Origin: Thermodesulfobacteriota bacterium
Lineage (GTDB): Bacteria > Desulfobacterota_D > UBA1144 > Nemesobacterales > UBA2774
Length of the DNA stretch: 64,000 nt
Assembly: GCA_965216785.1 (NCBI GenBank)
Contig: OZ244197.1
Location: forward strand, 864,001-928,000
Direction of reading: 5' to 3'
In this document: positions 1-64,000 of the stretch, one piece after another
How the letters are laid out: every line of letters starts with the position of its first letter
How positions within the stretch are numbered: the first letter of the stretch is position 1
Notes under the pieces: generated by a model
The model's database searches: none
What the model was told of the DNA's origin: nothing
What the model saw: only the letters and a program-made list of their open reading frames with translations
Program-made: the position numbers and the translations under genes

Positions 1-442
1 CCATCTTGCTCTCATTCATTTGTTCCCTTATAGTGTCACGTTCCAATTCAGCAAATGATGCTAAAATTGTTGCCATCGCTTTTCCAGTATTTGTAGTTGG
101 GTCGAAGTTTTCTTTTATACTTACAATTGATATTCCGTGCTCTTGAAGTTCATGAAATAGGTTCAAGTATTCTCTAGTATTGCGTGCAAATCTTGATAAC
201 CTTGTGAATATTACAACTTCAAACTTTCCTTGCTTAGCATCCTCAATCAATTTTTTAAAATCAGTTCGATGCTCAATTTTAGCACCTGACATACCTTCGT
301 CAGAATATATTTTTTTCAATTCCCAACCTTTGTTCTTAGCAAATTCAGTTATCTGCTCTCTTTGTGTTGAAAGACTTTCACCTTCTTTTACTTGTTTGCT
401 AGTGGATACCCTTGTATAGCCAACTACTTTCTTTATATGCAT
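1..442 (-). CDS. Serine recombinase, probably a large serine integrase (5' part; runs off the window edge; not in the ORF track)
   Basis: Manual translation: MHIKKVVGYTRVSTSKQVKEGESLSTQ...YSDEGMSG...FTRLSRFARN...ENFDPTTNTGKAMATILASFAELERDTIREQM. It has the catalytic YxRVS and SRxAR motifs and an AGAGGA RBS. Confidence 0.93.
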   Translation of the reverse strand, partial: MHIKKVVGYTRVSTSKQVKEGESLSTQREQITEFAKNKGWELKKIYSDEGMSGAKIEHRTDFKKLIEDAKQGKFEVVIFTRLSRFARNTREYLNLFHELQEHGISIVSIKENFDPTTNTGKAMATILASFAELERDTIREQMNESKM

Positions 443-853
443 ATAATATCTTCCTCTATTGCATGGGATTGGTTTTACTCACCAAAAATAAAAAACCAAT
501 CGACCTGACAATGCTACAATTAGCAGCACCTATCTTATTATACCGATGTGGTGGACTTTTTACGGGGAGTTATTTTTCGGGAAAATCTTGAAAGTTTATA
601 ATACTTCAATAATAACAAGCAGATACAAGGGCAAAAATTTTTTCTGGATTCCCATTTTCGGATGGCAATATGTCAGCATACAACACTATTTGATATAAAA
701 TGTAGATTTTCTATATAATAATGAAGTATTCAAGAGACAAAACAAGAAAAAGTTATCCCTTCATTAGTAAAATAAAGCTCAGACGTAAATCTATGCTTAG
801 TCGCTAAGGATTAGTATTTATTATTTGCAGTAACTTTTAATAGGGCATAACGC

Positions 854-880
854 TTTACGGTCGGATCACAATACCACTCA
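854..880 (+). repeat. Direct repeat copy A (degenerate), consensus CTTACGTTATGcycACAATACCACTCA
   Basis: tttacggtcggatcacaataccactca has the same spacing as copies B-D and shares 15 nt exactly with D. Confidence 0.7.
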
Positions 881-1002
881 ATTCTATCCTTTTTTGCTAG
901 CGTTAAGAATATATCTATAAAAACACAAACTGATGATACTCAGAAGGCGAATATGTAGTCGAAGATATCCGCCTCCTTTATGCTTAACTATAAATACTAC
1001 TA

Positions 1003-2436
1003 TCACCTGACTTTTTCGACATCTGGAAGTGTCCAGGTTTTATCGAACAGCGCCTTCTCAGGCCCATAAAGACGGAAGATTAAAAAGAAGTCCTCGCCTG
1101 TAGGTAGCCAGTTTGATTCCATTCCCTCAGGCGCCTTTGGTCCAAAATATATATCAATTGTCCCATCCTCATTCTGCTTTAGATCAGCTTTTTGGACTGA
1201 ACCTAGTCCGACCTTGCTTGCATTATTAATGAAGCCTTTGGTTTTCATGCTATAGACGATAGCTGACCAGAATTGGGCTGCAGGCACATCTTTTGGGACC
1301 TTAAGACGATAGAGAGAAGATCCGTCAAACAGCTCGCCTGATTTGTCTCGCAGACCCATTAGATAGAAACTCCCTTTTCCTAAACGTTTTGGCAAGAAGG
1401 TAGCCCAGAAGTATATCCCTCCTGCCCGCTTATCCAGTAACAACTCGTCCTTAGTTACCATCGGAAACCCTGCTTCAACTTGTGCTTTAGGGAAATTTGG
1501 TGCTTGCCATTTAACATCTGACCACCAATTTACAAGTGATTTGCCAGGTGTTGTGAAGTAACTCTGCATCAAATCATAACCAAGTGTGATAGACTGCTCC
1601 AGAGCTTTTTTTGTTTCTTCATCAGGCTTAAACTCTGTACCTTTTTGAATTCCAATAGTTGGCAGCATACCCATCATTACCAGATCTTTCTCCTGAACTG
1701 GTTCTTCGTTAACAACAGTGGCTAGGTCCTCAAAGAAGCTGATATCGTATTGTGGGAGAGTGTTCCATGTTTTGGGAAATGCATTTATATAGCGGGTTGG
1801 CTCAGGATTCTCCGCCTCTGATAGTGGATAGGCCTTAAGTTTCTTGGCATATGTTACAGCCTCTTCAAGTGTACCTCCGTTAACTGCAACTGGGCGAAGT
1901 CCAACATACAAATTGAATGTCTTGGGCCTTTGGACCAGATATCCTTCAGGCACCTCTCCCTCGTAATCCGGAGGTAAAAAGAGATACTTGCCGCCTTTAC
2001 CCTTATCATCTCCTTCAGGTCCGACATCTGTCACAGGCACTTGCCATGCATCAATGACGCTTCCGAAATAGATAACCTTTTCTGATGCGGGTGGGACCTC
2101 AAGTATTACAGGGCCGTCCTTGGTGTTTAACACCGAAATTACATAGGGCACGTCGTTATTAGCAGTGAGAAATCCGTGTCTCGAAACCATAGGCTCAGAG
2201 AAATAAATGATATCGTTGAATGTAAAACCTAGCTGAGCTTCTGCGCTTTTTCGTAAATCCATCATGCTTACAGCCGGCATACCCCAGATAACAGCCTGTG
2301 TGCCGCGCTGGACAGCTTGCTTGTGCTCAAGCGATTCATCAGCTCCGTTTTGTGCCTGAGCCCGTCCCAGCTCCACAACTAGCATTATTGCTAAAATCAA
2401 AGTGAGACATGTAACCATCTGTGCTAATTTTTTCAT
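1003..2436 (-). CDS. Secreted DUF1254/DUF1214 protein
   Basis: Signal peptide; motifs TANNDVPY, GKGGKYLFLPP, FWSAIVY, NEDGTIDIYFGP and FRLYGP. Confidence 0.9.
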   Translation of the reverse strand: MKKLAQMVTCLTLILAIMLVVELGRAQAQNGADESLEHKQAVQRGTQAVIWGMPAVSMMDLRKSAEAQLGFTFNDIIYFSEPMVSRHGFLTANNDVPYVISVLNTKDGPVILEVPPASEKVIYFGSVIDAWQVPVTDVGPEGDDKGKGGKYLFLPPDYEGEVPEGYLVQRPKTFNLYVGLRPVAVNGGTLEEAVTYAKKLKAYPLSEAENPEPTRYINAFPKTWNTLPQYDISFFEDLATVVNEEPVQEKDLVMMGMLPTIGIQKGTEFKPDEETKKALEQSITLGYDLMQSYFTTPGKSLVNWWSDVKWQAPNFPKAQVEAGFPMVTKDELLLDKRAGGIYFWATFLPKRLGKGSFYLMGLRDKSGELFDGSSLYRLKVPKDVPAAQFWSAIVYSMKTKGFINNASKVGLGSVQKADLKQNEDGTIDIYFGPKAPEGMESNWLPTGEDFFLIFRLYGPEKALFDKTWTLPDVEKVR

Positions 2437-2654
2437 TGTTGCTCTCCATGTATAAATTGATAAGCGAAATCATACCTAAAAGTTTAGTCTGATACTATTT
2501 AATATTATAAGTTTCGTGGTCTTAAGAAGAAGTAAAGCAACTGATTAAATGCAAATTCAATTTTATGACATAAAGGCGAAATTGAGCTCCATTTTTTTAC
2601 TATCTGCTGGTAATAACCAAATAAAGACAGCAACTTAAACTAGAGTGCATCACC

Positions 2655-2681
2655 CTTACGTTATGCCCACAATACCACTCT
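2655..2681 (+). repeat. Direct repeat copy B
   Basis: cttacgttatgcccacaataccactct; similarity to copy C extends over 2633-2696. Confidence 0.85.
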
Positions 2682-2734
2682 TTTATACACCTTCTTAACT
2701 AGCATTAAGAACACATATAGACACGGAAACCGTA

Positions 2735-2757
2735 CTTGACAAAAGAGGTATAGTACA
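2735..2757 (+). mobile_element. Isolated degenerate IS3-family right inverted repeat
   Basis: cttgacaaaagaggtatagtaca versus cttgacaaaaggggtgcagtaca at 5268-5290. Confidence 0.55.
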
Positions 2758-2973
2758 GAAATACAAACTGAACAATTGGGTTGTATATTACAACAGGAAT
2801 TACCTTCACTCGGCTCTTGGGTTCCGCACAACAGTTCAGGCAGAAGTGGAGTATCAAAAGAATACAGATGGAAATCTGTTAAATGCTGCTTGACAAAGAA
2901 GTTCATTATTATTTGGTATTTTTCCCGACTGTATTATATTTCTTCTTTATATCTCGTTTTAAAGGAGGAGTAA

Positions 2974-3885
2974 ATGAGACTAGTCCTATTGATAATATCT
3001 TCATTATTACTGTCTGTGGGTGTTTCAAATGCTCAGGATGTGGAATTGTTTAGTGTCGCAAGGAATGAATGTGTTGAGGGAATCCCCCCACTTGGTAGTT
3101 CACTTTTTAGAGTTGACCCGGATACTGCAGAAACTGAAATTATAGGTCCTATCGGTTTTGGTGGTGTAACTGGTTTGGCATTTCTGCGGGGACGTATACT
3201 AGTGGGTAGCTCTAGTGGAGGAGTTGATCCTAGAACCGCCACTCTTATAAGGATTAATCCTGAAACTGGGCAAGGGTCAATAATAGGTGTAATAGGTAAC
3301 GAATCTGTAGATGGAGAATGCGGTAGAGCTCCTGATCTAACTTATGAAGCAGCTACTAACACTTTATTTGCGTCAGGTGATGTTTGTGATGGGGGTGACT
3401 CTTTACAAACCGTAAATCCAATCACAGGTCAGGGTACAGTTATTGGAAACTTTGACGGTGGCATTGGCAGTCCGGGAAATGGACTTGCAATAAGTGATAC
3501 CGGTGTACTATTCCATTCAGGTAGTGGTGTACTGTCCAACATTAATCGCAATACTGGTGAGGGGACATTTATTGCCAATCTTACGCTTGTTGGCAGGGTT
3601 TTTGTAAATGCACTTGCTTTCCATCCGGTTACTGGAGAGCTTTACGGAACTACAGTGGATTTATCAGATCCTCCAACTGAAAGATCATCTGCTCTTGTAA
3701 AGATAAACACAGAAACAGGTGTAACTACTGTAGTCGGGGACTTACCTAACTGTTCCGATGGTCTGATATTTTTTCAACAACCCGAACCCATCCCGACCCT
3801 ATCCGAATGGGGACTTATAGCCATGGCGGGTGTGCTGGGAATAATAGGTCTACTAGCTCTCCGAAGAAGAAAGGTAACAGCTTAA
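2974..3885 (+). CDS. Secreted beta-propeller-like protein with IPTL-CTERM sorting signal
   Basis: Signal peptide; repeated INPETGxG motifs; C-terminal IPTLSEWGLIAMAGVLGIIGLLALRRRK. Confidence 0.88.
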   Translation: MRLVLLIISSLLLSVGVSNAQDVELFSVARNECVEGIPPLGSSLFRVDPDTAETEIIGPIGFGGVTGLAFLRGRILVGSSSGGVDPRTATLIRINPETGQGSIIGVIGNESVDGECGRAPDLTYEAATNTLFASGDVCDGGDSLQTVNPITGQGTVIGNFDGGIGSPGNGLAISDTGVLFHSGSGVLSNINRNTGEGTFIANLTLVGRVFVNALAFHPVTGELYGTTVDLSDPPTERSSALVKINTETGVTTVVGDLPNCSDGLIFFQQPEPIPTLSEWGLIAMAGVLGIIGLLALRRRKVTA

Positions 3886-4005
3886 TCAGAGACTAACTGA
3901 TACAGTAAATTAATACACTAAGGGGAGCTTTTATACTGCTCCCCATTAAGAAGTAAGTATAGTTAAGTTGGTAAATTATCCGTAATACACAGTGGGAGAG
4001 CAGCC

Positions 4006-4179
4006 ATGAAACGAAGAAGATGGGACTCTAAAACCAAGACTAAGATAGTACTCGAAGGTTTATCTGGCAGACCCGTAACAGAGATTTGCAACGAGTACGG
4101 AATACATCAGAACCAATACTACCTCTGGCGTGACAAGTTTTTATCTGATGCTCATAACGCTCCTCCTTATTTCTTTTAA
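4006..4179 (+). pseudogene. IS3-family transposase OrfA fragment (HTH)
   Basis: MKRRRWDSKTKTKIVLEGLSGRPVTEICNEYGIHQNQYYLWRDKFL; truncated after about 50 codons, with no OrfB. Confidence 0.85.
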
Positions 4180-4187
4180 TAATGGTG

Positions 4188-5123
4188 CTATTCAAATTCC
4201 ACCGGAGATTGTGGTTTGGTATTTACGCGAAGTTTAAATATGTCAGGGCGTGAATAATGGCCTACCACGTCAAGTGCTCGTTTTGCCTTAGCTGCACTGT
4301 TACAGTCAACATCATAATAGATAACCCCTTCTTCTTTTCGCATAGGGCCAACAACTATATCACCACCCGGGCCGATAACAATAGAATCACCTTGGTTTAT
4401 CCATTCGTTATTATCAGGGTATAGCGTGGATTTCTCAGGGAAATCATTTGGGATATCTTTGCCCTTCATAACATTACCACAACCCACTACCCAGCAACAG
4501 CCTTCTCGTGCGATGTGTTGTAAGGTTCCAATCCACGCATCTCCACTATCATATGTTGGTGCAATATATATCTCTACACCCTGTGAATAGAGTGCGTACC
4601 TTGCCAATGGCATGTAATTTTCCCAGCATATTAGTGTTCCTATTCGTCCAACAGGAGTATCAACAACTTTTAAACCAGAGGCATCACCAAACCCCCAAAT
4701 CATCCTTTCCGGATTGGTAGGCATCAATTTGCGATGCCTATTTAACAGTGACCCATCAGAGCCAATAACAATGGTAGTGTTATAAATAGTTGCACGACTT
4801 AGGTTACTGTCCCTTTCGTCCATACCACATACAACTGTTACATTACATTTTCGAGCAGCTTCATAGAGGACTGATAAGTCGTCACTTTTCAAACTAACGG
4901 CATTTTCCAAGAGCCTAGAGTATAGTTCTTCTGATAATTTCCCATCTTTCCCCGGCCTTAAACGCCATATCCACGCTGGATAACCAGGGATAAAAGCTTC
5001 TGTGAATATTACAAGTTCAGCGCCTTTAGAGGCCGCCTCATTAACTGAATTAACAGCACTAGCTATTGTTTCTTCCTTATTCAAGAATACAGGTGCTTTT
5101 TGAACAATTGCTAACCTAGCCAT
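4188..5123 (-). CDS. Nitrilase (carbon-nitrogen hydrolase, branch 1)
   Basis: E-K-C triad in FTEAFIPGYP, HRKLMPT and LICWENYMPL; C-terminal GHYSRPD. Confidence 0.95.
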   Translation of the reverse strand: MARLAIVQKAPVFLNKEETIASAVNSVNEAASKGAELVIFTEAFIPGYPAWIWRLRPGKDGKLSEELYSRLLENAVSLKSDDLSVLYEAARKCNVTVVCGMDERDSNLSRATIYNTTIVIGSDGSLLNRHRKLMPTNPERMIWGFGDASGLKVVDTPVGRIGTLICWENYMPLARYALYSQGVEIYIAPTYDSGDAWIGTLQHIAREGCCWVVGCGNVMKGKDIPNDFPEKSTLYPDNNEWINQGDSIVIGPGGDIVVGPMRKEEGVIYYDVDCNSAAKAKRALDVVGHYSRPDIFKLRVNTKPQSPVEFE

Positions 5124-5407
5124 TGTTGATACTCTCCTCCCTTTTTAATCTAAGTCTGGTTAATATACATAACCCTGTTAATGTTTGTACAGTATGGGCA
5201 TTGTCTCTTACCCCTTGGGGGGCATCGGCTCCCTTTTGTGTTTGCAACCATTCCACCTTAAACCAAGCTTGACAAAAGGGGTGCAGTACAGTTACTTGCA
5301 CCCCTTTAACGGGACTATAGAATAAGTTAGATTTTTAACAGGAAAAGGAACGATAGCACTCTCATTAAAGTCAACAATCACTGGGACTTAATATAGAGCC
5401 GAACAGG

Positions 5408-5434
5408 CTTACGTTATGTTTACAAAACCACTCA
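5408..5434 (+). repeat. Direct repeat copy C
   Basis: cttacgttatgtttacaaaaccactca; extended similarity to copy B over 5386-5449. Confidence 0.85.
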
Positions 5435-5542
5435 TTTTTACCCCTTCTTCTCCATTGTTCTGCTGCAGCTCTGAAATACTAAATGAGTTTCCTAGAGATC
5501 GTAGGTTCAGGTTTTTATCACTACAATTCAAATTAAGCGCTT

Positions 5543-5563
5543 TATACTGCTCCCCATTAAGAA
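5543..5563 (+). mobile_element. Isolated IS3-family left inverted repeat remnant
   Basis: tatactgctccccattaagaa is identical to 3932-3952. Confidence 0.7.
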
Positions 5564-5681
5564 TCTAGTAGGATTAAGATATTTAAAGAGTGCTTGACCG
5601 AAGAATAGCGGACAACTATTAGTTTCTTTCTACTTATAGTATAATAAAGCCCACAATTTCTTATTTAGGAGGACAGAGCAG

Positions 5682-6743
5682 ATGGCAAATAAGCTGAGCA
5701 AAATACCTGGTTGTAAGGTTATCTGTAAACTGCTGGTTGTTATCGCTGTGCTTGCGGGAACCTTGCTGGCGACCCAGGGTGCGATGGCAGCCGTAAAGAA
5801 GGTCTACTGGACTGACCGTAACAACGGGACGCTTTCGGTAACGGATGTTATCAACGGCCAGACCCAAGTCTTGGCGCAAAACTTTTCACGTCTCCAGGAC
5901 GTCGATCTTGACACTAACACGGGCATTCTGTATTTCGCCGATTGGGGACCCGTTGGTCCGCCTGGAAACGAGGGTTCGATAAATCGGGTTAACAGTGACG
6001 GGACCGGTCTTGCAACCGTGTTTAATACGGGGGACGCGGTGCACCAGCTAGCGTTGGATCAGGCCTATCAACTCATCTACTTCACAAGGGCGGTAAGCTA
6101 CGATGGCCGCGAGGTTTCCGTCGTGGATTATACTGGCGGTAACTACACGATCTTACTCACAGGAGCTGGTGGCGGGCCGGGATGGTTCTACTCGGGTCTT
6201 GCCGTAGACCTCGGGAACAACTTGCTCTACTGGGGCGACCCCGGCGTCATGTCAGGTCCCCCGGACGGTTCAGTGAACAGGATGACCACCGCCGGGGTGG
6301 CGCAAACTCAGCTAACACCCCACGTCGACGGGCGAGGTCGGGGCTACGCGCTCGATCCGGTTACCCAGACAATCTTCTTAACCTCACACGATTTCCAGTC
6401 GCCTGGGACAGGGGGGGCGCTCTTCTCCTATGACATTGGGAACAACATTGAGACGCTTCTCATAAACGATCCCAACACCGGTTACTGGGACATCGAAATC
6501 GACCCGATCAGTCAGCGAATCTGGTGGACCGATTACGGGCGCGGGGAGATCCGAAGTGCCAGGTTCGACGGCTCTGATGTGCGGGTTGAGCTGTCCAACT
6601 TGACGAACCCCTACGGACTGGCACTGGAGCTTATCCAGCCTACCCCCACCCCCACTTTATCCGAATGGGGACTTATAGCCATGGCAGGAGTTTTGGGGAT
6701 AATAGGCTTACTGGCTCTACGAAAAAGAAAGGTAACAGCTTAA
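5682..6743 (+). CDS. Secreted YWTD-type beta-propeller protein with IPTL-CTERM sorting signal
   Basis: VYWTD, LYFAD, LYWGD and IWWTD repeats; C-terminal PTLSEWGLIAMAGVLGIIGLLALRKRK; GC-rich body. Confidence 0.88.
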   Translation: MANKLSKIPGCKVICKLLVVIAVLAGTLLATQGAMAAVKKVYWTDRNNGTLSVTDVINGQTQVLAQNFSRLQDVDLDTNTGILYFADWGPVGPPGNEGSINRVNSDGTGLATVFNTGDAVHQLALDQAYQLIYFTRAVSYDGREVSVVDYTGGNYTILLTGAGGGPGWFYSGLAVDLGNNLLYWGDPGVMSGPPDGSVNRMTTAGVAQTQLTPHVDGRGRGYALDPVTQTIFLTSHDFQSPGTGGALFSYDIGNNIETLLINDPNTGYWDIEIDPISQRIWWTDYGRGEIRSARFDGSDVRVELSNLTNPYGLALELIQPTPTPTLSEWGLIAMAGVLGIIGLLALRKRKVTA

Positions 6744-6780
6744 CAAGAGACTAACTGTAACAGTAAAATTGAATACCAAA

Positions 6781-6803
6781 GGGAGCTACGGCTCCCCTTT
6801 TTT
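6781..6803 (+). terminator. Rho-independent terminator
   Basis: gggagc-tacg-gctccc followed by a T-run. Confidence 0.85.
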
Positions 6804-6862
6804 GTTCCAAAATACTCAATAACTGTAGCTTATTAGAACACCCGGATTAAGTCCACATCCCG

Positions 6863-6889
6863 CTTACGTTATGCTCACAATACCACTCA
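6863..6889 (+). repeat. Direct repeat copy D, next to the 3' end of the tyrosine recombinase
   Basis: cttacgttatgctcacaataccactca, 45 bp from the recombinase stop codon. Confidence 0.85.
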
Positions 6890-6934
6890 TTATTACAAAT
6901 TCAATTGTAACTATTGGATATTTTGCTTTATTTT

Positions 6935-7561
6935 TTACTCTCTGATCTTATTAGCCAGATTACCATTTTCTGATGGCAAAACATCAGCATAAAGTACAGT
7001 CATGCTTATTTTGCTATGTCCAAGTTGTTTCTGAACATACCTTAAATTGTTCGTAGCATGAAGCAAAAAGGTAGCATAAGTGTGACGAGCACAGTGGATT
7101 GAATAATGTGAAGGTAAATGAGATTCTTCGATTGCCCTCTTGAATGATTTCATAAGAGTTATTGCTGCGGAGTGTTTTCCATTTCTACCCATAAATAACG
7201 GACTGTCATTATCAACTTCTTCGCCCATTGTTTTCTTTTTCCAAGCTATAAATCTCTTTAAATGGTTTACAAGTTCTTTGTCCAAATAAACATCCCTTTT
7301 TTTACCTCTCTTTCCATTTCGTACAATTAAATATGGATCTTTAGTTGTTAATTCAATATCACCGATTTTTAAGTTAGCAATCTCTGCTACACGCAATCCG
7401 CTAAAAAGTGCTAAATCCACTAACATGTAGCGTTTTATCCATGTTTCACGACCGTGTAATAAATCCAACTCCGACTTATCTTTACAGGTTTTTAACAGTT
7501 TTGATCTTTGATCAGAGTCTAAAATCTTTTCTCTATGGATGTTGTAAGTAGTAGAATTCAT
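6935..7561 (-). CDS. Small tyrosine recombinase (catalytic domain only, 208 aa)
   Basis: GLRVAE (R), GK (K), HCARH (HxxR), LGH and TVLY (Y); no N-terminal core-binding domain. Confidence 0.93.
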   Translation of the reverse strand: MNSTTYNIHREKILDSDQRSKLLKTCKDKSELDLLHGRETWIKRYMLVDLALFSGLRVAEIANLKIGDIELTTKDPYLIVRNGKRGKKRDVYLDKELVNHLKRFIAWKKKTMGEEVDNDSPLFMGRNGKHSAAITLMKSFKRAIEESHLPSHYSIHCARHTYATFLLHATNNLRYVQKQLGHSKISMTVLYADVLPSENGNLANKIRE

Positions 7562-7747
7562 GTTGTCGCCCTATATTTTATAGCCTATGGGTAATACTAT
7601 ATAGTCTAATACGTTTAGGACAACGGTATTTTATAGGTTATTTATGTTCTCTATAAAATATTCTGAATTCTAGATATTAAACAATACCAAAGGAAGAGAT
7701 TAAATCTACTTGGGCAGGAAATATGCAAGAAACATTTTCGACGTACA

Positions 7748-8516
7748 TTATTCGTTCTCTATTTTTTCCCAGTCATAGGTAAATTCTACATTTTCAAGAA
7801 ACTTCAGCGCTTTACGCCTCAAGCTCAGGGTCACTGTTTTGACTAGTAGAGATATGATAAAAAATAACTCGATAGAACATAGCTCCTTTACCTATCCAAC
7901 TCTTGTACGGACCTTCTATAACATTAATTTCAATATATTCATAAAAATACCGTTCACTCGGGTTTAATGTAGATTCTAAGAATCTTATTGACGAACCGCC
8001 CTTCCCGAGCCAAATTGGTTTAGATGAGGAATAGTCAGTCTTTGATTTAACACATATATCTTTAATCCCATTTACCACTTCTAAGTTGTATCGATAGTCT
8101 TCAATACCGAACTTATTGTCCTTAAGAGTTGTATTTTGGACGGATTCCAGTTCTTTTTCTATTTTATCAAACAAATATTTATCGCTTAGCTTATCGTTCC
8201 AAGATCCTATATAACTATCGAAACCGATGAAGTAAACATCATCCCCGTCACCGCTAGCAAATTTAGCTTCATTTTCACACTTATCATTTAAAGCATCCAG
8301 GGAATAACTCCTCTTATGCCACTCACCATCTTCGGGAAGCACTATTGAATAACAATTAAGCTCAATCTTGGTAGACGGATTTTCGATCTCAACATATTTT
8401 GCCGAACAGCTGAGAATAAATAAAAAGAATGGTAAGAAGCCGATAAAGAACTTGTAGCTTGGCAGTATTTCTCTATTTAATATACGCCGATCAATGTTCA
8501 TTTGTTCTTTCGCCAT
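7748..8516 (-). pseudogene. Lipoprotein with a 1-nt frameshift near the C-terminus; paralog of 28803-29555
   Basis: Lipobox LSC-SAKY. The ORF stops at ELEA* (7812), but the shifted frame continues KALKFLENVEFTYDWEKIENE* to 7748 and matches the paralog tail. Confidence 0.8.
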
Positions 8517-8594
8517 AAGTCAGAGTCTATGTCCTATGAATAATTCCAATTGTTGGTACATAATATTCAATTGCACTGCATAAGTGGCAGGTCA

Positions 8595-9884
8595 TTACTC
8601 TGATTGTGAAAACACCTGAATGCGATTATTAAACGAATCTACTACGTATATATTGTTCATACTGTCCACTACTATGCCAGCTGGAGAATCAAACTGCCCA
8701 ATCCCATTGCCGTTTATACCTGCCTGGCATGGAGTATCTTCAGTGGTACAAACTTGAAACTCATTAGTACCATCATCTACCCCCCACCCAAACATAAAAA
8801 GAAAATTAGCTGAAGAATCAAACACCTGGATGCGATGTCGTCTCGTATCTGTTACGTATAAATTATTCATACCGTCTACCGCTATGTCATCAGGATCAAA
8901 AAACTCTCCAGGCCCATCACCGAATGAACCAAACATAAAAAGGAAACTACCTTCAGAATCAAACACCTGGGTGCGATTATTAAACGAATCCACTACGTAA
9001 ATATTCTTGATACTGTCTACCGCAATGCCAAAAGGGAGATTAAACTGCCCTGCTCCACCACCTTCTAAACCTGCCTGACATGGAGTATCTTCAGTGGTAC
9101 AAACTTGAAACTCATCAGTACCATCATCTACTCCCCACCCAAACATAAAAAGAAAATTCCCCGCGGAATCAAACACCTGGACGCGGTGATTAGGAAAGTC
9201 TGAAACGTATATATTATTCGAATTGTCTAATGTTATACCAGCAGAACCATCAAACTGCCCTGCTCCACCGCCAACTGAACCTGCCTGGCAAGGAGCACTT
9301 TCACTGGTACAAATTTGAAACTCATCGGTATCATCATCTACACGCCACCCAAACATAAAAAGAAAATTCCCCGCGGAATCAAACACCTGGACGCGGTGAT
9401 TAGTTGGATCTGAAACGTATATATTATTCATACTGTCTACTGCTAAGTCATTAGGGAAATGTAACTGCCCTGCTCCACCACCTTCTAAACCTGCCTGACA
9501 TGGAGTATCTTCAGTGGTACAAACTTGAAACTCATCAGTACCATCATCTACCCCCCACCCAAACATAAAAAGAAAATTCCCCGCGGAATCAAACACCTGG
9601 ACGCGGTGATTTATGTTATCTGCAATGTATATATTATTCATACTATCTAATGCCATGCCGCCGCTGAGTGAACTAAATATGGATTCAAAAAGCACGGGAG
9701 ATCTGTCTCCGTCTCCATCACCTTCTCCATTTTCGATGTCTCCATTTCCTCCGCTACTCTGACTACATCCACCGATATTACCAAGAGCAAATACGACAAG
9801 CAATAAAGAAACTACTATATGTCTGGTTATATACATCATACACCTCCTAATAGCCTCAATCTCATCAGATGTAAATAATAACAA
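8595..9884 (-). CDS. NHL-repeat beta-propeller lipoprotein with Cys-loop inserts (start likely ~9840)
   Basis: IGGC lipobox; repeated AVDSxNNIYVxDxxNHRVQVFD blades; near-identical 210-bp DNA repeats. Confidence 0.9.
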   Translation of the reverse strand: MLLFTSDEIEAIRRCMMYITRHIVVSLLLVVFALGNIGGCSQSSGGNGDIENGEGDGDGDRSPVLFESIFSSLSGGMALDSMNNIYIADNINHRVQVFDSAGNFLFMFGWGVDDGTDEFQVCTTEDTPCQAGLEGGGAGQLHFPNDLAVDSMNNIYVSDPTNHRVQVFDSAGNFLFMFGWRVDDDTDEFQICTSESAPCQAGSVGGGAGQFDGSAGITLDNSNNIYVSDFPNHRVQVFDSAGNFLFMFGWGVDDGTDEFQVCTTEDTPCQAGLEGGGAGQFNLPFGIAVDSIKNIYVVDSFNNRTQVFDSEGSFLFMFGSFGDGPGEFFDPDDIAVDGMNNLYVTDTRRHRIQVFDSSANFLFMFGWGVDDGTNEFQVCTTEDTPCQAGINGNGIGQFDSPAGIVVDSMNNIYVVDSFNNRIQVFSQSE

Positions 9885-9896
9885 AGAAAAACCTAG

Positions 9897-10622
9897 CTAG
9901 TCTGAGCCAACCGAAAGATTTTCCGCAAAATTAAAAATATTCTTTTTACCGATATTAAGGCTTTTGACTCCTTTAGCTTTCATCTTATCTATAATCATAT
10001 TACGAGCCTCGTTAAGGTCTGCAGTAACAAATGGCACAACATCTTCACAGTCACCACTTAGGTCAATTCCAAATGGGATATCGGCAACAACTAAGTCGTT
10101 AACTTCAAGCATTTCTCCGTTCTCCAGCCTAACGCATTCTCCACTAGCATCAGAAAATACGTCCAATATCAATGCTGTAAAAATATCGCACATATTCTCT
10201 CCTTGAGCTGAAGCACCTAAACCAATGACAGCCCCAGAATCTGGTATGTCCGACAAAGTTAAGGCAACATTCTCTCCATCAGAGGTTAAACCAATCAGGA
10301 CAGCATTATTTGCATCAACAAAAAAGTATCCTGTATCACTAAAGTCTGTATTAAGTGGTGGAGCTTGACATTGAGTCGGTGGTGAATTTGTAGGTGGCGG
10401 TACAATACCACATTCGGGAATACTATTACACATCCTCCCAATTTGCAACTGTCCGCCGAGACCGTCACATTCAGCTTTATTAGTACCGTCCAAGCAGGCG
10501 TTCTCTCCTATTACACAGCAGCCTTCATTTGTTCCACCACCACTGCTTCCGCATCCCCCCACAGTTGCAAGTCCTATAAAAACAAACAAAACAGCAATTC
10601 CCAATAATCTTAGATAACTTAT
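9897..10622 (-). CDS. Cys-rich hypothetical lipoprotein
   Basis: LATVGGC lipobox; GCC..C..C..C..C motif. A GGAGG RBS precedes an in-frame ATA at 10622 (the track start is TTG at 10604). Confidence 0.75.
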   Translation of the reverse strand: MSYLRLLGIAVLFVFIGLATVGGCGSSGGGTNEGCCVIGENACLDGTNKAECDGLGGQLQIGRMCNSIPECGIVPPPTNSPPTQCQAPPLNTDFSDTGYFFVDANNAVLIGLTSDGENVALTLSDIPDSGAVIGLGASAQGENMCDIFTALILDVFSDASGECVRLENGEMLEVNDLVVADIPFGIDLSGDCEDVVPFVTADLNEARNMIIDKMKAKGVKSLNIGKKNIFNFAENLSVGSD

Positions 10623-10702
10623 GATAACCTCCCCAATACCTTAGTAATGTCTAAATATTATTGCATAAGTCATACCAGAACTATTTGTACAGTAATTAAG
10701 GT

Positions 10703-12472
10703 TTAAGGAGGGGCATCGCATGGAGTCCCGTCAGCTAATCGACATGGTTCAAACATAAATACATCAGTCGCAACAGAACTTAAATTACCGAGGTTATCTT
10801 CCGCTTGTACAGTCCATATCCAGTCATTGAGGTTACTATCTATTACAAAGGAGTTGCAGCTCAATTCAGTAAAATTTGAATCCTGCACAAAAGTATCGAT
10901 AATAGGAAAAATAGCACCAATGCGCATTGCGAAAAGGTGGTAGCCTCTTATTCCGTTTGGCGAAGTGGCATCTGTCCAATCAAAAAATAAGCGGAAGCCA
11001 AACCCACGTGTCTGGTCAAACGGGCAACCGATATTCGGATTGTTTTGTTGAATGATATCGTTGTTAATAGGAGTCAATAGAATAGGGGTTGTTACGGTTG
11101 GTGCTGGTGCATTATCTGATAGCACTTTCATTAAATCTTCTATCATCTCTCGAATTGCCATTTGTGCCTCATCAGTGGGTAATGGTGGAGGTTCTGAATC
11201 TTGGATTTCGTAAGCCCCAATATCACAAGCTACTCCATTTGGACGGGGGAAGCCACGTTGATCTTCATTTATTAACAAACCCTGTGGATCAAGGCATCCC
11301 GAGGGATCTCCCATATCTATTGCAGGACTTCCTTCAAGTAGTGCGTGTGTATTTGTTGGACCTCCATTGGCAGCAAGTGTGTCCAACAGCGGGTCAGTAA
11401 AAGGCTTATCACCCTCTTCAATGAGGTCGCATGTTCCATCACTATCAATATTATAGCCATTTGAAAATATTACACCGAAATCTCCGTCACAATCTGTACC
11501 AAATAAATTGTTTGCGATAATAGTATTACTAAGTTCCAGGTTGCCATTACTAAAGATACCGCTACCTTCTGTACCCGCAGAGTTACCGTATATAGTGCTG
11601 TTTGATATAAAAGAATTTCTAGAAAATATAAAGATGCCACCTCCCTGAGTGTCTGAAGAATTTCCTGATACCGTGCTGTTTGTCATATCTATCGTGCTTC
11701 TGAATGTAAAAATACCTCCCCCATCAGAGCTACTAGTATTTCCTGATATTGTGCTTTTGTTTATTTTTACTGTATTAAAGTCAGCGGACACTCCACCTCC
11801 AAAAGTTGCTGAGTTTCCTGATATGGTACTGTCGTTAATTTCTTGGGGACTAGTTAACATTACATATGAAATGGCCCCTCCGTGGCTGCCTGCAGAGTTT
11901 CCGGACAATGTGCTGTTGTTAACTATTAATGTACCTTTGTTGTTATGAATAGCTCCACCAGATAAGAGTGCAGAATTCCCAAACAACATACTGTTGTTGA
12001 TTTCTAATCTGGCTAAAAAGCAACAGTCTATATAAATACCACCACCGTTGCTGTTATTTCCACTAGCACAACCATTGCTTACTGATATATCGTTCAGTAT
12101 TAGGTCTCCGGTTTGGGACACATGAAAGATACGGAATTCAACGCCCACCCCATCACAAGGAATATTGCTCGCACTTCCTACGATATTTGATCCGTTACCG
12201 TTGATTGATAGCTCGCTCGTTATGCTTGGAAGACCATTAACTCCATCAGCTGGAAATGGAATCCTGCCATCATTAGCTGGCGATAAGGTATAGGTGGAAC
12301 CGTTAGCAAGATTGATAGTATCTACTTCACCATTAGAGTTAGATGTAATAATGGCATCTATTAGTGCACTAACATCACCAGGTGGAATATTGAATACTGC
12401 GGAATGTGATGAAACTGGGAGTATCTGTAAGAATAAGATGAAGGCTATGACTAATATTGTTAAGTTTTTCAT
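10703..12472 (-). CDS. Secreted beta-helix (Pmp-like GGAI/SGNSA repeats) protein with choice-of-anchor Q domain
   Basis: Signal peptide; SGNSAxxGGGI repeats; NGGPTxTHALLxGSPAIDxG...DQRG..R...CDIGAYE. Confidence 0.85.
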   Translation of the reverse strand: MKNLTILVIAFILFLQILPVSSHSAVFNIPPGDVSALIDAIITSNSNGEVDTINLANGSTYTLSPANDGRIPFPADGVNGLPSITSELSINGNGSNIVGSASNIPCDGVGVEFRIFHVSQTGDLILNDISVSNGCASGNNSNGGGIYIDCCFLARLEINNSMLFGNSALLSGGAIHNNKGTLIVNNSTLSGNSAGSHGGAISYVMLTSPQEINDSTISGNSATFGGGVSADFNTVKINKSTISGNTSSSDGGGIFTFRSTIDMTNSTVSGNSSDTQGGGIFIFSRNSFISNSTIYGNSAGTEGSGIFSNGNLELSNTIIANNLFGTDCDGDFGVIFSNGYNIDSDGTCDLIEEGDKPFTDPLLDTLAANGGPTNTHALLEGSPAIDMGDPSGCLDPQGLLINEDQRGFPRPNGVACDIGAYEIQDSEPPPLPTDEAQMAIREMIEDLMKVLSDNAPAPTVTTPILLTPINNDIIQQNNPNIGCPFDQTRGFGFRLFFDWTDATSPNGIRGYHLFAMRIGAIFPIIDTFVQDSNFTELSCNSFVIDSNLNDWIWTVQAEDNLGNLSSVATDVFMFEPCRLADGTPCDAPP

Positions 12473-12535
12473 TTATCCTCTCACCCTGAAATAAATTCAC
12501 TTATACAGTAAGTCAAATAGCCTTTTGCTTATTCC

Positions 12536-12564
12536 ACTCTAGTATACTGCACCCAAATTGTCAA
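12536..12564 (-). promoter_or_regulatory. Hybrid sigma70 promoter for 10703-12472, with the -35 inside the MITE IR
   Basis: TTGACA-17 nt-TAGAGT on the minus strand. Confidence 0.5.
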
Positions 12565-12674
12565 GCATTAGTTACCTTGGAGTACTAGATGTTAAACAAT
12601 ACGAAAATAAAGATTAACAATTGCTGGGTAGGAGATCAGTTATAGAGAGGTTTGATATAATGGGGAGCAGTATA
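12543..12674. mobile_element. 132-bp MITE with IS3-family-like ends
   Basis: Ends TATACTGCACCC and GGGGAGCAGTATA are inverted to each other and match the IRs at 3932 and 5290. Confidence 0.65.
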
Positions 12675-12753
12675 AGCAGTATTACTACACCAAAAACGAC
12701 CATATCTTATAGATTATTTATATTCTCTATAAAATTTTCTGTATTCTGGATTT

Positions 12754-13275
12754 CTACTGCACTAATAAAACTAAGTTGCATGAAACATCTGTCCTACGAT
12801 CCATCTCTCTATCTAATATTTGAGAATGGGTCATTCTTCCGTCTTCTGACGAACCATCAATGCTAAATATCTGCCCGAGTCCATAGTTGTCGGGACTTGA
12901 TATACTTATAATTCTGCATCCAATTTGTCTCCAAAAGAACGAGCCACCGATTTCCATATTTAATTCACTTCCTTCAAAGACCAAGCCACCGAATGCCGTA
13001 CTTTCTCCTGTCCCATCAGCGTAAATAGAGAGCTCGTATTCTTCGTCAAAATCGTTAGTACAACTCCAGAATGAGTTTGCTTCTTGAGCATTGGGTCCGT
13101 TCGTAATATCAACAATCTTGAAGTCTGTTAAATCACTGCAACGAGGAGGGGGGTCAGGACAAAATCCTCTACAGTCATCTCCCCCACAACCACCTATTAC
13201 ACCAAAAGCTATTATTAGGATGAGAACTGCAAAAGATATATCAAATCTATTCATACTACTCTCATTGTAACGCAA
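12754..13275 (-). CDS. Hypothetical lipoprotein
   Basis: AFGVIGGC lipobox; several Cys residues. Confidence 0.7.
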   Translation of the reverse strand: MRYNESSMNRFDISFAVLILIIAFGVIGGCGGDDCRGFCPDPPPRCSDLTDFKIVDITNGPNAQEANSFWSCTNDFDEEYELSIYADGTGESTAFGGLVFEGSELNMEIGGSFFWRQIGCRIISISSPDNYGLGQIFSIDGSSEDGRMTHSQILDREMDRRTDVSCNLVLLVQ

Positions 13276-13277
13276 TG

Positions 13278-14300
13278 CTAATACACTGTAATTGAATAAC
13301 CTCTTTCATTTAAGCATTCTCGGTAATATTTATTCGACTTCTTGAAAAACTTAACGCCTCCTGGCTTTGACTTAACATTATCATATGTAAGCCTCATACA
13401 TTCATCCCTGTCTTTCTGCCACTTAGTTTTTTCATACTTATCCTTTGTAGGATGTACGTTTACAAATGGATTTAATTTCCCCGACTCGCATATTGAATAA
13501 TAGCTGCCATCTGAGTAATAGCCCCCTTCTACATGCTCGGCAATATCACCGACAGGATGTCCTTTCTCTATGCATTCAAATTTGCAAGCCCGTGACTTTT
13601 CATGGCATGATAGAAGCCCCTTAAAATATTTTTGCCTAAAATCCTCGAGTGGACCGCCACAAGTGTTTGAATATTTAGAATCACATTCCTCAATACACAT
13701 TCTTTCATCAATACCTATGTATTCGACCACATAAATACCTTCATATCCGAATTGATTTTCATAGATTCCGTATGTTCCAACTAATCCTGTTGCGAACTCA
13801 TCTCCAAGGTGGAACTCAGGATAATACGGCTCACACCCCTCACCCTCAACAAAACCAGAAACCGCTCCTAGGGTAGAAGAGATAGCTGCTGACTCCAGGC
13901 TTATTGCTCCAGAATAAAGAATAGCAGCAGGAGGAGCTAGAATAACCGCAGATGTTACACCGACCGTAAGTATAGTAATCATGAGAGCGTTTTTCCCAGC
14001 ACTAACAGTCTCTTGTTTCATCCCCGTTATATCGCTTAAGAGAACTTTTATATTCTCTCCGAATATGGCTTCATCTGTAACCTCTGTAACCTCAAATTCT
14101 GTCTCTTGGTTATCCTTGGTAACTATTTTTACCGTATCACCGGGTTCAATTACGGACTGGATGTTCACAGGGTCAGGGTAAACTGCGGTATGGGATGCAC
14201 AGGAGGCTAATATTAAAAGAAAAGCTGCTAAGATAGTTGCACCAGTCCGCATTAATTCACTATCTTTATATTGATTAGCGCAGTCCAAAGTTTTCTTCAT
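13278..14300 (-). CDS. Hypothetical lipoprotein with Cys-rich C-terminus; paralog of 14297-15070
   Basis: LASC lipobox; shared IxPGDxxKIVTKDNQExEFEV..GENIKV domain followed by a hydrophobic segment. Confidence 0.75.
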   Translation of the reverse strand: MKKTLDCANQYKDSELMRTGATILAAFLLILASCASHTAVYPDPVNIQSVIEPGDTVKIVTKDNQETEFEVTEVTDEAIFGENIKVLLSDITGMKQETVSAGKNALMITILTVGVTSAVILAPPAAILYSGAISLESAAISSTLGAVSGFVEGEGCEPYYPEFHLGDEFATGLVGTYGIYENQFGYEGIYVVEYIGIDERMCIEECDSKYSNTCGGPLEDFRQKYFKGLLSCHEKSRACKFECIEKGHPVGDIAEHVEGGYYSDGSYYSICESGKLNPFVNVHPTKDKYEKTKWQKDRDECMRLTYDNVKSKPGGVKFFKKSNKYYRECLNERGYSITVY

Positions 14301-15070
14301 TGGTTATTTTCGTTATAACATTTACGTATACATGACTCGAGAGGATGGCATAGTTCCATACCTTCAAGTTTAGCACGACCGTAACTAGCACGACCGTAAT
14401 ATTGTTGCATTGTATTATCCGTATTACTCACTCTATTATTACAATTGTGATTTTTATCGCACTCTTGGGCACATATTTCTTCCTCTATAGTTCTTTCTTT
14501 ATAAGTGTAGAAGTCCGGATGGTATTCATAACTGGTGCCGGTAAATATCAACAATTCTCCAGCCTGTTCAGCAGTAGACCCTAGAGTATCTGATAAAGCT
14601 TCGTATTTTGAGCCTCCATACGGCGCACCAAGTACACCTAGTGCCAGATAACCAGCTAAACTAAATGTAAATATAGAAATTAAAAGTGTTTCTTCCCCGC
14701 CACTTGCAGTCTCTTCCTCTATGTCTGTTATATCTGTAATAGGAACCTTTATATTCTCTCCGATTATATATTCGTCGTTAACCTCAATAACCTCAAATTC
14801 AACTTCCTGGTTATCCTTGGTAACTATTTTTATTTTATCACCGGGTTGTATCTCTGATTGTATGTTCGCTGGGTATGGATGAATTGTTTTGTTTGAGGTA
14901 CACGAGGCTATAAGAAAAATTATTATTAAAAAATGAATATAGAGTAATTTACGTATTCCACACCCTCCAATGGTGCCTAGTGTAACAAATATTAATAGAA
15001 TAAGTTTAAGTTTTTTCATACTATCATTACCCTTATTAAGGCGTAAAAGGCTGCCTTTCACCTTCTCCAA
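14297..15070 (-). CDS. Hypothetical lipoprotein with two consecutive signal peptides (start likely MKKLK, ~15019)
   Basis: TLGTIGGC followed by IFLIASC; same N-domain as 13278-14300. Confidence 0.72.
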   Translation of the reverse strand: MEKVKGSLLRLNKGNDSMKKLKLILLIFVTLGTIGGCGIRKLLYIHFLIIIFLIASCTSNKTIHPYPANIQSEIQPGDKIKIVTKDNQEVEFEVIEVNDEYIIGENIKVPITDITDIEEETASGGEETLLISIFTFSLAGYLALGVLGAPYGGSKYEALSDTLGSTAEQAGELLIFTGTSYEYHPDFYTYKERTIEEEICAQECDKNHNCNNRVSNTDNTMQQYYGRASYGRAKLEGMELCHPLESCIRKCYNENNQ

Positions 15071-15428
15071 TTTTGTTATATTCAGGCTGTTCTATTCCAA
15101 CATGTTCATATTCAATTATTTCCATTTGAGGACTGCCTAATGCATTGGTATCGCCATCTTCATATCTTTCTATTCTCTCATCGCATAAAGCATCATCATC
15201 TGCCCACTTTTTATCAAAGTAATACTTTTCTGTACACAAATCTAAAGGCGGTAGTCCTTGTTTTTCTCTCTCAATATTCATTTCATTATATTGAGCCATA
15301 AATCTTTCCTTACCTGCTCTAGTTTCAGCTTTTTGTGCTTCAATAGCTGTACCTGTTGCTATCATTGCTGCAGATAAACATCCTGTATTTAGGATACAAA
15401 TTATTAAAAGTCCAATCAGTTTTTTCAT
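15036..15428 (-). CDS. Hypothetical lipoprotein; paralog of 15519-15902
   Basis: NTGC lipobox; NIEREKxGLPPLDLCTEKYxFDxKWAD motif. Confidence 0.8.
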   Translation of the reverse strand: MKKLIGLLIICILNTGCLSAAMIATGTAIEAQKAETRAGKERFMAQYNEMNIEREKQGLPPLDLCTEKYYFDKKWADDDALCDERIERYEDGDTNALGSPQMEIIEYEHVGIEQPEYNKIGEGERQPFTP

Positions 15429-15518
15429 AACCTAAGACCTCCAGTTTGTTAGTAATCCAGTAAAACTAATCTCATTAATGCCAGAAGGCACTATAAATAA
15501 GTCGTAAGGTTTCAATTA

Positions 15519-15902
15519 TTAAGGTTCCACTGGTTGCTTGTCTCCAGATCTTTGATAATTGGGCTCGACACTATGGGGATTAACTTGGTTTGATTCGTCA
15601 ACTTCTCTATTTCCCAGAGCCGTGCTATCACCCGCTTCATATCTAATAATTCTTTCTTTGCATTCTGGATCATTATCCGCCCACTTTTCGTCAAAGTGAT
15701 ATTTTTCTGTGCACAAATCTAATGGTGGTAAGCCTGCTTTTTCCCTTTCAATATTAGTCTCGTTGAACTGTTCCATGAACTTTTCATTTGTCCTATTAGT
15801 TTCACTACGACGATATGTATCAACAACTACTGCCTCTATACATCCAGTACTTAAAATTGAAAGACATGTTAAGAGAATCAGATGTGTATTTATAAGATTC
15901 AT
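15519..15902 (-). CDS. Hypothetical lipoprotein; paralog of 15036-15428
   Basis: STGC lipobox; same conserved core; AGGAG RBS. Confidence 0.8.
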   Translation of the reverse strand: MNLINTHLILLTCLSILSTGCIEAVVVDTYRRSETNRTNEKFMEQFNETNIEREKAGLPPLDLCTEKYHFDEKWADNDPECKERIIRYEAGDSTALGNREVDESNQVNPHSVEPNYQRSGDKQPVEP

Positions 15903-15944
15903 TAGCCTCTCCTTTTCAGTCTATGAATTGCCTATACGGTGCTA

Positions 15945-16991
15945 TTATGGACCGATACCTGTATTGTGATCAGAAATGATTGTCCGATTGCCGGTGAATT
16001 GATCTACGTAAACTACTGCATTTAGACCCGAGTCAAGCACTACAAAATCCCCATTTGCAGTAATCGTTATATCAATAGGAATCTGAAAGAACGGTCCACT
16101 TCCCCTGCTGTCATCGGAAATTATTGATCGATCTCCCGTGAACTGATCCACATGCACGACCGCGTTTAAGACACTATCAACTACAACAAAATCCCCATCC
16201 CTAGTAACTACTAAATCTATAGGGTGTTGAAAAGTGATGCCGCTTCCAGTTTCCATATCGGATACAATCGTGCGATCACCAGTAAGCTGATCAACATACA
16301 ATAAGTCCATTGAATTTGGATTTACTATCACAATATTCTCATCTGCCGTGAGTGCCAGTCCAAAACCAAAGGGTATTGGACCACTGCCATTGCTGCTATC
16401 GGAAATTATTGTACGATGGCCTGTTTCATGGTCTATATGTGTTACAGCGCCGTCACCCACAACAACATAATCCCCGTTCTGAGCGACAGCTACATCTTGT
16501 GGGAATATAATGTCGGGGCCAGTACCTGTTGCTAAATCGGAAATTATCCTACGGTCCCCTGTTATCTGATCTATATGGAATATTGCATTTGATAGTAAAA
16601 CGGCCACCACAAAATCTCCATTTGGTGTTACCGCTATTTCGAAAAAGCCTGTAAATATCGGGCCACTTCCTATGTTTATGCTAGAGACAAATGTGCGGTT
16701 GCCTGAATCAAAATCAACACGTATTACGGAACCAGGACTCAGTGGAGCAAGCAATCGATTTTCATTGGTTTGATTTTTACCTACAAAATCATCTGTAACT
16801 ATAAAATCCCCATCAGTGGCCATTGCTATACTAGTAGGAGATCTAAAGCCCGACACTCGGACATTATTACTTTCTGATTCTTCTGACATATCACAGGCTG
16901 TCAAAGCTGTAGTAACAACCAAGACAAATAGGATTAAAACTTTAAGAAAATTCAGTTTTGAGCTAATCATATGAAACAACCCCAATGTCAA
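15945..16991 (-). CDS. Beta-propeller repeat lipoprotein
   Basis: LTAC lipobox; repeats of GDFVVxD..VxHVDxxTGDRTIISD...GSGP. Confidence 0.8.
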   Translation of the reverse strand: MTLGLFHMISSKLNFLKVLILFVLVVTTALTACDMSEESESNNVRVSGFRSPTSIAMATDGDFIVTDDFVGKNQTNENRLLAPLSPGSVIRVDFDSGNRTFVSSINIGSGPIFTGFFEIAVTPNGDFVVAVLLSNAIFHIDQITGDRRIISDLATGTGPDIIFPQDVAVAQNGDYVVVGDGAVTHIDHETGHRTIISDSSNGSGPIPFGFGLALTADENIVIVNPNSMDLLYVDQLTGDRTIVSDMETGSGITFQHPIDLVVTRDGDFVVVDSVLNAVVHVDQFTGDRSIISDDSRGSGPFFQIPIDITITANGDFVVLDSGLNAVVYVDQFTGNRTIISDHNTGIGP

Positions 16992-17000
16992 AAATTCATA

Positions 17001-17111
17001 TTAATCTTTCATTCTATTTACTACTTCTAATGTAAAGAAGAAAAGCGCTACAAGTACAGGACATAAACCGTAAATACAAACATCTATAATCTCACTAAAC
17101 CACGCATCCAT
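17001..17111 (-). CDS. Putative 36-aa membrane peptide
   Basis: MDAWFSEIIDVCIYGLCPVLVALFFFTLEVVNRMKD; preceded by AGGAG..GAGGTG RBS. Confidence 0.45.
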   Translation of the reverse strand: MDAWFSEIIDVCIYGLCPVLVALFFFTLEVVNRMKD

Positions 17112-17149
17112 AATCACACCTCGCTCCTGTAATCTATTTTTAAAGACCC

Positions 17150-17323
17150 TTATCCATAATTCATACGTTTCCACTTAGTTATGTCTATTAATGTGCTCAC
17201 ATCTGTAATTGAATCGTGGAGCAGTGTATAGATCCCGAGGGTGTAGAAGCTGAAGAAAATGAGAATAAGAGAGCAAATCCCCAGGATTTGAAGTAGATAT
17301 TTAAATCTTTTAAGTTCGTTCAT
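17150..17323 (-). CDS. Putative 57-aa membrane peptide
   Basis: MNELKRFKYLLQILGICSLILIFFSFYTLGIYTLL...; GAGGT RBS; divergent from tetR. Confidence 0.5.
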   Translation of the reverse strand: MNELKRFKYLLQILGICSLILIFFSFYTLGIYTLLHDSITDVSTLIDITKWKRMNYG

Positions 17324-17366
17324 TTCTTACCTCACTTTAAGTCGTATTAAATTTCCCCTTCAAATA

Positions 17367-17436
17367 ATGAACACCGTTTAATTTCATCATAGCACATAAT
17401 TGAACACTGTTCAAGAGGTAATTTAACAATGTTCAA
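17367..17436. promoter_or_regulatory. Three putative TetR operators, consensus TTGAACAnTGTTCAA
   Basis: atgaacaccgtttaa (17367), the perfect palindrome ttgaacactgttcaa (17400) and tttaacaatgttcaa (17422). Confidence 0.8.
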
Positions 17437-17453
17437 AAAAATCAGTTATACTC

Positions 17454-18062
17454 ATGAATATGGGAAGAAGAAGCGATCATTCGCGTGATAAGATTAAACA
17501 AATGGCTATAGATGCAGGAAGGAATTTAATAGAAACTAAAGGGTTTTCAGGGCTTAGTGCAAGGAAGGTTGCAAAAGAAATAGGGTATACGGTGGGAACT
17601 CTATATAATGTATTCGATAATTTCACTGACCTAATCTGTCATATAAACTATGAAACATTGGATAGGCTAAAGACACATCTTGAAGAAAACTCCAAACCCG
17701 GCAAAAACAGAGTCGATGCGCTAAAACAGTTAGGAGAGTCATATGTTGAGTTTGCCAGAGATAATACTCACCTTTGGTCTGCTCTTTTTGAATTTCAGCA
17801 TCCAAAGGATTATCTATTACCAAAATGGTATTTAGATAAGGTCCGCAGCATTTTCGAACTGCCAGTAAAAATTATAGCCCCTATATTTAAAGGAGATATG
17901 AAAAAGGCAGAATACGAAACAAGGGTAGTATGGGGAGGAGTTCACGGTATATGCCTTCTAGGTATAAGCGATAGACTTGGTCTTGGCAGTGACGAATTGC
18001 TCAAATCAAAAGTAAATTCTCTTATCACTAATTATATGAGAGGAATGGGTGTTGAAGAATGA
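17454..18062 (+). CDS. TetR/AcrR regulator with WHG C-terminal domain
   Basis: GLSARKVAKEIGYTVGTLYNVF HTH; WGGVHG. Confidence 0.95.
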   Translation: MNMGRRSDHSRDKIKQMAIDAGRNLIETKGFSGLSARKVAKEIGYTVGTLYNVFDNFTDLICHINYETLDRLKTHLEENSKPGKNRVDALKQLGESYVEFARDNTHLWSALFEFQHPKDYLLPKWYLDKVRSIFELPVKIIAPIFKGDMKKAEYETRVVWGGVHGICLLGISDRLGLGSDELLKSKVNSLITNYMRGMGVEE

Positions 18063-18143
18063 ATTCAGCTAGATAATTCCTCTTTTATTCATGAGAGTTT
18101 TCTCACGCTAACAGCCTTATGTAATCTGACACGTGAGCACAGA

Positions 18144-20480
18144 TCATGGTTGCATATTGAGCTGTCTTCTTGGTGTAGTTGGTGTATCATAAAAACTTCT
18201 AAGTAGAAGTGGAAGCATTACTAAATCACCAATTAAGATTGCTATAACTGAAAATGTGATTAATAATCCAAAGTAAAACACAGTTTTTATACTAGCAAGA
18301 AGTAGTATTGAAAAGCCTAAAAACAATATTATACTGCTAATTACAATAATTCTGCCTACCTGGTAATTAGCTTTTCTAAGGGCGGTAAATAAGTCCACAC
18401 TACGATTTCGCTCTCTTAGATATCTATTCATATAATGTATAGTATCATCAATAGATATACCGAGTACAATTGCGGCAATAGTAGAAGTAGTCAAATCCAA
18501 ATTGATTTGAGAAAATCCCAAAAACCCAAGAAAAAGTACAATCGGAAATATATTTGGGAGTATGGCAATGAAAGCTAGTTTAAAGCTTCTCAACATGAAC
18601 AGCATAGTGATAAAAATGAAAAAAAATGCTACAAATAGGCTTTTTTTCATTGATCCGAAAGCATAATCCATAACTTTAATAAATAAGGCTGGATAACCTG
18701 GGATGGTTAGATCAGCTATATCTTGGAAGTATTTGGTGCCTAACTCGCTAATATTGTTGAGATTCTTTTCAAGTTGCTTGATACTCATAGTAGATCCAAT
18801 TAACACATTGATCCTTGCTTTAGTAAAATTTTTGTTTATGAAACTACCAGAATCTTCGCTCTCGGTTATAGACTGAGGCAAACTTCTAATAAATGGATCT
18901 GATAAATACGGGTCGTAAAGGGTTTCAAGCAATTCCTTATTGTAAAGTACGTTCGAATATCTTTGTAAAAAGTGAACATAGCTAAATGTGCTTTTTATCT
19001 CTTGCATATCCGTTAATTCTTGTTCAAAATCATGGATGGCTTTGATCAATTTAGGATCTTTCAGGTTTTGGTTCTCTTTAGTTAACACCATGAGGTCTAT
19101 AGGGTAAGCATCGCCACCCCAATTCTCACTTATAAATTTGTGGTCTTTCATGACTTTAGAATCTGCAGAAAAGTAACCCATGGGATTCATATCAATATTG
19201 ATCTGTGTTATTCCATAGGCAGAAATAAACAGTATTAATAATAAAAATGCCCAATAAGCTTTTTGATGTTTAAAAATTTGAGCTAGAAATTGTACTAGGC
19301 TATTTGCTATGTAGGTTTTAGGATTGAACTTTAAGGATGATAGTTTTATAAAGTTCAATAATAATGCACTATATATAAATGCACATATAAGCGCTATTAA
19401 GGTACCAACCGCAGCAAAAACTCCGAATTCCTTTATAACAGATGTCGATGAAGTGAGTAGGGATAAAAATCCTATCATAGTAGTTAGGGTAGTGTACAAA
19501 CAGGGTTTATAGATGTTTATAAGTGCTTGTATAATAGTCTCAGATTTTTTCATTTCTGTTTTTTGATTTTGATACAATAGCTCGAATTCATTGACTATGT
19601 GCAAAACAATAATAAAACCTAAAACGATTATTAATGTAGGAATAATCATAGTAAAAATGTTCAACCTATAACCCAGATATCCATAAATTGAAAGGGTAAT
19701 AATCGTAGAAGTAATCGTTGTTGCAAAAACCAATAATAAATAGAGCACTCTAGGAAAGAACAAAAGAGTAAGCAGGAAGGTCAATAAGTATGTTAAACCT
19801 AAAAATAGAGCAACATCATGTCGTGTTAACTTGTTTAGGTTATATGTCACTATGTCCATACCACCCAAATGAACGTTTTCAGCACCTAAAATATTTATGG
19901 ACACTTGATGAATTTTTTCCACAATATTGTTTCTTTTATCGTCAATGTCCTCTAGTGGATCAAGTTCGATTATTATCATACTAGCCTTACCATCATTATT
20001 GATAAAACGATTTATTAGCAAAGGGGATGATAGAATTGATTTTTTATACTCTGACAATGTTTCTTCTAATATAGGAATGCCATTTTCAAAATAAGAAGTA
20101 AATTCAATCTTGTAAGCACCATCTTCTTTAATTCTCCTTACATCCTTAACATTAGTAATTGACCAAACTTTTTTAATACCTTCAGTGACTTGAAGTTTCT
20201 CAGTTAACGACTTTATTTTATGTAGAGTAGTTGGTTCTATTACTCCAGGACTTTCAACAATTAAAAGAAATATCATCCGGTCGTTACCGAATTCATTTGT
20301 GAATTCGTTGTATAATTTTAGTGATGGGTCATCATCAGCAAACCAAATATTGATTTCACTATTTGGAGATAAAGCATGTTCTAGATACTTTGCACCAAAT
20401 AAAGCTATAACTATTAATATGATTAGAATTACTAACCTAAACTTATAGAAATAGTAAAAGAATCTTTGTACTCTGTGCAT
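18144..20480 (-). CDS. MMPL/RND-family lipid exporter
   Basis: Two repeats of one TM, a large loop and five TMs; TTLTTMIGFLSL and GISIDDTIH motifs. Confidence 0.92.
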   Translation of the reverse strand: MHRVQRFFYYFYKFRLVILIILIVIALFGAKYLEHALSPNSEINIWFADDDPSLKLYNEFTNEFGNDRMIFLLIVESPGVIEPTTLHKIKSLTEKLQVTEGIKKVWSITNVKDVRRIKEDGAYKIEFTSYFENGIPILEETLSEYKKSILSSPLLINRFINNDGKASMIIIELDPLEDIDDKRNNIVEKIHQVSINILGAENVHLGGMDIVTYNLNKLTRHDVALFLGLTYLLTFLLTLLFFPRVLYLLLVFATTITSTIITLSIYGYLGYRLNIFTMIIPTLIIVLGFIIVLHIVNEFELLYQNQKTEMKKSETIIQALINIYKPCLYTTLTTMIGFLSLLTSSTSVIKEFGVFAAVGTLIALICAFIYSALLLNFIKLSSLKFNPKTYIANSLVQFLAQIFKHQKAYWAFLLLILFISAYGITQINIDMNPMGYFSADSKVMKDHKFISENWGGDAYPIDLMVLTKENQNLKDPKLIKAIHDFEQELTDMQEIKSTFSYVHFLQRYSNVLYNKELLETLYDPYLSDPFIRSLPQSITESEDSGSFINKNFTKARINVLIGSTMSIKQLEKNLNNISELGTKYFQDIADLTIPGYPALFIKVMDYAFGSMKKSLFVAFFFIFITMLFMLRSFKLAFIAILPNIFPIVLFLGFLGFSQINLDLTTSTIAAIVLGISIDDTIHYMNRYLRERNRSVDLFTALRKANYQVGRIIVISSIILFLGFSILLLASIKTVFYFGLLITFSVIAILIGDLVMLPLLLRSFYDTPTTPRRQLNMQP

Positions 20481-20518
20481 CTTTATACTATTCTCTCCCC
20501 ATTAGAACTAGTTCCTGT

Positions 20519-21733
20519 TCATGAAGTGAAACCAAATCTTTCGCTATATTCCGTAAAGTGTTTGGCTATTGTAGAGTCCGTTAATCCAAAATCGGCTGAA
20601 CTATAATCTTGCTTTCCAAATCTATCCTTAGGGTTTTCGATCAAATATGATTGCAAACGCTTCTCAAAACTATCTGACCAAATTAATCCGAAATGATTAT
20701 ATATACCTCTTACTGTGTCTATTGGGTCAGATATTAACTGGTCGTATTGCACGTCATAAATTTTGTTTGGATTAGTAGCACGCACATTAAGACTTATGTT
20801 CGCCCATTTTTTAAGACCTAAAATATTTGTCTCTGCCATTTTTTTGATGTTTAAATCATCTGATACAATTGCATGATTGGAATATATTAGTGTATTTAAA
20901 CTATTACAGACTTTAACCGGGTGACGGTGCGTCTGGATTAACAAAGCTTCAGGTATAGCCTGTAACAGGGTCGGAATTGAACCTGTGTGTGAAGGAGCTT
21001 TAAGTATTAAACGACGTTTTGGATCGACTGATTGTAGTATATGCAGTAGTGAGCGATATTCTTGATATGCTTTAATGTGATCATGTGAATTGAACCAGCT
21101 TGCGTAGCTATATACTGGTGCAATAGTCCAAAAAAAAATACTCGCAAATGTGCTTCCCTGGAGCAATATACATTCTTCGGGAGTATCGGCTCGTGAATAA
21201 TGCAAACGATCAATTTTGGGAGTCAGTTTTAATCTCATCTTTACATCGTTTTCACAAAGTTTTATACGACGATCAGGTTTGCTTAATGGCAATGGTCGCA
21301 ACAATTCCCACATAGGAACTCCACGATGTACTGGATCAAGAGCTAACATGCGATGAAGAAGAGTAGTACCAGTTCTCGGTAAACCTATAATTATGATTGG
21401 TGGTATTAATGGGAGCTGAAACAAAGACGCATTGCATTTTTGAGTCTCTATGAACAATAGCCTATTTGAAAGAAAAAGTTTAATTATTGCATGTACATAT
21501 ATTTGTCCAATAAAGTGAAGATTTACATCCGTTTTGAGGGAATCAAGTAAATATTGTAAACCCTCCCTAAAATATGTATCACCAAAATCCTTCAAACCTG
21601 TATGTCTTCTGGCTGAGTCATATAAAACGTCTTCTTCAAAACGTAAAAACGGCAACTTACCTGCCATCAAATAGCTAGATATTTTGTTCAAGAGACGGTA
21701 ATGCCAAGCCAAACTTGATCGTGAATTTAACAT
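20519..21733 (-). CDS. PAPS-dependent sulfotransferase (Sulfotransfer_3 / mycobacterial Stf-like)
   Basis: 5'PSB loop IIGLPRTGTTLLH; LKAPSH; 3'PB THRHP...S. Confidence 0.92.
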   Translation of the reverse strand: MLNSRSSLAWHYRLLNKISSYLMAGKLPFLRFEEDVLYDSARRHTGLKDFGDTYFREGLQYLLDSLKTDVNLHFIGQIYVHAIIKLFLSNRLLFIETQKCNASLFQLPLIPPIIIIGLPRTGTTLLHRMLALDPVHRGVPMWELLRPLPLSKPDRRIKLCENDVKMRLKLTPKIDRLHYSRADTPEECILLQGSTFASIFFWTIAPVYSYASWFNSHDHIKAYQEYRSLLHILQSVDPKRRLILKAPSHTGSIPTLLQAIPEALLIQTHRHPVKVCNSLNTLIYSNHAIVSDDLNIKKMAETNILGLKKWANISLNVRATNPNKIYDVQYDQLISDPIDTVRGIYNHFGLIWSDSFEKRLQSYLIENPKDRFGKQDYSSADFGLTDSTIAKHFTEYSERFGFTS

Positions 21734-21853
21734 TTAGCTAACTCAAATTTAATGTATTGTTCCTTATAGATTTAACTCCATACTAGATTCAACTTAGTTC
21801 CATACAATCTTATAATATGTAGGATACGAATGCTCAAATTAAATGTTATTGGA

Positions 21854-24800
21854 TCAAGTTGTGTTAGTATTGTTGCTGAAATTTTGTTTAAGTTGGTTAA
21901 TAGTTGATTTGCGTATTTCAGCCATATTCATTTTTAAATTGAAACCATATTCCAGTGCAATCAATATTTCAACAGTCATAAGTGAGTCCATACCTAATTC
22001 GAATAATGGAGTATCCATATCAACCTGACTTTCATTTTGAAATCCAAAAATATGTAGTATTACATTTACTAAGTCTGTAGAAGTCTTTTTAGAGTTGTTA
22101 GCAAATTCTTTGTGACGGTGAAGGTCTAATGTAAAACTTGTTACAACTGTTTCGTCTTGACTTAGTAATATGTCAAGATTTTCAATACAGGAATGTATAC
22201 TCTGCAAACCGAGCAAAGTATTGGAAAGATTTACATAAGCATTTTTCTGAATGAAACCTACATCACCAATAGGTCCCCACTGTATTGAGATTGCAGGTAG
22301 ACCATTTCTCTTCCTTTGTTCACATAATCTATCCATAGCTGCATTGGCAAATGCATAGTTAGTTTGCCCTTCATTACCTTCGGTGGCTACTATTGATGAA
22401 AAGCAAACGAATTGATCAAGTTTTTTACAATACTCCGAGCTGACTTTACTAAGATTTTCAGCTCCATTCAATTTCACTGAACAGACTTTTTCAAAGGTGT
22501 GTTTATCCTGATTGAGAAATAGTGCATCGGACATGACCATCGCTAAATGAAATATCCCACCAATTGGCGCAATTTTTTCACATTGCTTAATAAGATGCAA
22601 AGTTGATCTATAATTTGTTACATTTCTTTTACTTATCGTTACATTAGCTCCGAGATTTTGCATTTTATCTATTTTTGAGGCCTGGTATCCATTTTTGATA
22701 CCTCTTCTACTTGTTAAAACAAGATTTTTAGCACCTCGAAGAACTAACCAGTATGCTAATTCAAGCCCGAACCCACCTAGTCCACCAGTTATTATATATA
22801 TCTTCTTCGAGTCACATGAGAATTTTGGTTTAGCGAGTACCTTGATTTTGTCTCTATTATTCTCATCTCGAATGCGAATGAGTACTTTCCCAATATGCTT
22901 TGCTCTAGCCATATACCGAAAGGCATCTTCTACCTCATCATAATCAAAAATAGTTCTATCTAATGGTTTTATTACTCCACTTTTAATACCTTTATCGAAC
23001 AGTTGTAACAGTCTTTTTGTTTCATCAGGATTGTGCAAGATAGTACTACTCAGATCTACTCCATGGATGCTTATATCTTTCAAAAATATAGACATGCCCA
23101 AGGGGGTATCCTGAATCCTATCAAATTTCCCAATTTCCACAAAATGCCCATTCATAGCAAGAACTCTCAGACTTGCAAGCATAAGCTCACCTGATAGTGA
23201 GTTAAGAACAATATCAACTCCATGACCATTTGTTTGTTGAAAAACCAACTTTTCAAATGATGTATCTCTACTATAACCTATATGATCATCGTCTATTTGA
23301 GGGAATTTTTTCTTGATATATTTCCTTTTTTCTTCGCTACCAACTGTTGTAAATACTTCACATTGCATTGATAGAGCTAGATTGATTGCGGCAATACCAA
23401 TACCACCTGACCCAGAATGGATTAGTACTTTTTGACCTTGTTTCATACCAGCCCTTATGATAAGTCCCAGATATACAGTAAGATAGACAAGTGGAACAGT
23501 TGCTGCTTCTTCCAAAGTCCAGGATTCTGGGACCTTCCAGGCCCGGTCCACCTTTCGTTGCAATATAACTTTTGTTGAAAGCGCTTTTACGGCAATACCC
23601 ATTACACGTTGACCATCACGATTTCGTATACCGGAGAATTCCATTCCTGGACAATCATGATATGTTCCACCTGACTCTGCTGGCAATTTTCCAGAAGCAA
23701 GCATAATGTCTTTAAAATTCAATGCGCAGTAGTTAACATCATAAACATCAGATTCATGACATAGATCTGGAGCACTTATCCATCTCATACTTGAAAAATC
23801 ACCTTTTGTCATGACCTGCATGTAGGCGCTATCGGTCTCGACCATATCTGTTTCGGGTAACTCCCTATATTGGTATGATCCCCATATACCGTTTTTGAAT
23901 ACATTTGTGGCTAAATCATGTTTTAGAACCTTGGATATCTGTCTTTTACTAACTTTATTAGAATCATCTACGAACAGACACCGAACCCTATCTCCGTTGG
24001 GTTCCTTGCGAAGACTTCTTACTAATCCGGTCAAACCAGGTGCAGAAGCTGAATTACCCATTAACCACAAACGTTTGTTTGTATTATCATTAAGAGCATT
24101 ATAATAATCTTGACATGTTTTTAAGTCATCTTTATTAAACTGCAATCTCTGATGGATAGATTTTTTATTATATGTTTTACGACAAAGGATCATTTTTTGT
24201 TTATAAGTCTCTTTAATAGCTACTATATCAAAACCGCTATCTTGTAGTAGATTGTTCCAATTTTCTTGAGATAAATTTAAACCCACATCCTGTCCATCAA
24301 CATCCCAGTAATTCCAGAATTTTTTTCGTAAGCCCCAAGTACAAAGAATTGATGCTAGATTGGCATTTTCAATATTTAACAAAAGAAAACCGCCATCTTT
24401 AAGACTCTTTCTAATATTTTGTAATGCTTGCATTAGTTCACTATTAGTGTTAAATGTTTGTCCGGTTATTACTAGATCATAAGTCTTTTCATGGTGAGTT
24501 CTTGTGAAATCCCAAATCTGATAATCCGTTACCATTGAAAAATTACTAAGTTCATTTTTTATCCTATCAAAGTAGGAATCATCAAAATCTGTGATTACAT
24601 AACGATCATTAATAGATCTAAGATTAGTTAAAACCTTCCGGCTAAATAAACCTGTTACTGGACCTACTTCACAAATATGAATAGAATTTTGAGAATTGAG
24701 ATTTTCTTGAACTATGTTCAGCATCTCACGAATAAAATAATCACTATGAAATAAAGTGTCTGCTAAATCTCGATTGTACAGATCATCATATTCCTCAAAT

Positions 24801-27800
24801 CCAGCAATATGCTTTTCTGTATTTCTAATTAATTTTTCAGGCTTTTTGTACAAATATTTGATAAATCTAAGATTTACACTATTAGGGTGCTTTAAGTATT
24901 TATTAAGACTTTTTTTATTCGGGATTTTCTTATCATAACCTCTTAGCATATCCTTTATTCTCAAAAAATGTGAAGGTATATCTTTGTCACAAGTTTTAAG
25001 GTGTCTGTAAAAATGTAAGAATTGAGTTATAGCATAAGAATTTTCAATCTCATTATATACCTCGATGTTACGTCCTTCCCGCAATTTTTCGTAATATGGC
25101 GAGAAGTGCATTGAGGCTAAAATTGGTGGTTTCTCAATTCTCTCGGAAAGTGAAAGACCTACAAAACCTTCCATAACAAATGAAGAACAATATTTTGTAA
25201 AAAGATGTTGGTCGAAATGAATTTCAACAAACGACTCGTTGTAATTATGTTTTAGTGGATCAATGGTTACGCGTCTATAATAGGTAGGTAAAACAGTAGA
25301 TCGATTATTCACAAGAAGTATGTTTGTTTGTGCCATACTGTCGAGAAATGTAATCCAATTTCCATCCCATTTTACTTTTGCCCAATTGCCGTTTGTTGAG
25401 GATTCAGATATTACTTGAAACTTTGGACCATAGTCATAGCCACGTAATCTAAATTCTTGATAGATATCATCTTTAGAAAGTATGATTTCATATTCATTTC
25501 TGTACTTTTGCTCAACAGTATCAGGCCATCGAATGTCATCTCCAATTTTTAATTTCCCACTCGCCAGCAAAGTGTCTTTTTCTTTAACCTCAAACATCTG
25601 GCTTTCTTTAAGATAACTAACATTGAATTCAAATTTCTCGTCACTACGAATCATTGATGCTCTATGTAGTTTTACATCTTCAAACTGTACAGGAAGTGTT
25701 TCTTGAGGAACCTGTAGATTAAGAGATGCGGCTTTCCAAGTTAAATATAAATATCCCACGGCCGGGAAAACTATTTTTCCATTTAGTCTATGATCACTCA
25801 AAAAATTGTACTCTTCTTCCTTTACATCTATATCAAATGTAAATTGCACCCGTTCTTCAGCAATCTTCGGGACAGGCCATGTTTTGTGATGATCCCATGC
25901 CATTAGATTTGGTATTCTAGGCAGACTTTTAAAAGATGGTTTGTTATTGACAAGATTTTCATAATTCATATCAAGCCCTGACACATAACAATGACTAAGT
26001 CCATCAAATAGGTTAACAATGTTGTTTGAATTCCGCTGCATAAAACTAATGTGAGTGATATTATTTAAACTCTCAATTAGTATCCCTCGAAATAAGGCAT
26101 GAGCGCCGATCTCAATTACAATAGATCCATTTGGTATGTATTTTATTCCTTCGTGAAAATATACGGGATTAAGCAAGTTATTTTTGAAGTAGTTAGCAGA
26201 ACAATACCTAGCACGGTGCCATTCACGTTCAGGACGAGAAGTGCAAATCCATCGCTTACTGCGTTCTAGAGGTTTTGGTATGATTTCACCGAGTTTAGAA
26301 TGAAACTTTTCTGCTGCTGGACTAACCATATGAGAATGGAAAGCTTTTCTTGTTGATCTTATTACTTTGGCCTCTATATTCTTTGTTTCTAATTTCTTCA
26401 CAAACCTGGAAATTGCTTTTTTCTCTCCTGATACAGTTACATTGTTTTCACCATTATGACATGCTACAACTACATCTTTTGGGCATATTTTTTCAGTTTC
26501 GAATAAATTTAGACCTACATATGCCATGGCCCCTGCTTTAACTTTGGTTTCAAGCATAGACCTTCCACGCCAGTAACTAACTCGCATTGCTTGTTCCCGG
26601 GTCAATTTTCCATCTGCATAGGCACATGCTATCTCTCCTACACTGTGTCCTATTAAAAAGTCTGGTTTTAGTCCGGCTAAATTTAAAATATCAACTAGAG
26701 CAATTTGAATCGCCGTCAAACAAGGAAATGTATTCACTGTATTTTCAAATGCTCTTTCGTCACAATCCGATAAAAGTTCTATTAAATTTAACTCTGTATG
26801 CTCAAGAGCATTGTTGCATAGATTAATTGATCGCCTGAATACTGGCACATTAATTAAGTCTGAAGCCATACCTGTCCATTGCGCACCTATACCATTAAAT
26901 ACATAACAAAGGCTTGGCTTCTTTAATGGCGTTTTACCTCTAATAATTCTGCACTGGTTGTTTTCTGTTCTATAAATTACTGCTCGATTGTTCATTTTAT
27001 TCAATTGAGTAGAAGCTAGGGGTTGTAAAAATGACGCTATATCATTGCGGCATCTAATATTCTCTAGATATTCTAAAAATGTGTCAAGCCCATCCTCAGT
27101 CCGAAAGGAGCAGGGGGCGATTGAATATCCTTGTGTTAATTCTGGGATTTCTTTATGAGATTTAGCCTGCCCTTCTAGAACAAGATGAGCGTTTGCACCA
27201 CCAAACCCAAATGAACTGATTCCTACCAGTCCACCCTTCCATGGAGTTCTTTCTAAAACCACTTTTAATCTGCCCTCTAAAATTCCTTTCATTTCAGGGT
27301 TTGGCTCTGAAAAGTTGATATTTGGTGGGATTTCTCCATGATACATGGCAAGTAGTATCTTTAATACACTGGCGAGGCCCGCAGCACCTTCCGTGTGTCC
27401 AATATTCGATTTTACAGAACCAATAAGTAAAGGATTCTTTTTATTTCGATTTTGACCTAAAACTTCATCTATAGCAGCTACTTCTTGAGGATCTCCTGCT
27501 GGTGTACCTGTTCCATGAGCCTCATAATATTTTATTTTGGTAGTATCAATACCAATGTCATTATATGCTTTGCGAAGGAGAGACACTTGAGCTTGTTTGT
27601 TAGGAAAAGTTACACCTTCTCTATTGTAGCCATCGTTGTTTGTCACACAATTGAGTATGCGAGAATAATTTCTTCGTGCTAAATGTTCACGTGTTATTAA
27701 AGTAGCTACAATTCCATCTGATCGCACATAACCGTCTGCAGATTTATCAAATACTTTGCTCTCACCTTCTGGTGAAAGCATCTGAAATTTCGTCATCGAA

Positions 27801-28399
27801 ATAGAAAGGTTCGGGGTAAATATCAGATTAGCTCCACCAATTAGTGCAAAATCACACCTTCCTGTGATAATTGCATCTATACCAGCACTTAGAGCAAATA
27901 TTGAAGATGAACATGCTGTGTCTATGGTCATACTGGGGCCATTGAAATCGAAGAAATATGAAATACGGTTAGAAAGCATAGCAAGCGATATACCTGCAGC
28001 CTCATACCCAGTAAGACGATTAGCGTCAGCTACATAGGTACCAGCTGCTTCACTACCCATGCATCCCATAAAAACACCTGTATTTGAGTTTCGTAATTCC
28101 AGAGGGTTATAACCTGCATCTAGAATAGCTTCATAACAAACCTCTAGCATTAAACGAGTCATAGGATCGAGTTTTTCAGCTTGTCTTGCACTTATTTCAA
28201 AAAATTGGGAATCAAAGTAATCAGGGGTTTTTACTTTTCCGAAACGCTTAGGTGTGGAAAATATACCATTTGGCCAGCGTTCTCTCTCAACTGAAGTCAT
28301 ATCCTTAGCATTGATCAGATTTTCCCAAAATTCATCAGGACTATCTGATTCTGGAAGTCGACAAGATATACCGCCGAATACTATATTTTCTTTACTCAT
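21854..28399 (-). CDS. Animal-FAS-like type I synthase, KS-MAT-DH-pseudoMT-ER-KR-ACP, no thioesterase
   Basis: KS DTACSS, HGTGT and NIGH; AT GHSVG and AFHS; DH HRLNGKIVFP and WITFLD; ER IHSGSGGIG; KR GGLGGFG and GQTNY; ACP GMDSL at the C-terminus. Confidence 0.93.
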   Translation of the reverse strand: MSKENIVFGGISCRLPESDSPDEFWENLINAKDMTSVERERWPNGIFSTPKRFGKVKTPDYFDSQFFEISARQAEKLDPMTRLMLEVCYEAILDAGYNPLELRNSNTGVFMGCMGSEAAGTYVADANRLTGYEAAGISLAMLSNRISYFFDFNGPSMTIDTACSSSIFALSAGIDAIITGRCDFALIGGANLIFTPNLSISMTKFQMLSPEGESKVFDKSADGYVRSDGIVATLITREHLARRNYSRILNCVTNNDGYNREGVTFPNKQAQVSLLRKAYNDIGIDTTKIKYYEAHGTGTPAGDPQEVAAIDEVLGQNRNKKNPLLIGSVKSNIGHTEGAAGLASVLKILLAMYHGEIPPNINFSEPNPEMKGILEGRLKVVLERTPWKGGLVGISSFGFGGANAHLVLEGQAKSHKEIPELTQGYSIAPCSFRTEDGLDTFLEYLENIRCRNDIASFLQPLASTQLNKMNNRAVIYRTENNQCRIIRGKTPLKKPSLCYVFNGIGAQWTGMASDLINVPVFRRSINLCNNALEHTELNLIELLSDCDERAFENTVNTFPCLTAIQIALVDILNLAGLKPDFLIGHSVGEIACAYADGKLTREQAMRVSYWRGRSMLETKVKAGAMAYVGLNLFETEKICPKDVVVACHNGENNVTVSGEKKAISRFVKKLETKNIEAKVIRSTRKAFHSHMVSPAAEKFHSKLGEIIPKPLERSKRWICTSRPEREWHRARYCSANYFKNNLLNPVYFHEGIKYIPNGSIVIEIGAHALFRGILIESLNNITHISFMQRNSNNIVNLFDGLSHCYVSGLDMNYENLVNNKPSFKSLPRIPNLMAWDHHKTWPVPKIAEERVQFTFDIDVKEEEYNFLSDHRLNGKIVFPAVGYLYLTWKAASLNLQVPQETLPVQFEDVKLHRASMIRSDEKFEFNVSYLKESQMFEVKEKDTLLASGKLKIGDDIRWPDTVEQKYRNEYEIILSKDDIYQEFRLRGYDYGPKFQVISESSTNGNWAKVKWDGNWITFLDSMAQTNILLVNNRSTVLPTYYRRVTIDPLKHNYNESFVEIHFDQHLFTKYCSSFVMEGFVGLSLSERIEKPPILASMHFSPYYEKLREGRNIEVYNEIENSYAITQFLHFYRHLKTCDKDIPSHFLRIKDMLRGYDKKIPNKKSLNKYLKHPNSVNLRFIKYLYKKPEKLIRNTEKHIAGFEEYDDLYNRDLADTLFHSDYFIREMLNIVQENLNSQNSIHICEVGPVTGLFSRKVLTNLRSINDRYVITDFDDSYFDRIKNELSNFSMVTDYQIWDFTRTHHEKTYDLVITGQTFNTNSELMQALQNIRKSLKDGGFLLLNIENANLASILCTWGLRKKFWNYWDVDGQDVGLNLSQENWNNLLQDSGFDIVAIKETYKQKMILCRKTYNKKSIHQRLQFNKDDLKTCQDYYNALNDNTNKRLWLMGNSASAPGLTGLVRSLRKEPNGDRVRCLFVDDSNKVSKRQISKVLKHDLATNVFKNGIWGSYQYRELPETDMVETDSAYMQVMTKGDFSSMRWISAPDLCHESDVYDVNYCALNFKDIMLASGKLPAESGGTYHDCPGMEFSGIRNRDGQRVMGIAVKALSTKVILQRKVDRAWKVPESWTLEEAATVPLVYLTVYLGLIIRAGMKQGQKVLIHSGSGGIGIAAINLALSMQCEVFTTVGSEEKRKYIKKKFPQIDDDHIGYSRDTSFEKLVFQQTNGHGVDIVLNSLSGELMLASLRVLAMNGHFVEIGKFDRIQDTPLGMSIFLKDISIHGVDLSSTILHNPDETKRLLQLFDKGIKSGVIKPLDRTIFDYDEVEDAFRYMARAKHIGKVLIRIRDENNRDKIKVLAKPKFSCDSKKIYIITGGLGGFGLELAYWLVLRGAKNLVLTSRRGIKNGYQASKIDKMQNLGANVTISKRNVTNYRSTLHLIKQCEKIAPIGGIFHLAMVMSDALFLNQDKHTFEKVCSVKLNGAENLSKVSSEYCKKLDQFVCFSSIVATEGNEGQTNYAFANAAMDRLCEQRKRNGLPAISIQWGPIGDVGFIQKNAYVNLSNTLLGLQSIHSCIENLDILLSQDETVVTSFTLDLHRHKEFANNSKKTSTDLVNVILHIFGFQNESQVDMDTPLFELGMDSLMTVEILIALEYGFNLKMNMAEIRKSTINQLKQNFSNNTNTT

Positions 28400-28482
28400 C
28401 CTACCACCACCAAATTTAATTTTTCCTACTAACTACTTCTCTATAATTGAATAGATATAACTTTAACGCCCCCCCCATCAAA

Positions 28483-28530
28483 TTTAACACTGTTCAATTA
28501 CTTTATACTATATTGATTCAGTGCAGTCAA
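28483..28530 (-). promoter_or_regulatory. Synthase operon promoter with a TetR operator at the predicted start site
   Basis: TTGACT (28530-28525), 17 nt, TATAAA (28507-28502); operator tttaacactgttcaa at 28483-28497. Confidence 0.75.
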
Positions 28531-28802
28531 GAGGTTCATTTGCAGCGATGAATAGAATTAATGAAATATTATTTCAGGTGAATATTTTATAGAACTGGAA
28601 ATCTCAATCCTAAATAATAAAGAGAGCCTAAGATTCCCTTTGTATATTCAAAATAGTCTAATACCAATAGCCTTAGATTAAGTTCCTACCTTTCTTCTTC
28701 GAATTGCTAAAACTTATTTAAACGTTTAGGTGTAATCTAGATTAAATGAATCTATTGTCGACTCTAGAAAAATATGCTATTAAGGAAATAAGGTTCATAT
28801 AA

Positions 28803-29555
28803 ATGAAAGTAGATTGGCATATCTCAATATGGGGTTTTTATATATCTCGGACATGGTATTTTTTCCTTTTTTCTATATCTTTATTTATTCTAAGTTGTTC
28901 TGCTAAATACGTTGATATAGATAATCCATCTCGTCGGGTTGATCTTAATTGTTTCTCTATAACACTTCCCGTTAATGGTGATTGGTATAAGAGAAGTTAC
29001 TACGTACCAGAATTACAAGATAAGTGCGAAAATGAAGCTAGATTTGCTAGTGGTAATGAGGAAGGGGTCTACTTCATTGGGTTTGAGAGTTATATAGGAG
29101 ACTGGAAAGAAGAATTTAGCAATAAATACTTATTAGATAAAAAAGTACAAGAACTCGAAGATGAACAAAATGAAATTCTTAAAGATAACAGGTTTGGTAT
29201 TGAAGACTTTCGTTATAATGTGGAAGTAGTTAGTGGAATAAAAGATATTTCCGTAAAATCAAAGACCACCTATTCCTCATCCAAGCCAAATTGGCATGGG
29301 TATGGTGGTTCTTCAGTAGAATTTTTGAAATCTACACTAAAACCAAGTGACCGATACTACTATGAATTCATAGAGCTAAGTGTTATAGAGGGCCCTTATA
29401 AACGTTGGATAGGACAAGGGGCTATCATATATCGAGTAATTTTTTACCATATATCAGTTAATGAAGACGGTGACCCGGAGCTTGAGGAGAATTCGCTGAA
29501 GTTTCTAGAAAACTTAGAATTTACTGACGACTGGGAAAGAGTAGATAAAGATTAA
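28803..29555 (+). CDS. Hypothetical lipoprotein; intact paralog of 7748-8516
   Basis: FILSCSAKYV lipobox; colinear similarity along the whole length. Confidence 0.85.
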   Translation: MKVDWHISIWGFYISRTWYFFLFSISLFILSCSAKYVDIDNPSRRVDLNCFSITLPVNGDWYKRSYYVPELQDKCENEARFASGNEEGVYFIGFESYIGDWKEEFSNKYLLDKKVQELEDEQNEILKDNRFGIEDFRYNVEVVSGIKDISVKSKTTYSSSKPNWHGYGGSSVEFLKSTLKPSDRYYYEFIELSVIEGPYKRWIGQGAIIYRVIFYHISVNEDGDPELEENSLKFLENLEFTDDWERVDKD

Positions 29556-30116
29556 AAAACCATTCAAAAGACTACTATAGATCATATTCAAAAAGTGAGA
29601 TTTAATTTCGGTTATCAGATTATAAGCTACAGATTGGGATTGAAATACAGAATATACAGGGCTAAATATTAGCGTAAACAGGCCTATATTGGGATTTTAT
29701 TTAAAAGCAAGGGGTATATGTCGCTTTATTATACAAAGCCATTCTAAGTGGATGTTTGAGATTTTTCAAAAGTGATCTGGAAGTATTAAAGCGTAAGGTG
29801 AAGATCAACATGTTGTTGAAAATCCAATTTATGATGAATTGAAATCATCATCAGATTAAGAATAATAATTTTGACTAGAGGTTTAGTAATACACTAGGAA
29901 AACGAAATAAAAGAAATTTATACTCACTACTGCATCATAAATACACATCATATAATTAAATCCTATTAAGTGTAAATACTATTAAGTTCACTCTACATAC
30001 TATGATAATTATCTAACTCATACAATCTAATCTTTACATAACAATATTATTCAAGAGAGTATAACCTCAACTTGTTAGTAACTGCCCATAAAGTAGCAAT
30101 CGGATGACTAACTCAC

Positions 30117-30830
30117 TTATTCATGAGTCTCGATACTACGGGCCTTACCCTCTCGTTCATTTCGAGGGATGAACATATCAATATATACATCTTTGTAGAT
30201 ATGCTTCGTCAAATATTGTATAGCTCCCCTAGTGGGGTCATAAATTTTTATCACTGCGTTTCCGTTAACAATACGATCAATAAAAGGTCCATTTTTCCCA
30301 ATGCGTTGTCCGTTACACTCCCAGAGCTTTGCCATATACTTCCTGCTAAGTTCTAATAACCCTTCTGCACCTAGTAGAGCATGAATGTGAAGTGTTCCCC
30401 TCTTCTGATACTCGTACACAACCGCATAACGTATACCACGCCCCCTCAGTTTATAGCGCCAGCCAAATAGACTACAGTTAAGAGACCCAAGCCACTTATG
30501 GAATCTCTGCTCAGCTTTCATAAGATCTATATCTTCTATAAACGTCAAGGTAACAAACATGTCATAATCATAGCGAGAGATAAATTCTTGCCAGTCCATT
30601 TGCAGGTCTTTATTAAACCAGCCTGTCTTTAGAGGTTTATACTCCCTTTTGTTTTGCTCACTTTCAATTTGAGAATTTATGATATGATGAGAGGATTTAT
30701 CATAAGCTAAACAATTATCTCTACCCTTTATTCTTCTTCTTATTGATTGTTCTTCTCTTAATTTCCGAAAAATGCTGTTCTGACCATCCACAAGTATCTT
30801 GTATGCAAGTTTAGAAATCTTCTTCTTCAT
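30117..30830 (-). CDS. Rolling-circle replication initiator-like HUH endonuclease
   Basis: Motif I FVTLTF, motif II EYQKRGTLHIHAL, motif III YLTK; GAGGAGG RBS. Confidence 0.85.
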   Translation of the reverse strand: MKKKISKLAYKILVDGQNSIFRKLREEQSIRRRIKGRDNCLAYDKSSHHIINSQIESEQNKREYKPLKTGWFNKDLQMDWQEFISRYDYDMFVTLTFIEDIDLMKAEQRFHKWLGSLNCSLFGWRYKLRGRGIRYAVVYEYQKRGTLHIHALLGAEGLLELSRKYMAKLWECNGQRIGKNGPFIDRIVNGNAVIKIYDPTRGAIQYLTKHIYKDVYIDMFIPRNEREGKARSIETHE

Positions 30831-30947
30831 TTTTAAACTTCCTCCTCACTAGGAAAACGAAATAGAGCTCATTTATACATGCTAATAATTTATGAGCAGG
30901 GTTAACCTATGCTGGTTTATTGTTTTGTGAAAGGAAAAGAAGTTTAA

Positions 30948-31667
30948 TTACATCAGAATAGTAGGCAGTCTCCGCGCGAGCATGGTCTTTCCCGCTCCTG
31001 GGGAACCTATCATGAGTAAGTTATGCCCACCGCTCGCGGCAACCTCAAGAGAGCGTTTTACGTGCTCCTGGCCTTTTACCTCGCGAAAATCGACCTGGTG
31101 CTCCCTTGCTTCCTTGAATACCGATTTTATGTCTACTTTGGTAGGTTTTATCTCTTTCTTATCCGCAAAGAACTCCACCACGTCCTGAAGCGAATCAACT
31201 CCCAGCACATCAATACCGCTTACCACCGCTGCTTCCTCGGCGTTTTCCCTGGGGAGAATGATGCCCTTTAGCTTTAGGTCCCTTGTGCAGATTGAAGTCG
31301 GAAGAGCGCCTTTGATCGGTTTAACCTCACCGTCCAGTGAGAGCTCGCCCAGGATTATATAGTCTTTTAGCTTTTTGTGATCGACAAGACCCATTACGGT
31401 AAGGATGCCGATTGATATTGGCAGGTCGAATGCGGAGCCCTCTTTTCTTATGTCCGCAGGGGCCAGGTTTACCGTGATTCTTCTGTATGGGAACTCATAG
31501 CCGCAGTTCTTGATCGCGGCGCGCACCCGCTCCTTGCTCTCTTTCACGGCCCCTTCGGGCAGGCCAACTGTATTAAAAGCCGGAAACCCTAGCGCTATAT
31601 CCACTTCCACTTCCACGAGATAGGCGTCAACTCCCAGCACTGCGCTGCTCAGAACTTTAGCTATCAT
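30948..31667 (-). pseudogene. comM: ComM/YifB Mg-chelatase-like ATPase, 5' half, interrupted by the island
   Basis: VGLPEGAVKESKERV, NLAPADIRKEGSAFDLP, GELSLDG and GHNLLMIGSPGAGKTMLARRLPTIL, then a stop at 239 aa. The family is about 500 aa. Confidence 0.93.
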
Positions 31668-31843
31668 AACGGTCGGGGATTATTATAACCTGACTTTGTT
31701 CTAATATATAAGGTAATTAAATAAAAATTTGGGGATAGTGTAAAAGCTCACACTTATATTGAAAATTACATCCGTGTAAAATGCGGAGCCACTGTACCAA
31801 TTAATATAAACAAAAAAACTCCCGACCTGGTACAATCAAAATT

Positions 31844-33391
31844 ATGGCGGAAGGTAAAAAAGAGTTAACTCTAAAAAGGGGTTCACGAAAAAAGAAGAAG
31901 ATCGCAGTGCTGGGTGCTACCGGTTACGTTGGCGCAAGGCTTGTGCAAGAGCTTTTGAATAAAGGATATATTGTAAGGGCCTGCGGCAGATCGTTGGACA
32001 AGCTCAGGAAGAGACCCTGGAGCATTGATCCGAAGGTGGAGCTAATTGAATTCGACGTTTTCGATACGGAGTCTTTAACAAATGCATGTAAAGGCTCTCA
32101 GGCCGCATACTATCTCATACACTCGATGAACCCGGATGAAAAGGAGTTCGCGCGCGCCGACAGACAGGCCGCCGAGAACATGGTCCGCGCGGCTGAAGAT
32201 GCAGGTCTAAAGCGGGTTATCTACCTAGGAGGTCTCGGTGAAAAGAACGAAACGCTAAGTAAACATCTCCTTTCAAGAATTGAAGTAGGTGAAATTCTCT
32301 TATCGGGTGAAGTGCCCGCTACCGTGCTTCGCGCGGCAATGATAATCGGTGCGGGAAGCGCCTCTTTCGAGATCCTCAGATACCTTGTCGAGCGTTTGCC
32401 CGTAATGGTTACGCCTAGATGGGTGAGGATTTTATCTCAGCCTATCGCAATAAGAGACGTACTGAATTACATGACAGCGTGTTTGGACCATCCGGAAACG
32501 CAAGGTCAAACTTATGATATCGGCGGTCCGGAAGTCATAAGCTACCAAAGTCTTATGCAATTATACGCAGAGCTGGCGGGACTTCACAGAAGATGGATCA
32601 TACCGGTCCCTGTGCTCACTCCACGGTTAAGCTCATATTGGATAAATTTGGTAACGCCGGTTAATGCTTCTATAGCAAGACCTCTGGCGGAAGGGCTTAG
32701 CAGTGAGGTTGTTTGCAAAGACCAGCGCATAAGAAAAGTTGTTCAGCAAGAGTTGTTAGATTACCGCTCAGCCATTCGTATGGCGCTAGATCAGTCTCAG
32801 CATAATTTATTACTAGATGTGGATGAAGAGGCCGATGAATCGGCCCCTGTGCCAGAATGGACATATCCGGGTGACGATGCGTGGGCCGGAGGAAAGGTGT
32901 TTGAAGACCATAGGAGGGTCCTATTAGAGGCCGATCCGGAAGATATCTGGAAACACTTACAACTTATAGGGGGAGAGAACGGTTGGTACTACGCCGATTT
33001 GCTCTGGCAGCTTAGAGGGTTATTAGATAGGCTCATAGGGGGTGTAGGAATGAGACGGGGCAGGACTGATCCTGATAACTTAAACGAAGGGGACATTATA
33101 GATTTCTGGCGTATCAAGATAGCCGAGCCCGAGCGGAGGCTTTTACTGGTCGCGGAAATGAAGGTACCTGGCAGCGCCATACTCGACTTTTCAATCATAA
33201 AAAGAGAAGGATCATTATCCGAGCTTCATCAGATTGCCAGATTCATCCCCCGCGGTCTGAGCGGCATATTATATTGGTACGCTGTTTCACCGCTCCACGA
33301 GCTTGTGTTTAACGGCATGCTGAAGAGAATTGCGAAACTCGTTAATAAACCTGTGATATTAGGACCCGAATTCGTAAAACAAAAAAGCTGA
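31844..33391 (+). CDS. YbjT-like SDR oxidoreductase with DUF2867 domain
   Basis: GATGYVG; GSASFE; IGGENGWYY...DFWR...AEMKVPG. Confidence 0.9.
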   Translation: MAEGKKELTLKRGSRKKKKIAVLGATGYVGARLVQELLNKGYIVRACGRSLDKLRKRPWSIDPKVELIEFDVFDTESLTNACKGSQAAYYLIHSMNPDEKEFARADRQAAENMVRAAEDAGLKRVIYLGGLGEKNETLSKHLLSRIEVGEILLSGEVPATVLRAAMIIGAGSASFEILRYLVERLPVMVTPRWVRILSQPIAIRDVLNYMTACLDHPETQGQTYDIGGPEVISYQSLMQLYAELAGLHRRWIIPVPVLTPRLSSYWINLVTPVNASIARPLAEGLSSEVVCKDQRIRKVVQQELLDYRSAIRMALDQSQHNLLLDVDEEADESAPVPEWTYPGDDAWAGGKVFEDHRRVLLEADPEDIWKHLQLIGGENGWYYADLLWQLRGLLDRLIGGVGMRRGRTDPDNLNEGDIIDFWRIKIAEPERRLLLVAEMKVPGSAILDFSIIKREGSLSELHQIARFIPRGLSGILYWYAVSPLHELVFNGMLKRIAKLVNKPVILGPEFVKQKS

Positions 33392-33410
33392 ATACTATAA
33401 CTTTGAGCAA

Positions 33411-34931
33411 TTAGAACTGATTCAACGATAACTCTTCTGTTATTTTTTCAAGCAGCCGGGGAGCGTTTGGAGTACCGAATCCCGTGGTCATATCCCAGCC
33501 CGGTAAGGTAGGGAAACCCTGAACAGGACCGGGACTAACGCTGCCGTCCTCGTTATACATAAATTTTTGGTTATCGACTAGCTCGCCGCTTATTACTTTT
33601 CCTTGCTCCATAGCCACTATGTCGTTAAACGCATCACTATTGCCTATTTGATACAATAGAGGATTAAAATGACCTACAGGGTCAAGCCCGAGCTCCAGTA
33701 AATGTTGGTTCACAAGCGCCGTTAATGCCGCCATCTGCGGCGTTGCAGCGCTGGTACCCCCTATGGGTCTCCAACCCGGCCTTTGATCATCTGGGAAGGC
33801 TGTAAGATAAACCAATACACCTCCGTTTACCGCTGCGTTCATAGCAACATCGGGGACGCCGCGCGCATCGACGCCGATAACATCTCCAACAGAATCCTGC
33901 CATGTCGGACGCTCGAATAATACGCTTTGCCCACCTCCCGTCGCAAACGGACCCCAAGATTCATTCCAAACGACTTCAATCAACCTAGCAGTCGATCTGA
34001 ATGAAAAGTATGCCGGATTAGGTTGGTTATCTTCTAAGAACGGCGTATCGCTCACCGGGAACCATCGCCAGCCCAACTGCAGCTGTGTACCGCCCACCGC
34101 TGTAACATAAGGGCTTGATGCCGGCCATTGAACAGTTGGTATCTCGAAGTCCTCGTTGGTTGAAAAATCAGTGCCGGTTGTGCCGCAATCACCGGCAGCC
34201 ACAAAAAAGGTATACCCCTTGGCGCTACCTCGCTTAAGCACAACATCAAGCTCGGCTACGAAATCTTCTCTTGCCATCAAATCTATTAAGATTTCGTCCT
34301 GCTCAACAATGCCCAAGCTTAACGAAAACACCGTACCCGGCGGAAAATCGAAGTCATCGACTAAGGTTGTCATGCCCTCCACAAGATTGCCTATATCTGC
34401 GTTAGGCAAGCTGGCCAATACGATTTTCGCAAGCGGCGCTACGGCATAGGACCATTGTATGTCCAGAGTCGATTCCGACGACCAGCTCACGGCGTCCGGA
34501 TCAGTTTCGTCAGGCATACCCAGCGGGAACACTTCTTCAAAGTCAGGGGGCGGTAAATGAGAAAAAAATGTTTCATAGAAAAACTGCAGGTCGTCCGCTG
34601 CCGTCGGGCTGCCATAAGCATCAATCAGTACGATTGTTTGCCCCTGCCCCAATAGGCCCCTATCAGCCAGTTCATCTATACCGTAAGCAAAACGGATTTG
34701 ATCCGGGGTGTAGCAGTGAGCAGAATCATTCGTATACACTTGGCCTGAGGCATCAGGCGGCGACACACATGGAACGCTAGGACCGTTATCATCGCTCGGA
34801 CATCCGGCTAGATTTAAGAAAGCACAAATTAAAACAGCCCATAGTTTGTAATTCATGTTAGTTGTTTTTGGCTTAATACTGAATTTTGCGGTCTCTTTCT
34901 TAATCATACAGCCGTAATACCACAGGCTCAA
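33411..34931 (-). CDS. S53 sedolisin-family peptidase, lipoprotein (start likely ~34857)
   Basis: ESTLD (E/D), AAGD, GGTSAATP, GWDMTTGFGTP; LAGC lipobox. Confidence 0.9.
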   Translation of the reverse strand: MSLWYYGCMIKKETAKFSIKPKTTNMNYKLWAVLICAFLNLAGCPSDDNGPSVPCVSPPDASGQVYTNDSAHCYTPDQIRFAYGIDELADRGLLGQGQTIVLIDAYGSPTAADDLQFFYETFFSHLPPPDFEEVFPLGMPDETDPDAVSWSSESTLDIQWSYAVAPLAKIVLASLPNADIGNLVEGMTTLVDDFDFPPGTVFSLSLGIVEQDEILIDLMAREDFVAELDVVLKRGSAKGYTFFVAAGDCGTTGTDFSTNEDFEIPTVQWPASSPYVTAVGGTQLQLGWRWFPVSDTPFLEDNQPNPAYFSFRSTARLIEVVWNESWGPFATGGGQSVLFERPTWQDSVGDVIGVDARGVPDVAMNAAVNGGVLVYLTAFPDDQRPGWRPIGGTSAATPQMAALTALVNQHLLELGLDPVGHFNPLLYQIGNSDAFNDIVAMEQGKVISGELVDNQKFMYNEDGSVSPGPVQGFPTLPGWDMTTGFGTPNAPRLLEKITEELSLNQF

Positions 34932-34951
34932 TACGGCTTCTCCGAGCTGGG

Positions 34952-35308
34952 TTAAAGAAACTTCTCTATCTCCTCCGCGGGCCGGGCGAGGATTACTTTG
35001 TCCCCTTTGACCGCTATAGGGCGCTGGATTAAATCCGGATGCTTTACCATTAATTCTATTATCTCGGAGTCTTTAAGCTCTTTTTTGGATAATCCAAGCT
35101 CTTTATATACCTTTTCGTTCTTTCTTAGAAGCTCTCTTGGAGGAAAACCCAGTTTTTTGACAAGCCCTGTAAGCTTTCTTTTGGTAAATGGTGTTTCATA
35201 GTAATTTACCTGCTCAAATTCCGCCTCGTTCTCCCTCAGAATCTTAAGCGCCTTTCTCACCGTGCTGCATGTAGGTTTTACGTATATCGTTATCTTGTCT
35301 CTACTCAT
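34952..35308 (-). CDS. ArsC/Spx family protein
   Basis: PTCSTVRK; HPDLIQRPI; ARP. Confidence 0.88.
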   Translation of the reverse strand: MSRDKITIYVKPTCSTVRKALKILRENEAEFEQVNYYETPFTKRKLTGLVKKLGFPPRELLRKNEKVYKELGLSKKELKDSEIIELMVKHPDLIQRPIAVKGDKVILARPAEEIEKFL

Positions 35309-35574
35309 GAAAGCGGATTATACCTTAGCACTGGCGAGTTTAAAAATGTTTCGGGCTAAGCTCCAACCAAAATTGTAATTGACAAATTTTTATGAATATC
35401 ATAAACTTAAGGCAGAATATAAGGAATTGGTGATAAAATATTCTGCCTTATGAAAGAACCTGACCCTCATTTGTGTAGTTACAATTTAATTTTTCTTAAC
35501 ATTCCAACCCTTAGCAATCCTATATACATTTCAGGAAATTCGAGCGGAAAAAGTGTGTCCGGGATTTAATTGAT

Positions 35575-36546
35575 ATGATTGATGAGCTGAGCGCTCTTCG
35601 AAGAATAGAAGAGCATTTTAATACTGCATCAGATAGCGTAAAGGTCGGCATCGGTGATGACGCGGCAGTGGTGGACGTCACCCCCGGCATGCTACTGGTA
35701 GCTACTACCGACTCACAGGTGGAGGACGTGCATTTTGTTAAGTCTCTCATATCTCCTTCGATCCTTGCCAGAAAATCTGTCGCTGTCTCGGTGAGCGATA
35801 TAGGAGCAATGGGCGGTGTACCCAGATACATACTCGCCTCGGCAGGGTTCTCGGCAGGAGAAGATGAGCACTATCTCGCCCAGATAATCAGCGGATTCAG
35901 AAAGTCCGAAAAAGAATTCGGTGTGAAGGTCATTGGAGGGAATCTGAGCGCATCCGATAAAGTCTTTTTGGATATTACCGCGCTTGGAGAGATCGAGCCT
36001 GATAAGGTGGTAAAAAGAACCGGCGCCCGCGAAGGCGACCTTATTTACGTAAGCGGTACACTGGGGGATTCCGCGTTAGGCCTCAAACTACTTAGGCAGG
36101 GAGCAGCGAGTGAAAGTTTAGTTGAAAGACATTTATCACCCCAGCCAAGGCTCGAATTAGGCAGGCAGCTTGCCGTAAGCGGAGCGGTTACTTCAATGAT
36201 AGACGTAAGTGACGGACTTTTATTGGATCTGGGGAGGATTACGGTCGATAAGGGGTTAGGGGCGCGGATAGATGCCGATAAGCTCCCTTTGTCCGAAGAG
36301 TATAAGAGCTTGGCTAGTGAATATACAGAGGAGTTCTTCGAGCTTGCTCTTTGCGGCGGTGAGGACTACGAGCTTCTATTTACAGTACCTGCGGAAAATA
36401 TAGATATGGTCTCGGAAATCGCGTCATCAGTCGAAACCGATGTAGCAGAGATCGGTATCGTTACCCCGGAGCAGGCAATACATATCTTAGATTCAAACGG
36501 GGAAGAGATTAAGCTTAAACAGAGGGGATTCGTTCACTTTAATTAA
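35575..36546 (+). CDS. thiL: Thiamine-monophosphate kinase
   Basis: GIGDDAAV, SDIGAMGG, IDVSDGL, GGEDYELLFT. Confidence 0.96.
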   Translation: MIDELSALRRIEEHFNTASDSVKVGIGDDAAVVDVTPGMLLVATTDSQVEDVHFVKSLISPSILARKSVAVSVSDIGAMGGVPRYILASAGFSAGEDEHYLAQIISGFRKSEKEFGVKVIGGNLSASDKVFLDITALGEIEPDKVVKRTGAREGDLIYVSGTLGDSALGLKLLRQGAASESLVERHLSPQPRLELGRQLAVSGAVTSMIDVSDGLLLDLGRITVDKGLGARIDADKLPLSEEYKSLASEYTEEFFELALCGGEDYELLFTVPAENIDMVSEIASSVETDVAEIGIVTPEQAIHILDSNGEEIKLKQRGFVHFN

Positions 36547-36579
36547 TAAGAAGCTAAACGTAATTGCGCGGACGAAAAA

Positions 36580-37923
36580 ATGGACGAAATTTCTTATAGC
36601 TACAATTTATTTTTAATACTGCTTCTACTATTTCTCTCGGGATTTTTCTGTCTGTCCGAGGGCTCTCTCTTTTCTCTCGGCAGACACCAGCTCGAAAGTC
36701 TCAGGAAGGAAGGCAAGAAGAGTTATAAGATTATAGAGAAGCTTTTGAAAGAGCCCTATAAGCTTATTATCACAATTCTATTCGCGGACGAAGTCGTAAA
36801 CGTCGCCTACTCCAGCATCATCGGTATCACCGTAGCGGGTCTCCTGGACGGTTACTCGGAAAGGAGCGTCATGTTAATCTCCGTTGCTGTAGCGTCTCCG
36901 AGTCTACTTCTTCTAGGTGAAATAGGCCCCAAAACACTCGGGGTAAAATATCCGAGAGTTATCGCAACTCTAATATCCTACCCGCTTCATTATTTTCATA
37001 TCCTGGTTACACCGATCAGATGGGTACTTGTGGTACTGTCTATCGGCTTTACGCGAATCCTGGGCGGAAAGATCGAGTATGAGCAGCGAAGGGAATTCAC
37101 ACCCGAGGAAGTAAAGGTTCTGGTCGGTATGGGGGGTGAGGAAGGGGTCGTTACAGACATAGAGAAAAAGCTTGTCGGAAGCCTCTTTAAGCTCGAGGAG
37201 GTGCCTGCCTACAGGATCATGTCCCCCGGAGTGGAATGCTTCCTGCTCCCCCAGACACTCTCACGGAAAGAGGCTCTTTATGAGATTAAAAAAAGAGGGT
37301 TTTCGAGAACCCCTGTGTATAAAGATAACAAAGACAACATCACAGGCGTGCTGTACGCGAAAGATCTTCTATCCTTTGACTTATCCGAATCTAAAAGCAT
37401 TAAAGGGGTGCTAAGGGCGCCCTATTTTATCCCCAGGACAAAGATGGCATTTGATCTGTTGAAGGAGTTTCAGGTAAACCGTAACCACATAGCGATTGTA
37501 GTGGATGAGTACGGGCGATTCGACGGAATAGTAACCATGGAGGATATACTCGAGGAGCTCTTCGGCGAGATCGAGGACGAAAGGAGAGTTGTTTTAAAGC
37601 CCCAGGTAAGATGGGAGGGGGAGACCCTCATAATCCCGGGGAACATGAAGATAGACGAGTTTAACAACACGTTTCTCTTCACTGTGCTCAGGTTCGGGGG
37701 GCTTGATAAATTAGGTCAGGATTTACTTGAGTCCGTGCTCCCCTCTGAAGAAGACCACGAAACAGTGGCTGGGTTTATATTCGATATGTTCGGTAAATTC
37801 CCGGAGCAGGGAGAGAATGTAAGGCACGGGAGCTTGGTCTTTGTGGTAAACGAGGTGTCCGGGAAGAGAATAACCGAGATTAAAATTAACCGGGTAGACA
37901 GAGAGGTGGCCGATGTCGCTTGA
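36580..37923 (+). CDS. CNNM/CBS/CorC (hemolysin-like) Mg/Co transport protein
   Basis: GEIGPK, FSRTPVY, VVDEYG, TMEDILEELFGEI. Confidence 0.92.
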   Translation: MDEISYSYNLFLILLLLFLSGFFCLSEGSLFSLGRHQLESLRKEGKKSYKIIEKLLKEPYKLIITILFADEVVNVAYSSIIGITVAGLLDGYSERSVMLISVAVASPSLLLLGEIGPKTLGVKYPRVIATLISYPLHYFHILVTPIRWVLVVLSIGFTRILGGKIEYEQRREFTPEEVKVLVGMGGEEGVVTDIEKKLVGSLFKLEEVPAYRIMSPGVECFLLPQTLSRKEALYEIKKRGFSRTPVYKDNKDNITGVLYAKDLLSFDLSESKSIKGVLRAPYFIPRTKMAFDLLKEFQVNRNHIAIVVDEYGRFDGIVTMEDILEELFGEIEDERRVVLKPQVRWEGETLIIPGNMKIDEFNNTFLFTVLRFGGLDKLGQDLLESVLPSEEDHETVAGFIFDMFGKFPEQGENVRHGSLVFVVNEVSGKRITEIKINRVDREVADVA

Positions 37924-39145
37924 GATTGTTATAGCCGTCATAGTGTTAACACTCATACTGCAGGGATTTTTCGCGGGCTCTGAGATCGCTCTCATCTCCT
38001 GCGACAAGGTAAAAATGAAAGCGCTTGCAGACGGTGGTTCAAGGAGCGCTAAGCTTGTTATGACCTCATTTTCCCAGATAGAGCGTTTTTTGAGCACTAC
38101 GCTTGTCGGAATTAACCTTTCATTGATTACAAGCACTATAGTGCTGACTTTCTATATTCAGGAAAAATACGGTGCTGGTGGAGAATTGTATACAGTATTA
38201 ATTCTCTCGCCGCTCATAATAATTTTCGGCCAGGTAGTACCCAAAGCCGTATTCCAGAAAAAAAGAAACACGATTGTACTCTGGGCTATATACCCCCTTT
38301 GGGTAGCAACAAAGATATTCTATCCCATATTGATATTCGTAAACATTTTTACAAAGAACCTCCTTAACCTTATCGGTAGCACCGAAAATACTTACATTAC
38401 AAGGGAAGAGCTCATAAACGTAATAGAGGGAGATTCTAAGACCCCGACTGTCGATTATAAGGAAAGGATTATAAAAAGGATCTTCCGCTTTTCAGAGACG
38501 ACAGTGGAAGAAATAATGATACCGCTCGTACACGTAAGCGCGCTTGGCGAAGATACCAAGGTTGGAGACGCGGTGAAGCTCATTAAGGAGACAGGGCACT
38601 CTAGAATACCTATATTCAGAGAGCGCGTGGACGATATAACCGGGATGTTGCACTCGTTTTACCTCCTGGGAGCCGATCCGAACGAAGCTATAAAGAACTA
38701 TAGCAAGCCTCCTTTCTATGTTCCCGAGTCAAAACCGGTGGACGAGCTTCTCGACGAGATGAAGGAGGGTAAGGCGGGTATGGCTGTGGTCGTAGACGAG
38801 TACGGCGGCGCGGTAGGCGTTATAACGCTCGAGGATATACTCGAAGAGGTTGTCGGCGAGATTGAGGACGAATACGATAAGGGCATTAAGCTCTGGAGAA
38901 AAACCGGGGAAGGGCAGTACCTTATCAACCCGAAGATAGAGATCGAGATGTTAAACGATGATCTCGGGCTCGGTATTCCGGATAGCGACGACTATGAGAC
39001 TCTTAGCGGTTTCCTTTTGTCCGAAGTAGGCGCTATTCCCAAAACCGGGGATAAAATCAAACACCAGAACTATGTCTTTACGATCACAAAGGGCTCTACC
39101 AGGTCGATTGAAGAGGTTAAGCTGTCAATAAAGAAGGCAAAATAG
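37913..39145 (+). CDS. Second CNNM/CBS/CorC protein
   Basis: FFAGSEIAL, HSRIPIF, VVDEYGG, TLEDILEEVVGEIEDE. Confidence 0.92.
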   Translation: MSLEIVIAVIVLTLILQGFFAGSEIALISCDKVKMKALADGGSRSAKLVMTSFSQIERFLSTTLVGINLSLITSTIVLTFYIQEKYGAGGELYTVLILSPLIIIFGQVVPKAVFQKKRNTIVLWAIYPLWVATKIFYPILIFVNIFTKNLLNLIGSTENTYITREELINVIEGDSKTPTVDYKERIIKRIFRFSETTVEEIMIPLVHVSALGEDTKVGDAVKLIKETGHSRIPIFRERVDDITGMLHSFYLLGADPNEAIKNYSKPPFYVPESKPVDELLDEMKEGKAGMAVVVDEYGGAVGVITLEDILEEVVGEIEDEYDKGIKLWRKTGEGQYLINPKIEIEMLNDDLGLGIPDSDDYETLSGFLLSEVGAIPKTGDKIKHQNYVFTITKGSTRSIEEVKLSIKKAK

Positions 39146-39163
39146 GCACGCATGTGCCAGGGG

Positions 39164-39589
39164 TCATTTGAGGCTGAGCATAACTTCATTTTCTTTGTCC
39201 CTCATTTCTTCTCTTTCCTTTTTCTTTTTATGATCATATCCGAGTAGATGGAGTATCCCGTGAACGATCAGTTTTTTAATCTCCTCCTCACGCTCCACGC
39301 CGTAGCGCCTGCTGTTGCGCTCGGCTGTATCGAGCGAGATAACCACGTCTCCTAGTAGCGTTGTGCCGGGACCTTCTCCCTGAGGGAACGAAAGTACGTC
39401 TGTTGTACGGTCTATATTTCTGTAGGTACGGTTAAGCTCTCTCATCTTTTCATCCTTAATAAACGATAAAGAAAGCTCGGAGTCTTTAGGAGAGTCCATG
39501 TGCTTTAACACCGAGGCTGAAATTTTTTTAATTTCCCTCTTATAGACTGCTCCAAGCTCCCCTGTTTCATCCAATATCTCTATAATCAT
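39164..39589 (-). CDS. ybeY: rRNA maturation RNase YbeY
   Basis: TDVLSF; HGILHLLGYDH. Confidence 0.96.
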   Translation of the reverse strand: MIIEILDETGELGAVYKREIKKISASVLKHMDSPKDSELSLSFIKDEKMRELNRTYRNIDRTTDVLSFPQGEGPGTTLLGDVVISLDTAERNSRRYGVEREEEIKKLIVHGILHLLGYDHKKKKEREEMRDKENEVMLSLK

Positions 39590-39697
39590 TTTATATATAT
39601 TACTTGTGCCGCGGCTTGCGGGAAATATCTCCTGTTTATCTCAGCGATATGAAAATTTTGGACAGTTCATAAAATTCAGATAAGATTCTAACCATCT

Positions 39698-40288
39698 ATG
39701 AGTAAGAGAAAAGCTAAAGTAGAGAGAAAAACCTCAGAAGTCGATGTCACGGTCGATATAAACCTTGACGGTAAGGGGAAGTACGAGATCAATACGGGCA
39801 TACCGTTTTTTGATCACATGCTTTCGCAGTTCGCAAAACACGGTTATTTCGATCTTAAGATTAAAGCCGTAGGAGACATCGATGTGGACTTCCACCATAC
39901 GGTCGAAGACGTAGGACTTGCGCTAGGCGAGGCCATTCTAAAAGCGCTAGGCGATAAAAAGGGAATCACCCGCTTCGGTGAGGCCACAGTACCTTTTGAC
40001 GAGACTCTCGCGACAACAAATGTTGACCTGAGCGGCAGGCCTTACCTTGTGTTCAAAGCACAAATCCCAAAGAGTAAAGTAGGGGATTTTGATCTTGAGC
40101 TAGCGGAGGAGTTTTTTAAGTCCTTCTCTAACACTCTAATGTGCAATCTCCACATTGAGCTCAAATACGGCGACAACCTTCACCACATGGTAGAGGCCGT
40201 ATTCAAATCCGTTGGGCGCGCGCTCGATAACGCGACCAAGCTCGACCCCCGCTCAAACGAAGTTCCCTCCACAAAGGGCAAGCTCTAA
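39698..40288 (+). CDS. hisB: Imidazoleglycerol-phosphate dehydratase
   Basis: FFDHML, DFHHTVED, NLHHMVEAVFK, PSTKG. Confidence 0.97.
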   Translation: MSKRKAKVERKTSEVDVTVDINLDGKGKYEINTGIPFFDHMLSQFAKHGYFDLKIKAVGDIDVDFHHTVEDVGLALGEAILKALGDKKGITRFGEATVPFDETLATTNVDLSGRPYLVFKAQIPKSKVGDFDLELAEEFFKSFSNTLMCNLHIELKYGDNLHHMVEAVFKSVGRALDNATKLDPRSNEVPSTKGKL

Positions 40289-40291
40289 GCC

Positions 40292-40933
40292 ATGATTGCA
40301 ATAGTTGATTACGGAATGGGTAACCTTAGGAGTGTTAGTAAAGCCTTTGATCTTCAGGGGTTCCCCGTAGTGGTTACAAGAGACGAGGACGTGATAACCA
40401 GCGCGAGCGGGCTTGTTCTGCCCGGAGTAGGTGCGTTCGGAGATTGCGTACGTAATCTGGATGAATACGGGTTAACTGCGCCTATTAAAGAATTTATTGA
40501 TTCGGGAAGACCTTTTCTAGGCATATGCCTCGGTCTGCAAGTTCTCTTTGAAGGGAGTGAAGAATCCCCGGGTGCAAAGGGGTTCGGAGTTTTTAAGGGC
40601 AAGGTCGTCAAGTTCCCTAAGTTTGAGGTTGAGGGACTGAAGGTGCCGCACATGGGTTGGAATGAAATTCTAATTCAAAAAGAGGCGCCTGTTCTTGAGG
40701 GTATACCAGAGAAGAGCTGGTTTTATTTTGTTCATTCCTACTATCCTGCGCCAGAGGACAAAAGGATCATTGCCGTTAAAGCGGATTACGGTATCGAGTT
40801 CACAGCCGCGGTCAGTAAAGAAAATATTTTCGCCTCGCAGTTCCACCCTGAAAAAAGCAGCGATTACGGCCTTAAGATGCTGAGAAATTTTGCCGCCCTA
40901 TGCGGTGAAGAAGCACAAGCAGCCTCTGCCTAA
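40292..40933 (+). CDS. hisH: Imidazole glycerol phosphate synthase glutaminase subunit
   Basis: DYGMGNL, PGVG, GICLG, FVHSY, QFHPEKS. Confidence 0.97.
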   Translation: MIAIVDYGMGNLRSVSKAFDLQGFPVVVTRDEDVITSASGLVLPGVGAFGDCVRNLDEYGLTAPIKEFIDSGRPFLGICLGLQVLFEGSEESPGAKGFGVFKGKVVKFPKFEVEGLKVPHMGWNEILIQKEAPVLEGIPEKSWFYFVHSYYPAPEDKRIIAVKADYGIEFTAAVSKENIFASQFHPEKSSDYGLKMLRNFAALCGEEAQAASA

Positions 40934-43047
40934 TTAACCGGGTATTCCTTATCGGATGCTCCCGGTGATGTGCTCGGGGCAGACTCTGCCGATGCGGGCC
41001 CATATATAGCTTTATATGCTCCGTAGCTGCGCAGAATCCTTCTTATATAATTCCTGGTTTCCCTGAAAGGAACTTCTTCGATGAACTCGTCTTTTTCGAG
41101 ACCGTAAAACCTCACTTTCCAATCCGCCGCCCTGTGAGGCCCCGCGTTGTAGCTTGCGAGCGCAAGCTCCACGTCCCCGTTAAATTTGTCGAGTACCTGC
41201 TTAAAATAGAAAATACCCATCTCAATGTTAATTCGGGGAATTGTTAGCATCTCCACTGTGAAACCGCTTATGCCGATCTGTCTTGCCACGGATCTAGCAG
41301 TCGGTGGTATCAGCTGCATAAGTCCCACGGCGTCAGCCGGAGAGACCACGTCTTTTTGGAAGCGGCTCTCCTCTCTCATAATAGAATAAACCAATAGCTC
41401 GTCCACCCCGTATTTTTTGGCATAGGCCCGCACAATGTCCTTATACCCCCTGGGGAATGAGAGCGTGTTCGCCTGTGGGAGCCCGATTCCCTGAGCGACT
41501 TTTATCGAGTTATTGAAGTCGTCCACCTTAGAGTAAAGGAGACTGACCACAACGAAATCCTCCTGTGTGCTCGCCTCCTCCTGCATCTTCTCGGTTTCGA
41601 GCCTCGCCTCATCGAGCATTCCGAGCCTGATCAGGAGCATCGTCTTTTCTTTCCTTGTGTTTGTGGTTGAGCTAAGCGGTAAAGATTCTGGGTTCATATT
41701 CCGATAATTCGGCCTCGTACCGGTTTTCTGCTGAGCCAGATAGCTGTGATACGTGGGTGTGGTGAGTGCGGCAAGTGCTGTGTATTCGGCCTGCGCTTCA
41801 GTTGTCTTTCCCTGCTTCTCGAGCGTTCTTGCTTTCCAATAGCGGGCGTTAGACGCATTAAATGTAGAGCTTGAGTCTGTAAACGCCGAGAATGTGCCAA
41901 GCGCCTCTCTGTACATACCCTTCCTGTAGTAAATCCAGCCCAGATACCAAGCGCCGTCCTCAGCATATTTATTCTTAGGGTACGTCCTTATCAGCTCGTC
42001 GTATATTTTCACCGCTCGATCCGTGTTGCCGTTTATCTGATACAGTCTCGCGGCGTTGTAGAGCCCTTCCGCCGCAAGCTCGCTTGAGGGGTATTGCACG
42101 TGTATTTGGTAATAGAGTTCTGAAGCCTGGGAATCAAGCCCCTGTTTGGATTTTAATTTTCCTCTCCAGAAAAGTGATTCCGGGGAATTTATACCCCTTA
42201 GCATATTTTCAGCTTCGTTAAGTCTTTTGGTATTGACCATGGCAATACCCATTTTTGTTCTAATGTCCGCAGATTTTGAGGGTACCTTGTCGTAATTGTT
42301 CAGTGCGGCATTCCATCTTGAGCGACTGAAAAGAGTGTTGGCCCTCTGATAATAATCAGACTCTGTTGCCATCCATGCAACCCCCTGAGTCCGGCTCAGG
42401 TTCCCGGAGGCTCTATAAGAGTCGCTCGATGCCTTCGTTTCCGGATATTCTACCCATACCCTCTTATAAATTGCCGAGGCGTCACGGTATTTCCCCTGCT
42501 TTTCCAGTGCGTTGCCGAGACTGTAGAGATACAATGCCTTTTTATGTCTTTTACTCTCCTCACTGTAAAGCGCACGGAAAGTTCTCTCCGCGTTTCCGTA
42601 ATCTCCCGTTTCTGTGTAGATATTCCCGAGTCGCTCAAGGGTTTTTTTATTTACCCCGCTTCCCGGATATTGGGTCAGCACTTTATTGAACGCGGCCGAT
42701 GCGTTGCCAAAATCCCCCATGTTCTGATACCCCGCTCCCTGATAATACAAAATGTAGTCGGCCACAAGCGGAAGCTCGTTCTCGACTCCGTTAAGTCTTG
42801 CGACGCCCTCCTCAAATTTCCCCAATTTTATGAAGCAGTAGCCTTTTTTGAATTTGTCTAAAGGATCTTCAGTCGCCTGAAGATATATCTCGGACTGACA
42901 GTTAATCTGCGCCCCGGCCTCAGACGAATAGGCGCTTATTAACAGGAGTAACAGTATTAATGTCCCTTTTATTGATGGTTCTAAGCTATGCTTCTCTTTC
43001 ATATTCTTGCCTCCCTTTTTAATTTTGCCTCCTGTTTTGCGGGTCAA
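40930..43047 (-). CDS. TPR-containing soluble lytic transglycosylase (start likely 43002)
   Basis: TPR repeats; SLT motifs REES, AVGLMQL, SYNAG and ETRNY. Confidence 0.93.
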   Translation of the reverse strand: MTRKTGGKIKKGGKNMKEKHSLEPSIKGTLILLLLLISAYSSEAGAQINCQSEIYLQATEDPLDKFKKGYCFIKLGKFEEGVARLNGVENELPLVADYILYYQGAGYQNMGDFGNASAAFNKVLTQYPGSGVNKKTLERLGNIYTETGDYGNAERTFRALYSEESKRHKKALYLYSLGNALEKQGKYRDASAIYKRVWVEYPETKASSDSYRASGNLSRTQGVAWMATESDYYQRANTLFSRSRWNAALNNYDKVPSKSADIRTKMGIAMVNTKRLNEAENMLRGINSPESLFWRGKLKSKQGLDSQASELYYQIHVQYPSSELAAEGLYNAARLYQINGNTDRAVKIYDELIRTYPKNKYAEDGAWYLGWIYYRKGMYREALGTFSAFTDSSSTFNASNARYWKARTLEKQGKTTEAQAEYTALAALTTPTYHSYLAQQKTGTRPNYRNMNPESLPLSSTTNTRKEKTMLLIRLGMLDEARLETEKMQEEASTQEDFVVVSLLYSKVDDFNNSIKVAQGIGLPQANTLSFPRGYKDIVRAYAKKYGVDELLVYSIMREESRFQKDVVSPADAVGLMQLIPPTARSVARQIGISGFTVEMLTIPRINIEMGIFYFKQVLDKFNGDVELALASYNAGPHRAADWKVRFYGLEKDEFIEEVPFRETRNYIRRILRSYGAYKAIYGPASAESAPSTSPGASDKEYPVN

Positions 43048-43852
43048 GCAAATCCCTTAGTCCTTCTCCGAAAAGATTAAAAGAAAAAGCGGTAATGAAT
43101 ATTGCCAGGCTCGGAAATACTATCAGGTGCGGAAACGTCCTCATGCCCTGCCAACCGGTACTTGCCAACGTGCCCCAGCTCGATTCGGGGGGCGCGATCC
43201 CAAGGCCCAGGAAACTCAGAGTCGATTCAGCCAGTATAGCGTACGGCACTGAAAATGTAAGCGTTATTATTAGCGGGCTTAGTATATTGGGGATTATATG
43301 TACGCCCAGAATTCTTGAAGGACTTGCGCCGAGCCCCCTCGCCGACTGTACAAAATCCACCCCTTTTAGCTGCAGCACGCTTGCCCTTACTATCCTCGCG
43401 ACGCGCATCCACGCGGTCAGCCCGAGCGCCAGCACTATGCCCAGCACTCCCCTGCCGATAATCAGCGTTATCAGCACTATGAGCAGTAAATCGGGGAGCG
43501 AATAAAATATATCGACGAGCCTCATCATCACCTCGTCCACCTTTCCGCCCAGATACCCGGAAATCGCTCCGTAGAGTGTTCCGATAATAAGCGCAATAAG
43601 CGCCGTCCCGAGCGCTACGGTAATAGACACTCTCGAGCCGTAAATAACCCGGCTGAGCAAGTCCCGTCCCTCTTGGTCTGTACCCATAAGGTTCTCGGAA
43701 CTGGGCTTACTGAGAGCGTTCTTAAAATCCGTCTTGTCGTAACTATAAGGCGCAACCAGGGGTGCAGCTATAGCTATAGCGATGATTAAGATAATAATAG
43801 CTGCCGTAATTACTATCTGAGCCTTTAGAAGCAAGTCAGCTTTCCTTTTCAA
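43019..43852 (-). CDS. Peptide ABC transporter permease (OppC/DppC type)
   Basis: GTDQEGRD; ARGLGAS EAA loop; LSFLGLG. Confidence 0.93.
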   Translation of the reverse strand: MKRKADLLLKAQIVITAAIIILIIAIAIAAPLVAPYSYDKTDFKNALSKPSSENLMGTDQEGRDLLSRVIYGSRVSITVALGTALIALIIGTLYGAISGYLGGKVDEVMMRLVDIFYSLPDLLLIVLITLIIGRGVLGIVLALGLTAWMRVARIVRASVLQLKGVDFVQSARGLGASPSRILGVHIIPNILSPLIITLTFSVPYAILAESTLSFLGLGIAPPESSWGTLASTGWQGMRTFPHLIVFPSLAIFITAFSFNLFGEGLRDLLDPQNRRQN

Positions 43853-43920
43853 TTAGGCTTTGTGGAACCGCACGTTACAAAAGAATAAATGAAAATTTAC
43901 TTAAGTTCGACAGATTTAAG

Positions 43921-44316
43921 CTAAAAACCGGCTTTTCCTTCGCCTTCTCTGTAATAAGTTGCTTTGACTACGGTTTTTATGCCGCCCCTGACGTTAAAAT
44001 CGCCCGTGACCTCGGCCTTAATTGGCCTGCAGGCCTCGACAATATCATCAAGAATTTTATTGGTCACGTGCTCGTGGAACGCGCCTTCGTTACGGTACGC
44101 GTATATATATAGCTTTAGAGACTTAAGCTCAATGCAAAGCTCCCCCGGCACGTACTTAAGATGGATAGTCGCAAAGTCAGGCTGACCCGTCTTGGGGCAA
44201 ACGCAGGTAAATTCAGGGCACGAAATATCTATCTCATATTCTCTATCCGGATATTGGTTCTTAAACGTTTCGAGTATTCCGGCTTGTTTATCCATGTCTC
44301 GTTTTAGTTTAGCCAA
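43921..44316 (-). CDS. queF: PreQ1 synthase (short QueF)
   Basis: [16 protein letters not shown]; ELKSLKLY; FHE; RGGI. Confidence 0.96.
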
Positions 44317-44378
44317 TAAGGGATAGCTATCAAGTACTTGACTGACGGGGGTTTATTATAAATACTAAATCCCTCTAC

Positions 44379-44452
44379 TGGGGCATAGTATAATGGCAGT
44401 ACGTCGGTCTCTGGAACCGAAAGTCAAGGTTCGAATCCTTGTGCCCCAGCCA
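44379..44452 (+). tRNA. tRNA-Gln(CTG)
   Basis: Cloverleaf; anticodon arm TCGGT-CTCTGGA-ACCGA; GTTCGAATC; encoded CCA. Confidence 0.96.
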
Positions 44453-44487
44453 CCTACTCTTGTTTTCAAAATCAGGAGGAAATATAC

Positions 44488-44778
44488 ATGAGCACAGTTC
44501 TTATAGTAGACGCGAAGTTAAAGCCGGAGAGTATTTCAGACGCGGTGAAGTTTTTTGCCGAAATTGTTCCGGACACCAGAGCCTTCGATGGTTGTCAGGG
44601 TGTTGAGGTTTGCATCGATTCAGAAGATGCGGCTAACTTAGTGCTGGTTGAGAAGTGGGTCTCTATGGACCACTATCATAAGTACCACCACTGGCGTGAA
44701 GAAACAGGAGTGCTCGATCAGATACGCGCCTATCTCGACGGGCCCCCCAGCAGACGTGTTCTAAACGTTGCCGCTTAA
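44488..44778 (+). CDS. Antibiotic biosynthesis monooxygenase family protein
   Basis: PDTRAFDGC; LVEKW; YxxWR. Confidence 0.85.
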   Translation: MSTVLIVDAKLKPESISDAVKFFAEIVPDTRAFDGCQGVEVCIDSEDAANLVLVEKWVSMDHYHKYHHWREETGVLDQIRAYLDGPPSRRVLNVAA

Positions 44779-44786
44779 GCTCTCTA

Positions 44787-45176
44787 TCAATTGGTTACGA
44801 TGGGGCTGTAACTCTTTAGGTTTTCTTCGCTTTCAAAGTAATAAATACTTCCGTCGGATGCGGCTCCGATCACTGCCTCTGATTTATCTACTTTGTTCCC
44901 GCTCACAGGGTCTGTGGCAACGCGGCTTTCGGGGTTGTCCTTCAATTTCGCTTCGCACATCTCACAGCATCCGTAGTATGTCTTACCTTCAAGATCAACA
45001 GGTATCTGGTCTTTTACAAACAGCTGGTTTGTAATCATACAAACCTTTTTACCCTCTACTTCTTTGAGGGAGCTCTCGGGAGATTCATCCGCAATCGCGC
45101 TTCCTGTCATAAATAACGCTAGAGCGATAAAGCTCAGTACAAATAGTTTTAGTGTATTGGATTTTTGCATATACAA
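44787..45176 (-). CDS. Secreted YHS/TRASH metal-binding protein
   Basis: Signal peptide; VCM..GKTYYGCCEMC; DPVSG; YYFES. Confidence 0.85.
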   Translation of the reverse strand: MYMQKSNTLKLFVLSFIALALFMTGSAIADESPESSLKEVEGKKVCMITNQLFVKDQIPVDLEGKTYYGCCEMCEAKLKDNPESRVATDPVSGNKVDKSEAVIGAASDGSIYYFESEENLKSYSPIVTN

Positions 45177-45263
45177 TCGCCTCCTTATGAATATATAAAT
45201 CTTAAATGTGTTTTCCCCGTAATCAAGTTCTTTTTAACAAACAAGGGCTTATTTTAACAGTTC

Positions 45264-46244
45264 TTAAATAGATTCAATTCTGACGTTCATTCGCACTCTG
45301 TGTTCTTCTCCGGGCAGGATTGTAACCGTATCTTCATCGACATTTGCCGTTTCTATACATACGAAGTTTTTGTATTCCTCTTCGCCCAGGTCCTTCATTT
45401 CCCGTGACTTTTTCTCCCAGGGGTTCCAGACTACGGTTGAGCTGCTGCCCGATTTTTTTATATGCAAAGACCTCTTGAGGCCCGGGTCTTCTATCACGCA
45501 GTCACTTTGGGTATTTAGATATATCCTGTCAGTTTCACTCACAACACTAAGCGGTCCTTCTTGCCTCTTCGTCGCAAAGTCGTCCACTTTATCTACGTAG
45601 GCAGTGTCCTCAAGACCGCGTATCGAGATATCTGAAATATCGTGCACTCTATAATAGCTGTGAAACGCGCTCGATATAGTAAATTCAGAGCTGCCTATAT
45701 TTATAGTTCTGAGCTCGATATTTAGCTGGCTTCCAATAGTAAATATAAGCTTCAGATAGAATTTGTGTTCAAAGAGCTTAAGGGTATCGTTACTGTTCGT
45801 CAGACCGAGCCTGATCTCGGTTTCACTGTCCGAGGGCTTCTTTGTCTCTCTTACGTGCCACTCTGAAGTCCTTGCAAAGCCATGCGCGGGCATAGACTTA
45901 TCGGTAGGGTGGTTCGCAAACCACGGCCAGCTTATTGGTATACCTCCTCTTATCGCTGCCCCGGGCTCAAAACAACTGCGCGGGCTAAGATAAATAACCT
46001 CCTCCCGCCCTAGTGGTTTAAAAGAGGTTAACTGCGCGCCGTGTAAAAATACCTCAGCCGATGCGCTTTCATTATTTATCTCTGCAACTATAAGCCCGCC
46101 CGGCCCTTCTTTGAACTCCAATTGCCCATTGATGGCAAATTCCTTATTGAGCTTATCCAAACTTTGCATGCATGCTCTCCAATCTACGTCTTTACTTAGA
46201 GTATTTAAATTACTCAAGCCCCATTCTATTGTCCATCGGGCCAT
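45264..46244 (-). CDS. D-hexose-6-phosphate mutarotase (start likely ~46169)
   Basis: AIRGGIPISWPWF; HGFAR; HSY; VVWNPW; FVCIE. Confidence 0.93.
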   Translation of the reverse strand: MARWTIEWGLSNLNTLSKDVDWRACMQSLDKLNKEFAINGQLEFKEGPGGLIVAEINNESASAEVFLHGAQLTSFKPLGREEVIYLSPRSCFEPGAAIRGGIPISWPWFANHPTDKSMPAHGFARTSEWHVRETKKPSDSETEIRLGLTNSNDTLKLFEHKFYLKLIFTIGSQLNIELRTINIGSSEFTISSAFHSYYRVHDISDISIRGLEDTAYVDKVDDFATKRQEGPLSVVSETDRIYLNTQSDCVIEDPGLKRSLHIKKSGSSSTVVWNPWEKKSREMKDLGEEEYKNFVCIETANVDEDTVTILPGEEHRVRMNVRIESI

Positions 46245-46332
46245 CTTTTGAACTTTATCTAAAAAAGTAGTAGTATCTCAACAGTAAATATGGTGATTAC
46301 TCATATATACCCAAAGTTAGGAGGATAAAGTT

Positions 46333-46590
46333 ATGGAAATCATTTCCTGGATTATTTTCGGTTTGGTTGCAGGCGCTGTCGCAAAGTTTTTAATGCCCGG
46401 GAGAGACCCCGGAGGGTTTATCGGTACTATAGTCATTGGCGTAGTAGGCGCCTTTGTCGGCGGTTTGATAGCCAATATGACAGGATTCGGAGCAGTGAGT
46501 CCGGGTTTTAACCTGAGGAGCTTCATTTTCGCCGTAATCGGCTCAATAATACTCCTTTTCGTTTATAGGCTGGTTAAAGGAAAATCGTAA
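46333..46590 (+). CDS. GlsB/YeaQ/YmgE transglycosylase-associated membrane protein
   Basis: WIIFGLVAGAVAKFLMPG; GVVGAFVGG. Confidence 0.93.
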   Translation: MEIISWIIFGLVAGAVAKFLMPGRDPGGFIGTIVIGVVGAFVGGLIANMTGFGAVSPGFNLRSFIFAVIGSIILLFVYRLVKGKS

Positions 46591-46626
46591 TTAGTTTCTA
46601 CTTTGTACCTATAGCAGAAAAGTTAT

Positions 46627-47385
46627 ATGCCTAGACTAAACCGGATAACGGAATTTCTGGACAAATACCTCGCAATCGATGACATCGACGACACGTGCTG
46701 GAACGGCCTTCAGTTTGAAGGCAGGTCCGAGGTAAAGAAGATAGCATGCGCAGTAGATGCGGGGGTTGAGTCATTCGAATGCGCAGTTAAAGAGAATGCC
46801 GATATGTTAATCGTTCACCACGGGCATTTCTGGAGCAATCATGACCCATCCATTAGAGGATGGACCAAAGATAGGATTGACCACCTTTACGAAAACGGAC
46901 TTTCTCTATACGCATGCCACCTGCCGCTTGACCGGCATAGGGAGGTTGGGAATAACTCTGAGCTCCTTAAGTTGCTGGGTGCCAAAATTGTGGACGGGTT
47001 TCTTATGCAAAACGGTAAAAATATAGGATGGACTGGTAATTTTAAGGAAGCTGTGCCGGTCCTGGATATAGTCAGAAAACTGAACTCAGAGCTCAAAACA
47101 CAGTGCGTGTTTCTTCCTTTCGGTAATAAAAAAGTTAAATCTCTGGCAGTATGCAGCGGTGGCGGCGGTTACGGGGGGTTTTATGAAGCGCTTCGGGCCG
47201 GAGTGGATTTATTCCTCACCGGGGACGCGGTTGAAATTTACTACACCGCTAAAGACTCGGGTATGAACGTCATTTTCGCAGGGCACCACGCAACCGAAAC
47301 AGTAGGTCTAAAAGCCCTATCCAAAGTGCTCAGGAAGCGTTTTAAGGTAGAAACCGTTTTCATTGATCTGCCCACAGGGTTGTAG
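46627..47385 (+). CDS. Nif3-like dinuclear metal centre protein
   Basis: NGLQFEG; VHHG; HLPLD; AGHHATE. Confidence 0.94.
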   Translation: MPRLNRITEFLDKYLAIDDIDDTCWNGLQFEGRSEVKKIACAVDAGVESFECAVKENADMLIVHHGHFWSNHDPSIRGWTKDRIDHLYENGLSLYACHLPLDRHREVGNNSELLKLLGAKIVDGFLMQNGKNIGWTGNFKEAVPVLDIVRKLNSELKTQCVFLPFGNKKVKSLAVCSGGGGYGGFYEALRAGVDLFLTGDAVEIYYTAKDSGMNVIFAGHHATETVGLKALSKVLRKRFKVETVFIDLPTGL

Positions 47386-47488
47386 AAATTACTCGCCGCC
47401 TCTACAACGCATGTAATACCCCGTAAACAATTGACAAAACCTATAGCTACTCTTAGACTATCTGATTAACCAAGCGGAGGCGTAAGAA

Positions 47489-49039
47489 ATGAGCAGCGAC
47501 AACGTTGTAAAGATATTTGATACCACTTTAAGAGACGGAGAGCAGGCCCCGGGCTGCGGGATGACCGCGGAAGAAAAGCTCAGGGTAGCGCACCAGCTCG
47601 AAAAGCTAGGAGTCGATATCATCGAGGCCGGTTTCCCGATCTCCTCGGAAGGGGATTTCCAATCCGTTAAGATCATCGCGGATACCATCCGCGGGTGCGA
47701 GATCGCGGGTTTATGCCGCGCCAATTATAACGATATAGACAGGGGCTGGGAAGCGGTGAAAGGGGCCGAGATGCCGAGGATTCACACCTTTATCGCTACC
47801 TCCGACATACATCTTCAGCATAAGCTGAAAAAATCAAAAGATGAAGTGCTCGAGATCATTAGCGGCGCCGTAAAGCACGCGCGTAACTACACGGAAAATG
47901 TCGAGTTCTCTTGTGAGGACGCAACCAGGACAGATCTTGACTATCTTTGCCAGGCCGTAGAGCTTGCTGTGAGAGCAGGGGCCTCTACTATAAATATCCC
48001 GGACACCGTGGGCTACACTGTGCCCGAGGAATTTGTTCACATCATCAGAACCCTTAAAGAGAGAGTTAAGGATATAGATAAAGTCACATTAAGCGTGCAT
48101 TGCCATAACGACTTGGGTCTTGCAGTAGCGAACTCGCTTGCCGCGATAACTGAGGGCGCAAGACAAGTCGAGTGTACTATTAACGGGCTCGGAGAAAGGG
48201 CGGGCAACGCTTCCCTTGAAGAGATTGTAATGGCGCTTAAGGTCAGAAACGACATGAACCCCTATACCACGAGGCTATCGACCGAGCAGCTTTACCCTTC
48301 CAGTAGAATAGTTTCACAGGTAACGGGCATAAACGTCCAGCCCAATAAAGCCATTGTCGGTGCAAACGCCTTTGCGCATGAAGCTGGCATCCATCAGGAC
48401 GGAGTGCTAAAGGAAAGAATCACCTACGAGATAATGAGCCCCGAAGAAGTGGGCATACCATCAAACAAAATTGTGCTCGGAAAACACTCCGGGCGGCACG
48501 CCTTCAGGACCAGGCTCGAAGAGTACGGGTATTTCCTTGAAGACGAACCTTTTAAAAACGCGTTTAAAAAGTTTAAGGATCTTGCGGACAAGAAAAAGTA
48601 CGTATTCGATGAGGATATAGAAGCCCTCATAAGTGAGGAATTCGTTCGCTCATCCGATTTCTACGAACTTGTTTCGGCAAACTACTCCGGAGGCTCGGAC
48701 ATGCACCCGGTGGCAACTGTAAAGCTCCGTGTGGACGGTGAGGAGTTTACGCTTTCTGAGAGCGGTGACGGTCCTGTTGACGCCGCCTACCAGGCGGTTT
48801 CAAAGCTTACCGGTCTTAACCCGACGCTTGAGCACTACATCGTAGCATCCATTACCGAAGGCATCGATGCGCAGGGTGAAGTGAGCGTAAGGGTCGAGGA
48901 CGAAGGTGTCATAACTCAGGGGCAGGGCGCAGATACCGACATCGTCGTCGCAAGCGTAAAAGCCTATGTAAACGCTTTGAATAAGCTCAGGTGGCGTAAA
49001 GAGCACCCCAAACGCGTAACTTCCAGGGGCATGATGTAA
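47489..49039 (+). CDS. leuA: 2-isopropylmalate synthase
   Basis: DTTLRDGEQ; HCHNDLG; GERAGN; HEAGIHQDG; regulatory domain. Confidence 0.96.
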   Translation: MSSDNVVKIFDTTLRDGEQAPGCGMTAEEKLRVAHQLEKLGVDIIEAGFPISSEGDFQSVKIIADTIRGCEIAGLCRANYNDIDRGWEAVKGAEMPRIHTFIATSDIHLQHKLKKSKDEVLEIISGAVKHARNYTENVEFSCEDATRTDLDYLCQAVELAVRAGASTINIPDTVGYTVPEEFVHIIRTLKERVKDIDKVTLSVHCHNDLGLAVANSLAAITEGARQVECTINGLGERAGNASLEEIVMALKVRNDMNPYTTRLSTEQLYPSSRIVSQVTGINVQPNKAIVGANAFAHEAGIHQDGVLKERITYEIMSPEEVGIPSNKIVLGKHSGRHAFRTRLEEYGYFLEDEPFKNAFKKFKDLADKKKYVFDEDIEALISEEFVRSSDFYELVSANYSGGSDMHPVATVKLRVDGEEFTLSESGDGPVDAAYQAVSKLTGLNPTLEHYIVASITEGIDAQGEVSVRVEDEGVITQGQGADTDIVVASVKAYVNALNKLRWRKEHPKRVTSRGMM

Positions 49040-49094
49040 GGCTTCTAAAAAACTTCACATCTTCATCCCATATGATGATATAATTCCTTTGTGA

Positions 49095-50624
49095 TTGCAG
49101 CTGGATTACAACAAAATATCTGCATCATCATATAAAGATATGCCTTTTCCCACAGAAGACATAGAACAATTCGTTAGAGCCGGGTACCCGATACTGAACC
49201 TAGTTTCCTGGGAAGAGGAGCGGGTACAAAATAGCCTTAAATCAATCGGAGTCAAAGTCCACGGGGATAACTGCAAATTTTACGTGTGGTCTTGCACCGA
49301 GGGGGCCAATAACGGTCACGGCAGTGTAAATAAGGAAGACCTTGTTGTAGAAGCTCTTTCTAAGGTTGCGGAAGATACGGGCCCCGGGTTTTATATATTC
49401 AAGGATGTTCATTATTATCTCGGCGAGCCAAGGCTTATAAGAAAGCTCAAAGACCTATATCAGAGCCTAAGAAAAAGCTCAAAGACCCTATTTTTATTGT
49501 CAAACTCCGTATCGCTTCCAAACGAGCTGGAAAAAGAGGTATCGGTTATCGATGTCGACCTGCCTGACCGGCCCGAAACGGAAAAGATTTTCGATTTCGT
49601 CATTAAATCCTCTACGTCGGAAAGTATCCGCGAGTCGCTTAAACCCGGTATGCGCGAGGCCAGTATTAATGCTCTATTGGGTCTTGGGGCGCTCGAAATG
49701 GAGCTTGCTCTCCGTAGAGCGCTCGTAGGCAAAGAGAGCATGGATGAGGATACGATAGATGCCCTGCTCGAGGAAAAAGCCCAGCTCGTCAGAAAGACGG
49801 GTACTCTAGATTTTGTAAGGAGCCGTGTGGACATAGATGATGTCGGTGGGCTTGAGAACCTAAAAGAGTGGCTATACACAAGGCGTATGGCGTTTTCAAA
49901 GGAGGCCCAGGAGTTCGGACTCGACATTCCCAAAGGCGTGCTTCTCATGGGCATAAGCGGCTGCGGTAAAAGCCTCTGCGCAAAAGCCATCGCCACAGCG
50001 TGGAGTCTTCCTCTCCTCAGGCTCGATTTAAACCAGGTATACAGCGAAACGTTCGGAAGCCCTGAAGAGGCGTTTCGAAGAGCGATAAAAACAGTTGAGG
50101 CAACTGCGCCGTGTGTACTGTGGATCGATGAGATAGAGGCAGGTATCACGAGGAGCGGAGAGAAATCAGGGGACAGCCCCACATCGAGAATATTCGGGTA
50201 CTTCCTGACTTGGATGCAGGAAAAGAAATACCCTGTATTTATTACCGCCACCGCAAACCAAATCGATCTGCTTCCACCCGAGGTACTAAGGAAGGGCAGG
50301 TTCGATGAGATTTTCTTCGTCACACTACCGAACAGAAAGGAGCGAAGGGAGATTTTCAAGATTCACCTTGAGAGCCGCGGTAAGGACCCCGAGCACTTTG
50401 ATCTTGACTCACTGGCCAAAAATTCAGAAGGCTACAGCGGCGCGGAGATAGAGCAGGCCGTAGTATCAGCGCTCTTTGAATCCTTCTCGAATAAAAGAGA
50501 GCTAAACGACAGAGAGCTCATCATAGCCTCTTCGTCCATTGTTCCCCTATCCACCACTATGCGTGAGGAAATCTCCTCGCTTGAACGCTGGGCGTCCAAC
50601 AGAGCCGTCAAGGCTTCAAGGTAA
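49095..50624 (+). CDS. Ycf46-like AAA ATPase (start likely 49140)
   Basis: GISGCGKS; LWIDEIE; LRKGRFDEIFFV; N-terminal EEER and FKDVH. Confidence 0.9.
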   Translation: MQLDYNKISASSYKDMPFPTEDIEQFVRAGYPILNLVSWEEERVQNSLKSIGVKVHGDNCKFYVWSCTEGANNGHGSVNKEDLVVEALSKVAEDTGPGFYIFKDVHYYLGEPRLIRKLKDLYQSLRKSSKTLFLLSNSVSLPNELEKEVSVIDVDLPDRPETEKIFDFVIKSSTSESIRESLKPGMREASINALLGLGALEMELALRRALVGKESMDEDTIDALLEEKAQLVRKTGTLDFVRSRVDIDDVGGLENLKEWLYTRRMAFSKEAQEFGLDIPKGVLLMGISGCGKSLCAKAIATAWSLPLLRLDLNQVYSETFGSPEEAFRRAIKTVEATAPCVLWIDEIEAGITRSGEKSGDSPTSRIFGYFLTWMQEKKYPVFITATANQIDLLPPEVLRKGRFDEIFFVTLPNRKERREIFKIHLESRGKDPEHFDLDSLAKNSEGYSGAEIEQAVVSALFESFSNKRELNDRELIIASSSIVPLSTTMREEISSLERWASNRAVKASR

Positions 50625-50729
50625 GCTAATTTTTCTGCCCCGTTAAAGATTACCCGTTTTTATATTCGAACTAGCAGGTATTATTTTAATCATTCAGGAC
50701 CCGTCCTGATTCCTTGATTTATTCTCAGT

Positions 50730-50806
50730 GGGGATGTAGCTCAGCCTGGGAGAGCGCAGCGTTCGCAACGCTGAGGTCGGGGGTTCGATTCCCCTCATCT
50801 CCACCA
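50730..50806 (+). tRNA. tRNA-Ala(CGC)
   Basis: GGGGATG acceptor with G3:U70; anticodon arm CAGCG-TTCGCAA-CGCTG; CCA end. Confidence 0.96.
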
Positions 50807-50884
50807 GTTATAACAATTCACAAAACGATTTAAAATTTGTCCATCCGTGCTCTTCAATATAGTCTATAGAATAGGAGTTTAAAT

Positions 50885-51832
50885 ATGGAAAAGAGACGCT
50901 TAGGCAATACCGATTTACACGCTGCTCCACTTGTATTGGGAGGGAATGTGTTTGGTTGGACTATAGATGAACAACAGTCTTTTCGCATACTTGATGAATT
51001 TTTCGATTTAGGTTTTAACGCGATCGACTCTGCCGACGTCTACTCTCGCTGGGCAAAGGGAAACCAGGGCGGTGAGTCTGAGGAAATTATCGGCAAATGG
51101 ATGAAAGACAGGGGCAAACGGGATCAGACTCTGCTTATTACCAAAGTAGGGTGGGACATGGGCGGTGGCCATAATAACAGTAAGGACTATATTCTGGAAA
51201 TGGTAGACAATTCGCTGGCGAGGCTGCAAACAGACTATATTGACCTTTACTTTACACATATTGACGACGAAAAGACAGACGTCGAGGAGACACTTGAGGC
51301 CTACGATAGCCTAATAAAGTCAGGGAAAGTGAGGTGGATAGGTGCCTCAAACCTTTCTCATGAGAGACTGAAAGCATCGCTCCACGCAAGTGAGAGCAAG
51401 GGCCTGCCCAAATATCATGTATTTCAGCCAGAATACAATCTCTATAAGAGGCAGGGATTTGAAGAGGGCACCTCACCCGTGTGTGAAGAACACGGTTTGG
51501 GCGTTATTACGTATTTTTCCCTGGCGAGCGGTTTTCTTACAGGAAAATATAGAAGCGAAGAGGACCTCCGCAAAGGCCCGCGAGGAAGGATTGTAGAAAA
51601 ATACCTTAATGATCGGGGAAAGCGCATTTTAAAAGCATTGGATGAAATGTCTGAGAAGTATAATTCGACACATGCCGCGGTTTCTCTGGCCTGGCTGATA
51701 GCAAAACCAAATGTGACTGCGCCTATCGCAAGCGCGACCAAAGTGGAACACCTTCACTCCTTCACTGAGGCTGTGCGGATAAATCTTAGCGAAGAAGATG
51801 TTTCAAAGCTCGACGAAGCGTCAGCTTATTAA
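50885..51832 (+). CDS. Aldo/keto reductase
   Basis: LGGNVFGW; DSADVY; TKVG; IGASN; LASGFLTGKY. Confidence 0.95.
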   Translation: MEKRRLGNTDLHAAPLVLGGNVFGWTIDEQQSFRILDEFFDLGFNAIDSADVYSRWAKGNQGGESEEIIGKWMKDRGKRDQTLLITKVGWDMGGGHNNSKDYILEMVDNSLARLQTDYIDLYFTHIDDEKTDVEETLEAYDSLIKSGKVRWIGASNLSHERLKASLHASESKGLPKYHVFQPEYNLYKRQGFEEGTSPVCEEHGLGVITYFSLASGFLTGKYRSEEDLRKGPRGRIVEKYLNDRGKRILKALDEMSEKYNSTHAAVSLAWLIAKPNVTAPIASATKVEHLHSFTEAVRINLSEEDVSKLDEASAY

Positions 51833-51841
51833 TCGTCTGGA

Positions 51842-51866
51842 GTTCGATTCCCCTCATCTCCACCAG
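51842..51866 (+). repeat. Duplicated tRNA-Ala 3' end (attR-like)
   Basis: 25-bp exact copy of 50783-50807: gttcgattcccctcatctccaccag. Confidence 0.92.
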
Positions 51867-51958
51867 CCTTCATTAAACTTGACTTACACTTTTCCAAAGG
51901 GACTTTTATGGCGGTAAAAGATAATGGGTTTAATTTATTGAAACCTGGAAAGAATATC

Positions 51959-52507
51959 TCAGTACGAAATACCGGCAACGTGTTTTTTACAGCTCTTAGA
52001 GATGTCACCATCAAACGCAAGCAGCTCTTCATGCATACCAAGGCTTGTGGAAAGATATTTATTTGCCAGGACAACAAGTTTCTCGCTTTCATCTACAAGC
52101 TCAATCGGCTCGCTCTCTTCACCTTCGTATTTGCCCAGATATATACCAAGCGCCCTCTCTATGTTTCGAGCGCTCTCGGTGTATGTGTTCACCGACTTAA
52201 CTAACATTTGATGCGGCTCTTCCATCGACTCCGGCACGTATATATCTTCAAGTTCTTTTCTTACCTCATTAAAAGCGTCTTCTGCGGCTTTACTTGCTTC
52301 AAATATTACCGTTTCATCTTCGTTTATAAGTATTTCCCCGTACTTAAAGCTTATTGAATGTAGCTGTGTATATATACTAACAATCTCACAGCGGTATTGC
52401 AGAGCGTCCGCCTTTTCACCGAGCGATACGCCCTCTGCTGCAAAGGAAACTCCCGGCAGCATCAGCATCAATATAAATAGTTTCTTTATTGTAGATAAAA
52501 TTTTCAT
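51959..52507 (-). CDS. Hypothetical secreted helical protein
   Basis: Signal peptide ending SFA-AE; acidic helical body. Confidence 0.7.
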   Translation of the reverse strand: MKILSTIKKLFILMLMLPGVSFAAEGVSLGEKADALQYRCEIVSIYTQLHSISFKYGEILINEDETVIFEASKAAEDAFNEVRKELEDIYVPESMEEPHQMLVKSVNTYTESARNIERALGIYLGKYEGEESEPIELVDESEKLVVLANKYLSTSLGMHEELLAFDGDISKSCKKHVAGISY

Positions 52508-52662
52508 TTTAGACCCACACAGCTTATGATTACTTTTCCGTGTATTAAGATGCTCAATATATCTGTAGACAGGATTTTTACTACGCTCACATCCCTATGT
52601 CCGGCTAACCTCCGCCCTTTCCGACCTACTTTAAGTATACGTCTGATGTAATAAATGTGTTA

Positions 52663-52770
52663 GTTACGATCTAATTCGATAGGGGGAAATGACCCGTTGG
52701 TATAGCGGAACCGATCTTGAGAAGGACCGGCTCGGGTTCTATATGAACGACCAGCGGTGTAGATTGTAAT
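52663..52770 (+). ncRNA. Candidate structured RNA, unassigned
   Basis: Nested stems with G-U pairs favouring the + strand and a GAGA tetraloop. Confidence 0.4.
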
Positions 52771-52836
52771 AGATTTGAATTTGTGCTATAAGAAAATATA
52801 TATTCACGCATACTTACGCTGATTCTATAGCTCACA

Positions 52837-54435
52837 TTGTGCGTAACTTATGAGCCTAGTAAGCAAATTGAAAGGGGGATTTATATGAATAAGTTGAGAG
52901 TTCTGCTCGTTTTAGCCGGACTATTAGTTTTAGCGGGCTGCGACGAGAACAATAATTTCTTTGTAACAGAGAATAACGCCCGAGTTGAAACGGCGCCCAA
53001 CGACAGCGCTCCTTTAGTAAGGGTACTAAAACTGGAAACCCCGGAGGCTACAAGAGTGAGGCTGAATATTACCCAAGGTAAAGATTCCTGGGTGATAGAG
53101 TTTGATGAATTAAGCACTATACATTCGCTCCCGGTGTTGGGACTTCGTTCTGGCAAGCTGCACAGTGTTTTAGTGAGCGCTTTTGATGAAGAAGGAAAGA
53201 GAGTGTCGGAGCGGGTTATAGAAATTATGGCCGACGCCTTGCCCGAAGACTTCCCTCAACTCAGCACAACTAGCAATCCGGAGCTTATGGAGCCCGGTGT
53301 AACTTTGTTTGAAGCAGGAGGTTTTCTTATAGCCGTTGACGAGACTGGCGAGGTCGTTTGGTACTACAGAATACCTTCTCCAGGCAGTCTGGACAGAGAT
53401 CTGAGGAGGATGGCAAACGGCAATCTGCTTTTATTATTACCCCCGTTCAGGATGATGGAAATTGACATGCTGGGTAATACAATAAGAAGTTGGCATGCAG
53501 CAAGATCGACAGAAGGAGACGAAGGGAGTATACCGGTTGATGTCGCTGCGTTTCATCACGAAGTGTTCGCGATGGAGTCAGGCAACTTTTTGGTTCTCAG
53601 TCTTGAGCTTAGGGAATTTGAGGATTACCCATCAAGTGCAGAAGACCCGGAAGCCCCTACAGACAACGCCTTAGTGGTTGGGGATGTTATAGTCGAGTTC
53701 ACCCCGGAAGGTACTATAGTAAATGAGTGGTTCCTCCTTGATATACTGGACCCTTTTAGAATTAATTACAGCTCTCTACTCGGTATTTGGGATCAATTCT
53801 TCAGTGATACCCAGGGGGTAATTCCTCCAACGAGAGATTGGTCGCACGCAAACGGAGTGATTCATGACACGAGAGACGACTCACTCATAGTTTCCCTGCG
53901 CCATCAGGACGCGGTAGTTAAAATTAAAAGGCAAACGGGCGAGCTAGTTTGGATTCTTGGCCCTCATGAGAACTGGGATGTAGATGAGTTCGGCGAATTT
54001 CTTTTAAACCCCGTAGGTGATGACGAATTCTTTTTTCAATATCATCAGCACGCACCTATGATTACCAAAGAAGGGAATATCATCCTATTCGATAACGGCA
54101 ATAACAGGGCGAGCCCTTTTGAACCGATTATAGTAGACAATATATTCAGCAGGGCCGTTGAGTATAGTATCGACGAATCATCGCTCGATGTGGATTTAGT
54201 GTGGGAGTCAACAGGTTTTAGTGAAGAGGTGATTTTCGCTGGGTTTTTAGGTGATGCCGATTGTCTTCCTCAAACAGGCAATGTGCTCATTACGTTCGGC
54301 GGCAAGCTGCCGGCTAGCATAGTAGAGGTAACGCGGGATATTCCAGCGGTGGAAGTCTTTAAAATTGATATTACTAACAGTGAAGGAAGCGTTTTTACAT
54401 ACAGGGCCGAGAGGCTGCCGAGCCTTTATCCCTAG
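52837..54435 (+). CDS. Aryl-sulfate sulfotransferase (ASST) lipoprotein (start likely 52885)
   Basis: LAGC lipobox; FHHE; DWSHANG; SLRHQ; QH; FDNG; YRAER. Confidence 0.92.
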   Translation: MCVTYEPSKQIERGIYMNKLRVLLVLAGLLVLAGCDENNNFFVTENNARVETAPNDSAPLVRVLKLETPEATRVRLNITQGKDSWVIEFDELSTIHSLPVLGLRSGKLHSVLVSAFDEEGKRVSERVIEIMADALPEDFPQLSTTSNPELMEPGVTLFEAGGFLIAVDETGEVVWYYRIPSPGSLDRDLRRMANGNLLLLLPPFRMMEIDMLGNTIRSWHAARSTEGDEGSIPVDVAAFHHEVFAMESGNFLVLSLELREFEDYPSSAEDPEAPTDNALVVGDVIVEFTPEGTIVNEWFLLDILDPFRINYSSLLGIWDQFFSDTQGVIPPTRDWSHANGVIHDTRDDSLIVSLRHQDAVVKIKRQTGELVWILGPHENWDVDEFGEFLLNPVGDDEFFFQYHQHAPMITKEGNIILFDNGNNRASPFEPIIVDNIFSRAVEYSIDESSLDVDLVWESTGFSEEVIFAGFLGDADCLPQTGNVLITFGGKLPASIVEVTRDIPAVEVFKIDITNSEGSVFTYRAERLPSLYP

Positions 54436-54552
54436 CGACTGTAAATTGGGGTCATTTGGTAGATGTCCAGGCCATTACTTCAAAGAAAGAGGTTTGTATC
54501 AGGTATAAGTTCTGTGCTTGCTTAGTACAGTAATCTTAAGTCGATTGTTGTC

Positions 54553-56178
54553 CTAAGCCCTGATTTCAAGGGGAGCATCAGCTACAGGCTCATCGATGAT
54601 GATAGAGCTGTCAGAAAGCTCTTTATGCGCCTTCCCATTGTGCTTCTTAGCCGTCTCCGATTTTAGGTACGCATATGGGTCGTGGTAATAAGCTCTCTCC
54701 GGCAGGTATTCCCACAGCGGGCCCAGATCCTTTTTCATCATATTTATATAAAATTCCGGAATCACCGTTGTCTCTTGTTCAAAGAAGTCTCTGAATTTTC
54801 TGTCCTCATCCAGCATCCTTCTGATGTTTTTATAGAACTTTATCCTTCCTGAACCCTCTGTGGATATTGCTCTCATAAAATTCATCCAGCGGGGGATCCT
54901 GGTCCTGGTCGTGCGGAATCTGTTATAGATAGCGCGCCAGGAGTATGAGTACTGTGCCAGATCGATTATCAGGTCATAAAACTCGGGCCATGAATAATTT
55001 TTTGGTATGACATTAGACGCGTGGTTGTTATTAAGAAAATGGAACGGGAACCCAAGCACCCTATTTTCTTTCTGATATTCCAGATTGAGAGGTGCGGCTC
55101 TCCCAAACGCCGTAATCAGCGGGTATGCGGGAAAAGCTGCCGGTGCCATATCCACGAACCGCTTAGTCAGCTCATAAGACTCGGCTCCGTTATCGCTATC
55201 CAGTCCTACAACAAAGTTTGTCTGCATGTACGGAATATAGCTCAGGATTAAGTTTATATGCTCTGATACCGCCTTAACTTTTTCAATTCCCTGCTTGGCT
55301 CCGGTTTTTGATTTATTCCCCATGTCGAACCAGGACTCAATTCCCGGAAGAAGGGCTTGAAAACCGTTTTCACGCAGGCGCTTTAGGTGGGGCTCAGACA
55401 GAAGTGAAAGACTGCTCTCCGCAATAAAATCGATGCTGTTTTTGGGTACTGCTTCTTCTATTACGTTCATATAGTCATCAAACCGGACCCCGAAGTTCGG
55501 ATCGTACCAGCTAACGAGCGGCCGCTTTATTTTTGTTCGTACGAAGCGCAGGTCTTCTTTAAGCGCCTCAAATTCAAGAGGCTGATAAGCTTCGCTTGCG
55601 TCTATACAAAAGCTGCAAGTGTAGGGGCATCCAAGACTCCCGATCATAGGGACGACTCTGAAAAGGGATGTGGCTTTTTCAAGCGCTTTGGCAATATACT
55701 TCCAGCGCTCCGTCACCCCCGGAAGAGTTGTAGGCTGGCTCTTTGCGGCAAGGTGCTGGCCGATCGGACTGTAGTGTGAGCAGTCCTGAAGCACTTCCCG
55801 GCATATCTCCTTGTCCGTAAGCCCGAGCACGTAATCAAAATACTTGACGGCGTCCTCCGGATAACACCGGGCATGCGGTCCTCCTAGTACAGTGACAACT
55901 CCGTGTTTCCTATATTTGGCGCTTAGGGCATAAGCTTGAATAGCTGACTGTGTGAACGCGCTTATGAATACTATGTCCACATCTTTTGGAACATCGGTCA
56001 CAAGGTTCTCAAAACCCGTATATATGAAATAATCTACGTCATGACCTTCGGCTTCAGACCATGTGGCTATGACCTGAGGCATAATACCCGCCATGTTGGC
56101 GTGCATTACGCGCGACCACATAGAACGGTTAGGGGATTTCGTAATAAAGTCTACTACGCCGACCCTGAGTTTTCGCAT
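54553..56178 (-). CDS. B12-binding radical SAM protein
   Basis: LGGPH cobalamin-domain motif; GCPYTCSFC; GIES. Confidence 0.9.
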   Translation of the reverse strand: MRKLRVGVVDFITKSPNRSMWSRVMHANMAGIMPQVIATWSEAEGHDVDYFIYTGFENLVTDVPKDVDIVFISAFTQSAIQAYALSAKYRKHGVVTVLGGPHARCYPEDAVKYFDYVLGLTDKEICREVLQDCSHYSPIGQHLAAKSQPTTLPGVTERWKYIAKALEKATSLFRVVPMIGSLGCPYTCSFCIDASEAYQPLEFEALKEDLRFVRTKIKRPLVSWYDPNFGVRFDDYMNVIEEAVPKNSIDFIAESSLSLLSEPHLKRLRENGFQALLPGIESWFDMGNKSKTGAKQGIEKVKAVSEHINLILSYIPYMQTNFVVGLDSDNGAESYELTKRFVDMAPAAFPAYPLITAFGRAAPLNLEYQKENRVLGFPFHFLNNNHASNVIPKNYSWPEFYDLIIDLAQYSYSWRAIYNRFRTTRTRIPRWMNFMRAISTEGSGRIKFYKNIRRMLDEDRKFRDFFEQETTVIPEFYINMMKKDLGPLWEYLPERAYYHDPYAYLKSETAKKHNGKAHKELSDSSIIIDEPVADAPLEIRA

Positions 56179-56440
56179 ATATCTCCTCGCATAGCGATGC
56201 AGTAGATCCGATCTGGTAATACTCAGGAAGGGCTAAGTTCAGATTGGGCTACCATTATTGGCGTACCTTAGTTCCAATAACATCCGCAACAACACTGACA
56301 CAATACACAATTTATTGCCTTTAATCAAATTGTGTTTTTCTATAAGGGGTTATATCAGCCCTTAGCAGATAATGTCAAGGAGTTTGAAGTGGGGCCGCAT
56401 TTTGATTGGTGTGTAAAGTATTGCGGCCCCGGTTTTCGTT

Positions 56441-57256
56441 TTATTTCTTAGCGGCTTCTGTGGTGTATTCATTTACGACTTGATATTGGGGATATACGAA
56501 ACTCCCCTTAGTCCAGATTGCCCACGTTGGATCAGCAATAGGTTTCAGCTTGGCGAGTGTATGATCTTCGGGCGCCTTGATTTCCACCTTAGCGTTTGTG
56601 GTTTCAACCACACCGCCGTTCCAGGGTATGGGATATTTAACTACCTTATTTGTCGTTTTGCCCTCATCTTCGCTCGTAATCAAGCCGAAGTAGTTTAAGT
56701 GGCCACCGCCGAAGTTTCCGAGCTCCGATCCTACGTCAGCAGTGGATACAATATAAGGCTTACCGTCGACCGTAAGAGTGGCAGTGAGCTTTCCGTCCTT
56801 TACGTCGGTCGTAGTCATAACGTTTGTATTCTCATCAACCGGTATTCCGATCTTCTCTGTATGCTTTCGCATCGTCGGTGAGCTGTTGAAGTATTGAACA
56901 AAGTACCTGCCCGGATAAGTAATATCCGATCCCATTACATAAGAGTCCTGTCCCGCAAGCTCTACGGTAAGGTACGTGAGCGTGTACGCCCCGAACCCTG
57001 AAGTCTGAGTAGCTTCAGGAACCGTATACATATTTATTACAACCTGTCCTTCGGGGTTTGGCTCGAGCCCCTCGGGAAGCATGGCTTTAAGCGTCTCAGG
57101 GTCGGCCTTGTAAGCCGCAATGAACATCCAGGCGTCCGTTACAAGCTGAGGGCCCGGAAGCTCCTCTGCCTGTGCGTTATTACCCATTGCAAAAGGGCTC
57201 AAAGCAATTGCCATTATAAACAAGCCAATAATTAATCTTCTAGTGATAATAGTCAT
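56441..57256 (-). CDS. Secreted acetoacetate-decarboxylase-fold protein
   Basis: Signal peptide; ADPETLKAMLPEGLEP ADC-like N-terminus. Confidence 0.6.
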   Translation of the reverse strand: MTIITRRLIIGLFIMAIALSPFAMGNNAQAEELPGPQLVTDAWMFIAAYKADPETLKAMLPEGLEPNPEGQVVINMYTVPEATQTSGFGAYTLTYLTVELAGQDSYVMGSDITYPGRYFVQYFNSSPTMRKHTEKIGIPVDENTNVMTTTDVKDGKLTATLTVDGKPYIVSTADVGSELGNFGGGHLNYFGLITSEDEGKTTNKVVKYPIPWNGGVVETTNAKVEIKAPEDHTLAKLKPIADPTWAIWTKGSFVYPQYQVVNEYTTEAAKK

Positions 57257-57337
57257 AACCCTATCTCCTTAAATTCTATTTTTGGTGATTGAAATCAACC
57301 CTTTACTATTCTAATATGACTCAGTAAGACGTTTCAA

Positions 57338-58123
57338 GTGTTTTTAAACCGAGTTTTATACGGAGGTTCAACTATGAACGCTCAGAAAGAAACCACGGGC
57401 ATTCACTATTTTACGGACAAGGGCATTGAGGTCCCGTCCGTCACCGAGGCCCAAATGCGCGAGGTGGACAGGATTGCAATTGAAGAGAGTGGTCCCAATC
57501 TATACCAGATGATGGAGAACGCCGGCAGAAACCTTGCACTAAGGGCTATTGATATGCTCGGTGATGACTGGAGTAGTTCCAATATCGTTGTGCTTGCCGG
57601 TACCGGAGGAAACGGCGGGGGAGGTATATGCGCGGGGAGACATCTGGCGAACAGAGGCGCCCGAATTAAACTTTGTGTTTCTGACACAGAAAGGTCAAAA
57701 GAGGTGACGGCATTTCAATATAAAGTCTTTCAGAATACCGGCGGGGTTGAGATCGGGCTCTCGGAACTAGAAAAAGAGTCCCCTGATCTTATCATTGATG
57801 CCATAGTCGGCTATAGCTTAAATTCAGCTCCACACGGAGCCGTGCTTAAAATGATTAACTGGGCTAACAGCTCCGGGGTTCCGGTACTTTCTTTGGATAT
57901 ACCTTCGGGAGTAGACTCCACTTCGGGTGAGTCACCTGGGAGTTTTGTTCGTGCAAGGAGCACTATGACTCTGGCACTACCAAAAACAGGACTATTACCC
58001 GAAATTACGGGTGATTTATTCCTTGCTGATATAGGTATTCCGGTTACGGTTTTTGAGAGGCTCGGGCTTAATTATAAACCTCCCTTTGATAATCGGTATC
58101 TGACAGCGCTTCTATACAAATAA
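57338..58123 (+). CDS. nnrE: NAD(P)H-hydrate epimerase (start likely 57374)
   Basis: QMREVD; MMENAG; GTGGNGGGG; IDAIVG; LDIPSG; LADIGIP. Confidence 0.9.
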   Translation: MFLNRVLYGGSTMNAQKETTGIHYFTDKGIEVPSVTEAQMREVDRIAIEESGPNLYQMMENAGRNLALRAIDMLGDDWSSSNIVVLAGTGGNGGGGICAGRHLANRGARIKLCVSDTERSKEVTAFQYKVFQNTGGVEIGLSELEKESPDLIIDAIVGYSLNSAPHGAVLKMINWANSSGVPVLSLDIPSGVDSTSGESPGSFVRARSTMTLALPKTGLLPEITGDLFLADIGIPVTVFERLGLNYKPPFDNRYLTALLYK

Positions 58124-58150
58124 AAAAGGCCGGTTTTTGTCCCGGCCTTC
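58124..58150. terminator. Hairpin after nnrE, likely terminator
   Basis: aaggccgg-loop-ccggcctt between convergent genes. Confidence 0.55.
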
Positions 58151-58392
58151 GTTACTTACTAATTGTTTGTCACAATACTATAAAAAGATAAGGAGAATTT
58201 CACAATCACCCTCCAATCCTCCAAATCAAGCTTGAAGAAAGGTCAATTGACTACACCTTTTATTGTTGTACAAATTGTTAAGTATGTCAAGATCTTTTAA
58301 ATCTTAATTTAGCAAACTTGGGTGGTTTTACATGCTTTTAGGTTAATAGAATGATAAAAACTAAAGGATTTTTCCGAAAAACGAGTCTCAGA

Positions 58393-59007
58393 TTAGGCTT
58401 TTTCACCCTGATAGACAAACGCGGGGGGTACGTTGCTCCAGATGATCTTACTTTGCGTTACTTTATCAAAGCGCGCATTCAGCTTCTGCCTGAAACGCCA
58501 GGCAGCGGGGAATATGAGTCCCGGTACATAAGCGTATGTAAAAAACTTTCCGCCCGGATGAAGCACATCATAAATCGTATCAATAAGCTCTTGCTGAGTG
58601 TCACCGTCAAAGGTTAACCACGGCAGGCTGCTCAATATTCTGTCACAACCACTCTCGCCATGCATCTCAAGGTGCTTTCTTGCGTTCTGCGCCGGTGATT
58701 GGTATACGATCGCATCCGGACACCTTGTTTTTGTAGCTTCTACAAAAGCCTCATTAATCTCAAGCGCGAAGAAAGTCGTATCGGGCGATTTCTTCTGCAT
58801 CACCTTTTCTGTTATAACCCCGGTTCCGGGGCCGAACTCTATTACTGTTGAAACCTTATCGAGCTCCGCAATTTCCGTCATAAGCTCGCAAAGCTTATCA
58901 CTCGAGGGGAGTATCGCACCTGTTTTTGTCGGGTGTGTAATGAATTGGGTTACGAATTTAATACTGTGTTCCAGATCCGTTACATTCTCAGGGCTTGTTC
59001 TCTTCAT
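58393..59007 (-). CDS. Class I SAM methyltransferase, PmtA-like phospholipid N-methyltransferase
   Basis: TGAILPSS; EFGPGTGVIT; SSLP; NVPPAFVY. Confidence 0.88.
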   Translation of the reverse strand: MKRTSPENVTDLEHSIKFVTQFITHPTKTGAILPSSDKLCELMTEIAELDKVSTVIEFGPGTGVITEKVMQKKSPDTTFFALEINEAFVEATKTRCPDAIVYQSPAQNARKHLEMHGESGCDRILSSLPWLTFDGDTQQELIDTIYDVLHPGGKFFTYAYVPGLIFPAAWRFRQKLNARFDKVTQSKIIWSNVPPAFVYQGEKA

Positions 59008-59296
59008 TTTAAGTAGCTTCCAGTCGCAGCAAAACGCTTGTGTGTGAAGAACCGTTTAGCAGCTTTTATGTATTGTTGAAGATATTTTATACACCGCGCA
59101 TGTTAAAAGTCAATTAATTCCGTGTTAAGAACCTGCGCTCTGTATTCGTTCGCGATAATGAGAGAATATTTCAAATAATATGAGTTTCAAGGGTTGGACG
59201 AAAAATTTTGACAAACCGCGGTTGTATATTTAGAATGCATAGGTCTCATTCAAAGACTCTTAAGCCTGTATTTATCATATAAGCTGACACTGAATA

Positions 59297-60049
59297 ATGG
59301 AAAACGGAATAATCGTAGATATAAAGGACGTCTATAAGTCCTTTGGTGAAAAAGACGTACATATGGGAGTCACTCTTTCCATAAAAAGGGGTGAGAACAT
59401 AACAGTCCTTGGCGGCAGTGGTTCCGGGAAAAGCGTACTCCTAAAGGAGATCACGGGGCTTCTGAAACCAGACTCCGGTGAGGTATTAGTAGAGGGTGAG
59501 AGTATAGGTCCCATGAGTGAAGCAGAGCTTGTGAACGTGCGGAAGAAGATGGGAATGCTCTTTCAGGGAGCGGCCCTTTTCGATTCGCTTTCGGTATATG
59601 AAAATATCGCTTACCCGCTTCGTGAAAATACTGATTTTCCTGAGGATAAAATTGCCGAGATAGTTGCTAAAAACCTAAAGAACGTGGGCCTTCCGGGTAT
59701 AGAAGACAAGATGCCGGCAGATTTAAGCGGAGGTATGAAAAAACGAGTCGGACTCGCAAGAGCGCTTGCCATGAATCCCAAGATTTTACTTTACGATGAG
59801 CCTACTACCGGCCTGGACCCGCCCAATATAAGCAGAATCAACCAGCTTATAAGACACATGCAGAAGGAGTTCGGTATTACGGGAGTAATTATCACGCACG
59901 ATGTAGAAAGCGCATTTGAGGTTTCCGACAGGATCGCATTCTTACATCACGGCAAGATTGTATTTACAGGTACTGTCGAAGAGGCCAGGAACACCGACAT
60001 CGCTGTGCTGAAAGATTTTATAGAGGGCAGAATGGAAGGTGAAGATTAG
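59297..60049 (+). CDS. MlaF-like ABC transporter ATP-binding protein
   Basis: GGSGSGKS; FQGAALFDS; LSGGMKKRV; YDEPTTGLDP. Confidence 0.92.
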   Translation: MENGIIVDIKDVYKSFGEKDVHMGVTLSIKRGENITVLGGSGSGKSVLLKEITGLLKPDSGEVLVEGESIGPMSEAELVNVRKKMGMLFQGAALFDSLSVYENIAYPLRENTDFPEDKIAEIVAKNLKNVGLPGIEDKMPADLSGGMKKRVGLARALAMNPKILLYDEPTTGLDPPNISRINQLIRHMQKEFGITGVIITHDVESAFEVSDRIAFLHHGKIVFTGTVEEARNTDIAVLKDFIEGRMEGED

Positions 60050-60069
60050 TTTAGTCTGAGCTCTATTGC

Positions 60070-60549
60070 TCAGTAAGCGCCTGTTTTCCCATATTTATCG
60101 ACGCCCTCTATCTCTATTATTTTCCACTTTCCGAAAGAAGCTTTCTTGAGCGTGACCATAATTTCGTCGTGCGAGTCGTCTGAGCCGAGCAGTGTTTCGG
60201 GTATGCCTCCCTTAACTCCCGTTGCCTTCACGCCCACCTTTGTATGCGCTAGCTTATCCCCGTTTTCATCTTCGCCCAGGGATACTGAGATATTATCGAA
60301 GCTTCCGTCCAGAGTGTCGAATCGGGAAAACGCGTTTTCTATAATTCTTTTGATTACCAGATAGTTATATCCCTGCTCGTCCTGGTAATGAATTGAAAAG
60401 TGCTCCAGTACCCCTTGCTCATCCTTTTCCTTCACAGATTCGATAATCTCGTTAAACACAGCTTCGATTTCGCTTGTATCATCCCCGCCTGAGAATATGA
60501 AATAGATCAGAAGCACGCCGAGAATGATTGCGGGGATTATGTATCTCAT
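60070..60549 (-). CDS. Membrane-anchored hypothetical protein (NTF2-like)
   Basis: N-terminal TM helix; WKI C-terminal strand. Confidence 0.65.
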   Translation of the reverse strand: MRYIIPAIILGVLLIYFIFSGGDDTSEIEAVFNEIIESVKEKDEQGVLEHFSIHYQDEQGYNYLVIKRIIENAFSRFDTLDGSFDNISVSLGEDENGDKLAHTKVGVKATGVKGGIPETLLGSDDSHDEIMVTLKKASFGKWKIIEIEGVDKYGKTGAY

Positions 60550-60579
60550 AATATAAAAAGTTTACTCCCAATTCTCCCA

Positions 60580-62940
60580 TTATTCACTGTTAAAAGTATT
60601 TATTTCGATATTGTATTTGTCTTGCTCAATTGTCACTGTGCCGTCTTTGCTTGTTTGAAATACGCTCGTCAGTCTTTCAATAGGCGGCAGTTCCAAGCCA
60701 TCGACCGAATTTGTGACCAAAACCTCTGGTGATACTGTAGCGAGGAAAAGCTCCAGCGAGTCGTTTGTATTTAAGAGCGGCATATAGAGCACTGTACTTT
60801 CTAGGCTCGAGCCTTTTTTAATAATGAGGTTGTTTTGGACGGTTTCAAGGTGAAGCGCTTCGCCGGTTAGAAAGCCCAGGCCCGGGCCTCTTAACTTTAA
60901 TGCGATTGGATAGGGCAGGGATGTGTCTATAATTTTAAAATCTTCTTCAGGCTTTATAATTTCGAGCTTATACTCGGAAGTAATGGGAAGCTCTGTTATT
61001 TCGAGAATGTCATGCCACTCTATTCCTCTCTCATAAATTATTTCCCAGACCCCTCCTTCAAGCTTATCCCCGTTTGTGAAGAAGTTTTTAACCGAGAAAT
61101 TCTCAAGTAAATATTTAACCCCTCGCAAATGGTCTTTATCTGTTGATGTCAGTATCAGGTAGTCAATACTTCTAACGCCTCTGCTAAGTAAGTACTGTGA
61201 AATGACCCCTCTCTCCGTATACCCGCTTCTGCCGAATCTTTTGTAACCCCCGTCAATCAGCATGTTTTTCCCCTCCGGGAGCAAGATAAACACAGCGCTT
61301 CGGTTAGCGCCGGCGTCCAGAATATTTACTTCAGCCCCACCATCGGGTGAATTGTCCGAGGTAGTTGCAATAGCGCTTACAAAAAAGCCTATGACAAGAA
61401 TAGGCAAAACGTACTTGAGTTTTCTGTATGTTCCCGCCACAAGCACAGTGAAGCCGCTCGCGATAAACAGCGTCCAGCTAACCGCTCCGAGCTTGGGCAT
61501 GATTATGTAAGAATAGGGAAGCTCTGTCAGCTTTCCGATCCCGAAAACTACCATGTCTATGAGCAGCAGGTTGAATGAAATAATAGGCTCCGCCAGGTGC
61601 GGGGAAACCAGGAAGGTAAGTAAAGATATAAGCCCGAGCGGTATGATCAGCAGTTCAACAAAAGGAATTAAGATTACGTTTGCGGGTATGGATACAAGCG
61701 GTAGAATGCCGAACGTATTTACGACAAAAGGTAAAGTTGCAAACCCGGCTGCGAGGGCCGACTTTACCAAAGAATAAAGTTTGTCTCTAAATGTTACAAA
61801 CCTAAAAGGATAAAATATGTGAACCAGAAGTATTCCGAGAACCGCTGAAAACGAGAGCTGGAAAGAAAGCTCAAAAAGCGAGAACGGGTGCCAGATTAAA
61901 ATGATAAGCGCCGCCGCTCCCAGAGTGTTAATCTTATTTTCGTCCCTTCCGATTACAATTGATATCAAATACAGCGAGATCATTATGAAGGCCCTGACGG
62001 CAGAGGTTGAGAACCCGGCAATTGCCGTATACAGGAATACAGGAGCTATTGTTAACCCGGCTACGACTCTGGGCATTTGAAAACGGAGCAGCAGATACTC
62101 TGAGCGTGAGAGTGCAAATCTAAATAAAAAATAGAAGAACACCGCGACTGCCCCTACGTGTACCCCGGATATAGCGAGTATGTGGGCCACTCCCGCCTTT
62201 GAAAACTCTGTCCTCAGCTCTTGAGGGATACCCCCTTTGTACCCGACCGTAATCGCGTTTAGTACGCTTGTTTCCGGAAATTGGAAATTTTTGCTTACAT
62301 AGGAGGCGAAACGTATTCTGACCCTATCTATGTAATGAAGAAGGGGGCTTGCTGAGCTGTCTCTGCCAAACGAGATTATCTGCTCCTCTCCCTCAACGAA
62401 CCCAAGAGCCCGAATACCCTGTCTCTCATAAAAACTCTTAACGTCAAACCCGCTGGGGTTCTGGAAATTCCTTATCTCTCTTAGCTCGATATCGAGCACA
62501 CGAACCCTATCTCCATTGGCAAGTCCTTCTATAAAGTCCCCGCTCGTTATTATCACTTTCCCTTGAACGGGCAAAGAGTGCTCTTTGGTTAAGACGGTCT
62601 TTGTATCGAGAAAAAGTCTGCTGCCGTACTCTCTTTGCTCGGGCGATTTGTAGAGTGTGCCCTCAATTGCTACTTTTGTATCGATGAAATGCGTTATTCC
62701 GGATTTCTGATCCAGGGTAGCGCTTGATGCAAACAAAAGGCCGATCGGGATTAGAAGGAGAAACCTCAAGTTTACGAAAAATACAGCTAATACCCCGAAA
62801 ATAGCGCCCATAACCAAAATCGGCATCCATACCTGTACTAAATACTCGTTTAGTACTATTCCCAGAGCAAAACCCAGGAGAGGGGGGAGAATACTGTATT
62901 TGTATAAGAAGAAGCCAGCCCTATCAGTCGTTAATTTCAT
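60580..62940 (-). CDS. comEC: ComEC/Rec2 DNA uptake protein
   Basis: NPSGFD; GVAHILAISGVHV; SAVRA; SFQLSF; degenerate MBL domain. Confidence 0.92.
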   Translation of the reverse strand: MKLTTDRAGFFLYKYSILPPLLGFALGIVLNEYLVQVWMPILVMGAIFGVLAVFFVNLRFLLLIPIGLLFASSATLDQKSGITHFIDTKVAIEGTLYKSPEQREYGSRLFLDTKTVLTKEHSLPVQGKVIITSGDFIEGLANGDRVRVLDIELREIRNFQNPSGFDVKSFYERQGIRALGFVEGEEQIISFGRDSSASPLLHYIDRVRIRFASYVSKNFQFPETSVLNAITVGYKGGIPQELRTEFSKAGVAHILAISGVHVGAVAVFFYFLFRFALSRSEYLLLRFQMPRVVAGLTIAPVFLYTAIAGFSTSAVRAFIMISLYLISIVIGRDENKINTLGAAALIILIWHPFSLFELSFQLSFSAVLGILLVHIFYPFRFVTFRDKLYSLVKSALAAGFATLPFVVNTFGILPLVSIPANVILIPFVELLIIPLGLISLLTFLVSPHLAEPIISFNLLLIDMVVFGIGKLTELPYSYIIMPKLGAVSWTLFIASGFTVLVAGTYRKLKYVLPILVIGFFVSAIATTSDNSPDGGAEVNILDAGANRSAVFILLPEGKNMLIDGGYKRFGRSGYTERGVISQYLLSRGVRSIDYLILTSTDKDHLRGVKYLLENFSVKNFFTNGDKLEGGVWEIIYERGIEWHDILEITELPITSEYKLEIIKPEEDFKIIDTSLPYPIALKLRGPGLGFLTGEALHLETVQNNLIIKKGSSLESTVLYMPLLNTNDSLELFLATVSPEVLVTNSVDGLELPPIERLTSVFQTSKDGTVTIEQDKYNIEINTFNSE

Positions 62941-63042
62941 TACTCTTTAAGAATTATAGTAGAAAGGACTGATTTAACAAAAATAGTCAGAAAGGATTTA
63001 TAAACGGGGAGTCTACAATTTATTCTTCAAAATGCTGAATCT

Positions 63043-63537
63043 TTAAGAGCCGGGGCTCTTGATAATAACTACGGCATAAGCCGCAATACCTTCGCCTCTT
63101 CCGGTAAAGCCCATACCGTCAGTTGTCGTGGCCTTAATCCCGAGCGCACCGCTCTGTAGACCGGTAACGTTAGATAGCTTTTCTTTTATTGAATTTATAT
63201 GGGGTGCGATCCTTGGTTTCTCGCATACGATCGTACTGTCTATATTCTCTATTTCATATTTTTTCTTTCGCACCTTAGCCATAGTTTCTTCTAACAGAAC
63301 GAGACTTGATACGTCTTTCCACTTTGGGTCGGAATCCGGGAAAAAACTGCCTATATCTCCTAGCCCCAGAGCGCCGAGAAGGGCGTCACATATTGCGTGG
63401 GTCAGCACATCGGCGTCTGAATGGCCGCTCAAACCAAGCTCATGCGGTATCTCCACCCCGCCTATAATCAGCTTCCTGCCTTCTGTAAACCTGTGCGCGT
63501 CAAACCCAAATCCAATTCTGTGCATCGTTTTATACAA
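63043..63537 (-). CDS. ispF: 2-C-methyl-D-erythritol 2,4-cyclodiphosphate synthase
   Basis: RIGFGFDAH; GHSDADV; GDIG; KATT. Confidence 0.97.
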   Translation of the reverse strand: MYKTMHRIGFGFDAHRFTEGRKLIIGGVEIPHELGLSGHSDADVLTHAICDALLGALGLGDIGSFFPDSDPKWKDVSSLVLLEETMAKVRKKKYEIENIDSTIVCEKPRIAPHINSIKEKLSNVTGLQSGALGIKATTTDGMGFTGRGEGIAAYAVVIIKSPGS

Positions 63538-64000
63538 GTCCCTCTTTAATCAACAGCTCTCCCAAAACTATATCGTCTTTAGTTGTAATTTTTATATTGT
63601 ACCGTGAACCCTGTACAAGTTTTACCTTCACGCCGGTCCTTTCGACCAGAATAGATTCATCCGTTCCCATGTAGCCGTCTTCCCCGGCGCACCTGAAAGC
63701 TTCGTCCAATATTTCATACTTAAAACCCTGGGGAGTCTGTGCGAGCCATATGTTATCCCTCGGCAGCGTGCTTTCTATATATCGCTCAGGGGAAGACTGC
63801 TTTATGGTGTCTGTGGCCGGAGTAGCGCAAATAGCGGCGCCGGATTCAACGGCCCCTGCAATTACACTCTCTATTGTCTCGGGCCTAACGAACGGCCGCA
63901 CACCGTCATGAACTAGTACGATGTCGGGTTTATGGTTGAGCGATCTGAAACCGTTCTCAACCGAGTGCTGTCTCTCTTCGCCGCCGGGAGTGAGTTTTTT
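63530..64000 (-). CDS. ispD: MEP cytidylyltransferase (3' part; 5' end outside the window)
   Basis: VLVHDGVRP; AQTPQ; TDE; NIKITT; overlaps ispF. Confidence 0.95.
   Translation of the reverse strand, partial: KKLTPGGEERQHSVENGFRSLNHKPDIVLVHDGVRPFVRPETIESVIAGAVESGAAICATPATDTIKQSSPERYIESTLPRDNIWLAQTPQGFKYEILDEAFRCAGEDGYMGTDESILVERTGVKVKLVQGSRYNIKITTKDDIVLGELLIKEGLV

Follow-up and report, generated by a model that had tools for sequence, protein, structure and literature searches.

Staphylococcal SCC, as described in the accessible text of PMC11470126, depends on large serine recombinases (LSRs; CcrAB and CcrC) that excise att-bounded neighbouring cassettes singly or in combination, also outside SCCmec. 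In the CIME/IME literature, as far as the accessible part of PMC5704250 goes, elements without integration genes retain their att sites and are stacked by later site-specific integration, and the IMEs with serine recombinases use 2-bp cores and disrupt dispensable genes. The ssrA islands of Dehalococcoides (DsiB) are tandem and tied to a serine recombinase of ~540 aa, and 15 of them are described as having no integration module in the portion of PMC3146451 available to us.

In this study, we analyzed a window of 64,000 nucleotides (contig OZ244197.1, positions 864,001 to 928,000) from the genome of a Thermodesulfobacteriota bacterium (hereafter G000), in which direct repeats alternate with genes for secreted proteins beside a short tyrosine recombinase. 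The four repeats match the att site of an LSR, and we regard it as probable that the array is a recombinase-less stack of small cargo units. As in SCC, cassettes that are bounded by att sites and carry no recombinase themselves stand in tandem at the locus. It resembles CIMEs in that the integrase was lost and the att sites were kept (a dprA island with both half sites, and locus L068), and integrons in that units of one or two genes, varied in cargo, are separated by sites that share one orientation.

The repeat array and its cargo

The array and its cargo comprise the following features:

723..783, + strand: E0, a fifth, half copy of the repeat; right half of the dprA-type (GA-core) variant
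810..930, + strand: copy A, attP-type junction; CT core at 853-854
1003..2436, - strand: DUF1254/DUF1214 protein, 477 aa, with an N-terminal signal-like stretch; lipoprotein-like cargo
2611..2735, + strand: copy B, full attP-type junction; CT core at 2655-2656
2974..3885, + strand: IPTL-CTERM protein, 303 aa; cargo
3931..5290, unstranded: secondary insert with inverted IS3-family-like ends
4006-4176: truncated orfA inside the insert
4188-5123, - strand: nitrilase gene, 311 aa, inside the insert
5364..5460, + strand: copy C, attP-type junction; CT core at 5408-5409
5682..6743, + strand: IPTL-CTERM protein, 353 aa; cargo between C and D
6800..6900, + strand: copy D, attP-type junction; CT core at 6863-6864

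The start-to-start distances of the four direct copies are 1801, 2753 and 1455 bp. The profile scan of the genome suggested by the original prediction revealed 23 matches at E<0.01 over eight loci, against none in the reversed-genome control, which places the four intergenic copies far above chance. The repeat itself, previously given as 27-64 bp, is real, but its extent had been underestimated, the true repeat length around copies A-D being a module of ~125 bp. The right arm of copy D begins to diverge after about 30-55 bp, and 45 bp separate the end of this copy from the stop codon (6935) of the ORF for the 208-aa tyrosine recombinase. Since copies A-D each carry both att halves, they have the layout of attP. 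The predicted absence of attC palindromes was borne out: no attC-like hairpin was found in single-stranded DNA (mean z about -0.3, both strands), RNAalifold gave 0 consensus pairs on 21 copies, and the motif had no match in Rfam.

The copies are not limited to the four originally counted, because E0 is a half copy with a different core type. E0 shares 85% identity across 67 bp with the left end of the dprA-splitting island (genome 3015.6 kb), and was identified by blastn and inspection because a dprA-type half-site model (three training rows, out of register) gave 0 genome matches at E<0.01. Copy A is the second member of a ~130-bp E0-A doublet, and such doublets were also observed in G009, G045 and L105. 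Moreover, copy A represents a separate subtype that is present in relatives too. Thus, its divergence is no evidence for an age gradient, and the proposal that the most degenerate distal copy reflected accretion toward the tyrosine recombinase is not supported.

The cargo agrees with the earlier description, with GC contents of 0.42, 0.41 and 0.50 for the three units. A degenerate IS3-like end lies at about 2735-2758, directly after copy B, and a full-length IS relative was found at genome 1323501-1324640. A second copy of the gene between C and D, with 91% identity (1205 bp), lies at genome 2125102-2126303 and has the motif on neither side. Together with the IS3-like terminus in which many right arms end, this indicates that cargo also travels by other routes.

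The host island

The island that surrounds the array is delimited by the following features:

1..442, - strand: 5' part of an LSR gene, 563 aa in full, running off the window to genome 862751
30117..30830, - strand: rolling-circle-type Rep (PF23343), at the far island end
30948..31667, - strand: 5' part of comM, holding the GGHNLL/MIG codons

This 563-aa LSR integrated the surrounding island of ~32 kb into comM at LPTIL/PDM. We rejected it as the enzyme of the motif, since it uses a different comM position and unrelated att sequences and shares about 25% identity with the cognate LSR described below. Its N-terminal 147 aa scored far below the cut-offs of the Ccr models. The primary target of the motif's LSR in the comM of G000, at the GGHNLL/MIG codons, is unoccupied. 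The array block occupies the variable cargo slot of an unrelated comM island, which carries the tyrosine recombinase and a second LSR.

The motif is the att site of a comM-splitting LSR

The LSR gene of a comM-splitting element carries an att site at its 3' end, and the motif is that site. In the relative G003, comM is interrupted by an island at a CT core of 2 bp: at attL, comM ...GGCCATAACCTG is followed by CT and then by the motif as the left end of the island, and at attR, the 3' end of the LSR gene ...AACACATCATA is followed by CT and then by comM CATGATAGG. The LSR gene (~530 aa, G003:C9) lies at the element end and encodes Resolvase, Recombinase and Zn-ribbon domains. The motif half of G003 matched copies A, B, C and D with z values of 7.1, 11.7, 10.0 and 6.7, respectively (0/300 shuffles each). 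For the left arm, D alone clearly matched G003 (z 5.5); the match of B and C was weak (reached by 6/300 and 9/300 shuffles), and A showed none (186/300).

Further evidence came from the protein level. In a second LSR, P0147, which shares a 90% cluster with P0123 (itself 78% identical to the G003 LSR), GIKNTSY runs across the core into LRYVHNTTHF, the translation of the motif. When the C-terminal 130 aa of P0147 were compared with the 3.1-Mb genome by tblastn, the top match was copy D (12/16 aa), and the next five were other module copies. In the frame of the LSR gene, in-frame stops occurred in 7 of 45 copies, compared with 17 and 37 of 45 in the other frames, and module variability was highest at the third codon position (0.65, 0.79 and 0.98 bits for the three positions).

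The LSR family was present in 2 of the 120 genomes of the class, G000 not being among them. The A2 profile, whose best family matches in G003 and G060 reached 1e-254 or better, detected in G000 two distant LSRs only (E 5e-38 and 5e-15) and no cognate LSR of the motif; the genome is rated 92% complete. An intact LSR, its att site and its target occurred together in G003 alone; the LSR copies of G060 (49-63% identical) had no motif match, and the 64 loci in viral contigs were all distant LSRs (21-36% identity). At L068, the start of the gene upstream of the G003 LSR (69%, 88 aa) is followed by a full site and no LSR.

A second core type is associated with dprA. In G000, this gene is split at QNK/EVF by a recombinase-free island of 18.5 kb with a half site at each end, and both junctions combine a GA-containing core with the same arms. 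Among 23 dprA loci returned from relatives, 19 read through intact and 4 were unreadable with the search motif. In L105, a full site of the GA type lies inside, and the same left arm is fused to the 3' part of dprA. No LSR was found for the dprA-type variant.

Distribution and mobility of the sites

The motif was restricted to variable regions of two genera plus G000. All 26 pairs of neighbouring sites less than 6 kb apart were co-oriented; the inverted or alternating sites of shufflons and pdif modules were not seen. By eye, six of the eight motif loci lie on one sense relative to GC skew.

Among 1891 site pairs, 15 shared an outer flank: 10 on one side only, 1 on both, and 4 with the other side unmeasurable. 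Three of the 10 one-sided pairs trace to doublets or a shared terminator and are not independent events. Clean half-site junctions at the core were observed in comM (G003), in dprA (G000 and L105), upstream of a livK-like gene (in G000 and L098, whose core types differ) and, when L110 was compared with L068, downstream of comM. Relatives thus show different cargo with breakpoints at the motif, as anticipated by the original prediction, which had taken the repeats for recombination-site junctions bounding cargo. As for the circular B-C or C-D junctions that it had proposed to look for, no excision or circle joint was found at any copy in four contig sets from the one source sample, in which rare variants are dropped and rare circles cannot appear. 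The five joints listed in these contigs were interpreted as matches to paralogous genome loci, none of them at the motif.

Alternative explanations

A rather improbable alternative is that an att-derived module now spreads passively, via IS3-like ends or via homologous recombination between IPTL-CTERM tails or terminators, and that the LSR did not build the array. Several module copies are cut at places other than the core, which speaks against the LSR model. In favor of passive spread, ~13 of 41 copies (by eye) end in an IS3-like terminus 85-105 bp downstream. IS3 relics litter the same spacers, left arms contain in-frame stops, the C-D gene has its motif-free paralogue, and the genome holds 44 IPTL-like motifs versus 23 modules. 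However, passive spread does not agree with the clean half-site junctions at the core in comM, in dprA, upstream of the livK-like gene and downstream of comM, or with the uniform co-orientation of neighbouring sites, and the sole full IS3 element holds no module, for which reason we also rejected the motif as part of an IS3 element.

The second alternative, which the original prediction had favored, is an integron-like system in which the adjacent tyrosine recombinase acts on the motifs and cassettes accumulate at the end where its gene lies. The features that bear on it are as follows:

644..687, - strand: relic of the tyrosine recombinase 3' end, including the catalytic Tyr codon region
688..720, - strand: distal palindrome, a degenerate version of the one at 7627..7660
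6935..7561, - strand: tyrosine recombinase, 208 aa, catalytic domain only (Phage_integrase); island backbone gene
7627..7660, - strand: AT-rich palindrome upstream of the tyrosine recombinase gene, found in 9 of 9 aligned homologues

The enzyme appears catalytically intact by sequence, since R57, K84, H156, R159, H182 and Y191 are all present and these six residues are kept in 119-120 of 120 homologues. In addition, G000 has three places where pieces of the motif adjoin features of the tyrosine recombinase: D lies at the 3' end of the gene, E0 borders the distal palindrome, and a variant is found 154 bp upstream of a second tyrosine recombinase copy. The enzyme was, as had been noted, too short for an IntI, which has about 320 aa and a specific insertion (79.5 bits against a TIGR02249 cut-off of 265), and no IntI over the cut-off was present in the genome. 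Nevertheless, this model is very unlikely. First, the expectation that homologous recombinases would be flanked by the motif failed, in that 6 of 8 Dadabacteria copies of the gene were motif-free in the fetched flanks. G004 has the gene and no motif, and the islands of G004 and G018 share the same comM, LSR and tyrosine-recombinase backbone without the motif. Second, 6 of the 8 motif loci had no such gene within 45 kb, and none of 19 metagenome motif loci (1-8 kb long) matched it. Third, donor and target share 2-3 bp only at the exchange point. Tyrosine enzymes usually have an overlap of 6-8 bp. Finally, the motif is already explained as the att site of an unrelated LSR, and the gene has its own unrelated palindrome; the distal copy at 688..720 is likely a site of the 208-aa enzyme. 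Because of the motif-free gene copies and this palindrome, the tyrosine recombinase appears to be the neighbour of the array and is unlikely to be its enzyme, and co-occurrence and site geometry led us to reject it as the cognate one.

It is hardly conceivable that the motif is a regulator-binding site, a promoter element or a structured RNA: it is intergenic and often lies 150-320 bp upstream of a co-oriented gene, but many copies, including A and D, face gene 3' ends, it stands in frame inside the split comM and dprA (split-gene junctions for which we rejected a regulatory site as its origin), it shows neither a fold (which also speaks against attC) nor an Rfam match, and it is confined to the variable regions mentioned above. 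Two other candidates were rejected. XerC and XerD are present, but a dif-like pattern fits only one copy, and that loosely, and the sites are not alternating. The IS110 family domain PF02371 was absent from G000, G001 and G002; in the other genus with the motif, one genome out of 10 had it.

Proposed mechanism and significance

Returning to the serine recombinase, the cognate LSR was not found in G000, and the array is therefore likely to be an accreted stack that is mobile only in trans. The LSR would have joined small cargo units head to tail at the 2-bp core, and its gene would later have been lost from the genome. Two routes might account for the layout. In the first, an incoming circle would recombine with the end of a resident unit, giving full internal sites by a non-canonical att pairing such as that reported for staphylococcal Ccr enzymes. 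In the second, the body of the LSR gene would be deleted from tandem elements, leaving about 45 bp to the left and 80 bp to the right of the core. As canonical serine integrases are described in the accessible text of PMC3783163 as not recombining other att pairings, the step that makes internal attP sites is one that we infer. The units might now be movable only when a visiting element brings the LSR.

More generally, and tentatively, two Dadabacteria genera could possibly run a serine-recombinase counterpart of the integron, in which cassettes maintained by selection at many places in the chromosome would be excised and re-stacked in trans by a rare visiting LSR. Units of one or two genes, or empty units of ~125 bp, would be bounded by full attP junctions, the C-terminal tail of the LSR would be cut off on integration, and the same arms would work with two or more core specificities (comM and dprA).

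Our results link a repeat family that had been an orphan to one particular enzyme and target, both open to testing. They also show that an array may look like an integron and lie beside a tyrosine recombinase and yet belong to a serine recombinase that is absent. Should the LSR accept attP x attP-like or attP x attL/attR pairs, it would be a natural exception to the directionality of serine integrases, and the about 60 natural site variants with two core types provide material for mapping recognition rules. The system may also be a turnover route for secreted IPTL-CTERM and other accessory genes in an uncultured lineage, in which the competence genes comM and dprA are repeatedly knocked out alongside accessory-gene turnover.

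Comparison with known systems

A search of the accessible literature revealed no description of the repeat, the LSR family or the 208-aa enzyme in Dadabacteria, and the accessible part of PMC8138268 contains no subgroup to which this enzyme could be matched. However, calling the system undescribed, as was done at first, is too strong, because recombinase-less cassettes that are bounded by att sites and arranged in tandem have been published for other lineages. Compared with integrons, the locus has no IntI over the cut-off and no attC hairpin, and exchange appears to take place at a double-strand, serine-type 2-bp core.

SCC cassettes are about 17-26 kb in size and lie at rlmH with the ccr genes adjacent (PMC11470126, accessible text), whereas the units here are 0.13-2.8 kb, their internal junctions have the attP layout, and the arrays are found at several secondary sites, the primary one in comM being free. 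The LSR belongs to a different family that targets comM, and it was not found in the genome; the genes targeted in the present system are comM and dprA rather than rlmH. CIMEs reside at the primary attB with attL/attR retained (PMC5704250, accessible part); in contrast, we observed mostly single-gene units with both attP arms per junction at eight loci, and the array in the window lies inside another island, the GGHNLL site in the comM of G000 being unoccupied. The Dehalococcoides islands are bordered, at a single locus, by 20-bp sequences that repeat the end of the host ssrA (PMC3146451, available portion), whereas the repeat described here is element-derived, representing the LSR gene's own 3' end, and host genes are disrupted.

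Repeat array and its distribution

A repeat search of the window confirmed the four direct repeats (copies A to D), with spacings of 1801, 2753 and 1455 bp, and put 45 bp between the last copy and the stop codon of a 208-aa open reading frame whose only domain is Phage_integrase. The repeat is longer than the original prediction had given, extending ~45 bp to the left and 80 bp to the right of its core (the 2-bp exchange point), and no single-strand hairpin or RNA structure was found in this module. A half copy of the dprA type (GA-containing core) lies at 723-783, ~130 bp ahead of copy A. The profile scan proposed earlier returned 23 copies at eight loci in the window's genome (G000, 3.12 Mb) and none in the reversed genome. 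Across the sites compared, neighbouring copies less than 6 kb apart were co-oriented in all 26 pairs. Within the family, the core pattern occurred in 11 of 33 genomes, comprising G000, two of two of its genus and eight of ten of one sister genus (0/20 others); database records label the lineage Candidatus Dadabacteria.

The array carries one DUF1254/DUF1214 gene, two IPTL-CTERM genes and a nitrilase gene, the last inside an insert with IS3-like ends on both sides. IS3-family-like termini were observed at 3920-3945 and 5250-5330 of the window and at ~30 similar places in the genome, in variable spacers and frequently within or next to a terminator hairpin of an IPTL-CTERM gene; an internally deleted element of 160 bp is present (genome 1282092-1282255). 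The array sits in a ~32-kb island splitting the competence gene comM.

Features of the comM island (window coordinates)
442 (start): 563-aa large serine recombinase (LSR), ahead of the comM 3' part
30117-30830: Rep gene, next to the comM 5' part
30948-31667: comM 5' part

This island also carries, at 21854-28399, an iterative type I PKS/FAS-like gene for a product of 2181 aa (KS-AT-DH-MT-ER-KR-ACP); next to it are two genes of 404 and 778 aa, the latter membrane-protein-like. In the relative G004 (L083 / L084, G004:C5), ~28 kb separate the two halves of comM and each is on a different strand, which implies that an inversion took place once the island had inserted.

Junctions in comM and dprA

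The comM gene of another relative, G003, is split at GGHNLL/MIG. Its left junction reads comM, CT, motif; at its right junction, CT and then comM follow the final codons of a ~530-aa gene with Resolvase, Recombinase and Zn-ribbon domains. This LSR is distinct from that of the window. The G003 motif half matched copies A to D with z scores of 6.7-11.7 (0/300 shuffles each). For the left half, only D gave a clear match (z 5.5); B and C matched weakly and A did not match. Most of the 23 database relatives of this LSR (E<=1e-60) end near GIKNTSY with differing tails; one, P0147, runs on into LRYVHNTTHF, the in-frame translation of the motif, and its C-terminal 130 residues found copy D as the best match in the whole genome and the other copies next. 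Of 45 copies, 7 contain stops in the LSR frame; for the remaining two frames the numbers are 17 and 37. On the P0147 tail, the frame stops and the junctions, the motif is the right half of an attP contained in the LSR gene at its 3' end, and the window copies have both halves. The two forms, G003-type and P0147, suggest that integration shortens the LSR. A further relative, P0140, is an in-frame fusion with a RadC C-terminal domain, suggesting that radC is another target of this family.

An 18.5-kb island that lacks a recombinase gene interrupts dprA of G000 at QNK/EVF. Its left junction joins dprA to the right half of the module with the variant, GA-containing core, and its right junction joins the left arm to the remainder of dprA. 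A search of relatives gave 23 dprA loci, of which 19 showed intact read-through and 4 were unreadable with the motif used; in locus L105, the island contains a full GA-type site and the same left arm adjoins dprA. No enzyme for the dprA-type core was found. Since dprA (G000:C1:2996748-2997110 and 3015579-3016385) and comM are both disrupted, natural transformation is probably impaired in G000.

Across 120 genomes of the class, the family profile detected the cognate LSR family in 2; it did not find this enzyme in G000 (one contig, rated 92% complete), where it matched just two distant LSRs, and the primary comM site of G000 is unoccupied. Several results count against this reading of the motif as an LSR site. 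Enzyme, site and target occur together in G003 only. No motif was found at the LSR copies of genome G060, and no excision joint at any copy in contigs of the single source sample. In addition, the C-D gene has a second, 91% identical copy without motifs, IS3-like termini end many right arms of the module, and several module copies are cut away from the core.

The 208-aa tyrosine recombinase

The original prediction had assigned the motif to the 208-aa tyrosine recombinase of an integron-like system. Its cassette idea was partly right, but this enzyme is unlikely to be that of the motif. It has all six catalytic residues, each of which is conserved in 119-120 of 120 homologues, and motif pieces adjoin tyrosine-recombinase features at three places in G000, which counts for the earlier assignment. 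On the other hand, the motif lies near only two of eight Dadabacteria gene copies (three in G000, two in G018 and one each in G003, G004 and G024, the last cut by a contig end), namely as copy D in the window and, at G000 copy 2, as a variant 154 bp upstream. The gene was absent within 45 kb at six of eight motif loci and had no match in 19 short metagenome motif loci, and the same-backbone comM islands of G004 and G018 contained no motif. The gene belongs to comM-type islands: in L003 it is directly coupled to a related LSR, and in L004, G003 and G000 copy 2 it lies upstream of an LSR.

An AT-rich palindrome precedes the gene in 9/9 aligned homologues. A second one lies 2-11 kb downstream at 3/3 G000 copies and 3/3 G018 loci, in most cases with a relic of the 3' end of the gene, catalytic Tyr codon included, behind it; G003 and G004 yielded none. 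At these six loci, gene and downstream palindrome bracket differing cargo (defence-like genes, secreted proteins, the window array).

Palindrome/relic loci
Window 644-720 and 6935-7660
G000:C1 1152499-1152598
G000:C1 1291948-1292050
L002:17272
L009:17801
L183:12412

Such pairs may be the actual capture system tied to the tyrosine recombinase, in which the 3' end of the gene itself would be the landing site; deletion of a second gene copy would look the same. The family comprises at least 524 proteins, and no description of it was found in the literature. A lone upstream palindrome, with no gene behind it and IS3-like ends adjoining, occurs at window 12696-12747. At G000:C1:1149200-1150508, beside a 612-aa LSR, an AT-rich PP-loop ATPase-like gene and a GC-richer homologue face each other as an inverted pair.

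Probable exchange at the LSR site

Different cores and cargo occupy the same host position upstream of a livK-like gene (G000 vs L098) and downstream of comM (L110 vs L068). Comparison of 62 sites (1891 pairs; shared outer flank, identity >=72%) gave 15 flank-sharing pairs, of which 10 shared one side only, one shared both and four were unmeasurable. For instance, L068/L110 and L093/L097 had right flanks of 0.97-0.98 and left flanks of 0.48-0.57; three of the ten one-sided pairs stem from doublets or a shared terminator. In L068, the beginning of the gene that precedes the G003 LSR is retained, followed by a terminator and a full site, and no LSR is present, which suggests loss of the LSR gene body. 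Full internal attP junctions may form by recombination of an arriving circle at one end of a unit already in place, or by loss of the LSR gene body from tandem elements; single units may still be movable, given an LSR from a visiting element. A ~30-bp duplicate of the comM target directly follows the stop of intact comM at L068:1843-1875 and L110:4041-4072, occupied by a motif array in L110; it is a possible decoy or scar site.

Comparison with known systems

No account of this array in Dadabacteria was found in the literature. It is not an integron, with no IntI above cut-off in G000 and no hairpin. It works like tandem SCC-like cassettes of staphylococci, which Ccr enzymes excise singly or together (PMC11470126), like CIME accretion (PMC5704250) and like Dehalococcoides ssrA islands without an integration module (PMC3146451). 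It is not a member of SCC, whose targets differ. What sets it apart from these known systems is that its units are very small, its junctions are of attP type and derive from the element, it is dispersed over secondary sites, and the same arms carry two core types.

Follow-up and report, generated by a model that had tools for sequence, protein, structure and literature searches.

How a bacterial chromosome came to carry a fatty acid synthase (FAS) of the animal type, and what the enzyme may make there, are the questions raised by a gene in the window analysed here, a stretch of 64,000 nucleotides from a Thermodesulfobacteriota genome. The reading that best explains the data, at a probability of about 0.6 as a whole, is the following. 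The gene encodes an intact, intronless, bacterial one-module synthase of the animal-FAS lineage and belongs to a sister-group family that has long resided in bacteria and moved between phyla. The window copy is a recent arrival, brought in by an island of low GC, and it would make a straight, fully reduced acyl chain that likely ends up in a secreted sulfated lipid.

The synthase gene, its island and the assembly

The features of the synthase gene were located as follows:

21854..28399, minus strand: animal-FAS-type single-module megasynthase, 2181 aa, ending after the acyl carrier protein (ACP)
27164..28390, minus strand: ketosynthase (KS) domain, aa 4–412, C163/H295/H335 intact
26021..26905, minus strand: AT/MAT domain, aa 499–793, S586/R611/H688, YWRG and NNL positions animal-MAT-like
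25250..25843, minus strand: DH domain, aa 853–1050, H870/P879/D1020/Q1024 intact
24218..24730, minus strand: pseudo-methyltransferase (pseudo-MT), aa 1224–1394, glycine motif degenerate, NxxH histidine gone
23861..24100, minus strand: FAS-type pseudo-KR (PF21149), aa 1434–1513, 65.5 bits against a cut-off of 27.4
22874..23749, minus strand: ER domain, aa 1551–1842, NADPH glycines and K1758 intact
22265..22801, minus strand: KR domain, aa 1867–2045, K1976/S2002/Y2015/N2019 intact
21887..22069, minus strand: ACP, aa 2111–2171, S2139
28404..28411, minus strand: Shine-Dalgarno-like GGTGG repeat, read from the sequence
28502..28530, minus strand: sigma-70-like pair TTGACT-N17-TATAAA, picked by eye

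The uninterrupted 2181-aa frame described in the first-pass annotation was recovered on the minus strand (the plus-strand frame is stop-rich), with no introns and a GC content of 35.7% (GC3 25.7%). Pfam placed the domains in the order KS-AT-DH-pseudoMT-pseudoKR-ER-KR-ACP (KS aa 4–473, AT 499–793, DH 853–1015, a weak MT 1224–1394, FAS_pseudo-KR 1434–1513, ER 1666–1841, KR 1867–2045, ACP 2111–2171), which agrees with the order KS-MAT-DH-pseudoMT-ER-KR-ACP proposed earlier and adds the pseudo-KR. The description of the protein as FASN-like minus the thioesterase (TE) also held: Pfam returned no thioesterase, and the stop lies 42 aa past the ACP serine. A stop after the ACP was also found in P0122, which is 79% identical to the window synthase. 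By sequence comparison, all 20 catalytic and cofactor positions checked were the same as in human FAS, and the ACP serine was present as well. A single-sequence fold of the pseudo-MT region (pLDDT 34) was discarded. The Shine-Dalgarno-like repeat, 7 nt upstream of the ATG, matched the ribosome-binding site noted earlier. The bacterial promoter was unsupported: the sigma-70-like pair was absent from the promoter scanner list, and promoter-like sites numbered 42 against 51.6 ± 8.4 in shuffles of the region.

The synthase is carried as cargo by a 32-kb island inserted within comM. The mobile island suspected at first reading was confirmed, with the two comM halves flanking the insertion. The left edge lies 1.2 kb upstream of the window start. 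The island features were:

1..442, minus strand: start of a large serine recombinase (563 aa, genome positions 862751–864442), adjoining the comM 3' half
6935..7561, minus strand: small tyrosine integrase, bracketing the cargo together with the Rep gene
17454..18062, plus strand: TetR-family regulator, with a 94%-identical copy in another island
30117..30830, minus strand: rolling-circle-type Rep (PF23343, Pfam)
30948..31667, minus strand: comM 5' half, broken at about 30954, the right edge of the island

The TetR gene was considered as a regulator of the lipid genes and rejected, its twin residing in an island without synthase, sulfotransferase or MMPL genes; it is probably part of the island scaffold and not of the lipid block.

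Two readings would remove the question altogether: assembly of the region as a chimera with eukaryotic DNA, or a polyketide synthase (PKS) of the ordinary bacterial cis-AT or Mas-like kind. Such chimeras do occur, as in the animal FAS fragment at the end of an Alphaproteobacteria MAG contig (L025, not counted as bacterial because it is probably a chimera), and a single sample is the source of all four supporting runs. Against this, single 66-kb contigs covered 18.1/18.6–33.5 kb, including the right edge of the island, without variants in four of the four runs of that sample. Their contiguity and even depth bear out the continuity of the contig, the gene is intronless, and homologs were found in bacterial context across several phyla, one cluster member lying on a 4.46-Mb contig. 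As for an ordinary PKS, placement of the synthase among ordinary bacterial PKSs was rejected by the AU test (p 8e-47, in a tree that leaves Mas outside), and the NCBIfam models missed their cut-offs (NF045894, 736 against 1740 bits; NF041183, Pks2, 625 against 2400). Both readings, which the first-pass annotation had named as fatal to its claim, are thus refuted within the limits of computation and are given a negligible probability.

Position among FAS-type enzymes

Trees were built from 77 of 80 rows, leaving out P0417 (a near-duplicate of L019) and two rows with partial domains (L067 and P0019). A 38-row set was obtained by thinning by hand, in which closely related and partial rows were taken out together with one long animal branch (L048). 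The LG+G4 bootstrap tree (38 rows × 1475 columns) recovered the bacterial clade (100/100), the animals (100/100), bacteria plus animals (100/99) and all FAS-type rows (100/100, on a stem of 0.65). The same topology was obtained with 77 rows (SH-aLRT 100, 100, 99, 100) and under PMSF LG+C10 (SH-aLRT 99.7, 100, 99.5, 100), the PMSF profiles being derived from a guide tree already in the favoured topology. Next out from bacteria plus animals branched Coccomyxa/Elliptochloris, then the fungal HR-PKSs. Single-domain trees joined bacteria and animals for AT (99), KR (99) and DH (89); in the KS, ER and MT trees the bacterial rows did not form one group, and the ER tree had one animal row among them. 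Many rows failed the composition test. Diagnostic columns numbered seven for bacteria plus animals and zero for either animals plus algae or bacteria plus algae.

In AU tests, for which the constrained trees came from fast searches, the synthase inside animals was rejected (p 7e-34), as was the whole bacterial clade inside animals (p 5e-5 and 0.029). The arrangement 'this pair alone sister to animals' was rejected at p 0.022 only, and neither animals plus algae (p 0.136) nor bacteria plus algae (p 0.076) was rejected. On sequence grounds, a sister-group relation of the bacterial clade to the animal enzymes is the most likely placement. The earlier proposal had left open a transfer from animals or a sister lineage; the trees retain the sister lineage, and transfer from a crown animal was AU-rejected for the animals sampled.

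The family is rare, scattered and multi-phylum. The bacterial clade comprised 19 tree rows, 11 of them in a bacterial genomic context and 8 with none shown; the metagenome loci were the best 80 of 200, with 47 of the 80 (L027–L073) classified. Two peptide patterns run across 185,579 species genomes yielded seven loci. Searches of the host's class (119 relatives) and of the families of three other carriers (150, 31 and 150 relatives) brought up no member. Three scans of viral contigs contained no member (the best match, giant-virus bin L119, was closest to ordinary PKSs), and a plasmid collection gave weak MT-level matches only. A KS-AT profile search of cluster representatives was not used: the 150 matches listed, ranked by summed score, were all long multimodular proteins. 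An ESM Atlas query with aa 840–1860 gave generic PKS clusters alone. Gene GC was within 0.08 of flank GC at 14 of 14 loci (range 0.38–0.69), and dN/dS was about 0.09–0.22 in four of five pairs of relatives, the fifth being saturated; both results are in line with genes that are real and maintained. The other loci fetched were stand-alone genes amid housekeeping or regulatory genes.

The GxGTGG motif and the NxxH histidine were intact in 15 of 19 bacterial-clade rows, in all seven algal rows and in none of 22 animal rows. Of the 18 complete bacterial rows, 14 had a tail of 230–283 aa. Its predicted structure (pLDDT 82) has an alpha/beta-hydrolase fold matching thioesterases, human FAS TE among them; by sequence, the best PDB match of the tail profile had an E value of 0.075. 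Because most relatives keep both the MT motif and this tail, the dead MT of the window copy is convergent, and a crown animal is an unlikely donor. The degenerate motif EVGPVTG, read earlier as animal-like, was therefore observed as described but is no evidence of animal kinship, since the intact motifs were lost separately on the branch of the synthase.

An origin in eukaryotes would have a stem animal or an unsampled protist, with a methylating, TE-bearing synthase, pass the gene to bacteria once, long ago, followed by spread between phyla; we place this at a little under even odds. It involves the same enzyme and the same tree as the preferred reading and differs in direction only. Several carriers are named Ca. 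Thiodiazotropha, which we take to be animal symbionts, and the next branches out are eukaryotic. The bacterial rarity, with absence from the relatives of the host and of the three other carriers examined, points the same way. A eukaryotic origin would, however, need many losses, no type I FAS having been found in sponges, ctenophores and choanoflagellates (Lin et al., PMC10764717), and Coccomyxa is the sole known member of Plantae with a metazoan-like FAS-I (Blanc et al., PMC3446292). Moreover, P0416 groups with the algae (99/96) and has a tail of bacterial type (E 1e-9, the animal TE profile giving 1.8); should P0416 be bacterial, the root would have bacteria on both sides.

The bacterial rows could also be nested within the grade of animal FAS-like PKSs (AFPKs), which is basal to FAS (Lin et al., PMC10764717). 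The trees lacked EcPKS1/2, most AFPK clades (sea-slug AFPKs included), animal PKSs, amoebal PKSs and Mas; they held one named probable AFPK (Bactrocera P0467) besides unnamed divergent animal rows, and one nesting alternative was rejected only at p 0.029. Nevertheless, EcPKS1 scored 1841 bits against hemichordate FAS and 1240–1300 against bacterial members, which in turn scored 1518–1607 against vertebrate FASN; these values fit ((FAS, EcPKS), bacteria). Nesting would also require the bacteria to regain intact MT motifs, and we regard it as improbable.

At a little under even odds, animal cytosolic FAS was itself acquired from bacteria: the placozoan-cnidarian-bilaterian ancestor may have taken up a family member and then lost MT activity, the algal cousin being acquired separately. 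If so, the pre-animal enzyme has living models in those bacterial members that retain an intact MT and a thioesterase, and the window copy represents a family still mobile on islands in which MT loss was repeated.

Non-animal homologs were already known from Coccomyxa (2012, PMC3446292), a precedent that the first-pass annotation missed along with the multi-phylum bacterial family; that family is apparently the new part. A bacterial clade of animal-type FAS was not found reported in the literature covered (subscription journals lay outside it), and none of six names or accessions tried was found in 11 of the 18 supplement files of PMC10764717. The bacterial clade sits on the same long stem, nearer to animals than the fungal HR-PKSs or the known algal copies, and thus breaks the long branch. 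Its genes keep the methyltransferase that animals lost, and the origin of animal FAS becomes testable, phylogenetically as well as through biochemical work on genes that are intronless and expressible. New enzymes of FAS architecture, for lipids that are branched or sulfated, may also come from the family.

Proposed product

Two genes lie directly downstream of the synthase:

20519..21733, minus strand: sulfotransferase (PF13469), 404 aa, following the synthase after a gap of 120 bp (PDB 2zq5, E 7e-44; 2z6v, E 1e-37)
18144..20480, minus strand: MMPL/HAE3-like RND transporter, 778 aa, following the sulfotransferase after a gap of 38 bp

The sulfotransferase resembles these two structures, presumably StF1 and StF9, and not evidently Stf0. 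In the proposed pathway, the ACP would be primed by a 236-aa phosphopantetheinyl transferase of the host, and the MAT would load an acyl starter and malonyl units. Iterative KS-KR-DH-ER cycling without C-methylation would then give a straight, fully reduced acyl chain. Release would take place in trans, there being no TE: either an acyltransferase or thioesterase of the host would act, or the chain would leave once a hydroxyl had been sulfated. The sulfotransferase would use PAPS, and the MMPL protein would export the product. Typical family members, stand-alone and with MT and thioesterase-fold tail, would instead release methyl-branched fatty acids. The phosphopantetheinyl transferase, an APS kinase and a free-standing thioesterase-family gene are present in the host genome, and because type II FAS genes are retained there, the synthase is considered accessory.

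Repurposing for a specialised lipid is plausible from gene adjacency, and the case for a sulfated lipid comes from adjacency seen in a single genome. The synthase might instead act alone, supplying saturated acyl-ACP for host lipids or an unrelated polyketide, with the sulfotransferase and the MMPL protein as chance neighbours; this we put at a little under even odds. The other family loci fetched had neither a sulfotransferase nor an MMPL homolog in their flanks. Sulfotransferase homologs with no accompanying PKS were present on two cyanobacterial plasmids. They were also present, and to the extent checked not linked, in 27 relatives from the host's class that lack the synthase. Chance is opposed by the co-orientation of the three genes, their narrow spacing and similarly low GC (35.7%, 36.1% and 31.5%, synthase to MMPL). 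It is opposed also by the missing release domain, which stand-alone members have, and by a PKS fused to the same sulfotransferase family in Planktothrix.

The mycobacterial sulfolipid-1 gene set presumably combines a TE-less iterative reducing synthase, a sulfotransferase and an MMPL exporter, and the adjacency of these three is matched in the window. That cluster differs in having a dedicated PapA-type acyltransferase; the 15 proteins of the window that were scanned, which do not include every island ORF, gave no sign of an acyltransferase.

Comparison with known systems

Against solved structures, the synthase scored 1508–1518 bits with vertebrate FASN, 1194–1240 with EcPKS1/2, 512 with Mas and 496 with LovB. 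It belongs to another clade than the mycobacterial Mas/Pks2-type iterative PKSs. Fungal HR-PKSs (LovB and relatives) share the order KS-AT-DH-MT-ER-KR-ACP and form the next outgroup, at about 30% identity (aligned domains) and with a stem of 0.6–0.9 substitution/site between.

The metazoan-like FAS-I of Coccomyxa/Elliptochloris is non-animal, falls in the same long-stemmed FAS-type clade and has intact MT motifs like most bacterial members. It differs in being eukaryotic, 32% identical to the synthase and outside bacteria plus animals in the best trees. The Coccomyxa enzyme carries a long NRPS-type terminal domain (Blanc et al., PMC3446292); the synthase has no tail, against 836–880 aa in the three algal rows measured.

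AFPKs (EcPKS1/EcPKS2, PDB 9cq1 and 9ctk; PMC10764717, PMC10515154) have a single FAS-type module, probably for a specialised product, as here. In PMC10515154, motifs gave no prediction of the substrate or reduction pattern of AFPKs. AFPKs are animal-encoded and reported from molluscs and arthropods only, whereas the window synthase lies on a bacterial chromosome in a contiguous assembly; bit scores bring EcPKS1 nearer to animal FAS than to the bacterial family and point to a place outside the AFPK grade for the synthase.

With metazoan FASN (PDB 8vf7, 2vz8), the synthase shares the domain order through the ACP, the pseudo-KR, the MAT signature positions and the checked catalytic residues, at 38–40% full-length identity, and the MT looks inactive in both. 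All eight motifs quoted earlier from the synthase, and EVGPVTG, were present in the frame; five of their eight FASN counterparts were exact in human (P0430) and the remaining three in chimpanzee (P0426). The linker motifs are, however, common to the whole bacterial family. Over aligned domains, mean identity was 44.8% to named animal FAS (15 rows) and 45.5% to other bacterial members (17 rows). FASN turns acetyl- and malonyl-CoA into saturated C16–C18 acids. It ends in a thioesterase, which the window synthase is without; in most bacterial members the MT is kept, as is a tail of thioesterase fold with only distant likeness to the animal TE. In contrast to FASN, the synthase is bacterial, intronless and borne on a mobile island, and it falls outside the animal clade with an MT loss of its own.

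The synthase gene and its island

The first-pass annotation had described an uninterrupted 2181-codon gene, and a single open frame of that length was present on the minus strand. By Pfam, the product contained KS, AT, DH, weak methyltransferase (MT), FAS-specific pseudo-KR, ER, KR and ACP domains and no thioesterase (TE), which matched the proposed TE-less order and added the pseudo-KR. All motifs quoted for the protein were found in the frame, and the FASN counterparts in records for human or chimpanzee. Against solved structures, the protein scored 1508-1518 bits with vertebrate FASN, 1194-1240 with EcPKS1/2 (sea-slug animal FAS-like PKSs, AFPKs), 512 with mycocerosic acid synthase and 496 with LovB. 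The catalytic and cofactor positions checked, with the functions we take them to have, all carried the human residues (20/20). An SD-like sequence was found at the gene; the bacterial promoter claimed with it was not borne out, the candidate being no better than chance. The gene is real, and from its sequence the enzyme is predicted to work like animal FAS minus release; it falls outside the animal clade.

The host genome is one 3.12-Mb contig (completeness 92%, contamination 0.6%). In 4/4 public runs, which share one sample and are not independent sampling, one even-depth 66-kb contig spanned the synthase, the sulfotransferase, the right edge of the island and genes beyond, with zero letter differences. 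These continuous contigs contradict a chimeric assembly with eukaryotic DNA, the artifact the annotation had warned of. A mobile-island location was upheld, as comM is split by the insert here and intact in a same-genus genome. The main features are:

Window 21854-28399, minus strand: synthase, 2181 aa
Window 20519-21733, minus strand: sulfotransferase
Window 18144-20480, minus strand: MMPL-type transporter
Window 30954 and genome 862,779 (1.2 kb before the window starts): comM breakpoints
Island left edge: serine recombinase, 563 aa
Window 6935-30830, genome 1289416-1297728 and genome 1163415-1164038: integrase/Rep elements

GC was 37% in the 32-kb insert, 36% in the synthase gene and 46% in the genome; 1.7% of equal-sized windows were as low. 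The sulfotransferase and MMPL-type transporter (Pfam) lie downstream of the synthase in the same orientation. The cargo lies between a small tyrosine integrase gene and a Rep gene, a layout repeated in an 8-kb element at another place in the genome. Each element of this family is bounded by a 208-aa tyrosine integrase and, at its opposite end, a rolling-circle Rep; the integrase is present in three copies (85-88% identity).

Several further repeats were observed. The TetR region (window 17003-18093) is duplicated (89%) at genome 121234-122324 in a second island, which also has NHL-repeat and lipoprotein genes and is without the synthase, sulfotransferase and transporter. Two inverted lipoprotein-like paralogues of no Pfam family (window 7748-8424 and 28880-29555, 75% DNA identity) flank most of the cargo. 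Copies of a ~40-bp repeat (window 855, 2656, 5409 and 6864; eight more in the genome) separate cassette-like genes (DUF1254/1214, IPTL-CTERM proteins, nitrilase) adjoining the small integrase, and may serve a cassette array as recombination sites. Genome 948728-948919, ~54 kb past the right edge of the island, carries a third comM fragment, a short one (75% over 64 aa).

Relatives in other bacteria

The top ten matches beyond the query were metagenomic or unnamed and TE-profile-negative, and animal FAS came next (among the best 120 of 2579 matches). The TE-less relative P0122 is a full-length 2180-aa protein, 79% identical to the window protein; another homologue, P0007, bears the automatic JGI label 'fatty acid synthase, animal type'. 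P0002 and P0007 are TE-less as well. Two DH-region patterns, run against 185,579 species genomes, gave eight confirmed loci, seven of them family members; the choice of patterns makes these counts lower bounds. The titles of these seven MAGs name Ca. Thiodiazotropha (3), Gammaproteobacteria (2), Gemmatimonadales and Granulosicoccaceae. The eighth, L025:9800-10213, was a fragment of animal FAS that ends an Alphaproteobacteria MAG contig; it has apparent intron borders and is 62% identical to the soil-animal locus L040. It is probably a chimeric assembly in a reference genome. A viral contig (L001), whose open frame is 3359 aa or longer, had a weak DH-pattern match and no match to the family.

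A metagenome scan added further members (a lower bound), whose neighbours, recognised from their translations, are presumably glycolytic, biotin, purine and mismatch-repair genes. Of the clade's 19 tree rows, 11 could be tied to a bacterial name or to bacterial neighbours and eight could not. The gene is sporadic: searches of family relatives of three carriers (150, 31 and 150) did not recover it, and 119 other genomes of the host's class held nothing matching better than ordinary PKS (best E 2e-128). Where present it is maintained: dN/dS was ~0.09-0.22 in 4/5 pairs of relatives and gene GC tracked flank GC in 14/14 loci (range 0.38-0.69).

Placement of the family

KS, AT, DH, ER and KR were aligned separately and joined (1475 columns), and 16 ordinary bacterial PKSs served as the outgroup. 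In the 77-row tree, 19 bacterial rows formed one group (SH-aLRT 100), 27 animal or animal-like rows formed a second (100), sister to the first (99); seven Coccomyxa-type algal rows and P0416 fell outside both. All 54 FAS-type rows were joined on one stem of length 0.61 (100), and fungal HR-PKSs branched next. Supports in a 38-row bootstrap tree and under PMSF LG+C10 were, respectively, 100/100 and 99.7 for bacteria, 100/100 and 100 for animals, 100/99 and 99.5 for bacteria plus animals, and 100/100 and 100 for all FAS-type rows.

The annotation had left two options, of which the bacterial sister lineage was recovered and a place for this protein inside animals was rejected (AU 7e-34). AU tests under PMSF also rejected the family inside animals (5e-5, 0.029), the window protein and P0122 alone as sister to animals (0.022), and grouping with ordinary bacterial PKSs, the result named in advance as fatal (8e-47). 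Animals with algae (0.136) and bacteria with algae (0.076) stayed above the rejection level. Single-domain trees all kept the FAS-type stem (98-100); AT, KR and DH joined bacteria with animals, and KS, ER and MT left bacterial rows unresolved or split. The trees were built without EcPKS1/2 and most AFPK clades; EcPKS1 scored 1841 bits against animal FAS and 1240-1300 against bacterial proteins, which fits, short of proof, a family outside FAS plus AFPK. We put the placement as a bacterial sister group at roughly 80%.

The MT segment gives evidence on a crown-animal donor that does not depend on the trees. Its GxGTGG motif and NxxH histidine are intact in 15/19 bacterial-clade and 7/7 algal rows, partial in two bacterial-clade rows, lost in the window protein and P0122, and absent in 22/22 animal rows with an alignable segment. 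The animal MT thus appears to have decayed after the bacteria/animal split, which speaks against such a donor. The MT is degenerate, as first described, and its likeness to animal FAS does not appear inherited. Of 18 complete bacterial rows, 14 have a terminal domain of 230-283 aa in which GxSxG-type, Asp and His positions are present; its model (pLDDT 82) matched thioesterases and other alpha/beta-hydrolases, human FAS TE included. The typical member therefore has the whole animal architecture with an MT that looks active, and the dead MT and missing TE of the window protein are presumably derived.

Product, direction of transfer and known systems

Elongation and reduction sites are intact in the window protein, and the host genome encodes PPTase, APS kinase and a free-standing thioesterase-family gene and retains type II FAS genes. 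The enzyme may iteratively build a straight saturated acyl-ACP, whose chain would be off-loaded in trans, then sulfated and exported. The later steps are proposed because the genes are adjacent, the release domain is missing and a Planktothrix PKS has as its last domain a member of the sulfotransferase family of the synthase's neighbour. Against a sulfated product, neither a sulfotransferase nor an MMPL neighbour was found at the other fetched family loci, and AFPK chemistry is reported to have resisted prediction from motifs (PMC10515154). A sulfated product is accorded a little under an even chance.

The Planktothrix plasmid PKS (L116:4247-11764; KS-AT-KR-DH-ACP-TE-sulfotransferase) adjoins NRPS, iron alcohol dehydrogenase and PhyH dioxygenase genes. 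Sulfotransferase homologues (L109-L115) occurred in 27/36 genomes of a single, distant genus within the class, and in none of the other genera searched. Structural matches of the sulfotransferase were PDB 2zq5 and 2z6v, which we take to be StF1 and StF9.

The trees give no orientation of transfer. Two transfers into eukaryotes are needed if the lineage arose in bacteria, an origin that would explain the absence of type I FAS from sponges, ctenophores and choanoflagellates reported by Lin et al. (PMC10764717); we hold it tentatively, at clearly less than even odds. A eukaryotic origin, possible at a similarly sub-even level, takes one transfer into bacteria and agrees with the outgroups being eukaryotic and the bacterial members rare, but many losses are needed. 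P0416, a deep FAS-type protein from a 21-kb NCBI contig, grouping with Coccomyxa-type algae and carrying a bacterial-type hydrolase tail, is the pivot for rooting.

A literature search at listing level returned no report of a bacterial clade of animal-type FAS. Coccomyxa is reported to have seven metazoan-like FAS-I whose divergence preceded the animal radiation, in an account (PMC3446292) that leaves open transfer from an unknown donor. Within the known metazoan-FAS lineage, the window protein represents a bacterial branch outside the animal clade.
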